A DNA stretch of 64,000 nt, taken from NCBI GenBank assembly GCA_963696385.1, contig CAVOKF010000006.1, positions 128,001 through 192,000 on the forward strand, written 5' to 3'. Origin of the DNA: an uncultured delta proteobacterium. GTDB lineage: Bacteria > Myxococcota_A > Polyangia > Polyangiales > Polyangiaceae. The notes below the pieces were generated by a model, which was given only the letters and a program-made list of their open reading frames with translations, did not search any database and was not told where the DNA came from. The position numbers and the translations under genes are program-made. Shown here in pieces: positions 1 to 64,000 of the stretch; the stretch's first letter is position 1, and every line of letters starts with the position of its first letter.

Positions 1-166
1 GCGAGTGTTGGCGGACTGCTGCTGGACGCGCAAACGGCCCGCCGCCGCGAGGTGGCGAGGCGAGCGAAGGTTAAGATTCCTTTGGCAACGTCCGCTGTCG
101 TTGAAACGCAGACCCATCGGCAGTCCCTTGAAGCGGTCCGCGTAGCCGCGCGGCGGCGGTGTCCGC

Positions 167-1190
167 TCACTGAGACACGAGCGCGTACATGGCAAAGGTA
201 CCGGGATTGTTCGCCACAATGAGCTTGGGCGTTTTCCACTGACCGGCAACCAGCCGCGTGTGATACGGCACATACATACCGGACGACTGCGGGGAGCCCC
301 CGAAGACGACCTCGGCCGTGGCGGTTCCGACTCCCGCCGCGAGTCCCACCTGGGCGGAATCGATGGTGTCCAGCCCCCACGATGCAAAGACCGTCGTTGC
401 GGTCGACCAATTCGTTCCGTCGAACTGCGAAACATAGGCGTATTGGTTCACCGAGATGAACGCGAGAATGGCTTGGCCATCCGGCAGCGCCAGCATCGGT
501 GTGGCAAAACTCGGGCTGGGGCTGTCGCCCGCGCCCATGTTCGGCCGGTTGGGATCAGTGTTGTCGACCTTGGTCGGCAACCCAAAATCCTGGACGGTCG
601 ACCAAAGGCTTGCCGTCCGGGTGGCAAAGTGCAAGTCGGACATGGCGCTATCGGTGTAGACGACCATGAGCTCAGCACCTGTTCCGCTGAGAGCGATCAG
701 ACTGGGAGCAAACGATGAGGTCGCGGCCGCCGACGCAGTCCCGGATTCGATCACAGTCTCGGCACCCCATGTGCCGTTGGTGCGGTCCACGGCGACCAAC
801 GCGCCGTCGGCAGACCGAACGTAGGCCACTGTGGCGTCCGCCCCGCGTGCCGCGATGCTGGGCGCGCCCCCCGTCAGCGCCCCGATCTTGGTCACGGTCG
901 ACCACGAGCCGGTGGCTCGCGCCGCACTCGATTCGGCCTTCGTGCCGTCGCCGGCAAAGGCGATCTCCGGGGATGTCGAACCCACGGTCAGCGACGGGGC
1001 GCCGGAAGCGGTCACTGCGGGGCCGATGGCAGCAAATGGCGCCCATGTGCCGGCCGCCCAGGTCGCGAATTGAACGGGCCCCGATGCCCCTGTCACGTCC
1101 GCTGCATCGGGCGAGTAGTAAGCCCAAAGCACGTCGGTCGACGAAGAGCCCGCGGAAGCCACCGCGGAAACATATCGCGTCTTAGGGGCT
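167..1190 (-). pseudogene. C-terminal part of a secreted/surface protein with repeated 'W-S/T' blade-like motifs; 5' part missing at the IS91-like end
   Basis: ORF 167..1471 becomes protein-like only from 'YVSAVASAGSSSTDVLWAYY'. Upstream it overlaps the transposase tail and has no start or signal peptide. Confidence 0.5.
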
Positions 1191-1287
1191 TCCGTTGTCA
1201 CCGAGCGGCGAACCGATTTGAACAGAATCCAAAGCGCACGTCGCCCGCGCGGCGCTGCATCAGCACGCCGCACTCGGGGCTCGTCGT

Positions 1288-2997
1288 TCACGCGAGTTGG
1301 AGCTCGAGTTGGTCCGACGGCTCGGCGTCTTGCGCATCGTCGGTCGGGTCGCGCGCCCGGGCGACTGGCGGCGCCTCGGTCGGCAGGCCGAGATGGGCAA
1401 GGATCTGGCGCACGGGCTCGCGCTCGGTGATCACGGCGAGCACCCGCAGTCGGCCGTGGCACTTCGGACATTGCAGAACGTCGAGGTCAAACGTTCGCCT
1501 CAAGAGCGTGGGCCAGTCCACGCGAGGCGAGGCCGCGTAGATGGCGCCGCCGAGCAGCCGTTCCCAGTGGCTGACGGCAAGCACGTTTGGTGCGAGCGCG
1601 ATGACCTCTCCCCGGAGCGCGAAGATGGGCAGTGCGGCCGGCCCCGCCTTTGTCGAGGAAACGCCGGCCGGCGCCGCACTCTCGACTTTGCTCGCTGTCG
1701 GTGCCGCTGCACCCGGACGCGCGGGGCCGGGACCCGCCATCGGATCGGTGACCGGCTTGGCCGCGCTCGACACGGGCGGTGAAGTGGGCGCGCGGGGGCA
1801 GGCAGGAGCCGTCTCGGGCGGGTTCGGTACCACGTCGCGTCGCCAGCTCGAGTGCGGCCCGAGCACTCCGCTGTAGCGCACCAGAGGGTACCGAGGGGGC
1901 GCAATGATCGCGCTCAACCGCGCCATGAAATCCATCGCGCTCATAATCCGGTACTTGCCTCGGCCGCGACGGACGTACTTGAGTCGATAGGCCACCCGCC
2001 CGCCGGGCAACCTACGAAGTCGCTCGAGCGAGAGCGGAGGTCGCGCGCCGTAGCGCGCCAGTCGTTCGCGACCCACGTGATCACCCGCTTCGATGCGGAC
2101 GCCGGCATGAACATTGAACCCGTCTCGCTCGACCGCGCCCACGAGCCCCTCGGGCCGCGCCTCCCGGTCGTCGTCCTTCGACCCGTCGTCGTCGTCGTTC
2201 GACAAGGTCGAGACCGTGCCACGGCCCATGGCGATGTCCGCGCAGGCGTCGAGGGCGGTCTGCGACGGCGGCTCGTTCGAGCGGTCTTCGAGCGGCGTGT
2301 CCTCCACATGGCCGTGGCGGCGCAGCCACGCCACGCTACGGTTCATCACACGCTCGACCAGCGCCTCGAGCTCGACCGGCGTCGGAGCGGCCGCCGGATG
2401 AAAGAGCACACGACGGTCCGGGTCCCGGGTGACGACGCCATCGAGCACCAACACGTGAAAATGCACGTTGAGATTCAAACTGCCGAAGCGTTGAACAAAG
2501 GTTACCGCTCCGCACTGCGCATCCTCGAGGCCCTCGCGCTGGGCGCGAGCGCGGTAGCGGGCAAAGATGGCCTCGACGAAGATGCGGCCCAGGGCTGTGA
2601 GAACGTCGGCCTTGAACGCCGCAAGCTTGCGCAGCTCGTACGGGAGCGACAGAACGTATTGCCGCACAGGGACGTCGGGCAAGACTCGGTCGACCAAGTG
2701 GGCAGCCGTGTTGGCCATACGCCTGCCGCAGCAACTGGGGCAGAGAGATCTTCCTTTACAGGAAAAAGCCACAAGCAAGTCGTGGCCGCATGAGTCGCAG
2801 TGGCAGCGCGTAAATCCGCACGCAAATACGCCGCAATTCAAGTACGCGCGCAGCTCCGCTTCCACGTAGCGGGGTAGCCCTCCCTCGTAGTTCTCGCGCG
2901 CGTACGCGAGAAACGATTCCAGATTCTCGCGCACCAATCCGTACAGGACCGTTTCGGTCGGGCGACGGGGAACGTAGGCGGGCGCGAGAGCGGCCAC
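1288..2997 (-). CDS. IS91-family (rolling-circle) transposase with N-terminal Zn-binding domain
   Basis: CxxC..FSCKGRSLCPSC Zn motif, HUH motif 'LNLNVHFHVLVLDG', 'ERLARYGARPPLS', C-terminal CPKC. Confidence 0.92.
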   Translation of the reverse strand: MAALAPAYVPRRPTETVLYGLVRENLESFLAYARENYEGGLPRYVEAELRAYLNCGVFACGFTRCHCDSCGHDLLVAFSCKGRSLCPSCCGRRMANTAAHLVDRVLPDVPVRQYVLSLPYELRKLAAFKADVLTALGRIFVEAIFARYRARAQREGLEDAQCGAVTFVQRFGSLNLNVHFHVLVLDGVVTRDPDRRVLFHPAAAPTPVELEALVERVMNRSVAWLRRHGHVEDTPLEDRSNEPPSQTALDACADIAMGRGTVSTLSNDDDDGSKDDDREARPEGLVGAVERDGFNVHAGVRIEAGDHVGRERLARYGARPPLSLERLRRLPGGRVAYRLKYVRRGRGKYRIMSAMDFMARLSAIIAPPRYPLVRYSGVLGPHSSWRRDVVPNPPETAPACPRAPTSPPVSSAAKPVTDPMAGPGPARPGAAAPTASKVESAAPAGVSSTKAGPAALPIFALRGEVIALAPNVLAVSHWERLLGGAIYAASPRVDWPTLLRRTFDLDVLQCPKCHGRLRVLAVITEREPVRQILAHLGLPTEAPPVARARDPTDDAQDAEPSDQLELQLA

Positions 2998-3215
2998 GGG
3001 CGCTCGAACACGCCTTTTTTCGTGCCACGCTCGCGCGACTGGATTTCACGGCGAAAGCAACCCGCGTCGGGTGACCCGGTCAGGTTCGAGGGTGACGCGG
3101 CCACCGCAGCGGTCGTCGCCATCGGCCTCCCGCAGACCGATGCGGGACCGCACGTCTGCCGCCATCGAGTCCGCTGGCCCGCGGATCTCGCTCGCGATCG
3201 GCCCACGCCCACCCA

Positions 3216-3653
3216 TTATGCGGGCGCCCGCTCGGCCTCTCCGCCGCCGCCCCCTTGCGGCAGCCCATCGGTGAAGCGGTGGCCATCCGAGAACCGGTCG
3301 GCAAGGTGCGCGACAAACTGCTTCCATTGGCCCTCCGCAGCTTGCCGAGCCACCGGCTTGGCGCCCTCGGGGACGCCCGGAGTGCGCGCAAACCATTGCC
3401 GCAAGTAAATCCCAAACGCCTCCGACAGGAGCTCGAGGTCGTGGTGATCGCGTGCCATGGCCTGGTCGAGTCGGTCGAGACGCCGCAAGATAAGCGCCCC
3501 GTCGCTCGTGCCGTCGAGGTACTGACGCAACGCCTCCTCGATGACCGCGCGCTCGGAGAGCCCACTGGCGGCGCAGTGTTTGCTGAGTCGGTCGCGAAGC
3601 GCAACCGTCAGACGCGTGCTGACCCGGACGCGCCGGACTTTAGGGGTGACCAT
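3216..3653 (-). CDS. CopG/ribbon-helix-helix protein of the type found between traG and trbB in Tn4371-like ICEs
   Basis: RHH N-terminus (RVSTRLTVALRDRLSKHC..SERAVIEEALRQYL), then 'RRLDRLD..LELLSEAFGIYLRQWF..TPGVPE..QFVAHL'. Confidence 0.7.
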   Translation of the reverse strand: MVTPKVRRVRVSTRLTVALRDRLSKHCAASGLSERAVIEEALRQYLDGTSDGALILRRLDRLDQAMARDHHDLELLSEAFGIYLRQWFARTPGVPEGAKPVARQAAEGQWKQFVAHLADRFSDGHRFTDGLPQGGGGGEAERAPA

Positions 3654-3983
3654 GGCGAAGACTCCGATGCGTTGTCCTGAGGTGGGCCGCTCTACAAGCC
3701 GCGGTCTCGGTCCGGCGAGCGCACGACAACGTGACCTTTCGCGTCGAGTGACACTGAGGTGGACCCCTTCGTTCGGACCAAACTGGTCGGCAGTTAAGGT
3801 AGGGCCTGCTCTCGTTCTTTCTCTCGCTCGTGGGATATCTAAAGTCAAGTCGTAGTTGTTCTCGTCGTGAATTTCGTATCGGTCGTCCACATAGACTTCC
3901 ACGTGTCTGGTGGCAATTGAGGGGGGGGGCGGGGGGGAGACTGGCAAGTTGTGAGCGACCCTGTGGACGACGGTGGAAAGAAT

Positions 3984-4826
3984 TCACGCAGCCTTGCCCG
4001 ACCACAGTGCGTCGAAGAATGCCCTGGGTGTTTGGTAGCCGAGCGCTTGGTGCGGGCGGCTTTCGTTGTAGAACGTCATGTAGCGACCGATCCCGGCGCG
4101 CGCCTCGCGCACGTCTTCGTAGGCATGCAGGTACACCTCCTCGTATTTGACCGATCGCCAAAGCCGCTCGACGAACACGTTGTCGATGCAGCGGCCCTTG
4201 CCGTCCATGCTTATGCGAATGCCGCGTCGCCGAAGCACCTTCGTAAATGCGTCGGACGTGAATTGCGCGCCTTGGTCGGTATTGAAGATCTCGGGCGCAC
4301 CGAAGTGGGCAAGTGCCTGCTCCAGGGCGTCCACGCAGAAGCCGGGATCGAGCGTGTTCGACAGGCGCCAGGCGAGAACCCGCCGCGAGTACCAGTCCAG
4401 GATCGCGACGAGGTACACGAAGCCGTGCGCCAGCGGCACGTACGTGATGTCGCTTGCCCACACCTGATTGATGCGGCTGATCTCGAGGCCGCGAAGGAGG
4501 TAAGGATAGATCGCGTGCTCTTGACTCGGCCGACTCGTGCGCGCCCGAGGAGCCATGGCCTCCAGCCCCATGACCCGCATCAGTCGCTGGATATGTTTTC
4601 GATTCACTTCGTGGCCTTCGCCTCGCAACGCGATTGCGAGCTTGCGGCTCCCGTAAAACGGAAACCGCAGATGGAGCTCGTCGATCCGTCGCATCAGCGC
4701 AAGCTCCTCGGGCTCGGTTGGCTCGGGCACGTAGTACAGGCCCGAGCGCGATACGCGCAAAAGCTCGCATTGTCGGCGGACCGAAACCTTGCTGTCCGGG
4801 GCCACCATCGCGCGTCGGTCCTTCAC
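3984..4826 (-). CDS. IS3 transposase OrfB (DDE integrase core)
   Basis: [34 protein letters not shown]. Confidence 0.95.
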
Positions 4827-5116
4827 CGCAGCCGCCCGAGCCCGCGCGATAAAAAATCGCGTTCAACCGTGAGCTCGCCAATCTTCTTGAGTAGCTCCGC
4901 CTCGCGCTCGCGCTCCTCGCCACCATCGCTCCTGGCCCCCTCGGATTGGAATACGCGTGCTGCGTTTTCCACGAACGTCTTCTTCCACTTGAAGATCTGC
5001 GTCGGGTGAATCCCGTATCGACGCGCCAGCTCCGGGACCGTGGCCTCCTCCCGAATCGCCGCAAGCGCAACCTTCGCCTTGAATTCTGCCGTGTGCTTCG
5101 TGCGTGTATTTTTCAT
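4823..5116 (-). CDS. IS3 transposase OrfA (HTH)
   Basis: [40 protein letters not shown] overlap with orfB. Confidence 0.93.
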
Positions 5117-5280
5117 TGATCCTGCTCCTCGTCATCGGGGAGCAGGCCCGTCTTTACTACCTTAAGGGGTGGTCCGAAATTTGGGGTCCACTTCAGTGAT
5201 TCTCCCCCGCTACCCCCAGACCGTCACGAGACGATCGTCAATCCCATCTAGACACCATCCTGAATCGGGTCTCGACAGAA

Positions 5281-5764
5281 ACGTCCATCCGCGACACCGA
5301 CCGAAGTCCATCGCGACACCCGCGACGTCCATCCACGACACCAACCGACGTCCATCCACGACACCGGCCGAAGTCCATCGGCGACACGGACCGACGTCCA
5401 TCCGCGACACCGACCGAAGTCCATCGCGACACCAACCGACGTCCATCCACGACACCGGCCGACGTCCATCGCGACACCAACCGACGTCCATCCGCGACAC
5501 CAACCGACGTCCATCGCGACACCAACCGACGTCCATCCGCGACACCAACCGACGTCCATCGCGACACCAACCGACGTCCATCCGCGACACCAACCGACGT
5601 CCATCCGCGACACCGGCTCAACGTCCATCCGCGACACCGGCTCAACGTCCATCCGCGACACCCCCGACGTCCATCCACGACACCAACCGACGTCCATCCG
5701 CGACACCGGCCGACGTCCATCCGCGACACCGGCCGACGTCCATCCGCGACACCGACCGACGTCC
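5281..5764. repeat. Minisatellite, about 21 imperfect 22-24 bp units (core GACGTCCATC(C)GCGACACC)
   Basis: Read directly; no unique spacers. Confidence 0.9.
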
Positions 5765-5967
5765 GCGACCACGAGACGGCAGGCCTCCATGCATCAGAAG
5801 GTCGAGCGAAAGGAACTTGAATCACTGCGGCGGGCAGCCAGGGACGACATTGGTTCGGCGCGCATCCCCGTCATGACTGCCTCCAGGAAAGAAACGGGAC
5901 TCGCTGGGGTCGAGGGGAACGCCCCGCCCCCGGCCCGCATGCGCGCTAAACTCCGACCGTGGCTGGC

Positions 5968-6990
5968 ATGCGCTCGCTGGTGTCCACGCTGTGTTCGCCG
6001 GCATGCGCCGGTCGGCGTCCGGCCACCCCCGAGGGGCAGGCGGCACGGGCTGCGGTGGTCGAGGCACTGCGCGGCGCTGGGCTCGATCCGTTCGAGCAAC
6101 CGGTGCCGGGATGCGGGGGTGCAAACGTTCTCGCGAAGATCGAAGGCGACGCCGAACGGTACATCGTGGTCGGCGCCCATTTCGATCACCTCGGACGAGC
6201 GCAAGAGGGCGTTTATTGGGGAGCCGACGACAACGCCGCCGCCGTTGCGGTGCTGGTCGAAGTCGCGGCTTCGAGCGTCCGGGATTGGGACGGTCGAGGC
6301 GTAATCCTTGCCGCGTTCGATGGAGAGGAGCCGCCGTTTTTCGGAACGGGAGCGATGGGCTCTCACGCATTCCTGGCGGATCCCCCCGTGCGCCGGGATG
6401 CGATCGATTTCATGGTGTGCATGGACCTCGTCGGTCATCGAATCGGTGGCGAAGGGATGCCCGACGAACTCGGGCTATCGCTCTTCGCGCTCGGTGCCGA
6501 GAAGAGCCACGGCACTCATGGGCTCGTTCAAGGCCTTGCCCGGACAGAATCGGGGGTCATCGTTCGTGGCGCGAACGCCAACGTCATCCCGCCCCTTTCG
6601 GACTACGAGCCCTTCTGGCGGGCGAAGATTCCGTTCTTGTTTTTGACGGCCGGTCGCTCGCGCATCTACCACACGCCCCAAGACACGCCCGAGAAGCTCG
6701 ATTGGCCGAAAATCGAAGCGACGGCTCGGTGGCTCAAGGGTTTCGTACGCGCGACGCGTATGCGCTCCGACGCCGTCTCGTTCGACGAAGGGGGATCCAA
6801 CGACGCCAGCACGCTCGACGCGGTCGCCGACATGGTTCGCGCGCTGTCGGCCGTCTCGTCGGAGGCTGCAAGCGCTCTCACCTATGTCACGGCGCTCCGG
6901 GCTCACTGCGATAGCTCGGGACGACTGCCCTCGTCACGCCAGGCCGAAGTGGCCACAATCGTCGCGATGATCGAATCGCGGCTGGCTTAG
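5968..6990 (+). CDS. M28-family metallopeptidase
   Basis: VVGAHFDHLG, GADDNAA, FDGEE, CMDLVG, SDY, YHTPQDT motifs; start uncertain. Confidence 0.88.
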   Translation: MRSLVSTLCSPACAGRRPATPEGQAARAAVVEALRGAGLDPFEQPVPGCGGANVLAKIEGDAERYIVVGAHFDHLGRAQEGVYWGADDNAAAVAVLVEVAASSVRDWDGRGVILAAFDGEEPPFFGTGAMGSHAFLADPPVRRDAIDFMVCMDLVGHRIGGEGMPDELGLSLFALGAEKSHGTHGLVQGLARTESGVIVRGANANVIPPLSDYEPFWRAKIPFLFLTAGRSRIYHTPQDTPEKLDWPKIEATARWLKGFVRATRMRSDAVSFDEGGSNDASTLDAVADMVRALSAVSSEAASALTYVTALRAHCDSSGRLPSSRQAEVATIVAMIESRLA

Positions 6991-7142
6991 CCTGAAGTTC
7001 TCCGAGTGAACCTTCAGCTTAATAAATCAGCCCAAACGGGCCTCTGAAACCGGTCGCTCGTTGACCGGGTATGGTCCATCATTGACCGGTTTCGCGACTC
7101 TCCAATCGAATGATTGCGGCTAGTTACCTATCCCTTATAGCT

Positions 7143-7158
7143 CGGCACGATGGTTGCT
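7143..7158 (+). promoter_or_regulatory. sigma54-type -24/-12 promoter of the excisionase
   Basis: CGGCACGATGGTTGCT has exact GG-N10-GC spacing and is close to TGGCACG-N4-TTGC; predicted start site falls at about ATG 7170. Confidence 0.6.
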
Positions 7159-7169
7159 GTCTATGGGGC

Positions 7170-7679
7170 ATGACCGAACGCACGGCTCATGGACCTGCCC
7201 CTCGGAATCGCCGCCATCGCCTTCCGCCGTCGGAACCGATCAGGGCTAGCGTCGTCGCCCCTCGTGGTGAGGGCCGCAAGCGCGCTTCGCCCCGGCCGCC
7301 GTCACGGAGAGAGCCCGCGAGGTTGACCCTCGATCTCTCCGATGACGGGATGGCCAAACTCGCCGATGCCATCGTTTCGCGCCTGCGCGAAATGCTGGCG
7401 CCGGCGGCTCTGCCCGACGAACGCTACCTGACTCGAGCCGAGGCGACGCAGCTCGGAGTGGAGCGTCGCGCACTGATTCGGGCGGAGCGCGCGGGAAAGC
7501 TCCGAGCATTCAAACCGGGGCGAAGAGTCATGTACCGCCGGGGCGACGTTCTCGCCCTCGTGGAGCGTTGCGGCACCGACCCTGCCCCTCCGCGCGAATC
7601 GCCCCGCGGAATGGACCCGCTTGACCCTTTCGAGCGCGCACTGACGAGCGCTGAGCGCCGGTCGGGGACGGGGCCATGA
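7170..7679 (+). CDS. Excisionase-like HTH DNA-binding protein
   Basis: 'ERYLTRAEATQLGVERRALIRAERAGKLRAFKPGRRVMYRRGDV' (Xis/MerR-like HTH); lies upstream of the integrase. Confidence 0.75.
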   Translation: MTERTAHGPAPRNRRHRLPPSEPIRASVVAPRGEGRKRASPRPPSRREPARLTLDLSDDGMAKLADAIVSRLREMLAPAALPDERYLTRAEATQLGVERRALIRAERAGKLRAFKPGRRVMYRRGDVLALVERCGTDPAPPRESPRGMDPLDPFERALTSAERRSGTGP

Positions 7680-7711
7680 ACGGCCGCAACGCGGACGAGC
7701 GATTGTTCCCA

Positions 7712-7912
7712 CGAGCGCGAGCGCGCGCGTTTTCACGCAAGCAGCCACCCCGCATCGCGCACCTATGATCGCGAAGGGACACCGTGTTTTACGCAAACCA
7801 AGCTCCACGCATCGCCGTACCCCATGATTGCGAACGCGCCCGTGTTTTTCGCAACCACGCCAGTGCATCGCCGCATCCACGACCGCGAAGGCACCCCGGT
7901 TTTTCGAGACCC
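7712..7912 (+). repeat. Four degenerate ~55-59 bp tandem units (YGAYYGCGAA..CGTGTTTT.CGCAA..CGCATCGC)
   Basis: Units start near 7712, 7766, 7825 and 7880, each with a T-tract followed by cgcaa/cgaga. Confidence 0.6.
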
Positions 7913-8173
7913 AGGCGCCCGGCGAGGTAGCCGTTGCCGGAACCGCGTGGCGGTCGGCAACGATCCGTCGAGTCCGCCCGAGCAGTGGAGCCGAGACGGC
8001 CAACGACCGCGGGCCGACTCTGCACAATCCCTGCTCGGCGCGCTGCCGCGAAGGCGAGTTCGATGTAGAGTTTGTCCGCCGCTCCCGAGTGGCGGTTAGG
8101 GCGTAGCGGAAAAGGCGCTAGCGGACAGAAAAACACCCCTACCGGGAGCCGCCGATCGAAGGGAGGGACGAGC

Positions 8174-9787
<1,614 letters not shown>

Positions 9788-10169
9788 CGACCTTCAGCGG
9801 CGGCGAGCTTGCGCATGCGAGTCGCTAACGACACCGACGGGTCGGTCGTCCGGTCCGACCCAGGCAACGAGGCCTGAGCGTGTTTCTGGCGCAGCTGCGG
9901 CACCAGCAGATGGGTGGCAGCCAGTGCCGGATGCTCAAGCTATTCATTGCTGAAGTAGCCCGGGTTCGCCAACCTCGTGGTTATCAACGTGCCCACGTTG
10001 GCGACGAGCGCTTCCGCCATCGGCACGAGCTGACGCACGCATCGCGCGCTGCATCGCGTCGGTTGCAACGATGATCTGATCTGTCGCAGGCCACCGAAAA
10101 ATGTGGAAATGTGAGCGACGAGGCTTGGCGCGAGCAAGAGCCCGTCGAGTCTCCGAAGGCGGGTGGCCG

Positions 10170-10890
10170 CTGCGCACGCCGTAGGGCGGCCGCACGCAAG
10201 AAGGCGACGACGATAGGTGGAGTCGCCCCAGCAGCGCCGCGAGCTCGAACTAAAAGAGCGTTGCGAGGAAGAAAGGGTGTCCTGCAAGCTCGATCGCGCG
10301 TAGGTCGCCGTGTTTGTCGATGGCGGAAAAACCGACGTCCAGTCGCTCTAGTACCTCGATTCCGCGGAATGGAAGGGTCGTTTTCCGCGATATTCCCGAC
10401 GGGATCGGGTGGTCTCACCCCTCCGTTTCATGGAATCGGGGTACTAGCGCCTCGCGGTACTTCGGATTCACACCGAACGCGCAATGGTACCTCTCGCGAA
10501 TCGTCTCGCGCTCGTAGATCGAAGCCAAGCGCGAGCTGAGGAGGCGCTGGACCTCACGCTCGTCTTCGCGGAACGCGCACGTGAGACGATGGATGACGGG
10601 ATCCTCGGCGCCCGGGCTCGATTCTTCGTGATCGGCGGATGCCATGCCTGCGACGTTCCGCGCGATCTCGATCAAGGCATGCTGGAACCCGCCGCACGTG
10701 CCGACTGCGATCGCCTTGCCCGGAATACGCATGCCGACGAACGGGAGGCGCGTCGCGCGTAGCGAAACGCGACGAGGGCGCCCTGGCACACGGGCCGCCT
10801 TGGGACGCACCAGATCCCGTTGAAGCCGTTGAACTCATCTCCCGCACCCCCCCCCGCCGCAAGCGCTGCTGTCGGAGCCACACGTGCGCA
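10170..10890 (-). pseudogene. CTP-synthase C-terminal-like glutamine amidotransferase pseudogene split by MITE-A
   Basis: GIWCVP..ALVAFRYAR, GTCGGFQHALIE, YHCAFGVNPKYREAL | ERLDVGFSAIDKHGDLRAIELAGHPFFLATLF*; frameshifts and an internal stop. Confidence 0.8.
10348..10447 (+). mobile_element. MITE-A copy 1 (96 bp period, CTAGTACCTCGATTCC...GGAATCGGGGTACTAG)
   Basis: Terminal IRs; removing it restores the flanking reading frame; five copies in the window. Confidence 0.9.
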
Positions 10891-11031
10891 ACCTGGAGCG
10901 GGCGCGCGGGGTTCAGGCCCACCCACCCCAACGCTCACACGAGGACACGTGCGGTCGGAGTCGCCCGATCCGAGCGCGGCAGCCGTGGCAACCGGCGCCA
11001 CGAAGGTGTATTCGTGCGCATCGTATCGATC

Positions 11032-11709
11032 GTGAGCCGCCCTTCACCAATCGCACCGGCCGTTCCTTCCGCCGAACAGTCAGTCCATCCTGCGGGGCCG
11101 ATTCGGCTGCGAGAACGTATGCGACGGCAGATCGCCGCCGCGATTGCGGCGGCCGCCGAAGAAGTTTTCGCCGAAGAAGGCTTGCGTGACGCGCATGTCG
11201 GTACCATCGCCGCACGTGCCGGGGTCGCGGTCGGTACGCTTTACAACCATTACGACGACCGCGACTCTCTATTGGCCGCGCTCCTTCGAGACCGGTGCGA
11301 TGGCCTCACCCGGGTGCTCGACATGGCACTCGCGGCGGTCGAAGGCGCGCCGGTTCGGGACGAACTTGTCGCCTTCATCACGGCGTACTTCACGTTCTTG
11401 TCATCTCACCGACCCTTTTTCAAGATGCTGCTCGAAGGCGAGCTCAGCCATCTGCAGTCGAGCTATCCCCGCGCCGCGACGCTGCCCTCGGACTGCTACC
11501 GGCTCATCTTTCAGCGGATTGAAGGGATTATCTCTCGGGGTGTAGCAAGGGGCGCGCTCTGCGCCGAGCGGAGCCATCTCTACCCCTGGCTCGTCGCCGG
11601 CATGATGCGGAGCCTCGCCGTTCGCGAAGTTCTCAAGCTCCAGCCACTCGACGTCGGGGATGCGGAAGCCCTGGTCAACGTCTTTCTGCAAGGCGCAGAG
11701 CTCGCATGA
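11032..11709 (+). CDS. TetR-family regulator
   Basis: AAEEVFAEEG..IAARAGVAVGTLYNHY; start uncertain (11032 GTG or 11119 ATG). Confidence 0.9.
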   Translation: MSRPSPIAPAVPSAEQSVHPAGPIRLRERMRRQIAAAIAAAAEEVFAEEGLRDAHVGTIAARAGVAVGTLYNHYDDRDSLLAALLRDRCDGLTRVLDMALAAVEGAPVRDELVAFITAYFTFLSSHRPFFKMLLEGELSHLQSSYPRAATLPSDCYRLIFQRIEGIISRGVARGALCAERSHLYPWLVAGMMRSLAVREVLKLQPLDVGDAEALVNVFLQGAELA

Positions 11710-13349
11710 CCACCGCCACCCTGGACACCGCCTTCTCCCGAGGGCCCGCTCGCGCCCCTGCACGGCCGGTCAACAAGTGGGTCGTGACCATCTCCGTGAC
11801 GTTCGGCACGCTCATGGGGGCGATCGATTCGTCGATCGTCAACGTCGCCATTCCCCACCTGCGCGGCGCCGTCGGCGCCACCGTCGAGGAGATCACCTGG
11901 GTCACCACCGGATTTGCGCTGGCCACCGTCCTCGTCATGCCGCTCACGGCGCTTCTGGGAAGACTGTTCGGTCAAAAGCGCGTCTACCTCGCCTGCCTCA
12001 TTCTGTTCGTCATCGGTTCGGGCCTCTGCGGAATGGCGCGCAGCCTTCCCACGCTCGTCGCCTTTCGCGCCATGCAGGGATTCGGCGCGGGCGCCCTCCA
12101 GCCCACCGAGCAGGCCATTCTGCGTCAGACCTTCCCGCCGAAAGAGCAAGGGATGGCGATGGCGCTCTTTGGGTTGGCGGTCATGATCGGCCCCGCCATC
12201 GGTCCAACGATCGGCGGCTACATCGTCGACCACTACAGCTGGCCGTGGATTTTCTACATCAACCTGCCTGTCGGTGTCCTCGCCGTCTTCATGGTCACGA
12301 ACTTCGTACACGAGCCGGAGGATATCAAGGAGGCCAACCGACTCGCGGCGGAGAATCAGCGCAAGAACATGGACTGGGCCGGCATCGGACTGCTCAGCGT
12401 GGGCCTGGTGTCGCTTCAATACGCCCTCGAAGAGGGCAACCAGGACGACTGGTTCGCATCGCCGCTCATCAGCGGGTGTTTCGTCGTCGCCGCCATTGCG
12501 ATCGCCTTTTTCATCGTGCGCGAGCTAACGGCGCCCGTACCGGCCGTCGATATTTCCCTTTTCCGGGATCCGGTATTTCTTTCGGGCACCCTCATCGGCG
12601 GCATCATGTTTGCGATGCTGATGGCCCTGACGTTTCTCTTGCCCGTGTTCATGCAGGAAGTGCTGGGCTTCACGGCCATGCAGTCGGGCCTCGCCCTGAT
12701 GCCGCGCACGATCGTCATGATGATCGCCACCCCGTTCGTGGGGCGCCTGTACAACAGGGTTCCCCCCCGTGTGTTCGTGGGTTTGGGCGTCGTGCTGTTT
12801 TGCATCAGCGCCTTCCAGATGAGTCACTACACGCTCGACACTTCGGCGAGCGGCGTCGTTTCGACGCTCTTCTTCCAGGGGCTGGCCTTCAGCTTTCTCT
12901 GGGTACCCCTCACGACCGTGGCGCTGTCCACCATATCGCGCCACAAGCTGGCCGACGCCACGGGATCCAATTCACTCGTGCGCCAGATCTCCGGTTCGGT
13001 CGGGCTCGCCATCTTTGCGACCATCCTTTCGCGCCAAGAGACTACGGCTCGGGCCGGACTGGCGGCGCATCTTTACGCCGGGCGACCGGAGGTCATCGCG
13101 CGACTTGCCATGGACCAGCAGCTGCTCGCGGGCCGCGGCGGGCTGGACGCCACCACCGCCGGCCGGGCCTCACTCGGCATGATGGAGTTGCTGGTCGACC
13201 GGCAGGCAACGGTTCTGGCCTTCGAAAAGATGTTCCTATTGTCCGGAATCCTCTTCGCACTGGTCTTGCCCCTGCTCTTTTTTCTCAAGGCGCCGAAGGC
13301 GATGAAGGCCGACAAAGCCGCGCCGGCCGACGTGCACGTGGAGATATGA
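11706..13349 (+). CDS. emrB: DHA2/EmrB MFS efflux permease
   Basis: IDSSIVNVAIP, GPAIGPTIGG, WPWIFYINLPVG. Confidence 0.92.
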   Translation: MTTATLDTAFSRGPARAPARPVNKWVVTISVTFGTLMGAIDSSIVNVAIPHLRGAVGATVEEITWVTTGFALATVLVMPLTALLGRLFGQKRVYLACLILFVIGSGLCGMARSLPTLVAFRAMQGFGAGALQPTEQAILRQTFPPKEQGMAMALFGLAVMIGPAIGPTIGGYIVDHYSWPWIFYINLPVGVLAVFMVTNFVHEPEDIKEANRLAAENQRKNMDWAGIGLLSVGLVSLQYALEEGNQDDWFASPLISGCFVVAAIAIAFFIVRELTAPVPAVDISLFRDPVFLSGTLIGGIMFAMLMALTFLLPVFMQEVLGFTAMQSGLALMPRTIVMMIATPFVGRLYNRVPPRVFVGLGVVLFCISAFQMSHYTLDTSASGVVSTLFFQGLAFSFLWVPLTTVALSTISRHKLADATGSNSLVRQISGSVGLAIFATILSRQETTARAGLAAHLYAGRPEVIARLAMDQQLLAGRGGLDATTAGRASLGMMELLVDRQATVLAFEKMFLLSGILFALVLPLLFFLKAPKAMKADKAAPADVHVEI

Positions 13350-14656
13350 CGATGGAAGCCGATGTCCGGAAGTCCCCGCTCGAAGGAAATTCCCCCGCGT
13401 CCGGCAGCCCCCGAGGGGCGGTGAATGTCTCCGACACCAACGGCCGCAACGCCGCCGCAGCCTTGTCCGAAACCGCGTCCCCACGCTGGACGGGGCGCGC
13501 CCGGCGCGGCTATACGGTCGTCGCCTTGGCCACGGTGGCCCTTCTCGGCGGGATCGGCGGCTACTACCTGCTCACCGTCAACCAGGAAAGCACCGACGAC
13601 GCCCAGGTCGGGGCCGACATCGTCCCAGTGGGAACGCGGGTCGCAGGGCTCATCGTGAGAGTGAACATCACCGAAAACCAATTGGTCAAGAAGGGCATGG
13701 TCTTGGCCGAAATCGACGATGCGGACTACTCCGCGCGCGATAAGGAGGCCGCGGCGGAGCTGAAGACCGCGCAGGCGCAAGCGGCCGCTGCCGATGCGCA
13801 GGTGCAAGTCGTGGAGGCCACTTCCAAGGGCGGTCTCACCAGCGCGCGCGCCGTCGTGAGCGGGTCCTCGGTTGGGGTGACGAGCGCACAGGCACAGAGG
13901 GAGGCCGCGCGCGCGGCGCTGACGCGCGCCGAGGTGGACGCGAAAAAAGCGGAGCTCGAACTGAACCGCGCCAAGGAGCTGCGTGCGGCAAACGCCATTC
14001 CTTCACAAAATCTGGACAACGCCCAGGCGGTCTTCGATGTGGCGACGGCTGCCGTCGCGCAGGCCCGCGCAGAAGTCACGCTCGCGGACCAAACCAGGAA
14101 CGCGGCGCTCGCTCAAGTCTCGGAAGCACAGGGCCGCCTCAGCCAAAGCGCACCGGTCGACGCCCAGATTGCGACCGCCCACGCGCAGGCCGATCTCGCC
14201 CATGCCCACGTCGAGAGTGCCAAGGCCGCGCTCGACCTAGCGGATCTGCAGTTTTCGTACACCAAGATCGTCGCGCCCGCCGATGGCATTGCCTCGCGGC
14301 TCACGGTTCATCCGGGGCAACTCGTCACCGTCGGTCAGCCTGTCATCGAGCTCGTGCCGACCGCAACCTACGTCGTGGCCAACTTCAAAGAAACGCAGCT
14401 CGGAAGGATGCACGCCGGACAGAAGGCCGAAATCAGCGTCGATACCTATCCGGGCCGCACATTCGAGGGCAGGATCGAGAGTATCTCGGGCGGAACGGGG
14501 TCGAGCTTCTCGCTTTTGCCGGCCGACAATGCGACGGGCAATTTCGTGAAGGTCGTGCAGCGAGTGCCCGTGCGCATCGCCTGGGTGAACCTTCCCGAGT
14601 CGGCACCGATGCGGGCGGGGCTCTCGGCGGACGTGACCGTGCGGGTCGGCCAGTAA
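13346..14656 (+). CDS. emrA: HlyD/EmrA membrane fusion protein
   Basis: STDDAQV, ANFKETQL, FSLLPADNATGNFVKVVQRVPVRI; ATGA overlap with emrB. Confidence 0.92.
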   Translation: MTMEADVRKSPLEGNSPASGSPRGAVNVSDTNGRNAAAALSETASPRWTGRARRGYTVVALATVALLGGIGGYYLLTVNQESTDDAQVGADIVPVGTRVAGLIVRVNITENQLVKKGMVLAEIDDADYSARDKEAAAELKTAQAQAAAADAQVQVVEATSKGGLTSARAVVSGSSVGVTSAQAQREAARAALTRAEVDAKKAELELNRAKELRAANAIPSQNLDNAQAVFDVATAAVAQARAEVTLADQTRNAALAQVSEAQGRLSQSAPVDAQIATAHAQADLAHAHVESAKAALDLADLQFSYTKIVAPADGIASRLTVHPGQLVTVGQPVIELVPTATYVVANFKETQLGRMHAGQKAEISVDTYPGRTFEGRIESISGGTGSSFSLLPADNATGNFVKVVQRVPVRIAWVNLPESAPMRAGLSADVTVRVGQ

Positions 14657-15957
14657 TGCGCGCACTAGGCCTTTGCGCAACGATCGTCGTGGCCGTGCTC
14701 GAACCGCGGGTCGCGCAAGCGGAACCCTCGGTTCGCACCATCACGGTGGAGGAGGCCGTCGATCTGGCGATGGCCTCCAACCCGCGGCTGCTCGCCAGAC
14801 AAGCGAGCGTGCGGGGCGCCCGGGAGCTGGAGGATTCGGCCACCGCCCGAATGCTTCCTTCGGTACACGTCTTCGACGAATTCCAGTATTACAATAGCGA
14901 CTTCGAGATCCCGTTCGGTGGCGAGAAATTCAGCGTGAGACGGCAAGGCATCAACACGCTGGCCGTCTCGGCGGATCAACCCATCATGGGGCTCTTCCAT
15001 CTGTCGCACGAACAGGCCGCGCAGGCGCGTGCCGCCGACGCGACCGAGGCCGAGCTCGCGACGGCACGAGCCGACGTGAAGGAGGTGGTCGAGGTGGGCT
15101 ACCTTCACCTGTTCGAGGCCAAAGCGCTCGAGGACATCGCCCAATCTTCCGAGGAGCAGCTCGCCGAGCAGGTGCAGGTCACCCTCGCGCGGGTGAACGC
15201 GGGAGTCTTGACGAACGCGGACCTGCTGCGCGTTCAGGTGGCCGTCGCCAACGCAAAGCAGCAAGAGATTCTCGCACACACGCAAGGACTGGTGGCGCAG
15301 GCCGGCCTCTTGGCGACTCTCGGGCTGCCGATGGACGGTCAAGGGTTCGAATTCGTGGAGCCCAAGTCGCTGCTCGCCCGGGCGAGCGCGGCGCTGCCCG
15401 CGCTGAGCGACGCGCAACGCGACGCCATGCGCTCGAGGCCGGAACTCAAACGGCTCCGATTGCAGGTCGAGTCGCTCGACCACACCCGCCACGCCCGGAT
15501 GCTGTCACTGCTCCCCGACGTCGATGCCGAGGCGGCCTACAATCACCTGGACGGCCAGATCCTCGCTCCCACCAACGCGGTGTTCGTCGGTTTGAAGGTC
15601 AACTGGAATGTCTGGGAGTGGGGTGCCTTATGGCACGCGCAGAAGGCCGCCGAGGAGCAGACGACCGTCCTCGAGCACGACCTCGAAGATCAGGGGCGCC
15701 AGATCGGTCTCCAAGTGGCGACGGACCTCGCGGAGGCGCGCGCCGCGACGAGCGCCGTCGACGTGGCGCGCGAAACCATCGCGAGCGCCGAAGAGGCCTA
15801 CCGGGTGACCGCAGCCTTGCTCAAGGCGGGGAGCGCGACGACGACCGACCTACTCGACGCCCAAGCGGCACTTACCCAAGCACGCCTGAACCTCATCCGC
15901 GCACAGTACGAACAAGCCATCGGGCAAGTCGCGATTGCCCGGAGCTTGGGGCAATGA
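14656..15957 (+). CDS. TolC-family outer membrane efflux protein
   Basis: Signal peptide, AMASNP, G..T..DLLDAQ..L..AR repeats; operon context. Confidence 0.88.
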   Translation: MRALGLCATIVVAVLEPRVAQAEPSVRTITVEEAVDLAMASNPRLLARQASVRGARELEDSATARMLPSVHVFDEFQYYNSDFEIPFGGEKFSVRRQGINTLAVSADQPIMGLFHLSHEQAAQARAADATEAELATARADVKEVVEVGYLHLFEAKALEDIAQSSEEQLAEQVQVTLARVNAGVLTNADLLRVQVAVANAKQQEILAHTQGLVAQAGLLATLGLPMDGQGFEFVEPKSLLARASAALPALSDAQRDAMRSRPELKRLRLQVESLDHTRHARMLSLLPDVDAEAAYNHLDGQILAPTNAVFVGLKVNWNVWEWGALWHAQKAAEEQTTVLEHDLEDQGRQIGLQVATDLAEARAATSAVDVARETIASAEEAYRVTAALLKAGSATTTDLLDAQAALTQARLNLIRAQYEQAIGQVAIARSLGQ

Positions 15958-16177
15958 TTCCCTCGACGGCGCGCACGGCGGTCGACGACCACCACCAGGG
16001 ACTCGAGATCTTGCCGGTTCTCAACAAGATCGATCTTCCGGGAAGTGTCGCGCAGCCTAGCCGCGTGCGAGGGGGTGGGTGGGATCCGAGCGCATTCGCG
16101 GCCCGCGGCCCTGAACGATCGGCACGCGAATCTCGCAGCTCCCTGTCGTGGGTCCTTGGGTGGGTCCGGCCCTCTAC

Positions 16178-16646
16178 TCAGTACTTTCGCCATGAGCGCG
16201 CTGCCCACCCGCAGATAGCCCGACTCGTCGAGGTCGCCGATCACGGCGGGGATCGTATTGCCGAGCATTTTCTTCCAGCCCGGCCCCATCATCGCCTTCG
16301 CGAGGATGGATCCGCCGATGCCGGTAAAGCCGGTGTGCTCGAACGTGAGCCGCGTCCCGGATGCGTGCGGCTCAAGCCGGTAGGTCACGAGCGTCGGCTT
16401 TCCGTTGTCGTCGCCCACCCACGACATGCGGAGTACCGATGGCTCGCGTGCCTCGAGAACTTCGCACTCGACGAACCCGCGCCATCCCCGCTCCGGCTTG
16501 GCCACATATCTGAAGTGGTTGCCTGCGACGGGCTCGAACCCCTCGGGGCGCATCCCCCAGAGCGCCATCAGCGCGGGAACGGTCAGCACGCGCCAGACCT
16601 TCGATGGCGGGTGCGCGTAGTCGCGCAGGATGCGAATGTCGCTCAT
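16178..16646 (-). CDS. SRPBCC/AHA1 domain protein (true stop probably 16178 after a 1-nt shift)
   Basis: RDYAHPPSKVWRVLT..ECEVLEAREP..GTRLTFEHTGF..MGPGW. Confidence 0.8.
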
Positions 16647-16858
16647 CGACGGTCCTCGAGCGTGGCTCCGGCGGCGACGGTGTTCATGGTCGGCGTCTCC
16701 TCTTCGGACGGGGAGTCCCGTCGAGGCCTGGGTTCGTCGATCGCCTTACGCTCTTTCGCTTCGTTCGGCTGGTCGGCCGTCCGATATGTCAAGAGCCGGC
16801 ACCGGATGCCATCGCGTTCGATCTGGACGTGGGGTGTGCCGGGGCTACGCTGCCCGTC

Positions 16859-18805
16859 GTGCCGGAAACCGCTGCGACTTCTCCCAGGCCGTCTCCCCGA
16901 AAACCTTCCGGCGACGCTGCGAAGCCTCCGTACGCGTCGCTCTTGCGATGGGTCCTTCTGGCGCTGTTTCTCGCGGGGGGCTGGGCCTATCAAATCCACG
17001 ACGCAAAGGAAGAAGCCGTACCCGAGATCCGATACAGCGACGTCTACGCGCTGCTCGACTCCAGCAAAGTCGATTCGGTCACCCTGAGAGGCCTTCAGAT
17101 CCGCGGGAAGCTGAAGGACGCCGAGAAGGTCGATGGCCAATCGGTCACCACGTTTCGCTCGCTTCTGCCCGCGGTGGAGGACCGGGCCTTCCTGCCGTTG
17201 CTTCGCGAAAAGGGAGTTGCCGTCACGGTGAGGAGCGAAGAGCAGACCCCGCTGGTCCGCATTCTTACGGCCGTTCTCCCTTGGGTCCTCATCCTCGGGG
17301 CGTGGGTCTGGATGTCGCGTCAGGCCGCGGGCGCCATGGCGGGTGGACCGATCGGGCGGATGCTCACGGGCCGGTCCACCCGCGTGGATCCCGCCGCGCG
17401 GGTGCAGGTGAAGTTCGACGACGTGGCGGGCCTGAAGAGCGCGAAGCGCGACCTCAGTGAGATCGTCGACTTCCTGAAGGCTCCCGCTGACTTTCGCCGG
17501 TTGGGTGGAAAGGTGCCGCACGGCGTCCTGCTCGTAGGACCGCCGGGAACGGGCAAGACGCTGCTCGCGCGAGCGGTCGCCGGAGAGGCGGGCGTTCCGT
17601 TTTTCTCGGTGACCGGCTCCGAATTCATCGAGCTTTTCGTGGGTATGGGCGCCAAACGTGTCCGTGACCTCTTCGAGCAGGCCAAGCAGGTGTCGCCCGC
17701 AATCGTCTTCATCGACGAGATTGATGCCGTGGGTCGATCGCGAGGCGCTGGATTGGGCGGAGGCAACGACGAGCGCGAGCAGACTCTGAACCAGCTCCTG
17801 TCCGAGATGGATGGCTTCTCCCGCAACGAACTGACGATCGTCCTTGCGGCCACCAACCGGCCAGATGTCCTCGATCCGGCTCTGTTGCGACCGGGCCGTT
17901 TTGACCGACGCGTGATCGTCGACCGACCGGAGCTGGCCGCTCGCACGTCGATCCTCGCCGTGCACACGCGGGACAAGCCCCTCGCCCCTGACGTGGACCT
18001 CGGGGTCGTTGCAGCGATGACTGCGGGATTCTCCGGCGCGGATCTTGCCAACCTGGCCAACGAGGCCGCGTTGGGGGCGACACGGCGCAAGGCCGACGCG
18101 ATCCAGGCCAGCGATTTTGCCGCCGCCTACGACAAGATCGTGCTCGGCGATCCTCGCGAGGCCAAGCTCGACAAAGTCGAGCGCGAGCGTGTGGCCATCC
18201 ACGAGTCGGGCCACGCCGTGGCCGCCTTCTTCGAGCGGCTGGCAGAGCCGCCGGCCCGCGTAAGCATCATCCCGCGCGGAATGGCGCTCGGGGCCACGCA
18301 GCAGACCCCTGGAGTGGATCGGCACCTGTTGTCGCAGCCCGAACTCGAAGCGAGACTTCGGGTTCTCATGGGTGGATACGCGGCGGAATCGCTCGTGCTC
18401 GGCTCCGTCTCCTCCGGAGCCGCCGACGACCTGCGCAAGGCGACGGAGATTGCGTTCGAGATGGTCGGTCACTACGGCATGAGCGAACTGCTGGGGCCGG
18501 TCTTCTACGAGCACCGGACCTCGCAGCCGTTTCTGGGGCAGCAGATTGCCCTCGAGGGAACAACGAGCGACGCGACTGTGCACACCATCGAGCAGGAGAC
18601 CGGTAGCCTGCTGAACGAGGCTCTGCGTACGACACGCAACGTCCTATCGACGCACCGGTCCGCCCTCGATGCGCTCATCGCCGCGCTTCTTGCGCACGAG
18701 ACACTCGAAAAGGACGAGTTGACCCGGTGCTTGAGTGCGGCGTCTTTGCCGGAGGCCGGTGCGCCCTCCGGATTGTCGGGGGCAGGCCCGACGCAACTCG
18801 CATAG
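16859..18805 (+). CDS. ftsH: ATP-dependent zinc metalloprotease FtsH (start uncertain)
   Basis: Two TM segments, [18 protein letters not shown] motif, HESGH. Confidence 0.93.
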
Positions 18806-18834
18806 CCTCCAGGCGTGCCTTGCCGCGCTCGGTC

Positions 18835-19197
18835 CGCCCCGATCCATGGCCGTGAACGACGAGTGCATCGGACGCACCTACGCGGCGACGCGAAGAGGGG
18901 ACCCACGCCCCGATCCATGGCCGTGAACGACGAGTGCATCGGACGCACCTACGCGGCGACGCGAAGAGGGGACTCACGCCCCGATCCACGGCCGTGAACG
19001 ACGAGTGCATCGGACGCACCTACGCGGCGACGCGAAGAGGGGACCCACGCCCCGATCCATGGCCGTGAACGACGAGTGCATCGGACGCACCTACGCGGCG
19101 ACGCGAAGAGGGGACCCACGCCCCGATCCATGGCCGTGAACGACGAGTGCATCGGACGCACCTACGCGGCGACGCGAAGAGGGGACCCACGCCCCGA
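18835..19197. repeat. Five near-identical 71 bp tandem repeats
   Basis: GATCCA(T/C)GG recurs at 18841, 18912, 18983, 19054 and 19125. Confidence 0.95.
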
Positions 19198-19217
19198 AGC
19201 CATCCTGCGGGACCCGC

Positions 19218-19400
19218 TCGGCGGTCACGGCAGGGTTCGATGCTTCAGATCGGATTTGGAGGAGGTGTCTCGAATCGGTCGTGCGGCCGTCGTCGCATGC
19301 TGACCGAGCTTGTCGGCGGTCACGGCAGGGTTCGATGCTTCGAGATCGGATCTGGAGGAGGTGTCTGGAATCGCTCGTGCGATCGGATGCTGACCGAGCT
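19218..19400. repeat. Two imperfect ~90-95 bp tandem repeats
   Basis: TCGGCGGTCACGGCAGGGTTCGATGCTTC...ATGCTGACCGAGCT occurs twice. Confidence 0.85.
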
Positions 19401-19459
19401 CGGTGTCAGCCAGAGGGTCCCGGTCGCCGAACTCCCGTGAGCGAGCCTCGCGCGGGTCG

Positions 19460-20059
19460 CTACGTCGGGCCGTTCGCAGGCATCGCGCCGAACCAACGCG
19501 CGTCCGCGAACGACGACGTGATCGTATAAATGCACGTGGCGGCGCCCTTGCGAAAGCACGCCGTCTGCGCCACCGAGCCCGGGCAGCCGACTGCCGTGAG
19601 AGCGCCGGCGAGGATGCCCTGCTCCATGATGCAATGGTGCGGAGTAGTCTTCTCCAGTTCGGCGTAGCCCGCTTCGAAGCGAAGGACTTTCCACCCACCG
19701 ATGGCCATCCCGCGGTTCGCGTGGTGGTACATCGCGTCGATGCCGTAGACGATGTCTCGGGCACAATGGGCCGTCTCGACGACGCGCTCCTTGTGGGTCA
19801 TGTCGAAAAGCGTCCGTCCCATGCGCAGAAGGCCGTAGTGACCGAGGGTTTGATCAATTTTCTCCATCAGATCGAGCAGCCACCCGATCGGATACCAGCC
19901 GTTCGGATCGATCTCGGCGATGCGACGGCTCTCTTCCGCCCCGAGCAATTGCTCGGGCAGTTTCAAGATGCGGTGCACGGCCAGAATGTCCGAGCCGAGC
20001 GTCTCGTGCCGGCGTCCGATGTATCCGCGGGGGCGCCTCATGGCTGGGGTCATGGCCAA
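19460..20059 (-). CDS. Hypothetical protein with a V4R-like C-terminus
   Basis: Protein-like composition; HHC..EQGILAGAL..QTACFRKGAATCIY. Confidence 0.65.
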   Translation of the reverse strand: MAMTPAMRRPRGYIGRRHETLGSDILAVHRILKLPEQLLGAEESRRIAEIDPNGWYPIGWLLDLMEKIDQTLGHYGLLRMGRTLFDMTHKERVVETAHCARDIVYGIDAMYHHANRGMAIGGWKVLRFEAGYAELEKTTPHHCIMEQGILAGALTAVGCPGSVAQTACFRKGAATCIYTITSSFADARWFGAMPANGPT

Positions 20060-20516
20060 TCCTTCTGCCGCGCTTAGCGGGCGCGCCGACGCCGCTGCAC
20101 GGCGCCGGTGGCGAAACGCTCTACGATCATTGTAACGGGGTAGCGTCCTCGACGCGCACGCATTTTCCGAGCGCGGGGGACCGCCGTGGCGACAACGTAT
20201 CCAAAGGGAAGACGACCGACATGGCGCGATTCAAAACTTCCGCACATTTGGTTTCCTGGGCGGGGCGCTGCCCTCGCGCCGAGGAAAGCGCCGGCAGACG
20301 ACGCTCGACTCGCATTCGCCGCGGGGCTCCGTGGCTCATGACCACCCTCGTGCAGTGCGCCTGGGCAGCCATTCGCACCAAGGACTCTTAACCTGCGCGC
20401 CCAGTTTCATCGCCTCAAGTCCCGCGTTGGGCTCATGAAGGCGATCGTCGCCGTAGCCCCCCTCGATGCTCACAGCCGCGTACCACGTGCTCACAACTGG
20501 CAGCGAATACAAGGAC

Positions 20517-20627
20517 CTAGTGCACGTGCGCGAGGTAGGGCCAAGCATACTCGCGCAAAGATCAGCGCGCTGGCCAGACGGATCGAGCTCGTTGATAGTG
20601 GATGGCATCTGGCGCACGGTGCACTAG
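20517..20627 (+). mobile_element. MITE-B copy 1
   Basis: CTAGTGCAC...GTGCACTAG; near-identical to 21999-22110. Confidence 0.85.
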
Positions 20628-20723
20628 TACCTCGATTCCGCGGAATGGAAGGGTCGTTTTCCGCGATATTCCCGACGGGATCGGGTGGTCTCACCCCTCC
20701 GTTTCATGGAATCGGGGTACTAG
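20624..20723 (+). mobile_element. MITE-A copy 2
   Basis: Matches 10348-10447. Confidence 0.9.
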
Positions 20724-21906
20724 TTCCGCTGGGCAGAAATTTGGCCAGATTCCGCGTTTCACGATAGCGGAGCGGCATGATCAATTACGCGGCGTTGGCG
20801 CACCGTCGGCACGGCGGGCGCCCGACGGTGCCGCTTGTGCTCTCGGCCGAAGAGCGGGCGAGGGTGGAGGCGGCCATGCGCCCTGCGACGGCCGAGCAAC
20901 GGATCGTACGTCGGGCGACGGCCCTACTGATGATGGCGGACGCGGTGCCGGGGACGGACATCGCCCGCGCGGTGGGGGTGCACATTCGCACGGTGCAGGA
21001 GTGGCGTCGGCGCTTTGATGCCGAGCATCCGGCCGACACGCTTGCGGACGCCCCGCGCTCGGGACGCCCGCCTCTCTCTCTCGGACGCCGACGCCGCGCG
21101 CATCGAGGCCGAGGCGTGCCGTCCACCCGAAGATGTAGGCGTGCCGGTCACGCACTGGTCGGAATCGTTGCTCGGCGAGCACGTTCGCCAGCAGGGGATC
21201 GAGGTCAGCGACCGCACCGTGGGGCGCATCCTGCACGACGCCGACCTTCAACCTCATCGCCAGAAGATGTACCTGACGTCGCACGACGAGGAGTTTCGCT
21301 GAGAAGCGCGATGACGTGTTGCGCCTCTACTACGAGACGCCCACCGACGAGCGCATTATCTGCCTCGATGAGAAGACGGGCATCCAGGCGATCGAGCGCC
21401 GCTACGCGGACATCCCCATGCAGTCGGGGCAGCCGGTGCGCCGCGAGTTCGAATACATCCGTCACGGCACGCTCTGCTGGATGGGTGCATTCGACGTGCG
21501 TCGCGGTCGCCCCTTCGGCTTCGCCTCCTGCGACCACAACAGCGATACCTTCATCGACCTGCTCGATCTCGTGAACCTCTGCTACCCGGCCGGGCGCGGG
21601 CACTTCGTGATGGACAACCTGTCCGCCCACGACACGCCCGACGTCAACGAGTGGCTCGACGAGCACCCGCGTTGGACCCGACACTTCACGCCCAAGCACG
21701 CATCGTGGCTCAACCAGATCGAGTGCTGGTTCTCCATCCTTCAGCGACGCGTGATCGCTCGAGGTTCCTTCTCCTCGACCGAGCAACTCGCCGAGCGGCT
21801 CAACGCCTACGTCCTCTGGCACCTGCGCACTGACCAGCCCTTCCACTGGTCCTACCGCCCCAAGTCGTGGGGCGAATCCGGTGGGACTTCCGCCGAGCGG
21901 AACTAG
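20720..21906 (+). mobile_element. IS630-family element; transposase 20777..21906 with two frameshifts (~21075 CT run, ~21295 T run)
   Basis: IR TAGTTCCGCT.GGC.GAA; HTH 'VQEWRRRF..LADAPRSGRP'; DDE 'CLDEKTGIQ', 'VMDNLSAH', 'SWLNQIECWF'. Confidence 0.9.
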
Positions 21907-22002
21907 TACCTCGATTCCGCGGAATGGAAGGGTCGTTTTCCGCGATATTCCCGACGGGATCGGGTGGTCTCACCCCTCCGTTTCATGGAATCGGGGTACT
22001 AG
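21903..22002 (+). mobile_element. MITE-A copy 3
   Basis: Matches copies 1 and 2. Confidence 0.9.
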
Positions 22003-22110
22003 TGCACCGTGCGCGAGGTAGGGCCAAGCATACTCGCGCAAAGATCAGCGCGCTGGCCAGACGGATCGAGCTCGTTGATAGTTGATGGCATCTGGCGCAC
22101 GGTGCACTAG
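21999..22110 (+). mobile_element. MITE-B copy 2
   Basis: CTAGTGCACCGTGCGC...GCGCACGGTGCACTAG. Confidence 0.85.
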
Positions 22111-22368
22111 GCGCTGCACACTTCGATCGACGAGACCACGCCAAGCTCGCCAAACGGCTCGTACTACGCCTCGAAGGCCTGGGCCTCAAGGTCTCCGTCC
22201 CCCAAGCGGCGTAGGCCTCGGGTTTCTTGCTAGGCGCGCCAGCCGGCGGGCGCTGGACGGCGCGGTGCGGGAAAAGACAGTCAGCCGTGCGCGTCTCGTT
22301 ACTTGAAGGACTCGCGGGCAGGTTTTTTTTCATCCTTAATTGGCCATTCCGCGCGTCGCCTAAACTAA

Positions 22369-22468
22369 GGCGCCGTCCGTAAATAATGGAACGGATTGGG
22401 CGCGCGCCGATAGACCTTCCTCGATACTGGAGAGCGAGATTACAGGTCCGTAATTCATGGACGACGCC
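22369..22468 (+). mobile_element. MITE-C copy 1 (100 bp, TAA duplication, IS5-like ends)
   Basis: IR GGCGCCGTCCGTAAATAA vs (rc) GGCGTCGTCCATGAATTA; TAA on both sides. Confidence 0.8.
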
Positions 22469-22522
22469 TAAGCGCAACGCGGGGCCAATCCGCAGCGAGA
22501 CGCAGACCTGCTTGGCGTCATC

Positions 22523-22701
22523 TGAGGTGGACCCCTTCGTTCGGACCAAAATGGTCGGCAGTTAAGGTAGGGCCTGCTCTCGTTCTTTCTCTCGCTCGCG
22601 GGATATCTAAAGTCAAATCGTAGTTGTTCTCGTCGTGAATTTCGTATCGGTCGTCGGTCGTCCACATAGACGTCCACGTGTCTGGTGGGAATTGAGGGGG
22701 G
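22523..22701. mobile_element. Solo end fragment of the IS3 at 3755
   Basis: Near-identical to about 3755-3928. Confidence 0.88.
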
Positions 22702-22758
22702 ACGCCGGACGTGGGCGGTCGAATCTCTTCGATCGCCGACGCCCACGCGAACTTCGCA

Positions 22759-24138
22759 CTACAAGTTTTGCAGTTGGATTCCGAGCTGCAACGAGTTGGC
22801 TACGGGTTGCGGCCCGCCGGACGAGCCACGATCGACGTGCTGGTAGGTGGCGACGACTCGGGCCATATAGCTCTTGATGACGAGGGCGAGCGCGCCGTCG
22901 AACACCGTCCACCCCGGATCGATGGCCTGTTGTAGCCTCACGAGCGGCTGCAGTTTTCCGATTCCGAGGTCGGGGGTCAAATAGCTGAGAAGGAGATAGA
23001 ACGAATCATGGGGCGCTTCGGCGACCACGCCGTCGGTCCCGATCAACGTCGATGACGCGCCGGTCACGTAGCCCGGGGCAAACGAGTATCCCTTGTTGAA
23101 GTTGTAAAATTGTCCTTCGACCGTGAACGTTCCGGAGTCGGTGGCCTCCTCCACGAGAGCGTCAGCCATGAAAAGGGCCGTGTCTTTCGGCGTCGCGGTC
23201 GTCGTATCGATGGAGCCTGACTTCTGGTACTGGGCGCCCAGTCCGATCGTCGCGACGCTTTTCGCGCCGTAATACGTGCTCGACCCAAAATAGCCGGGTT
23301 CGCTGCCTTGCAGGCTGTACGAGACGCGACCCGAAACATAGGGCTGCGTGCCGGGGCCGGACACGTCAATGCCATACACGCCAGCGTAGTACTTGAACTT
23401 GTCTTCGAACGCGTTGCCCCACAGGGTCACGCCTTGGTCGCGGCCGTTCGCGTTGTCCTTCGGCCCGAGTGGTGGACTTCCCGCGACGTAGAAGCCGGGA
23501 TAATTCCAGGGGCTCATGAAAAACGGTCCCGTGAAGTTCGAGCGATCGGAAGGAACGAGCAGGCGGCCGGCCCAGATGTTGAATTCCTTGATCGGCTGGT
23601 ATTGGGCAATGAGGTCCATGACCCCCACGGCGCCCTTTGCCGCCTCGAGGTCGGTGCCGACGACCAGTTCGCCGTTGAAGTTGGCGACCCAAGAAAATTG
23701 CTCGGTGACTTTCCCGTTGAAGCGTGCTTCGACCGTCGAGTCGTAGGCGTTGTCGAGGTGAACCTCCGTCATCTCCTTGGGCTTGTCGGGGTCTTGCAGG
23801 CGAAGCCCCGCGCGTACGCCAAAGCTGTAATTAATCTTGAACGGATTCGGGGCCGGCGGGGCCGGAGGCGGAGGAGGCATCGTCATCGCAGCGACCGGCG
23901 GCGGCGGTGGCGCCATCGGCGGTGGGGGCGGGGGCATCGCAGGCGGGGCCGGCGGCGCCTCGGCAGCGGGCGGTGCCGCAGCCATCGGGGGGGCCGCCAT
24001 ACTGCCCGCGTCCACGGCCGCTCCCACGGGGGCGGCGGCGGGAGACGTCTGGGCGAGCGCCGCCCCGGACAGCGTCACGACGGCGACCACAGACAAGACG
24101 GAATGTAAGATTGCAGATCCGGCTCTTCCTCGAAGCAT
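22759..24138 (-). CDS. Outer membrane porin-like protein with Pro/Ala-rich linker (candidate urea/amide porin)
   Basis: Signal peptide (..AALAQ), 'EFNIWAGRLLVPSDRSN', amphipathic strands, C-terminal LQLGIQLQ; next to the N-scavenging genes. Confidence 0.75.
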   Translation of the reverse strand: MLRGRAGSAILHSVLSVVAVVTLSGAALAQTSPAAAPVGAAVDAGSMAAPPMAAAPPAAEAPPAPPAMPPPPPPMAPPPPPVAAMTMPPPPPAPPAPNPFKINYSFGVRAGLRLQDPDKPKEMTEVHLDNAYDSTVEARFNGKVTEQFSWVANFNGELVVGTDLEAAKGAVGVMDLIAQYQPIKEFNIWAGRLLVPSDRSNFTGPFFMSPWNYPGFYVAGSPPLGPKDNANGRDQGVTLWGNAFEDKFKYYAGVYGIDVSGPGTQPYVSGRVSYSLQGSEPGYFGSSTYYGAKSVATIGLGAQYQKSGSIDTTTATPKDTALFMADALVEEATDSGTFTVEGQFYNFNKGYSFAPGYVTGASSTLIGTDGVVAEAPHDSFYLLLSYLTPDLGIGKLQPLVRLQQAIDPGWTVFDGALALVIKSYMARVVATYQHVDRGSSGGPQPVANSLQLGIQLQNL

Positions 24139-24168
24139 CCGACTCTCCTCTCGCAACACGTGATCTCC

Positions 24169-24250
24169 AATGCCCCGGCGCCGTGCCGACGCGATAAATG
24201 CCCCGGCGCTGCACCGACGCGATAAATGCCCCGGCGCTGTGCCGACGCGA
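24169..24250. repeat. Three 28 bp direct repeats just upstream of the porin RBS
   Basis: AATGCCCCGGCGC.G..CCGACGCGA at 24169, 24197 and 24225. Confidence 0.85.
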
Positions 24251-24474
24251 CGGCCGACCAGGGCCGACTCAGCCGTACTAATCGACGCGAGATGTCGTGG
24301 CGATTTCGTCTGGATAAACATTTGATGCATTCGCCGACTCGCCGGACGCGCTCTGCGCCCTTTGCGGCGATTGGCATCGGGAATTCTTTGCGTTATGGGT
24401 TTCCGGCACCGGGTAACGGGCTGCATACCGCAACGAAATCGCTTTGAAACACTTTGCCCGTTACGAGAATCGGC

Positions 24475-25158
24475 ATGGATTACGTGGCGGCAACGCCCTA
24501 TCCCTGGCCGTTCGACGGAGATCTTCGGCGCGACAACACGGCGCTCCTCGTCATCGACATGCAAACGGATTTCTGCGGCGTAGGCGGATACATCGACTTG
24601 CTGGGATACGACATTTCACTCACGCGCGCGTGCATCCAGCCGATTCGCCGCGTGCTTGGCGCATTCCGGGGGGCGGGGTATCCGGTTTTTCACACACGAG
24701 AGGGCCATCGACCCGACCTTTCCGATCTGCCGGCCAACAAGCAATGGCGGTCGCGTCGAACAAGCTCGGGAGTCGGAATAGGCGACAAGGGGCCGTGCGG
24801 GCGCGTTCTCGTCCGCGGCGAGCCCGGCTGGGACATCATCCCCGAGCTTGCCCCGAACGCAGGCGAGACGATCATCGACAAGCCCGGTAAGGGGAGCTTC
24901 TGCGCCACGGATTTCGAGCTCATTCTGCGGCTCCGAGGCATCCGCAATCTTGTTCTGACGGGCATTACGACGGACGTCTGCGTGCATACGACCATGCGGG
25001 AAGCCAACGACCGCGGGTTCGAATGCATGATTTTGCGCGACTGCTGTGCGGCCACCGATCTCGGCAATCACGAGGCTGCGTTGAAGATGGTTACGATGCA
25101 GCAAGGGGTATTCGGTGCGGTGAGCGAGTCGGCGGCCCTGCTCGACGTCTTGGTCTGA
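24475..25158 (+). CDS. biuH: Biuret hydrolase (isochorismatase-like cysteine hydrolase)
   Basis: [64 protein letters not shown], matching Rhizobium BiuH motifs as recalled. Confidence 0.85.
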
Positions 25159-25191
25159 GGCTTTTCCAACAGGCGCTCAAATTTACGCTGT

Positions 25192-25378
25192 CGTGAGGGT
25201 CCTCGTGATGGGAGGTCGTCGCGAGGGTCTTCGCTTCGTGATGGGAGGTCGTCGCGAGGGTCTTCGCTTCGTGATGGGAGATTTGTCGCGAGGGTCTTCC
25301 CTTCGTGATGGGAGGTCGTCGCGAGGGTCTTCGCTTCGTGATGGGAGATTTGTCGCGAGGGTCATCGTGATGGGAGCT
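25192..25378. repeat. About five 33-34 bp tandem repeats (CGCGAGGGTCTTCGCTTCGTGATGGGAG..GT)
   Basis: Read directly. Confidence 0.9.
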
Positions 25379-25578
25379 CGTGGTGGGAGATCGGGTCGCC
25401 GAGGATGCGGTGCTTACCTTTAACGTTGGCGCAATAGGACGGAAACACCGCGCCTTCTAGCGTGCCGAATCGATGCTTTGGCGCCACGTACAGCAGTGTT
25501 GCCAATCGGCTTTGCGGGCCTCCGAACAATGCCCCTTGTCCGGCGTCCGGTGGACTCAGGGGCCTGGAGGCGCCCACC

Positions 25579-26247
25579 ATGGTTAGCGTCATCGTCAACG
25601 CCGAGCCGCAGCCGGTATCGATCGACGTCGATCGCACGGCTCTCGTCATCATCGACATGCAACGCGATTTTCTCGAGCCCGGTGGGTTCGGCGAAGCCCT
25701 GGGCAACGACGTTTCGCGCTTGAACGCCGCCGTTGGGCCCTGCATGGCTTTACTCGAGAGCGCGCGGGACAACGGTCTGTTCGTCATTCACACGCGAGAG
25801 GGGCACCGCGCCGACATGGCCGACGCGCCGAAGGCGAAAGTCGAGCGCGGCGCCCCCTCGCTTCGGATCGGAGACAGCGGGCCCATGGGGAGAATTCTCA
25901 TCCGCGGCGAGCCGGGACACGACATCGTTCCCGATCTTTACCCGCGCCCGGGCGAGTCGGTGATCGACAAGCCTGGAAAGGGCGCGTTCTTTGCGACGGA
26001 CCTGCACCTGATTCTGCAGAATCGCGGTATCGAAAACCTGATCGTCTGCGGCGTCACGACCGAGGTGTGTGTGAACACCACCGTCCGCGAAGCCAACGAC
26101 CGGGGATACCGGTGCATTGTCCCGTCGGATTGCTGTGCGTCTTACTTTCAGGAGTTTCACGACGTCGCCCTGCGCATGATCAAGGCCCAGGGCGGGATTT
26201 TTGGATGGGTTTCGGACTCGGCCCGAGTCATCGAGGCGCTCTCGTGA
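25579..26247 (+). CDS. trtA: Triuret hydrolase
   Basis: DMQRDF.EPGGFG.ALGND, GPMGRIL, GVTTEVCV, CASYF.EFH, AQGGI.GW (TrtA-type residues); next to biuH. Confidence 0.8.
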   Translation: MVSVIVNAEPQPVSIDVDRTALVIIDMQRDFLEPGGFGEALGNDVSRLNAAVGPCMALLESARDNGLFVIHTREGHRADMADAPKAKVERGAPSLRIGDSGPMGRILIRGEPGHDIVPDLYPRPGESVIDKPGKGAFFATDLHLILQNRGIENLIVCGVTTEVCVNTTVREANDRGYRCIVPSDCCASYFQEFHDVALRMIKAQGGIFGWVSDSARVIEALS

Positions 26248-26296
26248 CCGACCCGAATCCCCGAGGTGAACGGCCCCAGCGCGAGGAGCAGATGCC

Positions 26297-27913
26297 ATGG
26301 CGACAGAGATGACCGCGGCGATTCCGGGTACAGCAGCGAAACCGAAGCTGTGGACTCCAGGCGACTGGAACGCCTACTTCGGCTTCGGAACCAACATCCT
26401 CGTCAATCTGCTCACGCTGACCGGGCTATTGAGATTCGTGCTGAAAATGCCGGATTCGCTGGTCTTCGGGCGAATCTTGCCCGCCACCGGTCTGATGATG
26501 TGCCTCAGCACGATGTACTACGCATGGCTCGCGTACCGGCTCGCTGCGCGAACGGGCCGCCGCGACGTCTGCGCCTTGCCGTCCGGCATCAGCGTGCCGC
26601 ACATGTTCGTCGTCACGTTCATCATCATGCTCCCGATCGCGGCCAAGACCGGAGATCCCGTCAAGGGTTGGGAGGCCGGGCTGACGTGGGTCTTCATCCA
26701 GAGCTTCGTGCTGATGGCTGGCGGGTTCATCGCTCCCTTCATTCGCCGGGTCACTCCGCGAGCGGCGCTGCTCGGTACCCTTGCCGGCGTTTCAATCGCG
26801 TTCATCTCGATGCGACCCGCGCTCGAGATGTTCATGACCCCGGTCGTGGCGATTCCCTGTTTTGCGATCATTCTGGCAAGCTGGTTTGGCGGGGTGCGGT
26901 ACTTCCGCGGGACGCCTGCAGGGCTCGTCGCCATTGCCGTCGGCACGGCGATCGCTTGGGCCTCCAGCGCTCTGGGACTGCACTACGGCGGGATGAATCT
27001 CGCCAATCTGACCGACGCGCTCTCGGGGTTCCATTTCGCGGTTCCCTTGCCCGCCGTCGATCACGTTTTCTCCGGCTTCCAATTCCTCGGAGTCATTCTG
27101 GTCACGGCCATTCCTTTCGGAATCTACGATCTGGTCGAGGCGATGGACAACGTCGAGAGCGCAGCCGTCGCGGGTGATTCGTTCCCGACGACGCGCGTGC
27201 TCACGGCCGACGGGGTCGTCAGCTTGATCGGCTGCCTGATGGGCAATCCGTTCATCAACGCCGTCTACATTGGCCATCCCGGCTGGAAGGCCATGGGAGG
27301 CCGTATCGGCTACTCCGCGGCGACCGGCCTCACGGTCATCATTCTCGCGTGGCTCGGGATCATCTCGGTCATGATGGCCGTCATTCCCGTGGTCGCCATC
27401 TCGCCGATCCTCTTGTACATTGGAATGCTCATCGGCTCGCAGGCGTTCCAAGAGACGCCGAAAAGCCATGCCCCCGCGATCGTGCTCGCCCTGACGCCCC
27501 ACGTCGCAGCGTGGGGCAAGTTGCAGATCGACAACGCATTGGGCGCGGCAGGGACCAACGCCTCGGCCGTGGGTCTCGACAAGCTCGGCCAAGTGGGAGT
27601 CCTGTATCACGGGCTCGCAGTCATGGGAGGGGGATCCATTCTTGGGGGGCTCGTGCTCGGCGCGATTGGGGTCTTCATCATCGAGCGCGAATTCATGAAG
27701 GCATCGACGTTCGCGCTCGTGGGCGCGATATTGACCTTCTTTGGCTTCATGCACGGCGAAGCCCTGGGCATCGGGCAAACTCCGACCGTCGCCCTCAGCT
27801 ACTTCGTGGTGGCCGGGATTCTCGCCGGATGCGGCAAGTTCGCTCACGTGACGCAAGGCGCCCCGTCGCACGCCGCGGTGGAGCACCAACCGATCCTCGA
27901 ACCAGGCGAATGA
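26297..27913 (+). CDS. NCS2/AzgA-like permease (candidate triuret/biuret importer)
   Basis: GDWNAYFG, ALPSGISVPHMF, DNVESA, VYIGHPGWKAMG; multiple TM segments. Confidence 0.8.
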   Translation: MATEMTAAIPGTAAKPKLWTPGDWNAYFGFGTNILVNLLTLTGLLRFVLKMPDSLVFGRILPATGLMMCLSTMYYAWLAYRLAARTGRRDVCALPSGISVPHMFVVTFIIMLPIAAKTGDPVKGWEAGLTWVFIQSFVLMAGGFIAPFIRRVTPRAALLGTLAGVSIAFISMRPALEMFMTPVVAIPCFAIILASWFGGVRYFRGTPAGLVAIAVGTAIAWASSALGLHYGGMNLANLTDALSGFHFAVPLPAVDHVFSGFQFLGVILVTAIPFGIYDLVEAMDNVESAAVAGDSFPTTRVLTADGVVSLIGCLMGNPFINAVYIGHPGWKAMGGRIGYSAATGLTVIILAWLGIISVMMAVIPVVAISPILLYIGMLIGSQAFQETPKSHAPAIVLALTPHVAAWGKLQIDNALGAAGTNASAVGLDKLGQVGVLYHGLAVMGGGSILGGLVLGAIGVFIIEREFMKASTFALVGAILTFFGFMHGEALGIGQTPTVALSYFVVAGILAGCGKFAHVTQGAPSHAAVEHQPILEPGE

Positions 27914-28019
27914 CATAAGTATACCGCCCCCAGAACAAAGGGATCCGTCGGGCGGTTTACTTCAATCGCCGGGATGCGATGGGGGGGGTTGGGGCGAAGC
28001 CCCAAGGAAAATCATCTTA

Positions 28020-28119
28020 GGCGCCGTCCGTAAATAATGGAACGGATTGGGCGCGCGCCGATAGACCTTCCTCGATACGGGAGAGCGAGATTACAGGTCC
28101 GTAATTCATGGACGACGCC
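28020..28119 (+). mobile_element. MITE-C copy 2 (TTA duplication)
   Basis: Near-identical to 22369-22468; TTA on both sides. Confidence 0.8.
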
Positions 28120-28340
28120 TTAGTACGGCGCCAGCCTGCAAAGCAGGCGTACCCCAGCGAAGCTGGGACGTTCAACGGGGCGCCAGGGTTCTTGCGACGT
28201 AATTTCGAGTTAGGACGGCGGACGGTAAAACAAGGGGGATCGTGAATCGGCGGCGCCCCGGTTGATTGTGGGAATTTTTCGAGCGGCGCGAGCGGATCGG
28301 GAGAGCGAGATTACAGGTCCGTAATTCATGGACGACGCCT

Positions 28341-28410
28341 TAGTACGGCGCCAGCCTGCAAAGCAGACGTACCCCAGCGAAGCTGGGACGTTCAACGGGG
28401 CGCTGTACTA
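28341..28410. mobile_element. MITE-D (TAGTACGGCGCC...GGCGCTGTACTA); truncated copy at 28121-28184
   Basis: Terminal IR with TA ends; 28078-28183 is repeated at 28298-28403. Confidence 0.6.
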
Positions 28411-28604
28411 AGGTTTTGCGCACGAGATCGTCGGACAGTTCGGCAGGTGGCTTGGGCAAGCCGTCGCCAGCGTGGCCGTTTATACGGCCCAGGTTTTGCG
28501 CACGAGATCGTCGGACAGTTCGGCAGGTGGCTTGGGCAAGCCGTCGCCGGCGTTGCCGTTACACGGCCAAATGTTTGCGCACGAGATCGTCGGACAGTTC
28601 GGCC
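28411..28604. repeat. ~80 bp tandem repeat (about 2.4 copies) containing the urtE 3' end
   Basis: TTTGCGCACGAGATCGTCGGACAGTTCGGC occurs three times. Confidence 0.85.
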
Positions 28605-29251
28605 ATTTTTCCCGAGGCCACGACCGTTCCGCGATCCATCAAGAAAAACTGTTCGGCGGTCCGGCGTGCGAACGGGAGCTTCTGCTCGATGAGCAGCACG
28701 GAGACGTTCTCTTCGGTGTAGAGGCGCCGAATGACGTCGCCGATCTCGTGGACGATGTTCGGCTGGATCCCCTCGGTCGGCTCGTCCATGAGTACGCATT
28801 TGGGTTGCAGCGTCAGCGCGCGTGCGATGGCAAGCTGCTGTTGCTGCCCGCCCGACAGGTCGCCGCCCCGTCGACGCATCATGGCGCGCAGCACCGGGAA
28901 GAGGCGAAAGACGAGATCGGGAATGTCGCGAGATCGCCCACGCGCGAGCGTGCCGACGCGAAGATTCTCTTCGACGGTCAAGTCGGGAAAGATCTCGCGC
29001 CCCTGGGGGACGTAGCCGATGCCCACACGCGCCCGCTCGCTCGGATCGGCGCCCACGAGCTCGCGACCGTCGAATCGCACGCTGCCCGAGCGTATCGCGA
29101 CGGTCCCCATGATGGCCCGCAAGAGCGTCGTCTTGCCGACGCCGTTGCGTCCCATGACGCAGGTGCACGACCTGTCCGGAACCGTGAGCGTCGTGCCGCG
29201 AAGCGTATGGCTCCCACCGTAGTATTGATTGACCTCGCGAGCTTCCAGCAC
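28559..29251 (-). CDS. urtE: Urea ABC transporter ATPase
   Basis: YYGGSH, GRNGVGKT, LSGGQQQQLAI, DEPTEGIQP. Confidence 0.92.
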   Translation of the reverse strand: MLEAREVNQYYGGSHTLRGTTLTVPDRSCTCVMGRNGVGKTTLLRAIMGTVAIRSGSVRFDGRELVGADPSERARVGIGYVPQGREIFPDLTVEENLRVGTLARGRSRDIPDLVFRLFPVLRAMMRRRGGDLSGGQQQQLAIARALTLQPKCVLMDEPTEGIQPNIVHEIGDVIRRLYTEENVSVLLIEQKLPFARRTAEQFFLMDRGTVVASGKMAELSDDLVRKHLAV

Positions 29252-29252
29252 G

Positions 29253-29987
29253 TCATGCCCCCAGGTAGACTTCGACCACGCGCGGGTCGCTCTGCACCTC
29301 TTGCATCGAACCTTGCGCCAGCACGCGCCCCTCGTGCAAGACGGTGACCGTCGTCGCGATGCTGCGAACGAAGTCCATGTCGTGTTCCACGACGACGACG
29401 GTGTGCTTGCCGGCGAGTGAGGCCAAAATTTCCTCCGTACGCTCGATTTCCTGCTGAGTCATTCCCGCGACGGGCTCGTCGACGAGCAGCAGCTGCGGCC
29501 GTTGAACCAGCAGCATGCCGATCTCGAGCCATTGCTTTTGACCGTGCGACAAGAGACCGGCCACTCGGTCGCGATGCTCGGTCAGCCCGGTAAGCTCCAA
29601 CGTCCGTTCGATGGCGAGCCGCTCCTCGGCGGACAACCGCGCGAACAACGTTCGCACGACGCGTTTGCTGCCGTGAGTCGTAAGCTCGAGATTTTCGAAC
29701 ACCGTATGGTTGGGAAATACGGTGGGCCGCTGAAACTTGCGACCGATGCCGAGGTTCACGATCGTGTGCTCCGAGAGCCGCGTGAGGTCGCGCCCGTCGA
29801 AGCGCACGCTGCCCGAGGTGGGTCGCGTCTTTCCTGTGATGACGTCCATGAGCGTCGTCTTGCCGGCGCCGTTCGGCCCGACGATGCAGCGAAGCTCTCC
29901 CGCCTCGAGCGACAGGGTGAGCTCATCGAGCGCCCGGAACCCGTCGAAGCGTACGGTCACCTTGTCCACTTCCAAGAGCGCGGTCAT
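29253..29987 (-). CDS. urtD: Urea ABC transporter ATPase
   Basis: FDGFRAL, GPNGAGKT, GIGRKFQ, LSHGQKQWLEIGM. Confidence 0.92.
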   Translation of the reverse strand: MTALLEVDKVTVRFDGFRALDELTLSLEAGELRCIVGPNGAGKTTLMDVITGKTRPTSGSVRFDGRDLTRLSEHTIVNLGIGRKFQRPTVFPNHTVFENLELTTHGSKRVVRTLFARLSAEERLAIERTLELTGLTEHRDRVAGLLSHGQKQWLEIGMLLVQRPQLLLVDEPVAGMTQQEIERTEEILASLAGKHTVVVVEHDMDFVRSIATTVTVLHEGRVLAQGSMQEVQSDPRVVEVYLGA

Positions 29988-31258
29988 GGCCGCGGCTCCT
30001 GATGGACCGGCCCGCCCCCGACCGTTGGGGTCGGGACCGGTCCCTCGGGCTTCGATCCCGTACGCCGAAGCCTTCCGACAAGGCTGCCGCGAGCGCGGGC
30101 GAGGGCGGCGAACACGTCTACGATCCCGCCGGGCAGGAGCAACGTGACGAACACGAAGAGCCCGCCCAGCACGAAGAGCCACGCCGTCGGGAACGTCGCC
30201 GTGAGCCAGCTCTTCAATCCGTTGACGAGAAGAGCCCCGACGATGGCTCCGGCCAGGGTGCCACGGCCGCCCACCGCGACCCAGATGGCGATTTCCACCG
30301 AGTTCGACGGTTGCATTTCGCTCGGGTTGATGATGCCCACCTGGGGCACGTAGAGCGCGCCTGCGATCCCGCAGATCACGGCCGAGAGCGTCCAGATGAA
30401 GAGCTTGTACGCCACGGGGTCGTACCCGCAGAAGCGCACCTTCGCCTCGACGTCCCGCATCGCCGTCAGCACGCGCCCGGCCCGGGATCCGACGACGGCG
30501 CGGGCGAGCAGAACGGTGAGCGCGAGCGCCACGCCGCTGGCCGAGCACAGCACGGCCTTGGTGGAGGGATCGCGCAGCGAGTAGCCGAGGATCCTCTTGA
30601 AATCGGTGAGACCGTTGTTTCCGCCGAACCCCGTCGCATTTCGAAAGAACAGCAGCATCGCCGCGTAGGTGAGGGCCTGCGTGACGATCGAAAAGTAGAC
30701 GCCGCCGATCCGGGACCGGAACGCGAAGAACCCGAACACGTAGGCGAGGATGCCAGGGGCCAGAAGCACCATCAGCGCCGCGAACCCGAAGTGCTCGAAC
30801 CCGTGCCAGTACCAGGGCAGCTCTTTCCAATCGAGGAACACCATGAAGTCCGGCAGGGCGCTCCGATAGTTTCCCTCGGTCCCGATGGCGCGCATCAGGT
30901 ACATGCCCATCGCGTAGCCTCCGAGCGCGAAGAACAGGCCGTGGCACAGGCTCAGGATGCCCGCGTAACCCCACGCGAGATCCATCGCGACCGCCACGAT
31001 GGCGTACGTGGTGAGCTTGCCCATGAGAGAGACGAAGTACTCGGAAGCGTGCAGGGCACTCGACTCGGGGGGCACGACGTTCAACAGCGGGACGACGACG
31101 CCCGCGAACAAGCACGTGGCCGCGACGACGCCGACCTCCCACGCGGGTCTCCCGCGCTTCGAAAGGGGAGGAGGCATCGTCACCTGCCCACCATCCTCGA
31201 GAAGAGCGCTCGCGGCTCGACGCGCCTTTGGAGGCGGCGGCGGAACCGACGCGGTCAC
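29984..31258 (-). CDS. urtC: Urea ABC transporter permease
   Basis: LPDFMVFLDWKELPWYW, GVYFSIVTQA, GGNNGLTDFK. Confidence 0.9.
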   Translation of the reverse strand: MTASVPPPPPKARRAASALLEDGGQVTMPPPLSKRGRPAWEVGVVAATCLFAGVVVPLLNVVPPESSALHASEYFVSLMGKLTTYAIVAVAMDLAWGYAGILSLCHGLFFALGGYAMGMYLMRAIGTEGNYRSALPDFMVFLDWKELPWYWHGFEHFGFAALMVLLAPGILAYVFGFFAFRSRIGGVYFSIVTQALTYAAMLLFFRNATGFGGNNGLTDFKRILGYSLRDPSTKAVLCSASGVALALTVLLARAVVGSRAGRVLTAMRDVEAKVRFCGYDPVAYKLFIWTLSAVICGIAGALYVPQVGIINPSEMQPSNSVEIAIWVAVGGRGTLAGAIVGALLVNGLKSWLTATFPTAWLFVLGGLFVFVTLLLPGGIVDVFAALARARGSLVGRLRRTGSKPEGPVPTPTVGGGPVHQEPRP

Positions 31259-32904
31259 GTGCCCTCCAGTCCGCGTCCGCGTGGAGCGAACAGCCCTTGC
31301 GGTCGCTTCTGGATGACCAGGATCACGGCGACCAACACCACGATCTTGCCGAGAACGGCCCCCGCGATGGGCTCGAGGACCTTGTTGAGGATCCCGAGCG
31401 AGAACGCTGCGACGACGCATCCGACCAGTTTGCCGACGCCGCCCAGCACGACCACCAGAAAGGAGTCGACGATGTAGCTCTGCCCGAGCTCGGGGCCGAC
31501 GTTTCCAAGCTGCGCGAGGGCAACCCCTCCGAGACCCCCGACCCCCGATCCGAGCGCGAACGTCCAGGTGTCCACGCGCCGCGTGGCAATCCCCATGCAG
31601 GCGGCCATCGGCCGGTTCTGCGTGACGGCGCGAACCCGCAATCCGAGCGACGTACCCCGGAGCATGTACGACACGAAGCCGACGACGACGATGGTGAAAA
31701 GAACGACGGCGACTCGGTTGTACGGAATCACCACGTCCTCGAAGACCTCGGTGCCGCCCGCGAGCCAATGCGGGTTTTCGACGGCGACGTTCTGGGGCCC
31801 GAAGATCGAGCGAACGGTCTGGATCAGGAGCAGGCTCAACCCGTAGGTCGCGAGCAGCGTCTCGAGCGGGCGCCCGTACAGGAAGCGGATGACGGAGCGT
31901 TCGAGAAGGGCGCCGACCCCCATGCACGTGAGGAGGGCCACGGGAACGGCGAAGACCAGATACAGCGACTGGTACTGCGGCAGATGAGCGTGAAAGAACG
32001 TTTGGGTCTCGAACGTCGCATAGGCCCCGAGCATCAGCATTTCGCCGTGCGCCATGTTGATGACGCGCATGAGCCCGAATGTGATGGCAAGACCGAGGGC
32101 GGAGAGAAGCAGGATGCTGCCCGTGCTCAGGCCGTAGAGGAGGTCTGCGGCGCCGTCGACCATGAATTGCTTTCGGGCAAGCGATCCAAGCGCGCTCGCC
32201 GCGGCGGTCCGCACCCGCGCGTCCGGCTCGGCGAACGAGCCGTCGTCGAGTTTGGCCGAGAGCCCCTCGAGCGTCGAGCGGAAGCGGATGGATCCCGAGG
32301 CCTGGATGGCGGCAATCGCGCCGAGCCGCCGCTCCGGATCGTGGCTCGCCAGGTCGAGTTCGGCGAGCGTGGAGACGAGAGCTCGGCGCACGGCGGCGAC
32401 CTTCTCGCGCGAAAGCGCGGAGCGCATGGCCGGCACGTCGTCCTCGTTCGAGCGATTGGCCAGGGTCGCCACGGCGGCCAGCCGGACTTCGGGTGCAGGC
32501 GCATCGAGTTCGAGCCGCGCGATGATCGGATCGAGCGCTCGCCGGACTTCGTTGTCCATCGTCGGCGGGGAACCGGCGCCTTCGACGGCTTCACCCGTGA
32601 CGGCATCGTGCCAGACGCCCCTGCCGTCGCGCACGCCCACTTTTGCGTGGTCCACGATGACGACGCTGCCGTCGCGCAGCGCTTCGAGCAGACCGAGCGC
32701 GCGCGGATCCCCACTGGCGCCGATCGCTTGCGCGGCGCGGGCGACGGCGTCGCCCGAGGGCGCTGCCAGGGCGCTCACCGCCGCGGCGAAGTCGCTTCCT
32801 TCGGCCCGCGCGAGAGGGCCTGCGAGCAGCCACGCCGCGGCCACCACGAGGCCCAGCAAGGGCGCGCCTCGGTGGGGTCGCGGCGGTGCGGCGTTTCGCG
32901 TCAT
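31255..32904 (-). CDS. urtB: Urea ABC transporter permease with HEAT-like N-terminal region
   Basis: GLAITFGLMRVINMAHGE, RPLETLLAT, YIVDSFLVVV. Confidence 0.9.
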   Translation of the reverse strand: MTRNAAPPRPHRGAPLLGLVVAAAWLLAGPLARAEGSDFAAAVSALAAPSGDAVARAAQAIGASGDPRALGLLEALRDGSVVIVDHAKVGVRDGRGVWHDAVTGEAVEGAGSPPTMDNEVRRALDPIIARLELDAPAPEVRLAAVATLANRSNEDDVPAMRSALSREKVAAVRRALVSTLAELDLASHDPERRLGAIAAIQASGSIRFRSTLEGLSAKLDDGSFAEPDARVRTAAASALGSLARKQFMVDGAADLLYGLSTGSILLLSALGLAITFGLMRVINMAHGEMLMLGAYATFETQTFFHAHLPQYQSLYLVFAVPVALLTCMGVGALLERSVIRFLYGRPLETLLATYGLSLLLIQTVRSIFGPQNVAVENPHWLAGGTEVFEDVVIPYNRVAVVLFTIVVVGFVSYMLRGTSLGLRVRAVTQNRPMAACMGIATRRVDTWTFALGSGVGGLGGVALAQLGNVGPELGQSYIVDSFLVVVLGGVGKLVGCVVAAFSLGILNKVLEPIAGAVLGKIVVLVAVILVIQKRPQGLFAPRGRGLEGT

Positions 32905-32929
32905 GGGGTCCGAATCGCTGCTCCGAGGG

Positions 32930-34340
32930 TCAGCGGCGTGCGACGGCTTCCGAGCTCGCGTACTTCGGCTCGGTGCAGTTGCCGCAGACCCATGGATACG
33001 TCCAGTCGGCCACCTTCTTGGCACTCTCGGGAATGAAGGGGCTCCAGGCCTGCGCCCGAATGGGTCCCTCCGATTTCCAGACGACTTGGAACTGCCCGTT
33101 GGCCTGCACCTCGCCGATGAAGACGGGCTTGTGCAAGTGATGGTTTTTCGCGTCGAGGGGGATGTCGAAGCCCGAAGGCGATCGGACCGTCTGGTAGCCG
33201 AGTGCCTGACGTACCGCGTCGACGTTGGTCGTGCCGGCCTGGTCAACCGCCTGGGCCCACATGTGCAGCCCAATGTACGTGGCCTCCATCGGATCGTTGG
33301 TGACGCGCTTGTCGCCATCCGGCAGGTTGTGTGCCTTCACGTAGTTTTTCCACTCCGCGATGAACGCCTTGTTTTCCGGCGTGTCAATCGACATGAAATA
33401 ATTCCAAGCCGCCAGATGGCCCACGAGCGGTTTGGTGTCGATGCCGCGAAGCTCCTCCTCACCGACGGAGAACGCCACGACCGGAATGTCGGAGGCCTTG
33501 AGGCCTTGATTCGCGAGCTCCTTGTAGAACGGGACATTCGAGTCGCCGTTGATGGTCGAGATGACGGCCGTGCGCTTGCCAGCCGCGAATTTTTTGAATC
33601 TCTGCGACGATGGTTTGATAGTCGTTGTGACCGAACGGCGTATATTCTTCTTTGATATCGTCGTCTTTCACGCCCTTCGAGTGAAGGAAATAGCGCAGAA
33701 TCTTGTTCGTCGTTCGCGGGTAGACATAGTCCGTTCCGAGCAATACGAATCTCTTGGCGCCGCCGCCCTTCTCGCCCATGAGGTATTCGACGGCCGGAAT
33801 GGCCTGCTGGTTCGGCGCGGCGCCGGTGTAAAATACGTTGTAGGAAGATTCTTCGCCTTCGTATTGAACCGGATAAAATAGTAGTCCGTTGAGCTCTTCG
33901 AAAACGGGCAATACCGACTTGCGCGACACGGAGGTCCAGCAGCCAAAGACCACCGCCACCTTGTCCTTTTGAAGAAGCTCGCGCGCCTTCTCCGCGAAGA
34001 GCGGCCAGTTCGACGCCGGATCGACGACGACCGGCTCGATTTTGCGCCCGAGGACGCCGCCCTTGCCGTTGATCTCTTCGATCGTCATCAGGGCGACGTC
34101 GCGGAGCGACGTCTCGCTGATCGCCATCGTTCCGGAGAGCGAGTGCAAAATGCCGACCTTGATCGGCCCCCCCGGCGCTTCCGCGGGAGCTGCGGCCTTG
34201 GGGGCCTCGGCGCTGGCAGCGGACTCCGCCGGCTTCGACTGATCGGTTGGCTTCGCCTCTTCCTTGCAACCGAGGAAGGCGACTTGGCACAAGGCAGCGA
34301 GCACGACGGACCATCGTCTCATCGGAGGAGGACAAGTCAT
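32930..34340 (-). CDS. urtA: Urea ABC substrate-binding lipoprotein, frameshifted at an A6 run (33590-33595)
   Basis: [29 protein letters not shown]..; the frame continues with [24 protein letters not shown] if one A is removed. Confidence 0.88.
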
Positions 34341-34560
34341 CAGGGGCTCCTTTTTTTAGAAATTTCCGCCGCTAACCCTTCGGCGCGACCCTGACGAGAC
34401 TGCCCTCTCGCTTGTTTCCGCGAGTTGTCGCCCCGATTAACTTTTGCCTTTCGAAACCTACCGGGTCCAAGGAAACGGGCGCGGTCCTGAACGTGGGATT
34501 CGCGGAATGACGCGTCGCGCCCATGAAGGCGGGGGCCTGCTCTCGCCGTTTGATCCGTCG

Positions 34561-34772
34561 AGCGAGAACCGGGCGTTCGGGGGGCGAGAACCGGGCGTTC
34601 GGGGGGAGCGAGAACCGGGCGTTCGGGGGGCGAGAACCGGGCGTTCGGGGAGAGCGAGAACCGGGCGTTCGGGGAGAGCGAGAACCGGGCGTTCGGGGGG
34701 CGAGAAGCGGGCGTTCGGGGAGAGCGAGAACCGGGCGTTCGGGGGGGCGAGAACCGGGCGTTGGGGGAAGCG
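34561..34772. repeat. Nine 22-24 bp G-rich tandem repeats (CGAGAACCGGGCGTTCGGGG(G/A)G)
   Basis: Read directly. Confidence 0.92.
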
Positions 34773-34793
34773 AGGCCAGCCAAAGGCTCGAGG

Positions 34794-35540
34794 TCATTGC
34801 GCGCTGGGGTCCAAGACGGCCTCGGCCCTTGCCTGCAAGACGAGCTCGACCACCCTGTCGATACCGACGTCGTTCTTCGCCTGAGCGAAAACGAAGGGCC
34901 CTTCGCCTCGCATCGCGCGGGAGTCTCAATCCATGACCTGCAAGTCCGCGCCGACGTAAATCGCCAGATCCGTCTTGTTGATGACCAACAAATCGGACTG
35001 GGTGATCCCGGGGCCACCTTTGCGGGGGATCTTGTCTCCCCCGGCGACGTCGATGACGTAAATCGTGTAATCGACGAGTTCGCGGCTGAACTGGGCGGCC
35101 AGATTGTCCCCCCCGCTCTCGATGAGCAAGAGGTCGGGACCGACGTCGGCCGTCAGCTGTTCCAAAGCGTCCAGATTGTGGCTGATGTCCTCGCGAATCG
35201 CGGCGTGCGGACAGCCACCGGTCTCGACGGCGCGGATCCTCTCCGCGGCAAGCGCCCGGTGGCGATGGAGGAAATCGGCGTCCTCGCGCGTGAAGATGTC
35301 ATTGGTCACGACCCCCAAACTCAAGCGCTCGCGCAGGCGGACGCAGAGCGCGAGCGTGAGCGCCGTCTTGCCGCTGCCCACCGGACCGCCGATGCCGACC
35401 GTGAAGGATCGACGCGCGTAGTCGCGCCGACCGGCCGGTGGCCTGTCTCGGAACAGGCCGGGGTGTCGCCCGTGATCGTGGTGGTGACCGTGCAGATCTC
35501 GGTGCTCGTGGTCGTGATCGCGCTCGTCGTCGTGGGCCAT
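34794..35540 (-). CDS. ureG: Urease accessory GTPase with His-rich N-terminus; in-frame TGA at 34926-34928
   Basis: [28 protein letters not shown]; '[16 protein letters not shown]' continues in frame. Confidence 0.9.
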
Positions 35541-35554
35541 GGATTTTCCGAACC

Positions 35555-36226
35555 TCAGCTCTGAAAGAGTCGCGCATACAGGCGATCGTGCGTCGCGGCG
35601 ACCACATCGACGACCGGCGCCACGTTCGCCGCTTCGCTCGCGCGCAGTCCCCTGCACGCCGCCAGGACCCGGTCGAGCGTCGGGCCGTGCCGGTCCTGGA
35701 TCCGCTGGGCCTCGTGCGGCCCGACGACGCCCAGGCGAACCGCGGCCGACAGGATGGCGCGCAATGCGGAATGCAGGTAGAGCCCGAGCGCGTCGCTTTG
35801 GTCCATACCGAGCGAAGCAAGCGTCGCGCCGAAAAGCGGCGCATGATGGGCGGCCACGTCGCCGGCGCGGATGCGCTCGGCGAGCGCGGCGATGGCCGGT
35901 GCGTCGAAGACGCGCGCGCATGTCCCGATGAACGCCCGGCCCTGCGTGCGGCTCGCGCGGTTGGCGACATGATTCGTGAGAAACGCGTCGACCCGGCGAT
36001 CCATCGCCTCGATTTCGTGCGGGGCGTCGAACGTGGCCGTGACGAACGGAAGCGCCGCATGGCCGACGTTCCAGAGATGGACGCCGGCGTACGTCTCGAG
36101 TTCATCGGCGGTGCGAGGCTGGCCGCGATGGATCATCGCTTCGAGGCCCGCGGAATGGGCAAATCCGCCGACGGGAAAAGCCGAATCGGCCATCTGAAGC
36201 ACTCTCCAGCGCGAACGGGCGGTCAC
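35555..36226 (-). CDS. ureF: Urease accessory protein UreF
   Basis: [39 protein letters not shown]. Confidence 0.92.
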
Positions 36227-36232
36227 GGGACC

Positions 36233-37944
<1,712 letters not shown>

Positions 37945-37948
<4 letters not shown>

Positions 37949-38634
37949 GGGGCGCCACCGGGCGAGTCCATGACCGAGGCGATGGCGACCAGGCGGACCG
38001 TCTTCCGATCGCCCGGCTCGAAGCGAACGGCGGTGCCGGCCGGGATGTCGAGGCGTCGACCCGCTGCGCGCTTGCGATCGAACAGGAGCGCGGCATTGGT
38101 CTCATCGAACGGATAGTGACTTCCGACCTGAATGGGGCGATCGCCGACGCTCTCGACGACCAGATCGATGGCCTCGCGCCCGTCGTTGATCACGATCTCG
38201 CCGGGACCGACGAGCAGCTCGCCGGGGTTCGACGCTCGGGCGTGTGCGCTCCCCGCGATGGGCGCGAAGATTTCCGGCCGCGGCACCGGCAGGAACGTGC
38301 CGTAGAGCGCAAGATCGAGGTCGACGGTGGACAGCGCGATGGGACTATGAACCGTCACGAGTTTCGTCCCGTCGGGAAACGTGCCTTCCACCTGAACTTC
38401 CGTGACGAGATCGGCCACTGCCGGCATGACGTGCAGGCGTCCCAGAATGCGCCGGCCGCGATCCATCAAGTCGGCCACCGACCGGCCGTCGCGGATGAAC
38501 TCCAGAAGCTGGGTGGCGATGAGCGCGACGGACTCCGGGTAGTTGAGGCGGATCCCGCGAGCGAGGCGCTTTTGCGCGAGAAATCCCGCCCCGTGCAAGA
38601 CCAGCTTGTCGACGTCGCGAGGGGTCAGGTGCAT
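37945..38634 (-). CDS. ureAB: Fused urease gamma-beta subunit
   Basis: [25 protein letters not shown], linker [35 protein letters not shown]. Confidence 0.93.
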
Positions 38635-38667
38635 CGCGCGCGAGCATGGCGCATTCGCTTTGGCCCG

Positions 38668-39519
38668 TCACCATTTTCGAGCGAAAGGGTCGTCGCCGAG
38701 CCATCGCGCGAGGGACCTGAAACTCGGGCGTAAGACGTGCGACGCGTTCTCGAAACGGTGTGCGGCGACACGCACGACGACGCCGTCGTCCTGCAGCGGA
38801 CTCGCCGCCCAAACGCTGGTGGCATCGTCGGTGGACGGCGCGAGCGGTCCGAGCATCGCTCGGCGCACGTCGGCGAAGCGGGGTCCGATCGCGACGAGCG
38901 ATGCCACCCATTCGTACGGTGCCATCCGCTCCGCGATCGACCCATGAGCCGGATCCAAAAGCGTCGCGTCCACGAAGATGGGTTCGCCGGCGCGCGTGAT
39001 CTCGGTCCTCGACTCGAGACGAGCGAGCTGCCATCGCTCACCGCGTGCAGCGCGTCCGCACGATGTCGCGTCGAAGAGGAGCAGTGACGCATTCGCTGCG
39101 AGCGAGACGTCGACCCTTTGGGTGTAGCGAGCCCCGGCGAAGGGTACGACCGGGTCCGGGAGGATGGCCATCGTCGCGCCTTCGGCAACGTGAACTTCGA
39201 GCCGCTGCGAGCAGCCGCGCGGCGAGCGGTACACTTTGGTGGAGGCCTGAGTGCACACCAGGCCCGACGAGTCAGGCTCCGCATCGAGGATCAGATCGAC
39301 CGCATCGCCATCGACCAGCCCACCGCCGAAACTCGACAGAAATACCCACGCGGCGTGACCGTGATTGCGCGGCGTGAGGATTCGCAATGGACTGGTCGCG
39401 AACGCTCGGGCGAGGACCGTCCGGTCCCCCGTTCGTCGGAAGGCGATCGATCCGCGCCCCGGCCCTCCTGTGGTAAGAGCATCGCGTGCGCGTGAGCCCA
39501 TCGGGTCAGTCGCTGCCAT
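38668..39519 (-). CDS. ureD: Urease accessory protein UreD (start 39519 or 39501)
   Basis: SPLRILTP, FGGGLVDGD, TQASTKVY, LPDPVVPF, GRAARGERW. Confidence 0.88.
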   Translation of the reverse strand: MAATDPMGSRARDALTTGGPGRGSIAFRRTGDRTVLARAFATSPLRILTPRNHGHAAWVFLSSFGGGLVDGDAVDLILDAEPDSSGLVCTQASTKVYRSPRGCSQRLEVHVAEGATMAILPDPVVPFAGARYTQRVDVSLAANASLLLFDATSCGRAARGERWQLARLESRTEITRAGEPIFVDATLLDPAHGSIAERMAPYEWVASLVAIGPRFADVRRAMLGPLAPSTDDATSVWAASPLQDDGVVVRVAAHRFENASHVLRPSFRSLARWLGDDPFARKW

Positions 39520-41318
39520 TGGACATCGCTTCGCTGCGGCGAGGGTACCGCGACTCGAGCATCCGCTGCGTCGATGTCGCGGAAACCGTCCTCGCCGGGA
39601 TCGCGGCCGATAGGACGGCGGGAATTTGGACGGCGCTCCGCGCGAGCGACGAGGTCATCGCCGAGGCGCGATCGCTCGAACGGGCTTATCCGCCGGGGTC
39701 CCGGCCGCCGCTCTACGGGATCCCGTTCGCCGTGAAGGACAATATCGACGTGGGCGGGGTGATGACGACGGCGGCGTGCCCGGAGTTTGCGTACCTGCCC
39801 GGCGATTCGGCACCGGTGGTGGATCGGATCCGTGCGGCGGGCGCTCTTTACATCGGCAAGACGAACCTCGACCAGCTGGCGACCGGACTCGTTGGGGTTC
39901 GGTCGCCATACGGCGTCCCGCCGAATGCCTTCGATCCTCGATATGTGTCCGGCGGCTCGAGCTCCGGCTCCGCCGCGGCGGTGGCTCGGGGATTGGTGAG
40001 CTTCGCCCTCGCTACCGACACCGCCGGCTCGGGCCGCGTCCCGGCGGCACTCAATCACATCGTAGGGCTCAAGCCGAGCCGCGGACTTCTTTCGACGCGT
40101 GGAGTGGTGCCTGCGTGCCGTTCGCTCGATTGCGTCACGATCCTCGCGCTCACGTGCGAAGACGCGACGGAGGTGGCCGCCGTGGCGACGGCATTTGACC
40201 CGGGCGATCCCTATTCGCGAGCCGAAGCTTCCCGTTTTCGATGGCGAGCGGACGTCTCCGGCCGGCGCTGGCGGATCGGGGTTCCACGGCCGGAGGACCA
40301 GTCGTTCGACGACGACGCCGCGCGCGAGCGGTTCGCCGCGGCTCGCGCGGCGCTCGAGCAAATGGGCGCCGCGCTCGAGAACGTCGACATGACGCCGTTC
40401 TTCGAGGCCGGCCGGCTTCTCTATCAAGGCCCCTGGATCGCCGAGCGGCTTTCGGGATTCGACGAGTTCCTCCACACGCATCCCGAGGCGCTGCTGCCGG
40501 TCATTCGAACCATTCTGAATCAAGGAGCCGCATTTCGGGCCACCGATGCCTTTCGCGGTCTCCAATCGCTCGCCGCGTTGCGCCGAGCGGTGGAGCCGCT
40601 TTGGACGACGCTCGATGCTCTGGTTCTTCCGTCGGTCCCCGGCACCCCCCGAATCGACGAAGTCCTTGCCGATCCGATCGCGGTCAACACGCGGCTCGGG
40701 CTCTACACGACGTTTGCGAATTTGCTCGATTTGGCGGCCGTGGCCGTGCCGAGCGGAATCCGTCCAGACGGTCTGCCCTCGGGTGTCACGTTCGTCGGGC
40801 CTTGGGGCAGGGATCCCGTACTCGTCGCGTTGGCATCCGCCTTTCACCGTCGCTCTGGTGGCCCTCTCGGGGCGACGGGATGGCCCTGGCCGGCACCCGC
40901 CGAGCAGGCCGAGCAACCCCTGGAGGGCCGCCTGCTGCTGGCGGTCGTGGGAGCACACCTGTCCGGCATGCCGCTCAATCATCAGCTCACCCATCGGGGG
41001 GCCCATTGCGTGCGCGCGACTCGGACGGCGCCTTCGTATCGGTTGTACGCACTGCCGGGGACTCACCCGCCCAAGCCGGGCCTCGTTCGTGTCGGCGATT
41101 CGCACGGCACGAAAATCGATCTGGAGGTGTGGGCTTTGCCGCACGAGAGCGTCGGCTCATTTTTGGAGGGCGTGGGCGCTCCGCTTGCGATCGGAACGAT
41201 CGACCTCGAAGACGGGGGCAAAGTTCATGGCTTCCTCTGCGAAGCGCACGCGGTCGCCTCTGCCACCGACATCTCGTCGTTCGGCGGATGGCGCGCGTAT
41301 GCCGCGCATCAAGGCTGA
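39486..41318 (+). CDS. atzF: Allophanate hydrolase (start uncertain)
   Basis: AVKDNID, GGSSSGS, TDTAGSGRVP, C-domain AVVGAHLSGMPLNHQL..FGGWRAY. Confidence 0.92.
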   Translation: MRVSPSGQSLPLDIASLRRGYRDSSIRCVDVAETVLAGIAADRTAGIWTALRASDEVIAEARSLERAYPPGSRPPLYGIPFAVKDNIDVGGVMTTAACPEFAYLPGDSAPVVDRIRAAGALYIGKTNLDQLATGLVGVRSPYGVPPNAFDPRYVSGGSSSGSAAAVARGLVSFALATDTAGSGRVPAALNHIVGLKPSRGLLSTRGVVPACRSLDCVTILALTCEDATEVAAVATAFDPGDPYSRAEASRFRWRADVSGRRWRIGVPRPEDQSFDDDAARERFAAARAALEQMGAALENVDMTPFFEAGRLLYQGPWIAERLSGFDEFLHTHPEALLPVIRTILNQGAAFRATDAFRGLQSLAALRRAVEPLWTTLDALVLPSVPGTPRIDEVLADPIAVNTRLGLYTTFANLLDLAAVAVPSGIRPDGLPSGVTFVGPWGRDPVLVALASAFHRRSGGPLGATGWPWPAPAEQAEQPLEGRLLLAVVGAHLSGMPLNHQLTHRGAHCVRATRTAPSYRLYALPGTHPPKPGLVRVGDSHGTKIDLEVWALPHESVGSFLEGVGAPLAIGTIDLEDGGKVHGFLCEAHAVASATDISSFGGWRAYAAHQG

Positions 41319-41489
41319 GGCTCGAGCCCGCACAAAAGCCGAGTCGCGAAGGCGGGAGGGGTCCGTGGCCGCGCACGATCCGGCGGCGATCCTTCGGTCC
41401 TCGAACTGTAAACGCGCGCTAAATTCGCACCCCGGCACGCTCGGGATACCCTGCGGAAACGGTTCTGGGCCCATGGTCGGCCCATGAAG

Positions 41490-41589
41490 CTAGTCCCTCG
41501 ATTCCGCGGAATGGACGGGTCGTTTTCCGCGATATTCCCGACGGGATCGGGTGGTCTCCCCTTGCCGTTTCATGGAATCGGGGTACTCG
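41490..41589 (+). mobile_element. MITE-A copy 4 (diverged)
   Basis: CTAGTCCCTCGATTCC...GGAATCGGGGTACTCG. Confidence 0.85.
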
Positions 41590-41746
41590 CGGGCCTCGCG
41601 ACTCGGCTCGATCCGACGTGGGTCGCGATGGGCGGCGGCCGCACGCCGGGTTGGGTCCACGAGGCAGGCATTCGGGAAACGGGCAGCCCACTCGGAAGGG
41701 TGGGGCCCTCGGCGCCGCCGACGCCCGACGACCCGCAGGATGCGTC

Positions 41747-42490
41747 GTGAGCTCCAAGGCCCCGACCCCTCGTGACAGCCCGTCGGGCAGTGCACGCCCA
41801 TCGGGATTCCAGGCGCAGATCAAGGGCGCGACCATCGGCGACCTCGTTCAGATGGAATGTCTGGCCGGGTCGCGACGGGTCGTCCGCGTGACGTCGGGAA
41901 GCAACGTCGGCTTTCTCTATTTTCGTGGAGGAGCGATCGTCCATGCCGTCGCGCGCACGCTGAGCGGCGAGGCCGCCGCCCTCGACATGCTGTCCTGGAA
42001 CGAAGGCTCCTTCGAGCCCGCCGAGCGCGAATGGCCTGCGAAAGACACCATCGCCTGCAATTGGCAAACGCTCCTCATCCGTGCGGCCCAGCTTCGCGAC
42101 GAGCGCATGGCGCCGAGCCTGCTGGCGCTTCGCCCCGGCGCCCTTGGGCGCCAAGTCGGCGAGAGCATCGAGATCGAAGCGACGCCCATTCTGGTCGCGG
42201 GCCATGTTTTGCGCGGCGAAGACTTCGAAGTCGTTCTGCGCCTCGATCCGGGGGGCGGGATCATGGAAAATCAAGGCGCCACCCAGGATTTCGCGGACAT
42301 CGTCGCGTACGCGTGTCGCCTGACCGAGCTCGTGGGCAATCAGCTGGGGGTCGAGCGGTTCCGTGCGATGGAGTGCATCTTCAAGAGCGGACGCTGCTTT
42401 GTCGTACTCGAGCGCAACGGAGAGGTGATCGCACTTCGGCCGAGGCCAACGACCGAGGTGTCGGCGATCCGCGAGTTACTGGGAATCTAA
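41747..42490 (+). CDS. DUF4388 (PATAN-like) domain protein
   Basis: FQAQIKGATIGDLVQMEC..GFLYFRGGAIVHA..GEAAALDMLSWNEGSF. Confidence 0.75.
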   Translation: MSSKAPTPRDSPSGSARPSGFQAQIKGATIGDLVQMECLAGSRRVVRVTSGSNVGFLYFRGGAIVHAVARTLSGEAAALDMLSWNEGSFEPAEREWPAKDTIACNWQTLLIRAAQLRDERMAPSLLALRPGALGRQVGESIEIEATPILVAGHVLRGEDFEVVLRLDPGGGIMENQGATQDFADIVAYACRLTELVGNQLGVERFRAMECIFKSGRCFVVLERNGEVIALRPRPTTEVSAIRELLGI

Positions 42491-42501
42491 GGAGCCAGAC
42501 C

Positions 42502-43056
42502 ATGCCGAGCATCGAGGGGACGCTGCGAACGCTTCGTGACGTTCAGGGGGTGTACGGCAGTTTTGTGATCGCCGGCACCGGCGCGCTCGTGGCCCGTGAC
42601 CTGCCCGCCGTGTTCGACGGCGACCTCTTCGCGGAGGTGGGCCCGCGCATCACGCGGCTGTACGAGACGTTTCTCACCGGTGGCGAAGAGCTCGACGCGT
42701 GTATTCTACGCTACTCCGAGCACAAGATTTACATCAAGAGGATGACCTGGGGACTCATCGGCATCATCTCGGCTGTGACCGTCAACATGCCGGCCTTGCG
42801 AATGGTAGCGAACCTCGTCGTCCGCCGGATCGATCCCGAAGTCGCCGCCCCGGTGCGCCCGCCCGTCGCCCTCGCGCAGCCTTTGACCGAGCTGGCAGCC
42901 GCGCCCATCGTGACCCGGTCGTCGCCGCCTCCGCGCCTGACCGCGGAGCGAGCAGAGCCCCCGGTTGTGGATCCCCAGGACGGCAGGGATTCCACGCCCC
43001 CCGGGAGCGACGGGCACGTCCGCATGTACCGCGGTCGCCGCGTCGTCGAGGAATGA
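42502..43056 (+). CDS. Roadblock/LC7 (MglB-like) domain protein
   Basis: AAGGAG RBS; LRTLRDVQGVYGSFVIAGTGALVARD..VNMPALRM. Confidence 0.65.
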   Translation: MPSIEGTLRTLRDVQGVYGSFVIAGTGALVARDLPAVFDGDLFAEVGPRITRLYETFLTGGEELDACILRYSEHKIYIKRMTWGLIGIISAVTVNMPALRMVANLVVRRIDPEVAAPVRPPVALAQPLTELAAAPIVTRSSPPPRLTAERAEPPVVDPQDGRDSTPPGSDGHVRMYRGRRVVEE

Positions 43057-43153
43057 ACCGGACGGAGACGGGGGCCGAACGACCGCCCCCGGCTCTCGGT
43101 CGAGGGAGCCGCTCGATCCGACGCCGTGCACCGGATAGTCGGATTCCGATCGG

Positions 43154-44731
43154 TCAGCGCGCGACCGATCGCAGCTCGGCTTCGGAGGCCAGCAGGTCTC
43201 GTCGCGGGTCGGCGGCCGCGCGGGCAACGAGCTCGGGGTATGCCGGGCCGCCGTGCTCCGCCACATCCATGCCCTGTCGCTCGCGCTCGGCCGAAAGACG
43301 GAGCACACCGGCTGCTTTGAGGCCAGCCATCATCAGCAAGGAGGTCACGAAGGTCGCCGTCGTGATGGCGGCGCTGCCCACGGCCTGGGCGCTGAGCTGC
43401 CCCGTGCCGCCCCCGTAAAAGAGCCCAACCACCAGGGATTCGGCCGAGGTGTCCGCCCCGTACGGTCCCGGTGCCCCGTATTGGCCGGTCGCGAAGAGTC
43501 CCAAGCTCAGCGTTCCCCAGATCCCGCAGACTCCGTGGACCGAGACCGCGCCTACCGGATCGTCGATTCGCAGAAACTCGAAAAAGTCGACCGAGAGGAC
43601 GCAGAGGATGCCTGCGACTGCGCCGAGGATGAGGGCTCCCGAGGGGGAGACCCAGTAGCAAGGGCAGGTGATCGCCACCAGGCCCGCCAAGAAGCCATTC
43701 ACGGTGATGCCGCAGTCCCAGTATCGGGCGCGCGCATACACGCAGAAAAGCGCAGACAGTCCACCTCCGCATGCCGCAAGAGTCGTATTGGTGGCGACGC
43801 GCCCAATGCCTTGCAGATCCATGGCCGAGAGCGTGCTTCCCGGGTTGAAACCATACCAGCCAAACCAGAGGATGACCCCGCCCACCGCCGCGAGCGTCAT
43901 ATTGTGTCCGGCCATGATGCCGCCTCCGTCGCGCGCGAACCGGCGGCCGAGGCGGGGGCCGAGGGCCATCGCCCCGGTCAGCGCGACGGCGCCGCCAATC
44001 GTGTGAACCACGGTGGATCCGGCAAAGTCGTGGAAGGCGAGAGGCTTGATCGCCGTCAGCCATCCATCGGGACCCCAAGCCCAATGACCGAAGATCGGGT
44101 AGATGAAACCGCTGACGCCGACGCTGTACCAAAGGTCGCCCACGAAGGCCGTCCGACCTACCATGGCGCCCGACGTGATCGTGCTACACGTATCGGCGAA
44201 GGCGAACTGAAACAACCAGAAGGCCAGCATGGGCACGCCGGTCGACCCGTATGTCTCCGGTGTTCCGTGCAAAAAAAAGTATTCGTGGCCGATGAACCCG
44301 TTGCCCGAGCCGAACATGAACGCGAATCCGAACGCGAAAAAAAGAACACCGCACAGGCAGGTGTCGACGATTCCCTCGAGCAGAACGTTGACGGTCTCTC
44401 GGGTCCTGGAGAATCCGGCCTCGAGAAAGAGAAACCCTGCCTGCATGAAGAAGACGAGGAATGCAGCCGTGAGGGTCCAGGCCGTGTTCAGGGGATTGAC
44501 GCATTCGGAGTGCGGGGGCGTCTGCTCGGCGGCGTAGGCACAGTGCCCGAAGTAGGAGGGAATTCCCCAGGCCAGCGTAAGCACCAACGCGAGGCCGATC
44601 GCCTTTCCGGCGACGATGGCATAGAAGACGCGGCGCGATTCACGCCGGCTCCACCCATCGGCCGCCCGCCGTATCGAACCGAACAAGGACCCAGGCGATT
44701 CCCAAAGGATCATCGAACTGGGCCTTACCAT
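43154..44731 (-). CDS. amtB: Ammonium transporter
   Basis: VFFMQAGF, FQFAFA, DFAGSTVVH, WFGWYGFNPGS, IDDPVGAVSVHG. Confidence 0.95.
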   Translation of the reverse strand: MVRPSSMILWESPGSLFGSIRRAADGWSRRESRRVFYAIVAGKAIGLALVLTLAWGIPSYFGHCAYAAEQTPPHSECVNPLNTAWTLTAAFLVFFMQAGFLFLEAGFSRTRETVNVLLEGIVDTCLCGVLFFAFGFAFMFGSGNGFIGHEYFFLHGTPETYGSTGVPMLAFWLFQFAFADTCSTITSGAMVGRTAFVGDLWYSVGVSGFIYPIFGHWAWGPDGWLTAIKPLAFHDFAGSTVVHTIGGAVALTGAMALGPRLGRRFARDGGGIMAGHNMTLAAVGGVILWFGWYGFNPGSTLSAMDLQGIGRVATNTTLAACGGGLSALFCVYARARYWDCGITVNGFLAGLVAITCPCYWVSPSGALILGAVAGILCVLSVDFFEFLRIDDPVGAVSVHGVCGIWGTLSLGLFATGQYGAPGPYGADTSAESLVVGLFYGGGTGQLSAQAVGSAAITTATFVTSLLMMAGLKAAGVLRLSAERERQGMDVAEHGGPAYPELVARAAADPRRDLLASEAELRSVAR

Positions 44732-44778
44732 TCGGGTGATTTCGACATGGTTTCGCGGTCCCGCCCTCCCTACGACCC

Positions 44779-46437
44779 ATGAGCTGCCAAGCCCCCTCGT
44801 TTCTCGACTACACGCCTATCGCCCTCGCCTTCGGGACCAGTGGCCTTCGCGGGCTCGTGCAAGACATCACGGATCTCGAGGCGTACATCAACGTCAAAGG
44901 CGGGCTGCGCTATCTGCTGTCGACAGGCGACATCCCGCCCGACAGCCGCGTGATCCTGGCCGGCGATCTGCGGCCGAGCACCGATCGGCTCCTCATCGCG
45001 GTCGCCCGGGCTATCGTCGACGCCGGTTGCGGCGTGGAGAATGCGGGGAAGATCCCCACGCCGGCGCTCGTGGCGCGCGCGATGGCCGAGCGCTGTGCCG
45101 GCGTCATGGTCACCGGCAGCCATATTCCCTTCGACCGAAACGGCATCAAGATCAACCGGAGCGTCGGCGAAGTCCTGAAGTCCGACGAAGCCGGAATCAC
45201 GCGGGAAGTCGAGCGGGTCCGGGCCGAGGAGTACGGGCGATCCGCGGGCGAGTCCGCCTTCGACTCCAAGGGCGGGCTGAAGACCCGCACGCCTCTTCCG
45301 CCGGTGGATCGTGCGGCCGAGGAAGCGTACGTCCGTCGTTACGTCAACGCCTTTGCGGGGGACGCGCTCGGAGGAATGCGCGTCGTCGTCTACCAGCACT
45401 CGGCGGTCGGTCGCGACATCCTGCCCCGGATCCTGGGTGCGATCGGCGCGGAGGTCGTCGTATCGGGCCGCAGCGATGCGTTCGTGGCCCTCGACACGGA
45501 GAATGTCGTCGGCGCTCAGCTCGACGTCCTCGATGCGCTCGCGATCGCCGCCGAGCGAGATGGCTTTCGCCCCCATGCCATCGTCTCGACGGACGGGGAT
45601 TCCGATCGGCCGCTCGTCGCGGCCGTCGTACCCGCCGAGGAGGCCGGACCCGCAGGACGACGCGTGCGCTTTCTGGCCGGCGATCTGCTGGGGATCGTCG
45701 TCGCCGAGCTGCTGTCGGCCCGCGCGGTGGCCGTGCCGATCAGCGCGAACGACGCCGTCCTTCGCCGCATGCGCGAGCGCGGCGTCCTGCTGCGGCAGAC
45801 CCAGATCGGCTCGCCCTACGTGATCGCGGCGATCGACGCGATGAAGCGCGAAGGGCGGGACCCGCCGATCGTCGGATGGGAGGCCAACGGGGGCTTTCTG
45901 ACGGGAAGCGACGTCGCGCTCGCCGGCGGTACGTTGGCGGCGCTTCCGACACGCGACTCCACCCTGCCGATCCTCGCAAACCTGTTCGCGGCCGCGCGCG
46001 AAGGGACGGCGTTGACCCGGATCTGGGACCGGCTGCCCGCGCGGTTCGGCCAATCGGGGCTCCTCGACGAAGTCCCCGTCGCGGTCACCCGTAAGCTCAT
46101 GGCGCGGCTGGTTCCACCGGGCGAGGTGGCGGAAATGGACTTCTCCGGCGCCGTGCCGCCTGCGTGGAACGAGTTGCGTGCGATGCTCGCGCGGGTCTTC
46201 GTCCCTGCGCTCGGCTTCGACGACATCGTGCGGATCAACGTCGTCGATGGTGTGCGGGTCACCTTCAAGAGCGGTGACGTGGCCCACGTGCGCCCGTCGG
46301 GCAACGCGCCGCAGCTGCGCATTTACGCCAACAGCGACTCGCAAGCGCGAGCCGATCGGATCGTGGCCGACGGGCTACGGGAGCCCGACGGAATCCTCCG
46401 CAGGCTCGTGTCCTCTTGCGCGCCGCCCGAGTCCTGA
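44779..46437 (+). CDS. Phosphomannomutase/phosphoglucomutase family
   Basis: FGTSGLRG, TGSHIP, TDGDSDR, GWEANGG, RPSGNAPQLRIY. Confidence 0.92.
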   Translation: MSCQAPSFLDYTPIALAFGTSGLRGLVQDITDLEAYINVKGGLRYLLSTGDIPPDSRVILAGDLRPSTDRLLIAVARAIVDAGCGVENAGKIPTPALVARAMAERCAGVMVTGSHIPFDRNGIKINRSVGEVLKSDEAGITREVERVRAEEYGRSAGESAFDSKGGLKTRTPLPPVDRAAEEAYVRRYVNAFAGDALGGMRVVVYQHSAVGRDILPRILGAIGAEVVVSGRSDAFVALDTENVVGAQLDVLDALAIAAERDGFRPHAIVSTDGDSDRPLVAAVVPAEEAGPAGRRVRFLAGDLLGIVVAELLSARAVAVPISANDAVLRRMRERGVLLRQTQIGSPYVIAAIDAMKREGRDPPIVGWEANGGFLTGSDVALAGGTLAALPTRDSTLPILANLFAAAREGTALTRIWDRLPARFGQSGLLDEVPVAVTRKLMARLVPPGEVAEMDFSGAVPPAWNELRAMLARVFVPALGFDDIVRINVVDGVRVTFKSGDVAHVRPSGNAPQLRIYANSDSQARADRIVADGLREPDGILRRLVSSCAPPES

Positions 46438-46528
46438 CACATCGGATCGTGGCCGACGGGCTACGGGAGCCTGACGGAATCCTCCGCACGCTCGTGTCCT
46501 TCTGCGCGCCGCCCGAGTCCTGAGACAT
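46355..46528. repeat. 86 bp tandem duplication of the mutase 3' end including its stop
   Basis: ATCGGATCGTGGCCGACGGG...GAGTCCTGA at 46355 and 46441. Confidence 0.9.
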
Positions 46529-46607
46529 TCGACGCGATCGAACCGTCGTGCCGCGATCCGAGGTGAAGGCCGCCCTAGCGGCGGTGGGCACCTCGGACGG
46601 CTTCCGT

Positions 46608-48809
46608 TTACTGGCACGCGCTATTTTGGCAGGTCGACGGGGCGACGCATGTCGTGCCGCAAGCCCCGCAATCGGTATTGCTCGTGGTCGTGTCGACGCA
46701 GCTCCCGTCGCAATTGGTAAACGGGGCGGCGCAGACGCACTGGCTGTCTACGCACGTGAGGTTGTTCCCGCAGTCCGCGCCGCAATAGCCGCAGTTGGCC
46801 TTGCTGCTGGTCAGGTCGACGCAGTCGGCTCCGCAGGGCGCTTCGCCCGACAGACACTGAATCACGCACGTCGCGTCGGAGCATCGAGGGGCCGTCCCAG
46901 GGCAACGGTTGCCGCACGAGCCGCAGTCGGCGTTGCTCGACTGCAGATCCTCGCAGTCTCCGCGTCCCCGGAAACCTCTGCCTGCGCACTGGGTCAATCC
47001 CGTGGAGCACGTGCACTGACTGTTGAGGCATGTCGCGCCCACGTCGCACGCGACGCCGCATGCGCTGCAATTGGCCGCGCTCGTGGTGAGGTCGACGCAG
47101 GTCGACACCATCGCGCCGCCGGGGCCGGGCTCGGTACAAAGCGTCAGACCGCCCGTGCCGCAGCCCGCCACGCACGCTCCGCTCTGGCAGGTCGTCCCTT
47201 CGCGGCAGACATTGCCGCACCGGCCGCAATTGGCGTCGTCGCTCTGGGTGTTCGTGCACGTGTTGCGGCACTGCGTGTCGCCTTGCCCGCACTGGCAGGC
47301 CCCGTTCACGCAGCTCCCGCCGATCGGGCACTGGGCATTGCAACCGCCGCAATCGAGATTGTTGGTCGTCAAATCGACACACGCTCCCGCGCATTCGGTC
47401 AGCGACGGGCCCGCGTCTGCCGCCGCGTCGGCCGTCGTACAGGTGTTCGTGCACTGTCCCACGTTGCACACCAGGCCGGTGGCGCATGCATTCCCGCACG
47501 CGCCGCAGTTGGAGGGGTCGCTCGCGGTATCGGTGCACGCGCCGTCGCATGCGACGCCGCCGTTGGCGCAGGCGCACACGCCGGCTTGGCACTGAAATCC
47601 GTTGCCGCATCGTGTGTTGCAACTGCCGCAATTGGCGTTGTCCGACTGCGCATCGACGCAGACCCCGCCGCACTGGAGGTCGCCGGACGCACAAATGCAC
47701 TGTGCGTTGGAGCACACCGTACCGACCGGACAGGTGACCCCGCACCCTCCGCAGTTGTTGGAGTCGGCCGTGTCGGGGATGCAGTTGCCGCTGCACAAGG
47801 CCTGGCCGGCGGGGCACGTGCACGCTCCGTCGACGCACGCCGATCCGCCGCCGCACACAGTGCCGCACGCGCCGCAGTTGGCGTTGTCCGAGGTCGTGTC
47901 GACGCAGGCGCCGCCGCAGTTCGCGACGCCTCCCGCGTCGGGACACGACACGATGCACACGGCGCCCGAGCACACTTGTTCTTGACCGCACGCAGCGCCG
48001 CACGCGCCGCAGTGGGTCGGGCTCGAAGCCAGGTCGACGCACTGCCCCTCGCACAGCGCGGGCAGGGTCCCGCCGGTGCACGTGCAATCGCCGCCCTGGC
48101 ATTGCTGGCCACCGGTGCAGGCGACTCCGCACGAGCCACAATGGTTCGCATTCGTCAGAAGGTCGATGCAGGCGCCGTCGCAATTGACCAGCGTGAGTCC
48201 CGCTTCGGTATCGCACGACAGGGCGCATGCGCCGTCCAGGCACACGTCGCCGCCCGGGCAGACCTTGCCGCAACCGCCGCAATTGGCGGGGTCCGTAAAC
48301 GTATCGACACAGAGCGAATTGCAGACGCTGGTATTGCCCAGGGGGCAAACCGCTCCGTCTGGTTGAGTGAGGACGACCGGCGAATCCGCGACGGCGTCCA
48401 GGGGGGGGCTCGAGTCGAGGCCTTCCGTCCCGTCTACAGTGTTTGCGTCACCGGGCCGCGCTCCGTCGGCCGTGGATATCGCATCGGCCGTGGATATGGC
48501 GTCGGCCGTGGATATCGCATCGGTGGCCGACTTCGCGTCTGCGGGCGTCGCGTCGGGGGTCTCGCGGACGGTGCAGCTCGAACCGGATCCGGACGGAGAG
48601 CACACAGCGCCGTCGGGGGCTGTGCTGCTCGAGCTTGTGTTGGTCGAGATCGTGCTCGTCGCCCGAGAGACGGCGCTCGCGTCGTCGGTCACGAGGATCA
48701 CGTCGCCTTCCAGCGAGGATCGGCCGCATGCGCCGGCGGGAGCGCCCAGCGCAAGGACACAAAGTAGGCGTAGGGCGCCGATAAGAAAGTGTCGCCAGGT
48801 CATCGTCAT
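46608..48809 (-). CDS. Cys-rich repeat lipoprotein, about 13 'CVD...NCG.CG..C' repeats
   Basis: Lipobox AGAC; repeats counted in the translation. Confidence 0.85.
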   Translation of the reverse strand: MTMTWRHFLIGALRLLCVLALGAPAGACGRSSLEGDVILVTDDASAVSRATSTISTNTSSSSTAPDGAVCSPSGSGSSCTVRETPDATPADAKSATDAISTADAISTADAISTADGARPGDANTVDGTEGLDSSPPLDAVADSPVVLTQPDGAVCPLGNTSVCNSLCVDTFTDPANCGGCGKVCPGGDVCLDGACALSCDTEAGLTLVNCDGACIDLLTNANHCGSCGVACTGGQQCQGGDCTCTGGTLPALCEGQCVDLASSPTHCGACGAACGQEQVCSGAVCIVSCPDAGGVANCGGACVDTTSDNANCGACGTVCGGGSACVDGACTCPAGQALCSGNCIPDTADSNNCGGCGVTCPVGTVCSNAQCICASGDLQCGGVCVDAQSDNANCGSCNTRCGNGFQCQAGVCACANGGVACDGACTDTASDPSNCGACGNACATGLVCNVGQCTNTCTTADAAADAGPSLTECAGACVDLTTNNLDCGGCNAQCPIGGSCVNGACQCGQGDTQCRNTCTNTQSDDANCGRCGNVCREGTTCQSGACVAGCGTGGLTLCTEPGPGGAMVSTCVDLTTSAANCSACGVACDVGATCLNSQCTCSTGLTQCAGRGFRGRGDCEDLQSSNADCGSCGNRCPGTAPRCSDATCVIQCLSGEAPCGADCVDLTSSKANCGYCGADCGNNLTCVDSQCVCAAPFTNCDGSCVDTTTSNTDCGACGTTCVAPSTCQNSACQ

Positions 48810-49156
48810 TGCCTGCTATGTCGCTCATGGTACCGTGAGCCCGGTCGCGCGCGCCTGGTTTCGGTCGCAGAGACCACGTCACTGTCAACTGCCGCTCGCG
48901 CTGTATTCTCGCCGCGCGTGGGGGTCGCAAACCAAGCGCTGGCCGCCGATGTCGCCTGGACGACAGCGTGTCCGCGCCTCCTACAGCGGGCCCGTCCCGA
49001 GTTCACCCTTCGGGGTCACCCTGCGGGGCACTCCGTAGGTTCTCGGGCGCCGCGGGGGATGGGGCCGGCGATCGTCCGGCGGCGAAGGCTACGCCCCGGG
49101 CGCGGCCGTGATCCGAGGGCGCCGACCGGACGGTCGTCGATGTCGGCCGCCGCCAT

Positions 49157-49951
49157 TCAAACGAAGCGAAGACGACTTGGCTCGCAGAGCGGCCGTGCGG
49201 CCTCCCGAAGCGCGCGATCGAGCAGGTCGGCCCATGGCTCCTGCTGGTCGCCGCTCGTGATGAGATCCTGACGGACTTCCAATTCGACGTATGGGTGTCC
49301 GCGTTTCTCGGCATGGTTCGGCACGCCGTAGTCCGTGAGGTCGCTCAGGGAGTACGGCTCGTTGTCGCCCACGTTCAGCCCTTCGCCTCGCAGATGGGAA
49401 AGCAACCGATCGGCCAGGCGTCGATCTCGATTGGACAGCACGCCGCACGGCCAGGGTCGGTCGACGCCCCCCAACCGCGGCGTGAAGCTGTGCATCGCGA
49501 TGAAGATGACCGGCCGCATCGCGCGCTCGCGCCGCGTGATCTCTTGTTCGATGCGCGCGTGATACGGGCGGAATATCTCGTTTGCGCGTGCTTCGGCCTC
49601 GAGGGCGGACAGGTTGCGATTGCCCGGTATGGGCGTGCGATCGCTTTCGACTGCAATCGAGCTCGGGGCGTCGAGCGGTCGATTGCAATCGATCACGAGT
49701 CGCGAATACGTTTGAACGACGAGAAACGCGCCGAGCCGTCGGGCGAGCTGCTCGGAGAGCGCGCCGATCCCGATGTCCCACGCGATGTGGCGCTCTCGAT
49801 CCCCAGCCGACAGGCCGAGCGTACCGAGCGCGCGCGGAATGAGGCGCCCGGCATGGTCTGCCGTCATCACGAAGGGCGTGTCCGATCCGCTGTCGATCAC
49901 GCGAAAGGGCGGGGGATCCTCTCGGGTCAAGAGGCGGGTGGGCCAGCTCAT
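49157..49951 (-). CDS. N-formylglutamate amidohydrolase family
   Basis: ADHAG, HIAWDIG, SRLVIDCNR, MHSFTP, GDNEPY, LEVRQDL. Confidence 0.9.
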   Translation of the reverse strand: MSWPTRLLTREDPPPFRVIDSGSDTPFVMTADHAGRLIPRALGTLGLSAGDRERHIAWDIGIGALSEQLARRLGAFLVVQTYSRLVIDCNRPLDAPSSIAVESDRTPIPGNRNLSALEAEARANEIFRPYHARIEQEITRRERAMRPVIFIAMHSFTPRLGGVDRPWPCGVLSNRDRRLADRLLSHLRGEGLNVGDNEPYSLSDLTDYGVPNHAEKRGHPYVELEVRQDLITSGDQQEPWADLLDRALREAARPLCEPSRLRFV

Positions 49952-49970
49952 CGGAGTGCACCTAGGGTCG

Positions 49971-49985
49971 GCAGATTCCGTGCCG
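49971..49985 (-). promoter_or_regulatory. sigma54-type promoter
   Basis: CGGCACGGAATCTGC (GG-N10-GC), 20 nt upstream of ATG 49951. Confidence 0.5.
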
Positions 49986-50011
49986 CCGTCAACCCGCGCA
50001 TCCGTCTGGTG

Positions 50012-50095
50012 GGGCGCCTTGAGACGGCCCCTGGTCAACTCCACGAGCTTTCCGGGTCGGTCTCGCCCGCGACCAGGGCGTCGAAGGTGGCCGCG
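50012..50095 (-). pseudogene. Small internal IS110 transposase fragment
   Basis: FDALVAGETDP/KLVELTRGRLKAP with one frameshift. Confidence 0.55.
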
Positions 50096-50179
50096 TGCCG
50101 CGCGGAGCGCTGCCGCGGAAGCGGGAATGAGAAGCGGCCTCTTGACCTTCGCGCGGCTCAAGCGTTGGCGTGCCGGGAC

Positions 50180-50597
50180 TCATTCGGTGGAAGTGTCTCC
50201 GGTCGCCGTCGCGTCGGTTGCCGTCGCGTCGGTTGCCGTCGCGTCGTCAATCTCTGCCCCTACGCCGCCGTCCGTCTCCTCGGCCGTAACGGGACCGTCC
50301 AGAATCTTCTCGGTCCGCGGGTAGACAACATAGAAGGATGGTGTTCTCGCACAGAGCGGTGTTCTGCTGAGGGGGAGGACACCCTTGGGTATACGGTACA
50401 CACGTCCCCCCAAGCGACGTGCAGCCTACCGTGCTGCCGTCCTGGGCCGTGAGTGCCTCTCCCGAGTCTTGAGCGGCTGCCGATGCCGCCTGGTTGCTGC
50501 ACGCCCCCAGCAGCAGGAGCGACGCCGTCATCCAAAACGGGGAACCGCGTGCCGCCCAAGCACGGTCACGAAAGTCGAAGGTGATCGATGGGGTCAC
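50180..50597 (-). CDS. Small lipoprotein with a six-Cys beta-defensin-like module and acidic Thr/Ala tail (probable frameshift near 50318)
   Basis: Lipobox LGAC; CTSLGGTCVPYTQGCPPPQQNTALCENTILLCC; second frame gives GPVTAEETDGG..DATATDAT. Confidence 0.6.
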
Positions 50598-50817
50598 GCG
50601 GGCCGCACTTTCGGTCCATCCTCGTGCCGAGGAAGACTTCGCCCTTCTCGCGCTGATTGGCGCGGGCGTCCAGCGGCATCGGCCCGGTGTCTTCGCCGGC
50701 GGTATCCCGAGGTGGGCGAGTCTGGTCTCCGTCTACGCGCCGGGGCTGCCGTTCGAGCGTGACGCACCAAGCGGAGTGTGATGTGCTTCACGGATCCACA
50801 AAAGGGGAGATTTTTTC

Positions 50818-51336
50818 ATGATCCAATCTGTTCGTGTTTCCATCGGGCCGTCGAATCTGGGCGCTCTGGCCGCCATCGGCGCGATCGTGGCTTGCTTGGC
50901 TTGCGGCGGCGGGTCGTCCGGTAGCCCCGGCGGCGGGGGCGGCAACACGACGCCCGGCGCAACATGCTCCCTCGCAGCCGGGAACTACACCTCGCACAGT
51001 GTCCTGCAGAGCGGGTCGAGTGCGGGATGCCCGACCCTGATGGATGAATCGGTGCCGATCACGGGCAGCGAAAGCGCATCGAGCCTCAGCGCCTTCATGA
51101 CTTCTACGACGAGCGGGACGGACGGGGGCCCCTCGTGCACGACCTCGCAATCCGGCTGCACCGTCACGCAGATGTGTTCGGAAAGCACGACCGGAGCGAC
51201 GAGCCAGGTCTCGGTGATCTTCACCGTGGCCAACGACTCGGCCAGTGGCACAGAGACGATTCAAGAGATGGTGATGGAGTCCGGCATCTCCGTTTCCCTG
51301 AGCTGCACGTACGCCGTCACGCTGACGCAGACGTAG
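50818..51336 (+). CDS. Ser/Thr-rich Cys-containing lipoprotein
   Basis: Lipobox CLAC, Gly/Ser linker; its TAG stop coincides with the MITE-A end. Confidence 0.7.
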   Translation: MIQSVRVSIGPSNLGALAAIGAIVACLACGGGSSGSPGGGGGNTTPGATCSLAAGNYTSHSVLQSGSSAGCPTLMDESVPITGSESASSLSAFMTSTTSGTDGGPSCTTSQSGCTVTQMCSESTTGATSQVSVIFTVANDSASGTETIQEMVMESGISVSLSCTYAVTLTQT

Positions 51337-51432
51337 TCCCTCGATTCCATGAAACGGAGGGGTGAGACCACCTGATCCCGTCGGGAGGTTCGCGGAAAAC
51401 GACCCTTCCACTCCGCGGAATCGAGGTACTCG
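51333..51432 (-). mobile_element. MITE-A copy 5 (reverse orientation, diverged)
   Basis: Reverse complement matches the other copies with the same 96 bp period. Confidence 0.85.
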
Positions 51433-51786
51433 TTCCTCGATTTCGCGGAAGGAAACGGGGGTCTGCTGAAACAGACGGAGACGCGGAGTCGCGGCCGAAG
51501 GCGTCCATCGGAAGCGTCGTCGGCGTTCCCCTCGGCGTCCCCTGCCTCCGCAGCGTCCATGCCGCCATCGGTGACTAGGGGAACCCACGCGGCGACCCGG
51601 CATGGGCAACACGCTATTCGCCGTCGAGGACATGAACTCTGCCTGGTAGTCCGGTACCGGAGGCGTCGAACGTCGCCGTCAGCGATAGGCTGAGGGGGGT
51701 TACTATGGGTACGGTAAATCAGGGGACGGATGGGCGCGCGCCGACGGCGCGTTTCCTGGATACGGCAGAACCCGATGGCAGGTCCG

Positions 51787-53545
51787 TCATGGATGGACGG
51801 TGCCCTGAGGATTTGGGAGGCTCACGCCGGCTTTCGGGATGTAAATCCACACCTCTCCGGCCGTTGCGCGATGCACCTCGCGACACGCGAGCGGCCAGGG
51901 GACCGTACAGGTCGCTCGGAGCGCCCGAACGTACCCGAGCGACCCGTCGAGCAACCCTCGGAACAAGGCGTGCGATTGCGCGTCCCGGTATTGGGCGAGC
52001 GCATACGACAAGGCCCGAGCCGGTGGAATCCGTGGCCGCCTCGTTGCTGAGCTCGGTGGCGAGGACGATGGCACTCGGCGCGCGCGGACGCGGGTCCATC
52101 GCCGGGTCGATGAGCTCCTCGACCCCGGCGATTCGTTCGCGGTCGGCGATCGGCTCGATGCCCGGACGCACGGCCGCGATCTGGGTCGGGATGCGCGGCA
52201 GAAAAATCGGGCCGCCGTAGACCTCGACGTGGGTGCCCGCCGGAAGCGTCGCCAAGTAGCGCTCCGCCACGTACCGAGAGTCGTTGAGGAGCGTCGCGTC
52301 GAGCGACGTGACACCGATCACGGCCGGGACCAACCCCGCGGCGGCGCAGGCCGCGAGGGCCATGTGCGCGCGCGGCCAGCGCACCCATGCGGCGTCGAAC
52401 GCAAGTGCCGCATAGGGCAGGGCAAAGAGGCTCTGCGGCAGCAGGAACCGGTCCTCGCTGCGGCGTGCCGCCAGCGTGAAGAACAAGGTGAACGAGACCG
52501 CGGCCGACAGCGGCAACAACGCGCGAACGCGGCTCACCCCGTGCTTCGACGTGACCGCGACCCCCACGCCCACAAGGGCTGCCACGGCCACGAGTCCCGA
52601 GGTGAACCGAGGCGTTGCGGCGACGGCGTCATGCGTCAGCGCCATCGCGCCTCGCAGGCTGCGCGGGTATCCGGCCCACGTCTGGCTCGCCGGCCCGAGC
52701 AGAAACGCCACTCGGTGCGCGAACCCGACCGGGTTCACGAGCGCCCCCGAGATCACCGCGTACACGACCGCCGCGCGCACGACGGCGTCGCGTACGGCCG
52801 GACGTGCCACGGGGATCCTCAGGGTCTTCGGGCTCACGACGAACGCCAGCACGAAGGGAATCAGGAGCGCCGCCGCCGCCTGGTCCTTGGTGAGCACCGC
52901 CGCCGTTGCGAGCAGAAGGGCCCGCGTTTCGCGCGGCTCGCCGGACATCACTCGGTCCATCTCGACGAGTGCACCGGTGACCCAGAAAAGATATGGAACG
53001 TCGACGTTGCCCGTGTGCGCGTAGTAGACGAACGTCGCGTTCGCGGCGACGACGATTCCGGCTCCGAGCCCGACACGCGGCCCGGCAAGGCGCGTCCAGA
53101 GGCGCATCGTGTTCCACAGCGCGCCGAGGGCCATCGCGACGGCGACCGCTCGTGCCCCGAGCTCGATGCCCGTCATGTAGAGCGGCCGGATCAATTCGTT
53201 GCTCAGCGCCCCGACTTGCGTTCCGACGCGAATCGCGGCCGCCGCCATCCACGGCAACGACAGGACCGTCAGGATCGCCATGTGAAGCGGCGGGTACGTA
53301 TGGAAGTGCCCCGGCGTGTACGTCTCGACAATCGCGCCCAGTCCGCACGAGCGAGGCGAGATGGCGTCGGTGGCCCATGAATCGGATCCCGGCAGTCCCC
53401 ACGTGATGCCGACCCCCATCGCCGACGCGGCCAGGGCGACGACGGCCATCTGCGGGTCGGCTGCGACGGAGGCTATGCGCGCGCGAAATCGGATTCGGTC
53501 TTGCGCAGGCTCGTGGCGACGTCCAAGAGCGGCCACCGGGGACAC
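51787..53545 (-). CDS. GT39/ArnT-like polytopic glycosyltransferase; +1 frameshift near 52010-52035
   Basis: WGLP..W.TD, YPPLH, YYAH.GNVDVP, LTKDQA; the C-terminus continues in ORF 51787..52314. Confidence 0.7.
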
Positions 53546-53609
53546 GGTATCGATGCGGCGAATGCGAGTCGAGGGCGGAGACGGATCCCTTTATTCCGGG
53601 GCGGTGGAC

Positions 53610-55280
53610 TTACTTCGCAACCGGCGCTTCCGGCGCTCCGTGTCCCGGCCCGAGGATCGCCTTCATCTTTGCGACCGCGTCGAACTCCTCGACGTGAGGC
53701 GGGTGATGGCAATCGAGGCATCGATCGGCCTCCGGCTTGGCGATGACGGCCTTCTCGTCGGTCGGATCCGCCACGTGCCGGGAGCCCGGGCCGTGGCACA
53801 CTTCGCATTGGACGTTTTGTAGCTTGTCCACGTGCGTGACCGTGCTTCCGCCGGGAAGACCGTACCCGGTCACGTGGCAGCCGACGCACTCGAGATTGAA
53901 CTCTCGGCCAAACGAACTGAGCGTCCCGTAGGCGCGCGCATGCCACGTATGCTTCCACATCGCGACCGCCGGCGCGTGGCAGCGTCCGCACACGGCCACG
54001 CCGACGTATCCTGCCTGACCGGCCGCGCGCGGCAAAGGCTTTCGATCCGCCAAAGCCACGCGGTTCTGCCCGTTGACGATCTCGTAGTAGGTGCCGATTT
54101 CGCCTTGAATCGTCGGGTCCGTCCCCAACGACGGGCGGATCTCTTTGAGCGCGTAGCGAAAAAAATTCCCTTGGATCGGCGGTGGCTTGATATCGAGACT
54201 CAGGCGCTCCGCCTCCAGCTCGGCGAGCTCGGTTTTGCGTGCTTGGATCTCGGCGCCGGGCAAGGTGCGTTCGCGTTCCCACACGGCGATTTTTTCGTGC
54301 AAACGGTCGATGCGGGCTGCGAGATCTGCGCGCTCGGGCCCTCGCTCCAATCCCGTCGCGTCGACGAACCGAATCGGTTGCCCGGGCGTGACGCGATCGC
54401 GCACGTAAAGATCGAGAACGGCGACCGATTGAAGGTGGTTGCCCCCTTGCGCGACGATCACGCCGCCGACCGCCTCGGCTTGGGGCACGACCGTGTTCTC
54501 CTCGCCTACAGTCTGGGCGGATCCGACGACGATGGCCGTCAGATCGGGCACGGCCTCGGCAATGCGCTTGGCTTCGTCGCGGCCGACGGCGGCGAGCGCC
54601 ACCAGCACGCTCGCCCCTTGCTGCTTGGCGAGATCGACACCGCGCGCGATGCTTTCCTGCGGCCCCGGCGCATCGGCGGCCGCATCGGCGGCCTGGGGCG
54701 CCCCCTGTCCGAATCCCACGAACCCCACCTTGATGCCCCCTGCGTCCTTGACGATCGCCGAGGCGAACGGCGGCGCGAACCCTGCGCTGGAGCTGGCGAG
54801 GATCGTGCAACCGGCCTTGTGAGCCAGGTCGATCAGGCCCTTCTGCCCGTCGGCCCAGTCGTTGACGCCGGGTGCGAACGCGGCGAAGTGAAGCTCGTGG
54901 AGGAGGCTGGCGATGACGGCCGCCTTCTGCCGGTCTTGATCGGCCCGATCGCGTGGAAGCTTGGCATCCATGAAGAACAGCGGCCCCGCCGCGGCCACGA
55001 GCGACGCCGGCGCGCGAGGGCGCTCGGCCTGCATCCAGGTGGCAAAGTGGTCCAACCCCCCGAGTTGGTCTTTGACGCAGCCGCAGGGCCCGAGCGCTCC
55101 CGCGAGATCGGTGATCAAAACCAAGCGCACCGTCGGAAGGACGGGGCGTCCGGCGTCGACCGCGGCCCCAGTTGGACTCGACCCCGAACCACCGCCTCCG
55201 GGCGAACGGCCTCTTTCGCACCCGACGAGTCCGAACAAGACGATCGACGTGGCCAGCGACAGGCGGATCCAGCCGGTCAT
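53610..55280 (-). CDS. Lipoprotein: 5'-nucleotidase/UshA-like domain fused to a tetraheme c554-like cytochrome
   Basis: Lipobox LVGC; ITDLAGALGPCGC..QLGGL, PGVND; four CxxCH motifs (CGRCH, CVGCH, CEVCH, CLDCH). Confidence 0.8.
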   Translation of the reverse strand: MTGWIRLSLATSIVLFGLVGCERGRSPGGGGSGSSPTGAAVDAGRPVLPTVRLVLITDLAGALGPCGCVKDQLGGLDHFATWMQAERPRAPASLVAAAGPLFFMDAKLPRDRADQDRQKAAVIASLLHELHFAAFAPGVNDWADGQKGLIDLAHKAGCTILASSSAGFAPPFASAIVKDAGGIKVGFVGFGQGAPQAADAAADAPGPQESIARGVDLAKQQGASVLVALAAVGRDEAKRIAEAVPDLTAIVVGSAQTVGEENTVVPQAEAVGGVIVAQGGNHLQSVAVLDLYVRDRVTPGQPIRFVDATGLERGPERADLAARIDRLHEKIAVWERERTLPGAEIQARKTELAELEAERLSLDIKPPPIQGNFFRYALKEIRPSLGTDPTIQGEIGTYYEIVNGQNRVALADRKPLPRAAGQAGYVGVAVCGRCHAPAVAMWKHTWHARAYGTLSSFGREFNLECVGCHVTGYGLPGGSTVTHVDKLQNVQCEVCHGPGSRHVADPTDEKAVIAKPEADRCLDCHHPPHVEEFDAVAKMKAILGPGHGAPEAPVAK

Positions 55281-56132
55281 CGGGTGCTGGCCGAGCCTCG
55301 CACGGATGCGACGCGGGTGCGCCGGCTGCGATGGAAGCCGTAGGCCGCTCGGCGCCCAGGCAGTATCCGCGGCGTTCTTGGGATCCAGGCCTTCGTGCCG
55401 GCTGAGCTTCGGGGACCGAGGCGCAAAGCGCGAACGACGCCCGATCGCGACACGCTGCTCGTCTCCTTGCGCCTGCATCGACTCATGGGGAAGGGTAAGC
55501 GTAAAAAGTGAAAAGTTCCGTTCCGGTTGTGGCGACGCTCGAGGTCGAGTTGGCCCGCACGACCGCGGAGCCAGCGCCTCTACATCGTCCGGCGGATGCT
55601 GCCAATCCGTGATCCGCGTCGTAAACTGAATCGACGCTGCCGCGGAGCGGTGCCGTTTCTGGCCTGAAGTCGAAATCGACGACGACCGTTCTGGCGCTCC
55701 CACACGCTCGCGGCGCCGGTCCTCGTGGTGGGGCGCCACCCACGGGCTTCCCGACGCCAGTCCGTCGGCGATCCAACGGTCAGCACATCCATTATTACAG
55801 TGCCACGGACATGCCGTTGCCGCGGACGTATCAGAACGATGTCGGGCCTGGGAATCCGAAACAGAACACAGCGCAAGTCCATTGGCAGTTCTTGGCGGCT
55901 CACGGGCTATCGGCCACCCCGTTCGGTCTCTGCGAACGGGGACCGGACTGACCGAGACGGCCGGATAAGACACGGGCATTACGCACCTGAGGACCGGTCC
56001 GCGTCCCGCGTTCCGATCGCCCGAAGGCGACTCGGCGCTGGGCACGCGGGCGGCTGCCATTTTGGCGATCGGAACTCGGATATTGTGTCGCGCGTGCGTC
56101 GTTCGGGGTGCATACTGCGCGGAGAGGCCAAT

Positions 56133-57503
56133 TTGGAGAAGCGCACGAGGACATCGGGCTGGCTCGCGCTCGCCGTTGCGGTGCTGAGCGGATGCGGGTC
56201 GAGTTCGCCGGCATCGGGGGTCAACACGGGTTCCTCCACCGGCACGGGTTCGTCCACGGGCGCGACTCAAACGAGTACGACGGGAACAGGGAACTCGACG
56301 GGGACGGGCTCTTCGAGCACCGGCGGCAGCGGGGGGAGCTCGACCGGCGGCTCAAGCAGTAGCTCGAGCGTCTCGACCCCGGCGGCGGACGCGGGGTCGG
56401 GCGGCAGCGCGCCGCCGGACGCGTCGGTGTCCGACGCGGGTACGGGGCAGACGGGCGACGATGGGGCCGCACCCGGCAACCCCACCGAGCCCGCCGACGC
56501 GGCCGCGGCCGTGCGGTTCGTCGCGAGGGTGGACTACGAGAGCGCGACGGGCCCACGCTTCGCGTGGTCGGGAAGCACGATTCTGGCTCAGTTTACGGGC
56601 AATTCGATCGGCATCCGACTGTCGGGCGCCGCGAAGTACTTCGATGTGACGATCGACGGCACGCTGCAGACTCCGCCGCTGCTGCTGGCGGCCGGCACGA
56701 CCGACTATCCGCTGGCGACGAATCTCGACGGGGGAACCCACCAGCTCAGCGTATTTCGTCGCAACGAGCCCGTCCTGCCCGGTACGGGGTCGGGGGATAC
56801 GACGTATCTCGGGTTGATTCTCGCCGACGGCGGGGCCCTGCTGCCGCCCACTGCGCCATCGGCGCGACGAATCGAAATCGTGGGCGATTCGGTGACCTCG
56901 GGCTACGGCGACGACAGCGTCAATGGCGCGTGCCCGAACGCCCTTTTGGCGCAGAACTACGACGTCGCGTACGGAGCGGTCGCCGCGCACACGCTCGGGG
57001 CTGATCTCATCACGATTGCCTGGACGGGCAAGGGGATGTATCGCAACGACGACGGGACGACCACCGACACGATGCCCGATATGTACGGGCTGGCGCTTCC
57101 GGACGTCACGACGAGCACGTGGAATTTCGCATCGTGGATTCCCGATGCCGTGGTCATTTATCTGGGCAATAACGACTTCGGCCAAGGCGATCCGGGTCAG
57201 TCGTACGTGACGACCTATCGGACGTTCATCGCGCGGGTTCGGACGAACTATCCGAGCGCGCTCATCGTCTGCACGATCGGACCGAACCTCACCGACCCGA
57301 AACTCAGCGAAGAGCGCACGTACGTCCAAGGCATCGTCAACGCGGAGAACACCGATGCCGGGGACACGAACGTGGTCTTTCTCGAGATGCCCCAGCCGCT
57401 GGCGTCTGAAGGGACCGGTTGCGGAGGACATCCCCTGGCCGCGACTCACGCACGCATGGGCGCGGCTCTTGTGACGCTGCTCCAGACCAAACTCGGCTGG
57501 TAG
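56133..57503 (+). CDS. SGNH/GDSL esterase lipoprotein (CE2-like)
   Basis: GGAGAGG RBS with TTG start, LSGC lipobox, IEIVGDSVTSGYG, LGNND, GHP. Confidence 0.85.
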   Translation: MEKRTRTSGWLALAVAVLSGCGSSSPASGVNTGSSTGTGSSTGATQTSTTGTGNSTGTGSSSTGGSGGSSTGGSSSSSSVSTPAADAGSGGSAPPDASVSDAGTGQTGDDGAAPGNPTEPADAAAAVRFVARVDYESATGPRFAWSGSTILAQFTGNSIGIRLSGAAKYFDVTIDGTLQTPPLLLAAGTTDYPLATNLDGGTHQLSVFRRNEPVLPGTGSGDTTYLGLILADGGALLPPTAPSARRIEIVGDSVTSGYGDDSVNGACPNALLAQNYDVAYGAVAAHTLGADLITIAWTGKGMYRNDDGTTTDTMPDMYGLALPDVTTSTWNFASWIPDAVVIYLGNNDFGQGDPGQSYVTTYRTFIARVRTNYPSALIVCTIGPNLTDPKLSEERTYVQGIVNAENTDAGDTNVVFLEMPQPLASEGTGCGGHPLAATHARMGAALVTLLQTKLGW

Positions 57504-57772
57504 CTGGGGCGGATCGAATTCACCCGGTGGGTGACCGAGGCCCGCTAGGCGGGATGGTTCATGTTCGACAAGGCTGTCCACTTCCCGTAGGCGCGGATCG
57601 CGGCAAAGCGCATCGGCGTCGCTCGCCGTCGCAGGCCGTCTCCGCTCGCCTCTTCGTCGCGTGCCCGCACCCCCGCCGCCTCACCCGGGCCGCCGTCCCG
57701 AGTGGCACGACGCTGTGGTAGCCTAGCGCCGGCCCGGGCGTTCCTCACGCTCCTGGGCAAAGGAGACATCCC

Positions 57773-58312
57773 GTGAAACTCAGCGCATTCGCCCTCTCTG
57801 CAGCCGCGCTCGTCGCCGGTCTCGGACTTTGCACCTCGCCCGCGCGCGCCCAACAGTCGTGTATGAACGACAGCGATTGCACGGAAGGCGGTACGGAATG
57901 CGGCTCCAATATATGCGATTTCGGCAACTCGATCTGCGTCCCCGCCGACGCGGGCACGGGTTGGTGCACGCCAAGCAACACGCCTAGCAATGTGAACTGC
58001 AAATGCGCCTCATTGGGCGCCCAATGCGTTAGTTTCACCTGTGAAAACGACGCGGGCCAGTTGTTTGTTACTCCCCACTCGACCGGCACGACCTCGAGCT
58101 CCAGCAGCTCGGAAAGCACCAGCGCCGCAAGCTCGGCCAGCAGTAGCTCAAGCTCCGGCGCGGAGAGCACCGGCTCGGAAAGCACCGCCGGCAGCTCCAA
58201 GTCGGGAGGGTGCGCGGTGAGCGCCGGCAGATCCTCGAGTTCCCCATGGACGGTGGCAGGGCTGGCACTCGCCGGCTGTCTCGTGGCGGCGCGTCGCCGC
58301 CGGCGCCTCTGA
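57773..58312 (+). CDS. Cys-rich MYXO-CTERM surface protein
   Basis: Signal peptide; C-terminal GGCAV..TM..RRRRR. Confidence 0.85.
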   Translation: MKLSAFALSAAALVAGLGLCTSPARAQQSCMNDSDCTEGGTECGSNICDFGNSICVPADAGTGWCTPSNTPSNVNCKCASLGAQCVSFTCENDAGQLFVTPHSTGTTSSSSSSESTSAASSASSSSSSGAESTGSESTAGSSKSGGCAVSAGRSSSSPWTVAGLALAGCLVAARRRRRL

Positions 58313-58435
58313 TGTCATCGCGGCAGACGCCTCTGCCGAACACGCCGCCGTCGACTCGTGGCGTCGCCGCGATCTCGACGAGTGCGGAGCGCGCGTAGGA
58401 TTGGGCGAAAAAAGATGGGGTCGCGACGCTCGCCG

Positions 58436-59251
58436 TCAGGCGGTTTCGAGGCCTCCCGCCTGCTGCGCGGCTCGTGCGATCAGGTCGTCGATGCGGTCTG
58501 CGGGCACACCGGCGCTCAGCAGATACCCCCGCGCGGTTTCCTCGGCGCCATTTTCCCCGTCGAGCCGCGCGACGACATCGGCTACGGCGACGAGCAGCGC
58601 ATAGGTTCGCCCGGCCGGCGCGTGATGCCAACGGCACCCCTCGACCACCGCGTCCGGCAGGCGCCATGCAATGGCAAGGTCTTCGCCCGCGACCGTGTGC
58701 AGGTCGTCCACCGCCCGGGCGGCGACGGCGAGGGCGGCGGCGGCATCTCGGCGCTTGGCCAGAAGCTTCCAGCAACGCGCCCTGCCGATATCGTGCAGCA
58801 GCGCCGCCAGGAAGGCGATGTCCGGATCGAGGCGCAGGTTGCGCGCCAAGAGACGCGCGCACCGCGCCGCCCGCGCGCCGTGCTGGAACGTCGCCTCGAC
58901 GTGTTCGCGGAAGCACGGTGTGTCGATGAAGATCGACGTATACGCGACCTGATACAGCACGTCGCGAGTCGCCTGGGTGCCGAGGCGTACGGCGGCTTGG
59001 CGAACCGACGCGATCTTGGTCATCCCGGCTCGGGCGTACGACACCGAGTTGACCGCGGAGATGATTCGGGCTGCGAGCGGCGGGTCGTCGGCGGCGAAGT
59101 GCGCGAGCTCGTCGAAGTCGAGCCCCGGCGTGCGCGCGAGTCGGAGGGCCTCGGTGACGCCGCGGGGAAGAGTCGGCAGATCGCTCGTGCCTCGGGCGAG
59201 GTCGAGCTCGAGCTGGGTCTGCAGCGAAGGCGGCGAGGTCCGGACACTCAT
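58436..59251 (-). CDS. HDOD domain protein
   Basis: LPTLP, DPPLAARI, AFLAALLHDIG, WRLP..HH. Confidence 0.88.
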   Translation of the reverse strand: MSVRTSPPSLQTQLELDLARGTSDLPTLPRGVTEALRLARTPGLDFDELAHFAADDPPLAARIISAVNSVSYARAGMTKIASVRQAAVRLGTQATRDVLYQVAYTSIFIDTPCFREHVEATFQHGARAARCARLLARNLRLDPDIAFLAALLHDIGRARCWKLLAKRRDAAAALAVAARAVDDLHTVAGEDLAIAWRLPDAVVEGCRWHHAPAGRTYALLVAVADVVARLDGENGAEETARGYLLSAGVPADRIDDLIARAAQQAGGLETA

Positions 59252-60276
59252 GGGATCCGGCCGGGTGAGGGGATGTGCGCGCCGGTTACAGGATGGGCGC
59301 GGATCACCACGCGATCGCGCCCCAAGCGCTTGGCCTCATAGAGCGCTTCGTCCGCTCCCGACAGGAGCACGCCGCGCTCGACCAGGGTATCGCCCGTCGT
59401 TCCGGCGATTCCGATGCTGACGCTCAGATTGGCGGTGGCCGACTCCGACGCTTGCGACGCGCGGTTGCCGTTGGAAAGCCCTTGCCGAGGCGCCAGAAGG
59501 ATCTTGCGAATCGCGGCAAGGTAGCGTTGGCCGATGCGATCGGCGACGGCGAGAGCCGCGCCTCGCACGATGACGAGGAATTCGTCGCCGCCGTAGCGCG
59601 CAGCCACATCCCCCGTGCGGGCGCACACATTGAGAGCTCCGGCGACTTCCGCGATGATGCCGTCACCTGCCGCGTGGCCGTGCGTGTCGTTGATTTGCTT
59701 GAAATGGTCGATGTCGACCAGGACGGCGAGAATCGGCTCGCATCCTTCGAGCGCCCGGTCGAGGACGGCGTCTGCGGCCCGGCGATTGGACAGCCCCGTC
59801 AGGGCATCGGTCATCGCTGCGGACTTGAGCGACGCTCGCTCCGCCTTGACCCACTGCAGCGTCTCGCGGTCGCGACGGTTGCGGAGCTGGACCCGAACGC
59901 GGGCGCGAAGCTCGTCGAGGCGAAACGGAGTGACGACGTAATCGTCGGCTCCCGACAGAAGGCCCCGGACGACGCTTTGCTCATCCTGGAAGGCCGACGT
60001 AATCAAGATGATCGGCGTGAGACGCGTTTCATCCATCATTCGGAGGTCGCCACAAATCTCGAAGCCGGAGATCTCGGGAAGCATGACATCGAGAAGGACG
60101 AGATCGGGGGGATGGTCCCGGACATGCGCGATGACGCCGGTGCCTTCCGCCAGTGTGTCTACCGAGTAGCCCTCGTGGCTCAGCACCTTGGCGAACAGTT
60201 CCCGCCGAGCTCCGTCGTCGTCCACGACGAGGATGCGAGCCGGCCGGTCCGCCGGCGGAAGACTCTCGATGTGCAT
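59248..60276 (-). CDS. Response regulator-diguanylate cyclase (REC-GGDEF)
   Basis: ILVVDDD, LLDVMLP, DIDHFKQIND, RYGGDEF. Confidence 0.92.
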   Translation of the reverse strand: MHIESLPPADRPARILVVDDDGARRELFAKVLSHEGYSVDTLAEGTGVIAHVRDHPPDLVLLDVMLPEISGFEICGDLRMMDETRLTPIILITSAFQDEQSVVRGLLSGADDYVVTPFRLDELRARVRVQLRNRRDRETLQWVKAERASLKSAAMTDALTGLSNRRAADAVLDRALEGCEPILAVLVDIDHFKQINDTHGHAAGDGIIAEVAGALNVCARTGDVAARYGGDEFLVIVRGAALAVADRIGQRYLAAIRKILLAPRQGLSNGNRASQASESATANLSVSIGIAGTTGDTLVERGVLLSGADEALYEAKRLGRDRVVIRAHPVTGAHIPSPGRIP

Positions 60277-60504
60277 GAATCGCGCAAAGGAAAACGGCAC
60301 ACCGGCGCTTTTTCTGTACCCTGGTCGGCCGAGAACGCGAAATCCGGGCGATCCCGGACAGGATCGGGGGCGGGCGCCGTGGCCGTCCCCCCGCGTGGAT
60401 GGCGACGCCGGTGAGCCGAAAGGGACGACGGGGTTCGCTGCCGGCTCGGCACGTCGCGGCGCCGATTGCGCAGGGCGATCGGCGGCGGCAAACTCGCCCT
60501 GTCC

Positions 60505-61104
60505 ATGCGCCGCCGATGGCCGACGTCCGATCGCGATGAAGCGCTTCGTGCCATCGGGCGCGCGACGGCGATCGGCGCGGTCCTCTGCGCCGCTGGCTTC
60601 GGCGCCGGCTGTCTCACCGTGTTGCCTACCGACCTGCCCTCGACGCCGCCAGAGCCACCGACCATCGTGCACGACGCCGTTCAGCCGCCTGCCGACCAGC
60701 TCCTCGTCGAGTGGCCGTCCGAGCTCATCGTACCCGTTCAGGTCAATGACTCGAACGGGTCATTCACGTACGACGTCTTCGTCGATTACGACGGAAATTC
60801 GGACGACACTCCCTACTCCGTGGCACCGCCCGGCCAGCTGGGGACCGACGGCGGAATCGCCACCGTCACCATCCCGCTCCAGCCCCCAGCCGTACTCACG
60901 ACATGCCACACCATCCAGGTCTTGGTGGTCCGTGGTTTTGCCGTCACCGCGTCTGGAACGACTCTGTGGCACACGCCCAACGAGCTCGGCGGCGACAGTA
61001 TCACATGGTTCTACACGCCCGCCGATGGGATCGATGGGTGCGCGATCTACGACGCCGGGATCTACCAAGACGGAGCCACGCCGAGCGCCGACGACGGCGG
61101 CTGA
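60505..61104 (+). CDS. Hypothetical lipoprotein
   Basis: Lipobox GAGC; protein-like composition; start uncertain. Confidence 0.6.
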   Translation: MRRRWPTSDRDEALRAIGRATAIGAVLCAAGFGAGCLTVLPTDLPSTPPEPPTIVHDAVQPPADQLLVEWPSELIVPVQVNDSNGSFTYDVFVDYDGNSDDTPYSVAPPGQLGTDGGIATVTIPLQPPAVLTTCHTIQVLVVRGFAVTASGTTLWHTPNELGGDSITWFYTPADGIDGCAIYDAGIYQDGATPSADDGG

Positions 61105-61208
61105 CGCGTCTGCCCCTTCGTGTCTTGTCGGCGGGTGAAATCGTCCTGCTCGCCACCAGGTTCATTTCCCGGTTGGGAAAGTGGCCGCCGGCGGGACTAC
61201 ACTGGGGA

Positions 61209-61871
61209 GTGGGTTCGGGCTCGAGCTGCGGTTTTGTAAACGAAGCGAGGGATGACCGGCCACTACTCGGCGTGTCCACCGGAGCCGCAAGAATTCACGA
61301 GACGGTGGCGGCTGCGACGGGCGACGCGGCGGTCCCGTGGACGTTCGTGGCCGTCTACAAAGCGCACTTCGCGTTCGTCTGGCGAAGTGTGATTCGGCTC
61401 GGCGTCGTCCACAGCGCCGTCGATGACGTGGTCCAAGATATCTTTCTCGTGGTGCATCGCCAGCTTCCGCGCTTTCGCGGCGAGTCCTCCGTCCGGTCCT
61501 GGCTTTTCGCGATCGCGTCGCGCGTTGTGCGCGACTCGAGGCGATCGCTGCGCCGCAAACCAGCCAACCTCGGAGGGGGCGGGCGCGTGTGCGACAATGT
61601 CGACCTTTTGGCCCACGCGGCGCCGAGCCCGCAAGATACCGTGGCGGCTGCGGAGGCCGTGCGCACCCTTCATGCGGTGCTCGATGCCATGCCCAAAGAG
61701 CGACGCGAGGTGTTCATTCTCGCCGAGCTCGAGCAGATGAGTCTCGCGGATATCGCAGCGGCCGTGCAGGCCAACCCCAATACCGTGTCCTCCCGCCTGC
61801 GCGCTGCACGCGCGGACTTCGAGAAGGCGGTCGCCAGGGCGCGCGCGAGCGACCAAAGGAGAATCCGATGA
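61209..61871 (+). CDS. ECF sigma-70 factor (start uncertain)
   Basis: FVWRSVIRLG..DDVVQDIF..SWLFAIA..REVFILAELE..TVSSRLRAAR. Confidence 0.9.
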   Translation: MGSGSSCGFVNEARDDRPLLGVSTGAARIHETVAAATGDAAVPWTFVAVYKAHFAFVWRSVIRLGVVHSAVDDVVQDIFLVVHRQLPRFRGESSVRSWLFAIASRVVRDSRRSLRRKPANLGGGGRVCDNVDLLAHAAPSPQDTVAAAEAVRTLHAVLDAMPKERREVFILAELEQMSLADIAAAVQANPNTVSSRLRAARADFEKAVARARASDQRRIR

Positions 61872-62677
61872 CGGGGCTCGGGCCAGAGGCCAACGCGTTG
61901 CTCGAGGCGGCGCGCGGCGGTGACGAACCAACCCATGCGGACGAAGAACGCGTGTTGGCCGCGATCGGCAAGCGGTTGGCGGTCGGCGCCGCGAGTGGGA
62001 TCGCCGTCGCCGCGGCCGAGCGATCGACGGCGCCCGGCGGCGGGCTGGATCCGTCCGCAGTCGCCGCCGTGCGCGTGGGATGGGCGACCAAGGTTCTGGT
62101 TGGGTTGGCGCTCGTCGGTGCGATGGGCGCGGGCGCCTCCATGCTCGCCCGTACGACGCATCGGCCCGCGGTGCGCGCGGGTTCTACGGCGACCGCCGCG
62201 CCGACATCGGGCGAAGTCCTCGCGCTCGTTCCGGATCGGCCGAACGGCGCCGCGAGCCCCGAGGCGCCCGCCGCAACGACTGCCGCTTCGCACGGGGAAG
62301 GCTTCCGTGCGAGCCCGAGAACGATGCCGGGCCCGAGTGTTACGCCGGCGGCTGCGTCGTCCTCGCGCGTCGCACCGCCGACGGGCGACGTCGCGGCCGA
62401 GGTTCGTCTTCTTTCCGAAGCTCATGCGGCCCTACGAGGCGGGGAGGCGGAGCGTGCCCTCGGTCTTCTCGACGAGCACGTGCGCCGCTACCCGAGGGGC
62501 GCTCTCGGGCAAGAGCGCGACGCCGATCGAATCGCTGCGCTCTGCGCGCTCGGACGCGTCGTCGAGGCCCGAGAAGCGGCCGATCGGTTTCTGCGCCTTG
62601 CGCCCTGGTCGCCTCTGGCGGGGCCGGTTCGAGCCTCCTGCGGCGGCCCGCTTGCGAGGCCCACGCCGCCGATTTGA
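61868..62677 (+). CDS. Probable membrane anti-sigma factor with C-terminal TPR-like helices
   Basis: ATGA overlap with the sigma gene, one TM segment, 'AEVRLLSEAHAAL..RYPRGAL.QER..ALC'. Confidence 0.75.
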   Translation: MTGLGPEANALLEAARGGDEPTHADEERVLAAIGKRLAVGAASGIAVAAAERSTAPGGGLDPSAVAAVRVGWATKVLVGLALVGAMGAGASMLARTTHRPAVRAGSTATAAPTSGEVLALVPDRPNGAASPEAPAATTAASHGEGFRASPRTMPGPSVTPAAASSSRVAPPTGDVAAEVRLLSEAHAALRGGEAERALGLLDEHVRRYPRGALGQERDADRIAALCALGRVVEAREAADRFLRLAPWSPLAGPVRASCGGPLARPTPPI

Positions 62678-62830
62678 CCGCCGCGGCATACGGTTCGTCG
62701 GTGCCCTCGCGCGCGGGAACCTCTGAGAGCGCCGGCAGTCCTCGCCGGCAGTCCTCGATCGGGGCACCCCCCGTCGCGCGGCGCGCGAGCAGGGCCGCAG
62801 AGAGTCTTCGCGTGCTATGGCTCAGCCGCT

Positions 62831-63934
62831 ATGGCCTCCGGTCCGCAGCGCGGCTCGGGTCTCGCTGTCCGCCCTCCTGTCCTTCCCATGCTCGCGAAGC
62901 GCATCGGCGAGTTGCCGAGCGGCGAGGGATGGATCTTCGAGCCCAAGTGGGATGGGTTTCGCGCCATCGTCTTTCGCGACCAGGACGAGTGCATCGTGCA
63001 GAGTCGCGAGGGAAAAGAGCTCCAGCGCTATTTTCCCGAAGTGGTCGCTACCCTTCTTGCCCAGCTGCCGGAGCGATGCGTGCTCGACGGCGAAATCGTC
63101 GTTGCGCGCGGCGGGGCGCTCGACTTCGAGGCGCTGCAGCAGCGAATTCATCCTGCGGCGTCACGCGTCACGCTCCTTGCCCGCGAGAGCCCCGCGTCCA
63201 TCGTCTTTTGGGACGTACTGGCCGAAGGCGACCGCGACTGGCAGAAATCGCCGTTTGAAAACCGGCGCGCCCTGCTCGAGACGCTGCTGTGCGGCGTGCA
63301 CCCGCCCGTCCACCTTACGCCGGCCACACGGGATCGATCCATCGCCACGGACTGGTTCGAGCGCTTCGAGGGCGCCGGGCTCGACGGGGTGATGGCGAAG
63401 CCGGCCGCGGGGACCTACGAGCCCAATCAGCGGGTCATGTTCAAGGTCAAGCACGAGCGCGAGTGCGACTGCGTCGTAGGCGGCTTTCGCTGGCACAAGG
63501 GGGGCGCGGGTACTGAAATCGGCTCGCTCTTGCTCGGACTGCACGACCGGACCGGTGTACTCCAGCACGTGGGAGTCTGCGCGAACTTCACCGCGTTGAA
63601 GCGTCGCGATCTCGTGGGCTTGCTCACTCCCTATCGTCTCGACGCGCGGGTCGGTCATCCTTGGAAGCATTGGGCGGATCCTGCGCCCGCAACGGACTTG
63701 CGTGCGCCGGGCGCCAAGAGCCGTTGGAGCCAGGGCAAAGACCTGTCGTGGGAGCCGCTCCGTCCGGAGCTCGTCGCGCAAGTGGGCTACGACCACATGC
63801 AAGGCACCCGTTTCCGCCACACGGCTCAGTTTCACCGCTGGCGCGAGGACAAGAAGCCCATCGAGTGCACGTTCGACCAATTGGAAGTCGCCGCGCCGCA
63901 CGAGCTTGCGGCGATCTTCGCCACCGGCCGGTGA
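62831..63934 (+). CDS. ATP-dependent DNA ligase (LigC-like)
   Basis: PMLAK, EPKWDGFR, LDGEIV, GLDGVMAK, RFRH. Confidence 0.92.
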   Translation: MASGPQRGSGLAVRPPVLPMLAKRIGELPSGEGWIFEPKWDGFRAIVFRDQDECIVQSREGKELQRYFPEVVATLLAQLPERCVLDGEIVVARGGALDFEALQQRIHPAASRVTLLARESPASIVFWDVLAEGDRDWQKSPFENRRALLETLLCGVHPPVHLTPATRDRSIATDWFERFEGAGLDGVMAKPAAGTYEPNQRVMFKVKHERECDCVVGGFRWHKGGAGTEIGSLLLGLHDRTGVLQHVGVCANFTALKRRDLVGLLTPYRLDARVGHPWKHWADPAPATDLRAPGAKSRWSQGKDLSWEPLRPELVAQVGYDHMQGTRFRHTAQFHRWREDKKPIECTFDQLEVAAPHELAAIFATGR

Positions 63935-64000
63935 GCCCCGAATGGGCCGGTCACCCGCCCGGTCCCGGGTGCGGTGTCCCCCGATCGCCCTTTGGGGGTC

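Follow-up and report, generated by a model that had tools for sequence, protein, structure and literature searches.

Five IS630-type elements are stacked at a single CTAG in the window (the whole stretch of 64,000 nucleotides analyzed here), and this stack was confirmed to be real and as described. The CTAGs lie at 20517, 20624, 20720, 21903, 21999, and 22107, with spacings of 107, 96, 1183, 96, and 108, and the units between them are, in order, MITE-B, MITE-A, an IS630 element (IS-C), MITE-A, and MITE-B. The initial annotation had given the six positions and a B-A-IS630-A-B mirror order of direct repeats, which proved exact, and its statement that every element starts (TA)GT and finishes AC(TA) held for all five units. 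The two MITE-A copies are direct repeats with no difference, and the two MITE-B copies are direct repeats with two differences, a C absent after 20524 in the first copy and G at 20600 versus T at 22083. The four inner joints consist of exactly one CTAG each, a single target duplication per joint. The five elements represent three end classes, and each class has its own IS630 transposase in the genome of the window (G000). The features are as follows.

20221..20516, + strand: IS110 transposase relic, upstream part; 5'-truncated, with in-frame stop and frameshifts; PF02371 E 1.8e-13
20517..20520, no strand: left CTAG, the half from the original target; C, TA, and the opening G of B1
20520..20624, + strand: MITE-B copy 1 (B1); 105 bp; one C short at the left end; fold z -2.6
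20627..20720, + strand: MITE-A copy 1 (A1); 94 bp; ends match IS-A; fold z -4.1
20723..21903, + strand: IS630 family element IS-C; 1181 bp; terminal inverted repeats begin GTTCCGCT
21071..21082, + strand: CT dinucleotide run at the IS-C orfA/orfB frame break; one C missing in the window copy
21906..21999, + strand: MITE-A copy 2 (A2); sequence and orientation of copy 1; joint to IS-C spanned by contig L038
22002..22107, + strand: MITE-B copy 2 (B2); 106 bp; left end intact; orientation of B1; fold z -4.6
22107..22110, no strand: right CTAG; final C of B2, then TA and the G of the original target
22111..22216, + strand: IS110 relic, C-terminal codons 3' of the target to the stop, from homologue alignment; rejoined frame

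The stack interrupts a relic of an IS110 transposase, whose homology begins near 20215 and of which only a 3' remnant is left; its match to NF033542 (E 2.1e-10) was below the cut-off. Joined at one CTAG, the flanks translate as ...EYKDL-GAAHFDRRD...VPQAA-stop, and the rejoined C-terminus is collinear with all four aligned IS110 homologues, none of which has an insert; the Leu codon at the target is not CTA in these four uninterrupted homologues. It had been proposed that collapsing the stack restores the IS110 frame exactly. This was found for the C-terminal stretch only, because the relic is 5'-truncated with its own stop and frameshifts, which are also present in contigs of other runs. Since only this 3' remnant with further lesions was hit, the insertion site is neutral. 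The runs with this stretch carry the labels soil, peat, wetland, or simply metagenome, and the closest named record of IS-C (99% protein identity) is a Polyangiaceae assembly. Other repeats in the window are a tandem array of about six copies with a 71-bp period directly after ftsH, followed by a 95-bp two-copy repeat (18764-19268); a repeated region to the right of the IS110 relic, where depth is raised and loose ends are numerous in four runs (22365-22700); and a 28-bp unit in three tandem copies upstream of two isochorismatase-family genes (24169-24250).

The joints were compared with contigs of seven distinct runs of the 22 listed (X1, X4, X9, X10, X11, X12, and X14; X1 may be the sample of origin) and with the metagenome contig L038. 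As a result, every stack joint has some support outside this assembly, and no compared contig spans all five elements. The flank/B1 joint is present in X1, X9, X10, X11, X12, and L038, the B1/A1 joint in an X1 contig with 29 letters beyond, the IS/A2 joint in an X4 contig with 29 letters and also in L038, and the B2/flank joint in X4, X9, X10, X12, and X14. Support for the A2/B2 joint comes from one X4 contig that reaches 28 letters into A, short of the 31-letter bar, and the X4 contig covering 21975-22341 has zero differences from the window. L038 follows the order flank-B1-A1-IS-A2, is 99.7% identical there and has variants of its own within the IS, and beyond A2 it enters a flank absent from G000, not B2. 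This change of flank reflects either a jump by the assembler across MITE-A or a true rearrangement at the outer end of A2.

It is highly improbable that the stack is partly a misassembly of repeats. What would speak for it is that the full stack is without a spanning contig and L038 departs after A2, that A2/B2 depends on the one contig below the bar, and that this assembly has indel errors within IS-C; against it stand the coverage of four of the five elements by L038 with its own IS variants, the finding of both B variants in other runs (B1 in X11 and X1, B2 in X4 and X14), and the start of X1 and X14 contigs at 20525, which is the branch point expected if B1 and B2 both exist. Two lesions are seen in the window copy of IS-C, a missing C after 21070 and an extra T at 21300. 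The C is present in all four runs compared and in L038, and the extra T is absent in three of the four runs and in L038, with no difference listed there for the fourth run, suggesting that both lesions are likely assembly errors. A repaired transposase, which had been proposed for a mobilization test, would thus be unnecessary, because assembly error is the likely source of the lesions, and the orfA/orfB break is itself conserved across the family.

The empty allele was not seen in the contigs of the seven runs, and contigs cannot show absence. Contigs of X10 and X12, from two studies, read flank-B-flank. These were rejected as proof of an ancestral allele, for they are chimeric for the B markers (B1 left marker with B2 right marker) and shallow, at about 3-fold depth; the same pattern would also be expected from graph simplification or from recombination between B1 and B2.

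IS-C has PF13358 (E 2.4e-25) and N-terminal HTH_29/23/32 domains, and its copy in L038 scored 174 bits with NF033545 against a cut-off of 100. The three IS630 transposases IS-A, IS-B, and IS-C all exceed this cut-off, with a mutual identity of 31-39%. In the terminal inverted repeats of IS-C 18/26 terminal bases match, and 11-14/14 do so in relatives. Two other copies of IS-C, one full and one partial, are found in G000 (C3:492768 and C4:80325), both with no MITE-A alongside. Extra flanks and a 4-7-fold depth of IS-C in other runs, together with short CTAG spacers next to element ends in relatives, would be indirect signs of cut-and-paste activity. For the IS-C transposase, the stop codon (21904-21906) is formed by the duplicated TA and the next G, outside the element; the C3 copy, with CCAG at its end, reads through.

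In 36 of the 39 scored copies, the orfA/orfB break of the IS-C group falls on a CT dinucleotide run with an offset of +2 (= -1), the exceptions being two copies one CT unit short, which are in frame, and one copy without a C. Scoring covered 38 of 43 loci (window 21071-21082, L038, and L142-L183). The break lies on neither an A run nor a classic slippery heptamer, and codons would stay cognate after a 2-base slip on the CT run. For IS630, frameshifting has been described (PMC5009743); a CT-run signal was not found in the open-access literature searched, and this frame break is possibly more novel than the stack.

MITE-A and MITE-B are short (94-106 bp) and non-coding, with terminal inverted repeats and a hairpin (fold z -2.6 to -4.6). 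MITE-A has 30 matches in the genome, 21 of them identical. Its ends match those of IS-A at 18-23 of 26 bases and those of the central IS-C at only 9-11 of 26, and MITE-A was therefore rejected as a MITE of IS-C. IS-A is an IS630 with seven copies in the genome, six of them at 99.9-100% over their length, and has been active recently. The ends of B2 match those of IS-B at 17-20 of 26 bases, versus 7-13 for other IS630 ends; this match is weaker than that of IS-A to MITE-A, and IS-B itself is an IS630 with a single copy (G000:C7:1384606-1385738). MITE-B is present in G000 as the two close copies and four diverged ones (82-88% identical, with worn ends), with no other copy above 88% in the genome, which is 96% complete. 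A solo MITE-B stands at a CTAG in the relative G003, and the window itself also has a solo MITE-A between CTAGs (10348-10447) and a 119-bp MITE with B-type ends and a CTAG on each side (9665-9787).

The CTAG targeting, TA duplication, and rebuilding of CTAG at both ends claimed for these elements were borne out, with CTAG on both sides in 25/30 MITE-A copies and 7/7 IS-A copies. All three classes begin with G and finish with C, so with the TA duplicated, each insertion leaves a full CTAG at both ends. The empty paralogous site C6:83214 has one CTAG, compared with the A insertion at C2:93729, and copies whose left side is TTAG and right side CTAG (C5:1470740 and L156) are consistent with TA duplication and G...C ends. 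Both ends were also found at CTAG in 30/42 related IS-C-family loci; the search required CTAG, and the remaining 12 are cut, damaged, or different. T was significantly enriched next to CTAG at free A/IS-A ends (16/59 vs 10.7% of 5370 background half-sites, p 3.5e-4), while A next to CTAG was not enriched at solo A/IS-A ends; in related IS-C copies, which are not independent, T was found in 18/46. Because every element starts with GT, each insertion supplies the favoured T, and the stack joints (ACTAGT) were shown statistically to be somewhat better targets than average. A preference for long palindromic targets was rejected, as solo A/IS-A targets did not favour them (10/31 vs 827/2781). Among other elements, L186 (G000 C2:32386-34264) is an IS1634 family element lying between CTAGs in 4/4 copies shown, and at L175 an IS1634-type end abuts an IS-C-type end.

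CTAG occurs 2781 times in the 6.94-Mb genome. Seven element-element joints were observed, four of them within this stack, and about 0.7 would be expected by chance for 45 elements and 2740 sites. In a simulation of 45 elements on 2740 regenerating sites, neither a five-stack nor at least seven junctions appeared (0/4000 runs each) without preference, and with 1000 usable sites and a 2.5-fold end preference a five-stack was obtained in 1.1% of runs. Five elements at one site are thus far beyond random choice of CTAG. Regeneration permits stacking and does not by itself make this pile likely, and sequence preference alone is a thin explanation, because even at 2.5-fold and 1000 sites the five-stack came in just 1.1% of runs. 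With only about 1000 usable sites, the three joints found elsewhere in the genome would not reach significance (p 0.2). They include IS-B/IS-A at C7:1385735 and IS-A/A at C4:1125625, the latter inverted end-to-end. Stacking of different families, which the initial annotation had seen in this locus, was upheld, with three IS630 transposase systems at one site, and the genome-wide check of MITE-A that it proposed gave a CTAG preference, with 5/30 copies abutting another element.

Regarding how the pile grew, we hold with slightly better than even confidence that growth ran from the outside in (B, A, IS630), with same-family pairs doubled locally and not via a second long-range jump. Such doubling may occur when an element jumps over from the replicated sister, or when copying slips from one CTAG to the other across a hairpin. 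MITE-B would have entered the IS110 CTAG first and then doubled in place, either from the sister chromosome or by slippage between its two CTAGs around the hairpin; MITE-A would next have entered the B/B joint and doubled likewise, and IS-C would have come last, into the A/A joint. Lying in neutral DNA, the pile would not have been removed, and no function is proposed for it. B is placed before A and A before IS-C because the outer pair has diverged without a donor, whereas multiplication continues in the inner families: two sites differ within the B pair and other B copies are at 82-88%, and 21/30 A copies are identical. Since no other B copy exceeds 88% in the genome, the pairs are more likely of local origin. 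The direct A-A dimer at C6:48508-48703 is an intermediate of the type needed for doubling, and the relative G163 has CTAG-jointed blocks in tandem duplicate (L123, L129, and L132); the flank-B-flank contigs of X10 and X12 are weak support for the order. On the other side, the inverted IS-A/A joint cannot arise by slippage, the exit of L038 from A2 into a flank foreign to G000 speaks against outside-in growth, and no B-B, B-A-B, or B-A-A-B intermediate was seen in the contigs examined. Even random independent insertions would give the mirror order with a prior of about 1 in 60 (2/30 orders, two orientations), which is not decisive, and this order is only partly explained. The proposal that the stack records its insertion history stood as far as a readable order of events is concerned. 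An insertion of its own is likely for each of the three classes and doubtful for the second B and the second A; five independent long-range insertions are doubtful, since a B donor above 88% is missing.

In the model of the initial annotation, which is unlikely though not remote, five separate cut-and-paste insertions would have gone into a hot spot that regenerates, with the mirror order due to luck. The mixed joints elsewhere favour them, as do a paralogous pair of sites that each took one A in opposite orientations (C6:48508 and C7:94790), and the family left end, intact in B2 and not in B1 or the single-B contigs, fits a separate donor. Moreover, 10/30 related IS630 copies (in 4/8 assemblies) adjoin an element end or a short CTAG spacer. 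The missing B donor in a 96% complete genome, the rarity of a five-stack in simulations (0-1.1%), and the direct orientation of both pairs and of the other A-A dimer (3/3) argue the opposite. Alternatively, an incoming element may attack both CTAGs flanking a MITE already in place, one on each strand, which would turn the entire MITE into a target duplication of 100 bp; B would become B-A-B and then A would become A-IS-A. Three events only would explain the mirror order, the direct orientation, and the missing B donor, the same-unit test picks up the 92-bp flanking repeat in the window, and one-ended strand transfer is the commonest in vitro product of ISY100 (PMC2170065). But the same unit stands on both sides in 0/30 related IS630 copies, MITE-abutting ones included, and the three other joints in this genome are one-sided, which makes this whole-MITE copying very unlikely. 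A broader form, in which the transpososome cuts both MITE-bracketing CTAGs, repeated rounds give mirror nests, and such piles seed BIME-like mosaics in Polyangiaceae, is quite improbable.

It is likewise very doubtful that A-IS630-A formed elsewhere and moved as one composite, with outer MITE-A ends and the IS-A transposase, into the B/B joint. IS-A has been recently active, the relative G006 has a 1427-bp block of MITE, spacers, and IS at two loci (L058 and L030) that share 99.9% identity over the block and have unrelated flanks, and L038 has A-IS-A followed by foreign flank, which fits such a move; L038 may, however, be an assembler hop across a 100-bp repeat, and both other IS-C copies in G000 are without A. 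As no second A-IS-A was found there, a self-moving composite in G000 was rejected. The earlier suggestion that A-IS-A or B..B might move as a composite was thus not supported, with no second copy of either in G000 and L038 ambiguous.

The stack was not found in the 60 relatives searched. Relatives with CTAG-jointed piles were chosen for many joints, so no frequency follows from them, and two unpublished genomes (G027 and G157) enter only the tallies of relatives. In G006, MITE, spacer, and IS blocks occur in several combinations; G008 carries a two-part MITE in two states, empty and interrupted at its inner CTAG by an IS630; two IS630s abut in G029; and in G163, MITEs with A-, B-, and C-type ends form mosaics in which whole blocks are tandemly repeated. 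At L123-L132 of G163 the arrays are BIME-like mosaics, in which MITEs of three end classes are joined at CTAG and blocks have expanded in tandem. Of 42 IS-C-family loci examined, 30 had both ends found (8 assemblies, 25/30 from three). An element end or short spacer adjoins 10/30 of these copies, and the same unit stands on both sides of none (0/30), in a test that does detect the 92-bp repeat of the window. This result argues against routine duplication of a resident MITE, and a general X-IS-X pattern was rejected. A 12-base joint pattern matched in 158 of 301 genomes of the order, most with 1-3 matches that are mostly noise; the five richest genomes besides G006 were inspected and no prevalence is claimed.

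CTAG repeats 5-7 bases apart were also seen beside element ends (L026, L029, L030, L058, L060, and L063; G000 C4:80979 and C5:537372) and are suggestive of excision footprints. Genome-wide, CTAG pairs at 5-7 bases number 11, 10, and 10, versus mostly 1-5 at other distances; control words also peak at 9-10, so the excess is weak. Ku is present in 4/4 genomes checked, making end-joining repair possible.

The mechanism by which such a target renews itself has been described before. An insertion that preserves its target while making a new one leads to dimers, and bacterial dimers have been cited (10.1101/158386); P-element ends restore a 14-bp target motif, and CTAG is a listed IS630 target motif (PMC2577343, with Table 1). 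TA duplication, with the TA outside the element, was shown biochemically for ISY100 (PMC2170065), and IS630-linked MITEs share ends with their IS630 partner (PMC2229807). The self-regenerating target put forward for this locus holds here as a mechanism, and as an idea it is not new (10.1101/158386, PMC2577343). Like IS630 and the MITEs it mobilizes (IS630 of Shigella sonnei, ISY100, RUP, and ERIC/MITEPlu5), the present elements have a DDE_3 transposase, TA duplication, the CTAG motif, and MITE ends in common with an IS630 partner; unlike in those systems, three transposase specificities meet at one site in a five-element mirror stack. The tandem dimers of Drosophila P, hobo, and R1 are alike in that the target is kept, a new one is made, and the joint is one target duplication, whereas in flies the same element is involved; in the present stack, elements of different kinds are nested, and the element ends provide part of the target, the C and G of CTAG. 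The P element also rebuilds its preferred target with its terminal bases, but it belongs to another transposase superfamily with an 8-bp duplication, and multi-family stacks are not mentioned in the portion of that paper available.

Composite bacterial repeats (BIME, NIME, and BOX) have been summarised (PMC3049150), and the CTAG-jointed arrays of G163 and G006 resemble them as mosaics of short palindromic units with tandem block expansion. Unlike those repeats, the array units of the relatives have IS630-type ends and CTAG joints, and the stack in the window is a single locus, not a repeat family: the composite is not repeated in G000, which has one stack, and is repeated only in G163 and G006. 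The open-access literature searched yielded no multi-family IS630 stack at CTAG, and the available passages of PMC6267812, PMC11544213, and PMC6053426 contain nothing on stacks. The elements are new, and the locus is an unusually neat multi-family case of a published mechanism.

These results present a clean natural case in which three IS630 specificities converge on one self-renewing site, the principle being known and the value moderate. For annotation they carry a warning that MITE-IS-MITE blocks need not be composite transposons. Whole-MITE duplication, if true, would be a new outcome of DDE strand transfer. The relatives show later stages, with mosaic arrays, block duplication, and a moved composite, and together they offer a testable route from MITEs to composite bacterial repeats.
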